Shown here: piece by piece, positions 1 to 10,272 of the stretch | Layout of the letters: each line of letters begins with the position of its first letter | Position numbering within the stretch: the stretch's first letter is position 1 | The notes under the pieces: model-generated | What the model was told of the DNA's origin: nothing | The model's input: the letters and a program-made list of their open reading frames with translations, nothing else | The model's database searches: none | Translations under genes and position numbers: made by a program | Assembly: GCA_964615185.1 (NCBI GenBank) | Contig: CAZTOS010000038.1 | Span: forward strand, 10,837-21,108 | DNA from: an uncultured Thermococci archaeon | GTDB lineage: Archaea; Methanobacteriota_B; Thermococci; Thermococcales; Thermococcaceae | Length of the DNA stretch: 10,272 nt | Direction of reading: 5' to 3'

Positions 1-600
1 GCCCCTCTTTAGGTTGTACCCTTCATGAACCGAAATCAGAGTGTAATCCTCTGTCTTGGTTTCAACAAGGAAATCTTTATAGCCTGTCCTATAGAGGATG
101 TTAAAAACTCTGTCTGATTCCTCCACTAGGAAAAATCCATCTTCCTTGAGAACGTAAGAGGCGTTTGCAAAAATTTTCACTGTATCAAAGGGATCAAAGT
201 GAGGCATTGTCAATCCCCAGAGTATGGCGATATCATAGCGAGATTCTCTAAAATACCTGTGCAACTCTCTGATATCTGCTACCACAGTATTTGTCCTTAT
301 GTTCTTAACTCCATATGCCCTAATCCACTCGTTAACGAAATGCAGGTCTTTTTCTCTAAGATCAACAGCCGTCAGCTCAACTTTGACTCCTTCATCACTG
401 AGAGCCTTAGATAATGCAACACCAGCAATTCCGGTTCCAGCCGCTAAATCGAGGATGGAAATTTCTTTTTTTCTTTCAATTATGTATTTTTCGATTAAAT
501 TCGTGAAAACTTGCCTAATTCTCTCAAACCTTCTCCTTGCGCTCTCTTCATCTGGATGCATGGGCCAGTGAAGAAATTCATAGAGTTTTTCGAGGCTCAT
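1..600 (-). CDS. Class I SAM-dependent methyltransferase (5' part; runs off the left window edge)
   Basis: Manual translation from ATG at 600 gives 200 open codons to the edge: MSLEKLYEFLHWPMHPDEESARRRFERIRQ...ISILDLAAGTGIAGVAL...LTAVDLRE...VVADIREL...YDIAILWGLTMPHF...VLKEDGFFLVEE. Motif I (LDLAAGTG), the acidic residue ending beta2 (AVD), and the YDIA and LKEDG motifs are present. It is absent from the ORF track because there is no stop in the window. Confidence 0.9.
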   Translation of the reverse strand, partial: MSLEKLYEFLHWPMHPDEESARRRFERIRQVFTNLIEKYIIERKKEISILDLAAGTGIAGVALSKALSDEGVKVELTAVDLREKDLHFVNEWIRAYGVKNIRTNTVVADIRELHRYFRESRYDIAILWGLTMPHFDPFDTVKIFANASYVLKEDGFFLVEESDRVFNILYRTGYKDFLVETKTEDYTLISVHEGYNLKRG

Positions 601-710
601 ATTCGCTCACTCACACGTGGTTAGTTATTGAGAGTTTTAAACTTTTGTTGGCTTTTACATTGCGGCAAATGGTTTTGCAAGGAAGGCTGGGGGGTGAAAC
701 CACTGGCAGT

Positions 711-851
711 AATGCAGAGGAGACCATCTTAGCGTTCACGAAGAATTGGTTCTACAGCGTCAAGAAGCTTAAGTCCCTTGGATGAAGGTAGAAAATAGAA
801 CTTGAAGAAGGTGTTATGGAAGTTGTAGAGTGGCTACTTTCGACAGAACAG
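711..851 (+). pseudogene. Relic of the C-terminus of an NAD-dependent epimerase/dehydratase (extended SDR)
   Basis: One frame reads NAEETILAFTKNWFYSVKKLKSLG*R*KIELEEGVMEVVEWLLSTEQ. This resembles the SDR-epimerase C-terminal pattern YS..K.K.LGW.PK..LEEG....VEW, with stops at 783-785 (TGA at the expected Trp) and 789-791. Confidence 0.55.
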
Positions 852-1307
852 CTACTTCAGGACAACAATGTTGCTCATACCCCTTCGCCTCCTCTCTATT
901 AAGCCTTTCGCCTCTAATCTATCCAAAACCACGGAAAGCGTGCTCTTTGGAAAGCCTGTTTTTTCTAAAAGTTCTTTTTGAAGCATGACTCCGTTGTTTT
1001 GGATTAAAATCATATAGACTTCTTTTTCTTTACCCTCCAGAGTTTTCAGGATGCCCTCCCACTTTTCCCTGCTCGGGAACTCTGTCTTTCTGGTAAAGAA
1101 GAAATAGCCCAAGCAGAAGCCGGCCACGAGCGAGAAAATTATCGTAAAAATAAACTCTTCGTAGCTGTAAACCTTTGGGATTTCCTGAGTGAAGAAGTTG
1201 GTACCGTTAAAATACGTTATCTTCAAAGTAGAAGGGGAGGAAAGCTTTGAGAGGATGAAATAGATAGAGAGAACCAAAAGGGCGGTAAAAATCAAATCTT
1301 CTCTCAC
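852..1307 (-). CDS. Membrane-anchored winged-helix (MarR/HTH_24-like) transcriptional regulator
   Basis: Two hydrophobic segments (LIFTALLVLSIYFIL; FIFTIIFSLVAGFCLGYFFF) precede a wHTH (LEGKEKEVYMILIQNNGVMLQKELLEKTGFPKSTLSVVLDRLEAKGLIERRRRGMSNIVVLK). The start is probably GTG at 1307, giving a GTGA overlap with the upstream stop; ATG at 1322 is the alternative. Confidence 0.85.
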   Translation of the reverse strand: MREDLIFTALLVLSIYFILSKLSSPSTLKITYFNGTNFFTQEIPKVYSYEEFIFTIIFSLVAGFCLGYFFFTRKTEFPSREKWEGILKTLEGKEKEVYMILIQNNGVMLQKELLEKTGFPKSTLSVVLDRLEAKGLIERRRRGMSNIVVLK

Positions 1308-2872
1308 TTTCTCCACTTCCATGCCAGGACACCCGCTCCGATAGCTATTGCGATTATTAATATCACAATCTCCCTTTTAACACTTTTTGGCTCTTGGATA
1401 ACACTGACCTGTGTGATTATAACATCCTCCGTTGGTATCTCTATTTCTCTAAGGCTAAAGCCGCTCTCTGCGTTTCGACCCCTCAGGAGAATATAAGCTC
1501 CTCCCTCTGCCGCATCTTTCATGTATGTCCACTTCTTCCACCAGAGTATTCTCATGTTGTAGCCAGCCGCTCCTGGATGGGCTAGCTTCGTGATTTCTTC
1601 GATATCTTCCTTCGTCAGCCCCTTAATTATCCCAACGCTCAAAAGCCACTCTAACTCTCTCTTTAGAGCCTCTTTTGCATCCCTATCGTCAAAGTTGGCA
1701 TAGGGGATGTCCTGAGTGACCTCCTCCACTTTGGCATTTTCAATGGCTTTTCTCAGTTCTTCCTCCTCTTCGTTGCTTAGAGGAATGATTGCCTTTACCA
1801 CCTCGATAATTTCGCCACTCATTTCTCTTGGGTCAAAGCCCTCGCTGTAAATCTCGATGATGGTATAGCCACTCATAATGTCTTCATTCGTTTCCTTGTT
1901 TCCGTGCTCAACCTTAAATTCCGGAAATATCATTATATCTATGTGCTTGAGTAGCATTCCCGAACGCTCGACGTATCCAGCACGAATTCTGTAGTATGCA
2001 TATTCTTTGTTGCCAATCGTTACGTTCTTTGCTTCACCTCCTCCGATTTCCCATCCCTCTACCCTTGGATTCTTGTTTGGTAGTCTATAGGATAGCTTTA
2101 CAGTTATGCGAGACCTTAAAAAGGGAACGCTCTTTGTTTCAATCTTTGGCTGAATCCTGATGGCTAAGTACGGTCCCCGAATTTTATCATCTTTTGTCAT
2201 GATATTATCTTCGTATAGAATCACCGCCAAGTCATCACGGTAATGGGACTTGTATATGTAGGCTTTCTTACTCGGTGGGAGCGGCGACTTTTCCTCCATA
2301 ACCTCTTCCTCCACAACCTGTGCATGGTCAATTGCTTCTTCAATTTTTTTGACTTCAACGTCGCTTAGTGGCATTAAGGCTTTTAGGAGCTCCACAATTT
2401 CGGATTTTTTCGCTTTAATTCCTTTTCCATGTATGTGTATATGCGTTTCTTCCTTCTCATCTTCATCTTCCCTCTCAACGGCAACACCAATGTTAATTCC
2501 TTCTTTTGATGCTAAAACAACAGTCACTTTGCCGTATTTGGTCTCCTTCACGCCGTATTTGATTTCCCATCCCTTGAATTCCGTTAGATTTGTGTTCAGC
2601 TCTTTCTTTTCAAGCTCAATGTCCGTAAAGCATACGTCATCGACCCCGCATTCTCTCCTTGCTTTTGTTATTGTTACCTTTGTTTCAGAGTTTAGTGTAG
2701 GCTCAATTTTAATGACGTTTTTTGCATTCTCCAGTATGCTCAGGTCGTAAGTAATATCGGGTTTGTTCAACAGCACTTCGACGGCAAATACCTCCTCTGG
2801 TGGAGTGAGGTATGCAGTCGCTAACTCAAAAAATAACACCCCCACGACCAAGAGTGCCAAGGTTCTTTTCAT
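1304..2872 (-). CDS. Secreted cell-surface protein with C-terminal membrane anchor and internal duplicated domain
   Basis: The likely start is ATG 2872 (MKRTLALLVVGVLFFELATA, signal peptide) with a GGTGG RBS. The C-terminal TM segment IVILIIAIAIGAGVLAW is followed by KWRK. Motifs FAVEVLLNKP.ITYDLS and ALKRELEWL..VGII.GL..EDI..I...A.PG.AG.N.RI recall Thermococcales CGP-CTERM/heavy-Cys surface proteins (from memory), but no CGP motif is present. Confidence 0.8.
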   Translation of the reverse strand: MKRTLALLVVGVLFFELATAYLTPPEEVFAVEVLLNKPDITYDLSILENAKNVIKIEPTLNSETKVTITKARRECGVDDVCFTDIELEKKELNTNLTEFKGWEIKYGVKETKYGKVTVVLASKEGINIGVAVEREDEDEKEETHIHIHGKGIKAKKSEIVELLKALMPLSDVEVKKIEEAIDHAQVVEEEVMEEKSPLPPSKKAYIYKSHYRDDLAVILYEDNIMTKDDKIRGPYLAIRIQPKIETKSVPFLRSRITVKLSYRLPNKNPRVEGWEIGGGEAKNVTIGNKEYAYYRIRAGYVERSGMLLKHIDIMIFPEFKVEHGNKETNEDIMSGYTIIEIYSEGFDPREMSGEIIEVVKAIIPLSNEEEEELRKAIENAKVEEVTQDIPYANFDDRDAKEALKRELEWLLSVGIIKGLTKEDIEEITKLAHPGAAGYNMRILWWKKWTYMKDAAEGGAYILLRGRNAESGFSLREIEIPTEDVIITQVSVIQEPKSVKREIVILIIAIAIGAGVLAWKWRK

Positions 2873-2918
2873 GCACACCACCACTATTAAATACGCATGA
2901 ACAACACTCAAGCCTTGC

Positions 2919-2944
2919 TTTGAACTGGTTCAAACTGGTTTAAA
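2919..2944. promoter_or_regulatory. Palindromic/tandem operator-like site upstream of the surface protein-wHTH operon
   Basis: TTTGAAC-TG-GTTCAAA (2919-2934) has perfect 7-bp arms and overlaps a second degenerate copy. AACTGGTT repeats at 2923 and 2933, one helical turn apart. Confidence 0.55.
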
Positions 2945-3373
2945 ACAGGAATGATTTATGCTGTCAATCATGCAAGTCAGCGTTACTTTTTTCTTTTGAA
3001 AGCTTTAGGATGGTGCCAGTAATTGAAAGTTCACTCAGAGTAAAGCTCTTAAAATACTTTCCAGTTTGATAATGCTTCGGAAAGATCACTTTGTGAGGGT
3101 CTCAAAGAAGGCCGAAAGGCATCTGAAAATCAATTCTCAGCAGTTAAGACTCTTGGGGTGGTCAAGTAACTGCTGCAGGACTTGTTATTAATCAGTACCA
3201 TTACTATGAGCTTGATGTTTCCTCGAACAGAGATTTTTAGGAAAATGGAGGTTGCCTTTCTATTGATGACGTTTGTTTCCTTGCTACCGTTTGTGCATGG
3301 TGTTTAAATCATGAGATATTGTTGAAGAGTAATGTATGAAACATTCATAGTCTCAAGACTTGTCTATGACTTA

Positions 3374-3387
3374 GGAAAGAATTTAAG
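3374..3387 (+). promoter_or_regulatory. Putative BRE/TATA promoter of the lipoprotein gene
   Basis: GGAAAGAA followed by TTTAAG, about 35-40 nt before ATG 3422. Confidence 0.45.
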
Positions 3388-3421
3388 AAAGGACAGATGA
3401 AACATCTTGGGGGGTAAAGGA

Positions 3422-4351
3422 ATGAGAAAGTTGGGAGTTTTGCTGGTTGGAATACTGCTTGTTGGTTTAGTTGCTGGCTGTATTGGCGGTAAATCTACCT
3501 CTACAACCTCAACAACTGCTCAAACTTCAACTCAAGCAACTTCAGCAACATCTACCATCACAAATATGCCAACAACTACAACTTCATCTCCCTCAGAAAC
3601 AATGACCCAAACTAAAACACAAATACAACTGAAGATTTATTCTCGTGAAGAGCTGTTAAAGAACTTAAGAAAAATTAAGCAGTTTACGTATCTTGAAAAC
3701 GTAAGCGTAACTCTCGACGTCAAAATTAAGCAGGGAAACCTCACGTTTAACGCTGGTGAGGTTAGTATAACTTCAAAGAAAGTAGGTTATGTGGATTTGA
3801 TAAATAAGGAAGCTGATATAAACACAACTACAACAACTTTCCCTGGTGGCGCAACGACATTCACAAGAGAGGTCATTAAGGATGGAGAGATTTATTTGTA
3901 TTCAAGTGGAGTATGGGAAAGGCTCACAAATGAGAGTTTTGTTCTTCCTCCCGAGGCTGTCCTAAACTTAACTTGGGAATACAACACAGTGAGTTTTGTT
4001 GAAAAATATCTTCAAAAAGAGCCATTTAATAAAACTATTGAGAACGGAACTCAGATTTTTTATTACAACGTAACAACGGAGGACTTAAATCAACTGGTGA
4101 GGTTTTTCATTGGCTTCAAAGATACAAACGTAACATTTAATGTCAGCAATGGGATTTTAGAGGTTAAATTTAGAAATGGAAATTTCATTGGTGGGAGGGT
4201 AGCATACAATATAGGAATTAAAATCTTAACAAAAGACCCTCAGGGAAGAACAGTTGAAGTTATTGAAACTGGTAGGGAGTATGAAGAGTTCGTTGTTAAA
4301 GACATTAACGTGAAAAAGAATGTGAAAAAGCCGATGTCATATAAAGCCTAA
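3422..4351 (+). CDS. Lipoprotein with Thr/Ser-rich linker and a beta-rich extracellular domain
   Basis: ATG 3422 follows a GGGGGT RBS. MRKLGVLLVGILLVGLVAG-C gives a lipobox, followed by a Thr-rich stalk and 10 N-X-S/T sequons counted in the mature domain. Confidence 0.85.
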   Translation: MRKLGVLLVGILLVGLVAGCIGGKSTSTTSTTAQTSTQATSATSTITNMPTTTTSSPSETMTQTKTQIQLKIYSREELLKNLRKIKQFTYLENVSVTLDVKIKQGNLTFNAGEVSITSKKVGYVDLINKEADINTTTTTFPGGATTFTREVIKDGEIYLYSSGVWERLTNESFVLPPEAVLNLTWEYNTVSFVEKYLQKEPFNKTIENGTQIFYYNVTTEDLNQLVRFFIGFKDTNVTFNVSNGILEVKFRNGNFIGGRVAYNIGIKILTKDPQGRTVEVIETGREYEEFVVKDINVKKNVKKPMSYKA

Positions 4352-5046
4352 CTTAAGCTGACAATCTCAAAAGAGCCATGGGCTAAATCGACTATTAACA
4401 ACTTGTTTGCCAGTGGCTCCCCATATCCTGTGACAAGCTTAACTACTTCCGCCGCTTGGATGGTTCCAACAACTCCAGCTGTTGCCCCTAAAATTGGGAA
4501 CTTTTCCTTTTTCTTTGGCGGCTTTGGGAATATTTCCCTTAGGCTTTTTGTCTTTCTGGGGATTATGGTTGTGACTTGTCCAAACATTCCTTCAACTGCT
4601 CCATGAACCAATGGAATTTTTCTTTTATGTGCAAATTCATCCAAAAGATATCTTGTTTCAAAATTGTCCAAACAGTCAACTATAACGTCAACACCAGCTA
4701 AAACTTCTTCAATATTCTCTTTTGTCAATCTTCCTACAAATGTTTCGATTTTTATGTCTGAATTGAACCTTTCAAGCTTCCATTTGGCTGAGAGAGGTTT
4801 GGGATTTTTATCTATGTCCTCCTCCCAGTGAAGTATCTGCCGGTTTAAGTTGCTCAGCTCTGGTGTTTGCTCATCAATTAAGAGTAAAGTCCCAACTCCT
4901 GCTGCAGCTAAATAATAAGCAACTGGGCTTCCAAGTCCTCCAACTCCTACAACAGCTACCTTAGCATTTTTGAGCTTTTCTTGACCCTTTACTCCAAAAA
5001 TTTTAATCTGTCTATCATACCTATCAAGTTCTCTTTCGGTTAGCAT
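4348..5046 (-). CDS. moeB: ThiF/MoeB family E1-like adenylyltransferase (UbaA-type, activates MoaD/SAMP)
   Basis: RYDRQI, GQEKLK, VVGVGGLGS nucleotide-binding loop, SNLNRQ and DCLDNFETR motifs; GGAGG RBS; lies downstream of a MoaD/SAMP gene. Confidence 0.93.
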   Translation of the reverse strand: MLTERELDRYDRQIKIFGVKGQEKLKNAKVAVVGVGGLGSPVAYYLAAAGVGTLLLIDEQTPELSNLNRQILHWEEDIDKNPKPLSAKWKLERFNSDIKIETFVGRLTKENIEEVLAGVDVIVDCLDNFETRYLLDEFAHKRKIPLVHGAVEGMFGQVTTIIPRKTKSLREIFPKPPKKKEKFPILGATAGVVGTIQAAEVVKLVTGYGEPLANKLLIVDLAHGSFEIVSLS

Positions 5047-5049
5047 TTT

Positions 5050-5454
5050 TTAAACCTCCAGAAGGTTTAAACCAAATTTTTTGAGTCTTTCAAAGTGTTT
5101 TACATTGTTTGTAAGGATTGGAATGTTGTGTGAAATTGCGATTGAGCCAATCAACAAATCTCTTACATCAATTGGTTCTCCTCCTTTTGAAAGCTCCGCT
5201 GCAATTTTTCCAGCAATTTCGGCAGATACTTCGTCAAGTTCAAGAATTAGTAATGTGTTTAAAAAAGTCTTGACTTCAAGCAATCTTCTCTCTCTTTTGT
5301 GAGACTTATATGCGCCGAAATATAATTCAAAAACAGTTATCGTTGTTACGATGAATTGATAAGTTTCTCTTAGTCTTTTCAGTTTCTCAACAGTGTCACG
5401 TTTTCCTCTGAGAAAATCAATTACAACATCGGTGTCAAGAATCAGATTTTCCAT
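5050..5454 (-). CDS. vapC: PIN-domain ribonuclease toxin (VapC)
   Basis: LILDTDVVID, TITVFEL, DLLIGSIA and ILTNNVKHF contain the PIN acidic residues. The probable start is ATG 5454 (MENLILDTD), overlapping the antitoxin stop. Confidence 0.92.
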   Translation of the reverse strand: MENLILDTDVVIDFLRGKRDTVEKLKRLRETYQFIVTTITVFELYFGAYKSHKRERRLLEVKTFLNTLLILELDEVSAEIAGKIAAELSKGGEPIDVRDLLIGSIAISHNIPILTNNVKHFERLKKFGLNLLEV

Positions 5455-5630
5455 GAATTCCACATCCGTTTTATAGTTGCTTTGAACTCTTCCGCTTCTT
5501 CCTCGCTCATATCCTTCCAGACACCAGCAAAGTCCATGAAATCAGGCTTCTCTGTAAAGAATATTTTGATTATCCTTTTTACTTCTTCTTCGTCTACCCA
5601 ATCTGGAACCTCTATCTTTATTACTTTCAT
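5442..5630 (-). CDS. Putative VapB-type antitoxin (62 aa)
   Basis: Small acidic ORF directly upstream of and overlapping vapC. The C-terminal FAGVWKDMSEEEAEEF is typical of archaeal VapB tails. ATG 5630 lies 1 nt after the moaD stop. Confidence 0.75.
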   Translation of the reverse strand: MKVIKIEVPDWVDEEEVKRIIKIFFTEKPDFMDFAGVWKDMSEEEAEEFKATIKRMWNSWKI

Positions 5631-5631
5631 C

Positions 5632-5895
5632 TCAACCACCACTCGCCGGCGGGAAAAGGGCGACAACATCTCCATCTTTTAGTTCCTCATCAAAGCTTAC
5701 ATAGCTCCCATTCCTTGATATATTGACATCAGCATCCTCATTTTGTTCAAAAACTTCATCTCTGAACTTCGGATGTCTCTCTTTTATGATTTCGATTAAA
5801 TCTTTCACCTTACCATCATCGGAAATTTCTACAATCTCCTCGCTAACTCCAGCAAGCTCTCTAAAGCGGGCAAAATATTTTACTTTAACCTTCAT
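5632..5895 (-). CDS. moaD: MoaD/ThiS/SAMP ubiquitin-like sulfur carrier
   Basis: MKVKVKYFARFRELAG N-terminus and LKDGDVVALFPPASGG C-terminal di-glycine; GGTGA RBS. Confidence 0.93.
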   Translation of the reverse strand: MKVKVKYFARFRELAGVSEEIVEISDDGKVKDLIEIIKERHPKFRDEVFEQNEDADVNISRNGSYVSFDEELKDGDVVALFPPASGG

Positions 5896-5947
5896 GCTAT
5901 CACCAAGAAATTTAACGCCCTATAATTTAAAAAAGGTTTGTGCAGAG

Positions 5948-6454
5948 CTACCATGGAACGCTCTTCCATCCCATTTTATATGCAAATATGTTGGCAAACC
6001 AGTGAATAAAAGGCGTAACTGCCAGCAAAAACAAAACCTGTCCAGTTGAAAGCGTTTTTATAGGATATGCGAGAATTAAAGCTGTGATTAAAAATCCCCA
6101 TTGGTCCAGTCCCACAGCAGGATAACCTCTCTCCATCCCTATTCTTCTCTTCACAAAGCTTCCAATTAGATCACCAAGAAGAGCTCCTAAAGAGAGGGCA
6201 AATCCTAATTTTAATGCCATAGTAAGAGAGCCATAGAAATTTGGGGTTATGTGATATTGGATAAGGGTGATAAAAACACCCGTGAATAACCCTCCGAAAA
6301 ATCCCCTCCAGGTTTTCCCATCTCCCAATAGACGTTTTCCATCAATGAATTCCTTACCAAAGTCCATTGGAGTCTTCCCTTTAAATATCACGGGGGATGC
6401 ATTTGCGAAATATGCTGGAAGAATGTACCAAAGCGCCTCAAACAGAGGATTCAT
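5948..6454 (-). CDS. carS: CDP-2,3-bis-(O-geranylgeranyl)-sn-glycerol (CDP-archaeol) synthase
   Basis: PAYFANASPV, P.DFGK...DGKRLLGDGKTWRG, GALLGDLIGSFVKRRIG and LDQ motifs in a polytopic membrane protein of 168 aa. Confidence 0.95.
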   Translation of the reverse strand: MNPLFEALWYILPAYFANASPVIFKGKTPMDFGKEFIDGKRLLGDGKTWRGFFGGLFTGVFITLIQYHITPNFYGSLTMALKLGFALSLGALLGDLIGSFVKRRIGMERGYPAVGLDQWGFLITALILAYPIKTLSTGQVLFLLAVTPFIHWFANIFAYKMGWKSVPW

Positions 6455-6487
6455 TTAATCACCTGCATGATTTTCTTGCTTTCCTTT

Positions 6488-7015
6488 TTAAGCTCTTTCC
6501 TTTTCGACTTCATGTAGGCAGAGGATTAATTTTTCGAGGAGCTTCTCTTCATCACTTCTTATGAGCAATTTTATAATTCTCTCCGTTATTTCATTCTTTT
6601 TGAGCATAAATTTAAGTTTTTCCCGTATTTTCTTTGCTTCTTCACTTTTATCCTCTTTGATTTCTTCAAGGGCTTTTTGAACATTTATTCTTGTTTGTCG
6701 AATGTCTTCAAGAAGTTTGTTGTAATACGCCGCTTTTCTCCATTCTCTTAGATTTTTTATTGCTGTAAAGTATGCTTTTTTGTCTCCTGGCTTTTTAATT
6801 CTTGTAACTAAGCCAACACTTTCGAGGAGCTTTAAGGCGGAACTCACATGAGAAATAGAGTATCCTGTTCTCTTTGCAATCTCACCCAAGCTTAATGGCT
6901 CATCAGCAAAGAACAAAACACCGTAAATGTATCCATAGAGCTCGCTTAATCCAAACCTCCTTGCGGCGTTTGCGAAGTGGTTCATCATAATCCTTCTTGC
7001 TTCTTCAATTCCCAA
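6488..7015 (-). CDS. GbsR/MarR-family winged-helix transcriptional regulator
   Basis: FGLSELYGYIYGVLFFADEPLSLGEIAKRTGYSISHVSSALKLLESVGLVTRIKKPGDKKAYF followed by a coiled-coil C-terminus. The probable start is TTG 7015 behind GAGGTGA; GTG 7024 is the alternative. Confidence 0.88.
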   Translation of the reverse strand: MGIEEARRIMMNHFANAARRFGLSELYGYIYGVLFFADEPLSLGEIAKRTGYSISHVSSALKLLESVGLVTRIKKPGDKKAYFTAIKNLREWRKAAYYNKLLEDIRQTRINVQKALEEIKEDKSEEAKKIREKLKFMLKKNEITERIIKLLIRSDEEKLLEKLILCLHEVEKERA

Positions 7016-7020
7016 CAGGA

Positions 7021-7248
7021 TCACCTCGCACAGATTAGAGTTTCGGTATATAAAATGTCTTTATTCTCTTTTAAGATTTCGTTCCTAAGCTCGTTTAATC
7101 TTTGCAAATTTTCAACTTCCACTTTGGCAATGACATCATAGTCCCCATAAAGGCTGTAAGCTTCTTTGACCTCTGGAATTTTCCTGAGAGTTTTTGCAGT
7201 TTCCTTCTCTTTTCCATTTTTAGTTGTGATTAATATAAAGGCAATCAT
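7021..7248 (-). CDS. Stand-alone Lrp/AsnC ligand-binding (RAM) domain protein
   Basis: AFILI...G.E......L..IPEVKEAYSLYGDYDVIAKVEV......I..TETLI with no HTH; GGTGA RBS at 7256-7260. Confidence 0.9.
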   Translation of the reverse strand: MIAFILITTKNGKEKETAKTLRKIPEVKEAYSLYGDYDVIAKVEVENLQRLNELRNEILKENKDILYTETLICAR

Positions 7249-7285
7249 CCAATGATCACCAAAAGATTTTTAAATTTTCATATAG

Positions 7286-7311
7286 ATAAAACTTTCGGAA
7301 ATTTTCAAAAG
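7286..7311 (-). promoter_or_regulatory. Promoter with overlapping inverted repeat for the Lrp-GbsR-carS unit
   Basis: CTTTCGGAAATTTTCAAAAG (7292-7311) matches its reverse complement at 16/20 positions. It overlaps a BRE-like GAAAG next to TTTTAT on the minus strand. Confidence 0.5.
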
Positions 7312-7340
7312 ATGTGGAAATATAGTTGTATTTTTCTTTT

Positions 7341-7568
7341 GAGAGCCTTGGGGTGGGGATGCAGAGAGTCAGTGTAATGATATTAAAGAGGCCACCATGC
7401 CTCTCAAAAAGGTTTCACATTACTTTCTGCTCTCGGAGGGTTGATGCTGTAAAGCGTCCTTTCAAGACCGCTCTTAAGTAGTTGAAACTCTTGAGGTGGT
7501 CTCTGGGCGAGGTGATAAACCCGCAAACCTTCTCGCCAATGGTGAGTCGCTGAAACCCTCGCAGTCAG
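7341..7568 (+). mobile_element. Degenerate non-autonomous IS200/IS605-family remnant (left-end-like motif, structured RNA, right-end-like motif; no tnpA/tnpB)
   Basis: GAGAGCCTTGGGGTGGGGATGC (7341-7362) and GAAACCCTCGCAGTCAG (7552-7568) resemble, from recall, archaeal IS605 ends (..GCCTCGCCC.TTAGGGCGGGGATGC and AACCCTCGCCCTT.AGGGCGGGGAGGAGGTCAG), each with the subterminal hairpin collapsed. Confidence 0.45.
7427..7568 (+). ncRNA. Structured RNA, HgcC-like / TnpB omegaRNA (reRNA) scaffold candidate
   Basis: Closing stem GAGGGTT 7436-7442 / AACCCTC 7554-7560, extended by CTGC 7427-7430 / GCAG 7561-7564. Hairpin GATGCT-GTAA-AGCGTC with a GNRA loop (7443-7458). Long hairpin 7465-7502. Hairpin GGCGAG/CTCGCC 7506-7537 enclosing ATAAACCCGCAAACC. 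G-U wobbles and the GNRA loop favour the + strand. The element ends in TCAG. Confidence 0.65.
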
Positions 7569-7594
7569 TTCCTTCACTCTTAACATCGACAATA

Positions 7595-7616
7595 CCCACT
7601 AAAAATGGCAGGTGGG
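7595..7616 (-). terminator. Possible terminator after dmpI
   Basis: A short imperfect stem (CCCAC/GTGGG) with a T-run on the minus strand lies immediately after the dmpI stop at 7618. Confidence 0.3.
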
Positions 7617-7617
7617 A

Positions 7618-7812
7618 TTAATTTTCTTTCCTCATTTTTCTGTCCAGCAGAAGCTTCCCATTAATACCCACGTTCTCGGGTGGGTTCTCCTTTATAAGAA
7701 CGGTTATGTGTTCTATCCCGTAAACCTCTGATGCCACCTCGGTAAGCCTTTTCACGAGCTCCCTTTTCTTCTCAACACTAATTGGCGGGCCTTCAACAAT
7801 TATGGTCGGCAT
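7618..7812 (-). CDS. dmpI: 4-oxalocrotonate tautomerase family protein (DmpI-type)
   Basis: Catalytic Pro-1 after Met removal; KKRELVKRLTEVASEVYG and ITVLIKE.PPENVG..G beta-alpha-beta pattern; GAGGTGA RBS. Confidence 0.9.
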   Translation of the reverse strand: MPTIIVEGPPISVEKKRELVKRLTEVASEVYGIEHITVLIKENPPENVGINGKLLLDRKMRKEN

Positions 7813-7850
7813 TTCATCACCTCACTTGAAATGGGTTAAAAGTGTATAAA

Positions 7851-8255
7851 TCACAGGAGAGCAGAGAGGAGTTTCATTAACTCTACCTTATCCCTAATTT
7901 CGACGTTATTCATTCCAAGAATGCCGGGATTTGCCTTAAAGCCCATTATCATAACATCTCTACCCTGATACTTGATGGTGAGTGTTTTTCTCTCTTCGCT
8001 TAGCTTTTCTCCAACCTCTCCTATAAGTCTCATGACGTCCGGGATGCTTTTTACAGTCTTTGTAGGGCCGCTTTCCATGCCTTTCCATGATGCCTTTGCA
8101 AGCCTACTTATCTCCTCCGGGCTTGATACATCCACGATTACCTCATCTCTGCCTATTGCAATGAAATTGCCTCCAACTTTTATCTCAAGTGAGCCCTCTG
8201 CTATTAAGCTCTGAAGCTTGAGAAGCACTTCTACAAGGGTTTTCGCATTCACCAT
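7851..8255 (-). CDS. Hypothetical protein (~134 aa)
   Basis: Clean ORF in an operon context with a GGTGA RBS before ATG 8255; ATG 8264 is the alternative. No motif recognised. Confidence 0.75.
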   Translation of the reverse strand: MVNAKTLVEVLLKLQSLIAEGSLEIKVGGNFIAIGRDEVIVDVSSPEEISRLAKASWKGMESGPTKTVKSIPDVMRLIGEVGEKLSEERKTLTIKYQGRDVMIMGFKANPGILGMNNVEIRDKVELMKLLSALL

Positions 8256-8285
8256 TATCACCATAAAAATAAAATAAGGGAGAAA

Positions 8286-8483
8286 TCACTCCTTCTTTAG
8301 TGGAGCAAATTTTATTATAACCTCTCCATCCAAGGTCAACTTGTCAAACTTGATGTGAAGCTCTGGCACCTGCTTCTTTAATTCCTCAAGTGCCTCCACG
8401 GCCTTCTCCAGCTTCTCAAGGGTTGCCTTATCTACGGCAATTCTTACTTCTCCTTCTTCCTTCTCAATCTCCACCTTCGGCAT
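8286..8483 (-). CDS. Small hypothetical protein (~65 aa)
   Basis: A strong GGAGGTG RBS precedes ATG 8483 (MPKVEIEKEEGEVRIAVD...), and the ORF is closely spaced between operon genes. Confidence 0.75.
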   Translation of the reverse strand: MPKVEIEKEEGEVRIAVDKATLEKLEKAVEALEELKKQVPELHIKFDKLTLDGEVIIKFAPLKKE

Positions 8484-8500
8484 GGCCAACACCTCCTTTT

Positions 8501-10111
8501 CTAATACGCTTCAATTAACGATGGAGCTGGATACCATTTATGCCCATCCACATCGATTCTAACATCCAAAGGCTCGAGCCTTTTATCTGGATTAAATCCA
8601 TGCTTGATTCCCCATTTTCTCAAATGCCCAACTACCAGGCGCGCTCCAAGCCTTGCCAGCGGATAGAATGGAATCAGGAACAGGTTATTCCGCATGACCA
8701 TAGGCAAGCCACTAATCACTTCCTTATATAAGTGCCTCCATGCGTGGTACAGGTGGAGGAATTGTCCGTATGTTATCATCTCGTCTATGCGGTAAAACTC
8801 CTGATCCTTAAGCAGGCCCATTGGAACAAAAGCTAACGGTGTTACCGTGAAGTGAGCCTTGTTTCCAAGCTTCTCCTCAAGCTCCTTCTCCATCGTCACT
8901 ATGAGTTGAGCAGTCATAATCTCGTCCTCCTCAGTCTCCCCTGGAAGTCCGAGTATTGTTGTGTAAGCTGGGAACCAGTAGTTCTTGTTGAGAACATAAG
9001 TGCCGTTCAGCAGAACCCACGGCCACTCCTCGGGCGAGAAGGGCTTCATCTTGTTGTTCATGTACTTTCCAATGAGTTCTGGTGAGGCTGTCTCGAAGCC
9101 AACTTGAATTCCAATCCAGTGGTTGGGGCCTGCTTCTACTATGCGGGAGATTTCCTCTATCATGCCAGGGTTCGCCAGTGCTCCAGCTACAGCCCCGTGG
9201 GTCGGGTTTACGTTCTTGGTGTAGCCCCTGGCCATCTCGAACAACTCAACTACTGCTTCAGCGTTCGGATAGAAGTTCTTCTTGTCCTCGACCTTGTAGA
9301 GGAAGATGTCCTCGCTGTGGAGCCAAGCGTGATCTATTCCCGCCCTCACGTTGAGCCTTATCTCCTCTTCAATTTTCTCGAGAGGAATGTAACGGGCCAC
9401 TCTTAAGTTGGGCTCGCAGAAGCGGCACCCCCTCCCGCAACCACGCATTACCTCGACGAGGCCCTTGTAAGAGGGCGCCACTATCGTGGGTATCTGCTCG
9501 ACCCTTGGCCAGCCTTTTATAGATATTGTCTCATCAGCATTGCCACTCTCTATGTCCCTGAAGAGTTCTCCAGCGACGTGATCAACCTCGCCTATGACGA
9601 CGTGGTCAATTTTAAGCTTTTCTCTCTCTTCTCTCTTGAACTCAAGTTGCCAGGCTCCTGGACCTCCAACGACGAGCTTGAAGTTCAGTCCTTTGGCGTC
9701 CCTGATGTGGTTTATCCGCTCGACGAGCTCCCTGAACTTAACGCTCGTGTAGTTCTTCCACTGACCGCCGTTGGTGAACATCATACTGACAGGGCCAAGG
9801 CCAAGGGGATCCATCTCGTAGAGCGCCACTATGGTAGTGTCATTGCCGATAAACTTCCCGATTTTGCGCGGATGTGCAACGACGATTTCCTCCCTCCTGA
9901 ATCCCTGAGCAAGCAGTGCAGCCTCAATCTTCCTGAGTCCGTAGGGGGCCTGTGTTAAAACGCCGTTCTCGTCTGGAAGCTGGCTGTCGAGGAGACTGAA
10001 GACCCACTTGGGGAGCTTGTCATAGGGGGCACAGCCCAGAAAATCCAACAAAGGAACATCATGATAGGTGCTCGTTAGCGTCTCATCGGTGCTCAGTACG
10101 ATCCTTGCCAT
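8501..10111 (-). CDS. Radical SAM enzyme with N-terminal B12-binding-like domain (COG1032-like archaeal clade)
   Basis: CxxxCxxC motif EVMRGCGRGCRFC; APYGLRKIEAAL, VVGGPGAWQL, VIGE, GFETAS and ILGLPGETEED motifs. The probable start is ATG 10111 behind AGGTGA; ATG 10126 is the alternative. Confidence 0.92.
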   Translation of the reverse strand: MARIVLSTDETLTSTYHDVPLLDFLGCAPYDKLPKWVFSLLDSQLPDENGVLTQAPYGLRKIEAALLAQGFRREEIVVAHPRKIGKFIGNDTTIVALYEMDPLGLGPVSMMFTNGGQWKNYTSVKFRELVERINHIRDAKGLNFKLVVGGPGAWQLEFKREEREKLKIDHVVIGEVDHVAGELFRDIESGNADETISIKGWPRVEQIPTIVAPSYKGLVEVMRGCGRGCRFCEPNLRVARYIPLEKIEEEIRLNVRAGIDHAWLHSEDIFLYKVEDKKNFYPNAEAVVELFEMARGYTKNVNPTHGAVAGALANPGMIEEISRIVEAGPNHWIGIQVGFETASPELIGKYMNNKMKPFSPEEWPWVLLNGTYVLNKNYWFPAYTTILGLPGETEEDEIMTAQLIVTMEKELEEKLGNKAHFTVTPLAFVPMGLLKDQEFYRIDEMITYGQFLHLYHAWRHLYKEVISGLPMVMRNNLFLIPFYPLARLGARLVVGHLRKWGIKHGFNPDKRLEPLDVRIDVDGHKWYPAPSLIEAY

Positions 10112-10128
10112 ACTTCTCACCTTCATAC

Positions 10129-10162
10129 ATATGTAAAAAAATTTGCATATTTAAGCTTATCG
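10129..10162 (-). promoter_or_regulatory. BRE/TATA promoter with downstream inverted repeat for the radical SAM operon
   Basis: The minus strand reads CGATAAG-CTTAAATA (10162-10148). The inverted repeat ATATGTAAA-N4-TTTGCATAT (10129-10150, 1 mismatch) lies between the TATA box and the expected start site. Confidence 0.55.
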
Positions 10163-10180
10163 CATTGCTCTCCTATGTTT

Positions 10181-10200
10181 ATAATTTCACATAATTTCAC
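10181..10200. repeat. Perfect 10-bp tandem repeat ATAATTTCAC x2
   Basis: Directly visible, about 20-40 nt upstream of the radical SAM promoter. Confidence 0.8.
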
Positions 10201-10272
10201 GCTTTTCTAATTCCTCGAGGAGGTTTTTACGATAAATCAGACGTCATCCTCGTCCTTAGCAGCTCTATTGCC

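Follow-up and report, generated by a model that had tools for sequence, protein, structure and literature searches.

A structured intergenic segment in Thermococcaceae as a probable decayed copy of a protein-free IS605-type element whose family carries an uncatalogued leader domain

An intergenic gap between an Lrp/AsnC gene and a tautomerase gene in a Thermococcaceae genome raises the question of whether a stably folding, non-coding segment ending in TCAG is a stand-alone omegaRNA that guides a TnpB encoded elsewhere, or what is left of a larger element. The window, i.e., the whole stretch of 10,272 nucleotides that was analysed (G000:C38:10837-21108, G000 being its own genome), had led to an original prediction of an orphan guide RNA at 7427-7590, several observations of which hold. 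The + strand of 7420-7600 has a minimum free energy (MFE) of -58.7 kcal/mol (z -3.05; 0/200 shuffles as stable), while the - strand of the same region lacks a stable fold (z +0.91). The segment is indeed GC-rich (GC 0.48 in 7401-7600 vs 0.325-0.445 in adjacent bins), TCAG was located at 7565-7568, no credible protein is encoded (the only frames are of 62 aa on the - strand, without a Pfam match, and of 51 aa on the + strand), and no tnpB was found in the window. The four-helix multiloop that had been drawn stands in part: the closing stem (7436-7442/7554-7560; 7/7 pairs), the GNRA hairpin (GUAA-capped, 7443-7458; 6/6 pairs), and the long hairpin (at 7463-7505) are in the MFE structure, but in place of a single fourth hairpin at 7506-7537 there are two small ones across 7506-7546.

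The segment is not an orphan RNA beginning at 7427. It makes up the 3' two-thirds of a multicopy, 239-bp non-autonomous IS605-type element (PATE; 7330-7568), which starts about 100 nt earlier with an IS605-type left end (Table 1). Queried with 7300-7620, its own genome yielded 51 matches (E up to 10), of which the best four apart from the copy itself are 76–82% identical; similarity among the copies begins at about 7330 and stops at the right end, with both ends common and the flanks unrelated. The divergence of copies after TCAG that had been anticipated is present, no base rising above 18/41 in any of the 12 positions that follow, and the left end is most often preceded by TTAC (15/41 rows). 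The window copy has its left end with the target motif and its right end by descent, both degraded; it contains no transposase or TnpB gene within its 239 bp, and a cognate TnpA is encoded in the genome. The proposed origin from an IS605 right end applies to the 3' 58 nt, where a model of the omegaRNA core (R2) matches 7511-7576 (E 0.0019).

Full-length relatives are about 370–450 bp long and consist of a left end, a BRE/TATA, a leader of about 150 nt, an omegaRNA core, and a right end. Among 29 loci from other genomes, the right-end motif is present in 27 and the left end, looked for in the 110 nt shown, in 24; of the two without the right-end motif, one stops at a contig edge and one has a variant. 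The middle of a long paralog used as a query found matches in 45/97 family genomes, and the plasmids searched with a full-length copy gave no match. The leader model (R1) and R2 were each built from 33 aligned sequences, leaving out 2/35 leader rows with an internal deletion, one core row at a contig end, and one core row with a long insertion. R1 matches 19 places of the own genome (20 matches in all) and is found in 52/96 other family genomes and in 0/36 genomes beyond Thermococcaceae. The window copy belongs to a short subfamily whose members are 66–82% identical to it. By alignment, a 43-nt promoter deletion is common to five copies, and a pattern for its junction matched three times in the own genome and in 0/96 other family genomes. 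A second, more decayed copy lies in the window at 2983-3165 (+; nhmmer E about 0.003), with TTAC at 2983-2986, a left end, and a leader remnant, and without a right end. Minimal remnants of about 45–50 bp, in which the left- and right-end hairpins are fused, occur at G000:C32:14408-14453, C13:26092, C27:2338, and C6:35798.

Scored for deletions and substitutions against the consensus of 29 relatives, the window copy has lost 7, 43, 5, 5, 81, 8, and 18 consensus nt; the two 5-nt deletions remove 10 nt around the K-loop, and those of 8 and 18 nt affect the right end. The 81-nt loss comprises the first stem of the core, the hairpin with the GACC pseudoknot loop, and the 5' arm of the next stem, and the right-end stem lacks its 3' arm (11 nt missing vs the genome's short form, 18 vs the family consensus). 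With these 81 nt gone, the reported intactness of the omegaRNA stems does not stand, nor does the idea that the RNA was kept while mobility was lost, the omegaRNA helices being the very part deleted. Because the promoter, core, and right-end segments are deleted, the predicted fold is mostly the leader, cut from its 5' part; the window fold combines the inherited leader with chance pairings that bridge the deletions. We consider it very probable that the window copy is a decayed, probably immobile copy of a PATE of the IS605 family; it would be able neither to guide a TnpB nor, probably, to move.

Table 1. Features at and around the element in the window
Feature	Position	Strand	Remarks
Lrp/AsnC gene	7021-7248	-	One flank of the element-bearing intergenic gap
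Host BRE/TATA and damaged operator palindrome	7263-7314	+	Outside the element; TATA TTTTTAAA at 7267-7274
TAM position	7326-7329	+	TTGT vs family TTAC; A>G at 7328, C>T at 7329
IS605-type left end	7330-7370	+	T-rich run; guide tetramer AGAG (family AAAG); hairpin 7 nt shorter
Deletion junction	7370-7371	+	43 consensus nt with the element's own BRE/TATA gone
Structured leader, about 140 nt	7372-7511	+	R1 79.3 bits, E 1.2e-16
Deletion junction	7510-7511	+	81 consensus nt of the omegaRNA core gone
OmegaRNA 3' part and right-end remnant	7511-7568	+	Ends in TCAG; R2 16.1 bits
Host flank, would-be guide	7569-7588	+	Unique to the window insertion
Tautomerase gene	7618-7812	-	Other flank of the element-bearing gap

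Comparison across the family leaves three of the four drawn helices without covariation support. The closing stem, which pairs the 3' arm of a local leader hairpin with a right-end segment, is pairable in 200/240 family cells, yet shows one both-side change; the leader hairpin competing with it for that strand shows 26. When one broken pair at most is allowed, the long hairpin forms in 1/40 relatives and the 7506-7537 hairpin in 2/40. The GUAA hairpin is the only one also found family-wide (98% paired, 21 both-side changes). In the leader as it folds in the family, the window copy has a long-range stem (7388-7396/7495-7503) around hairpins at 7422-7441, 7443-7458, and 7467-7482; these four family helices pair at 9/9, 8/8, 6/6, and 4/5 positions, and the 5' hairpin and K-loop-like hairpin of the leader are degraded.

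The core of the intact relatives has 97.3% of its cells paired and 10 pairs changed on both sides (0/500 shuffles), and a putative pseudoknot with the 3' end is 99% paired, without covariation. Since R2 matches the 3' ends of 8/10 tnpB genes of the own genome (75.9–144.8 bits, vs the score in Table 1 for the window copy), this core is a tnpB-linked omegaRNA. The expectation of tnpB genes elsewhere in the genome is borne out by these 10 TnpB zinc-ribbon matches, which are accompanied by a single Y1 TnpA (an open 140-aa frame with HVH and a C-terminal Y). The tnpA gene lies on C16 directly upstream of a tnpB, and the pair is bounded by the same left and right ends as the PATE copies. A single clade takes in eight of these ten proteins; its members have the usual RuvC-II motif replaced and carry an acidic pair ahead of the zinc ribbon, and rearranged RuvC sites have been reported (PMC10691335). 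Contig ends truncate three of the TnpBs, two have a mid-frame break, and one terminates ahead of RuvC-III. In a different clade, L022 (G000:C69) is a full-length TnpB with the RuvC-I aspartate changed to asparagine (GVNLG), and may, judging from this residue, possibly be nuclease-dead.

These data bear on the reading put forward originally, viz., that the segment is a refolded minimal omegaRNA that guides, in trans, a TnpB encoded elsewhere, whether active or dead. The right-end origin, the scaffold/guide boundary at the TCAG of the element end, the variable flank, the stable fold, and the ten tnpB matches are all consistent with it, as is the precedent of Thermococcus kodakarensis HgcC1-5, standalone HgcC RNAs reported to be expressed without a transposase (PMC4247193). 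We nevertheless regard it as highly improbable, given that three parts that hardly vary among 33 intact relatives, the first stem, the pseudoknot loop, and the arm of the right-end stem, are deleted from the window copy, and that three of the drawn helices lack covariation support. The flank likewise argues against a trans guide. Its 20 nt have at most 13 contiguous matches elsewhere in the own genome without a TAM and at most 8 beside one, the flanks of the other 30 right ends being similar with 7–13 contiguous matches; no target longer than 8 nt was found beside TTAC/TTAT in the genome. Among viral contigs, the 14-nt flank alone gave at least 118 matches, put down to chance, and the TAM plus 14 nt of flank gave none; metagenome contigs gave 0 matches to a right-end junction pattern whose first letter is that of the family and not of the window copy, a result without bearing on this copy. 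The flank base at 7584 differs in another strain (sequencing run X10), no ortholog of the window copy was found by locus comparison and pattern search in 96 other family genomes, and the only TnpB with an altered RuvC-I residue, that on C69, has a different right end without an R2 match. TldR-type domesticated systems reportedly derive their guide RNA from a tnpB element; unlike them, the window copy has no conserved locus or guide, no TAM-flanked genomic target, and no linked dead TnpB. Two leader-plus-omegaRNA copies in other genomes (L077 in G053 and L081 in G056), which lack the left end, occupy an orthologous site and share the same 22-nt flank, and are better candidates than the window copy for a retained stand-alone guide.

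The suggested link to HgcC holds for the family and not for the window copy, which has no match to RF00062 (E up to 5; gathering threshold 50 bits). The longer, intact paralogs match HgcC and sot0042 (RF02656) over the core and right end, ending in GGAGGAGGUCAG, with HgcC scores of 25–43 bits and all HgcC and sot0042 scores below gathering (50 and 88). The Rfam scan of the window returned only RT-19 (E 0.16), a chance match inside a radical SAM gene. The leader lies outside both the HgcC and sot0042 models and has no family match in Rfam.

This leader is the modestly new part of the family, and the window copy is the debris that led to it. Across the alignment 94.5% of its cells are paired, with 60 both-side changes vs 24 in shuffles (0/500); the number of covarying pairs is 10, a value reached by 62/500 shuffles, and these statistics ignore kinship. 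A K-loop-like motif occurs in 17/33 leaders and the same word within the HgcC consensus; by analogy with the K-loop of sRk52, which is reported to have bound L7Ae (PMC3124441), it may be an L7Ae site. The 5' hairpin of the leader and the K-loop stem have 94% of cells paired, but as their covariation is not above shuffles (288/500) they are no more than proposals. The 5' hairpin and the closing stem of the leader compete for one strand. No leader was detected in the 10 tnpB loci with R1 (best E 0.73). Among 27 weak R1 matches, 19 have an adjoining core match, in most of the rest remnants of an end or of the core can be made out by eye, and no free-standing host version of the leader was seen. 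Among the titles and abstracts listed on HgcC, TnpB, PATE, Thermococcales, and L7Ae outside subscription journals, none describes this leader. We also considered known RNA classes: a tRNA or tRNA-derived leader is rejected, as ARAGORN reports 0 genes in 7/7 loci and there is no Rfam tRNA match over the leader, and none of the hammerhead, pistol, twister, HDV, or bulge-helix-bulge structures fits by eye against its consensus, the longer paralogs and leader loci being without an Rfam ribozyme match.

The conserved hairpins can be read in more than one way. Those of the family might be kept as single-stranded DNA in transposition intermediates and not as RNA, IS605 elements being reported to move as single-stranded DNA (PMC10055086), and the spread of short copies that had lost promoter and core and kept most of the leader fits this view. 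Against it, the tnpA+tnpB element lacks the leader, which is thus dispensable for TnpA; moreover, the leader starts just 3' of the conserved BRE/TATA and tolerates many G-U pairs, and we hold a role as DNA to be unlikely. Another reading is that of a dedicated, Thermococcaceae-restricted RNA module for heat-stable expression of stand-alone omegaRNAs and their capture by TnpB in trans, a tentative proposal that we find possible without considering it probable. In full-length copies such a leader could serve as a 5' cap to which L7Ae binds, or the competing stems could make it a switch that sets up 5' processing, and at the outside this processing might be by self-cleavage.

Another possibility is that the window copy, though dead as a guide, has had its leader kept by the host, either as a structured RNA, with the orphaned promoter at 7263-7274 driving its transcription, or as a barrier where the convergent tautomerase operon ends. 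The four family helices still pair, and of 48 leader stem sites 6 are substituted, all C>T and all keeping a G-U pair, with 27/69 unpaired sites changed; taken from the sequence, these 6/6 wobble-keeping changes hint at a retained leader structure and were counted against simple decay. Much of the wobble pattern follows, however, from a background C>T bias, since C>T is the commonest change at unpaired sites of the short copies too (46 C>T vs 19 G>A). The copy is found at the same site in other sequencing runs, and the host TATA is intact with a damaged operator palindrome, and could drive read-through transcription into the element. Opposed to this are the degraded 5' hairpin and K-loop of the window leader, the lack of an ortholog in other species, and the variation in run X10, where a single contig covering 6801-7688 differs from the window by 34 other letters and 13 gap letters. 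Every gap lies within the element, and one of 10 nt at 7527 takes away the 3' arm of the fourth hairpin as originally drawn; the substitutions listed include those at 7416-7428 in the leader, where there is also a 1-nt deletion at 7434. In the RNA run X15 (contigs of another strain, up to 140 kb), only a paralog piece, 7435-7465, was found over the element, which speaks neither for nor against transcription. Retention by the host appears distinctly improbable to us.

In relatives, the 7263-7314 promoter/operator region lies 5' of an RND/MMPL-like transporter gene that is missing at the window locus; similarity between the window and relatives stops at about 7314, with the transporter-like gene next among the loci listed. 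In the own genome this gene is on C50, with its own copy of the promoter and an intact operator palindrome, which places the element at a rearrangement. The element is present at the window site in 0 cases among relatives (26/41 genomes matched 6900-7900) and in 0 among 7 congeneric genomes; no empty-site joint was found in 4 of the 22 sequencing runs listed, relatives being rearranged here and the element lying at the synteny break. The palindrome itself (7291-7314) is conserved across Thermococcaceae before the RND/MMPL-like gene and damaged in the window, its intact counterpart being at about 5290-5310 of G000:C50, and probably serves as operator for the MarR-type regulator encoded at 6488-7024.

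Returning to a decayed PATE as the preferred reading, we propose that the family would be moved in trans by the Y1 TnpA of the genome, by peel-and-paste next to TTAC as in established IS200/IS605 biology (PMC10055086). Full-length copies would be transcribed from their own BRE/TATA into a leader-omegaRNA-flank transcript, and a TnpB made elsewhere would load this RNA and cut the empty donor site, with the consequence that the element is retained. The leader would most likely take the place of the tnpB mRNA that is normally 5' of the omegaRNA, protecting the transcript until it is trimmed, a step with less support than the others, and the L7Ae-type K-loop in about half of the copies would help in this protection. 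The window copy would derive from the species-specific short form without promoter and core, and would then have lost the right-end arm and the TAM as well.

The family represents a variant of an element type already known. Protein-free PATEs whose omegaRNAs depend on TnpB in trans have been described (PMC10055086), as have PATE-derived RNAs and their link to HgcC (PMC4615843). Like the Geobacillus stearothermophilus PATE-like elements and the Halobacterium PATE RNA VNG_R0052 as presented in these respective accounts, the elements studied here are protein-free, share their ends with the tnpA/tnpB elements of the genome, and have a right-end omegaRNA with a variable flank; unlike them as there described, full-length members add a covarying leader of about 150 nt between the BRE/TATA and the omegaRNA, and the window copy lacks the omegaRNA core. 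In Pyrococcus abyssi, sRk48/sRk52 and sRkB/sRkC are reported as repeated intergenic RNAs from tnpB 3' ends, the expressed copies having their own BRE/TATA and L7Ae-binding K-loop/K-turns and the promoterless sRkB/C being untranscribed (PMC3124441); they differ from the present family by eye in sequence and right ends as given there, and belong to other IS607/IS605 subfamilies.

As transposon debris, the window copy is itself of little weight; what it teaches is caution, since neither a TCAG end nor a convincing folding z-score suffices for a working guide. The family, with its uncatalogued leader domain, offers dozens of stand-alone omegaRNAs that occur naturally in hyperthermophiles and have promoters of their own, with TTAC as the TAM and cognate TnpBs of the rearranged-RuvC type. 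Being absent from tnpB-coding copies, the leader could reveal how guide RNAs are matured or stabilised in trans at high temperature, and it could aid guide design for thermostable TnpB tools.

Several further loci merit mention. A canonical-looking tnpB on the - strand of C31 (L021) has an HgcC match (L021:2650-2751, +) and a right end upstream on the opposite strand, and TTAC/left-end-like sequence at its 3' end, and appears to be inverted relative to the element ends; a protein-free element of its subfamily is on C114. ORFs of about 50 aa lie directly 5' of rearranged-RuvC tnpB genes at L030:395-550 and L029:62-238, resembling by eye the RHH-TnpB pairs presented as non-mobile toxin-antitoxin candidates in PMC10691335; the one in L030 is flanked by an IS605 left end and right end. 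The window genes include a CDP-archaeol synthase, and matches to HgcG and a C/D-box RNA are found nearby in the genome, all of which points to Thermococcaceae. Between the thiS and thiF genes of the window, a PIN-domain gene and the small ORF upstream of it (5050-5675, -) are probably a VapBC-type pair.
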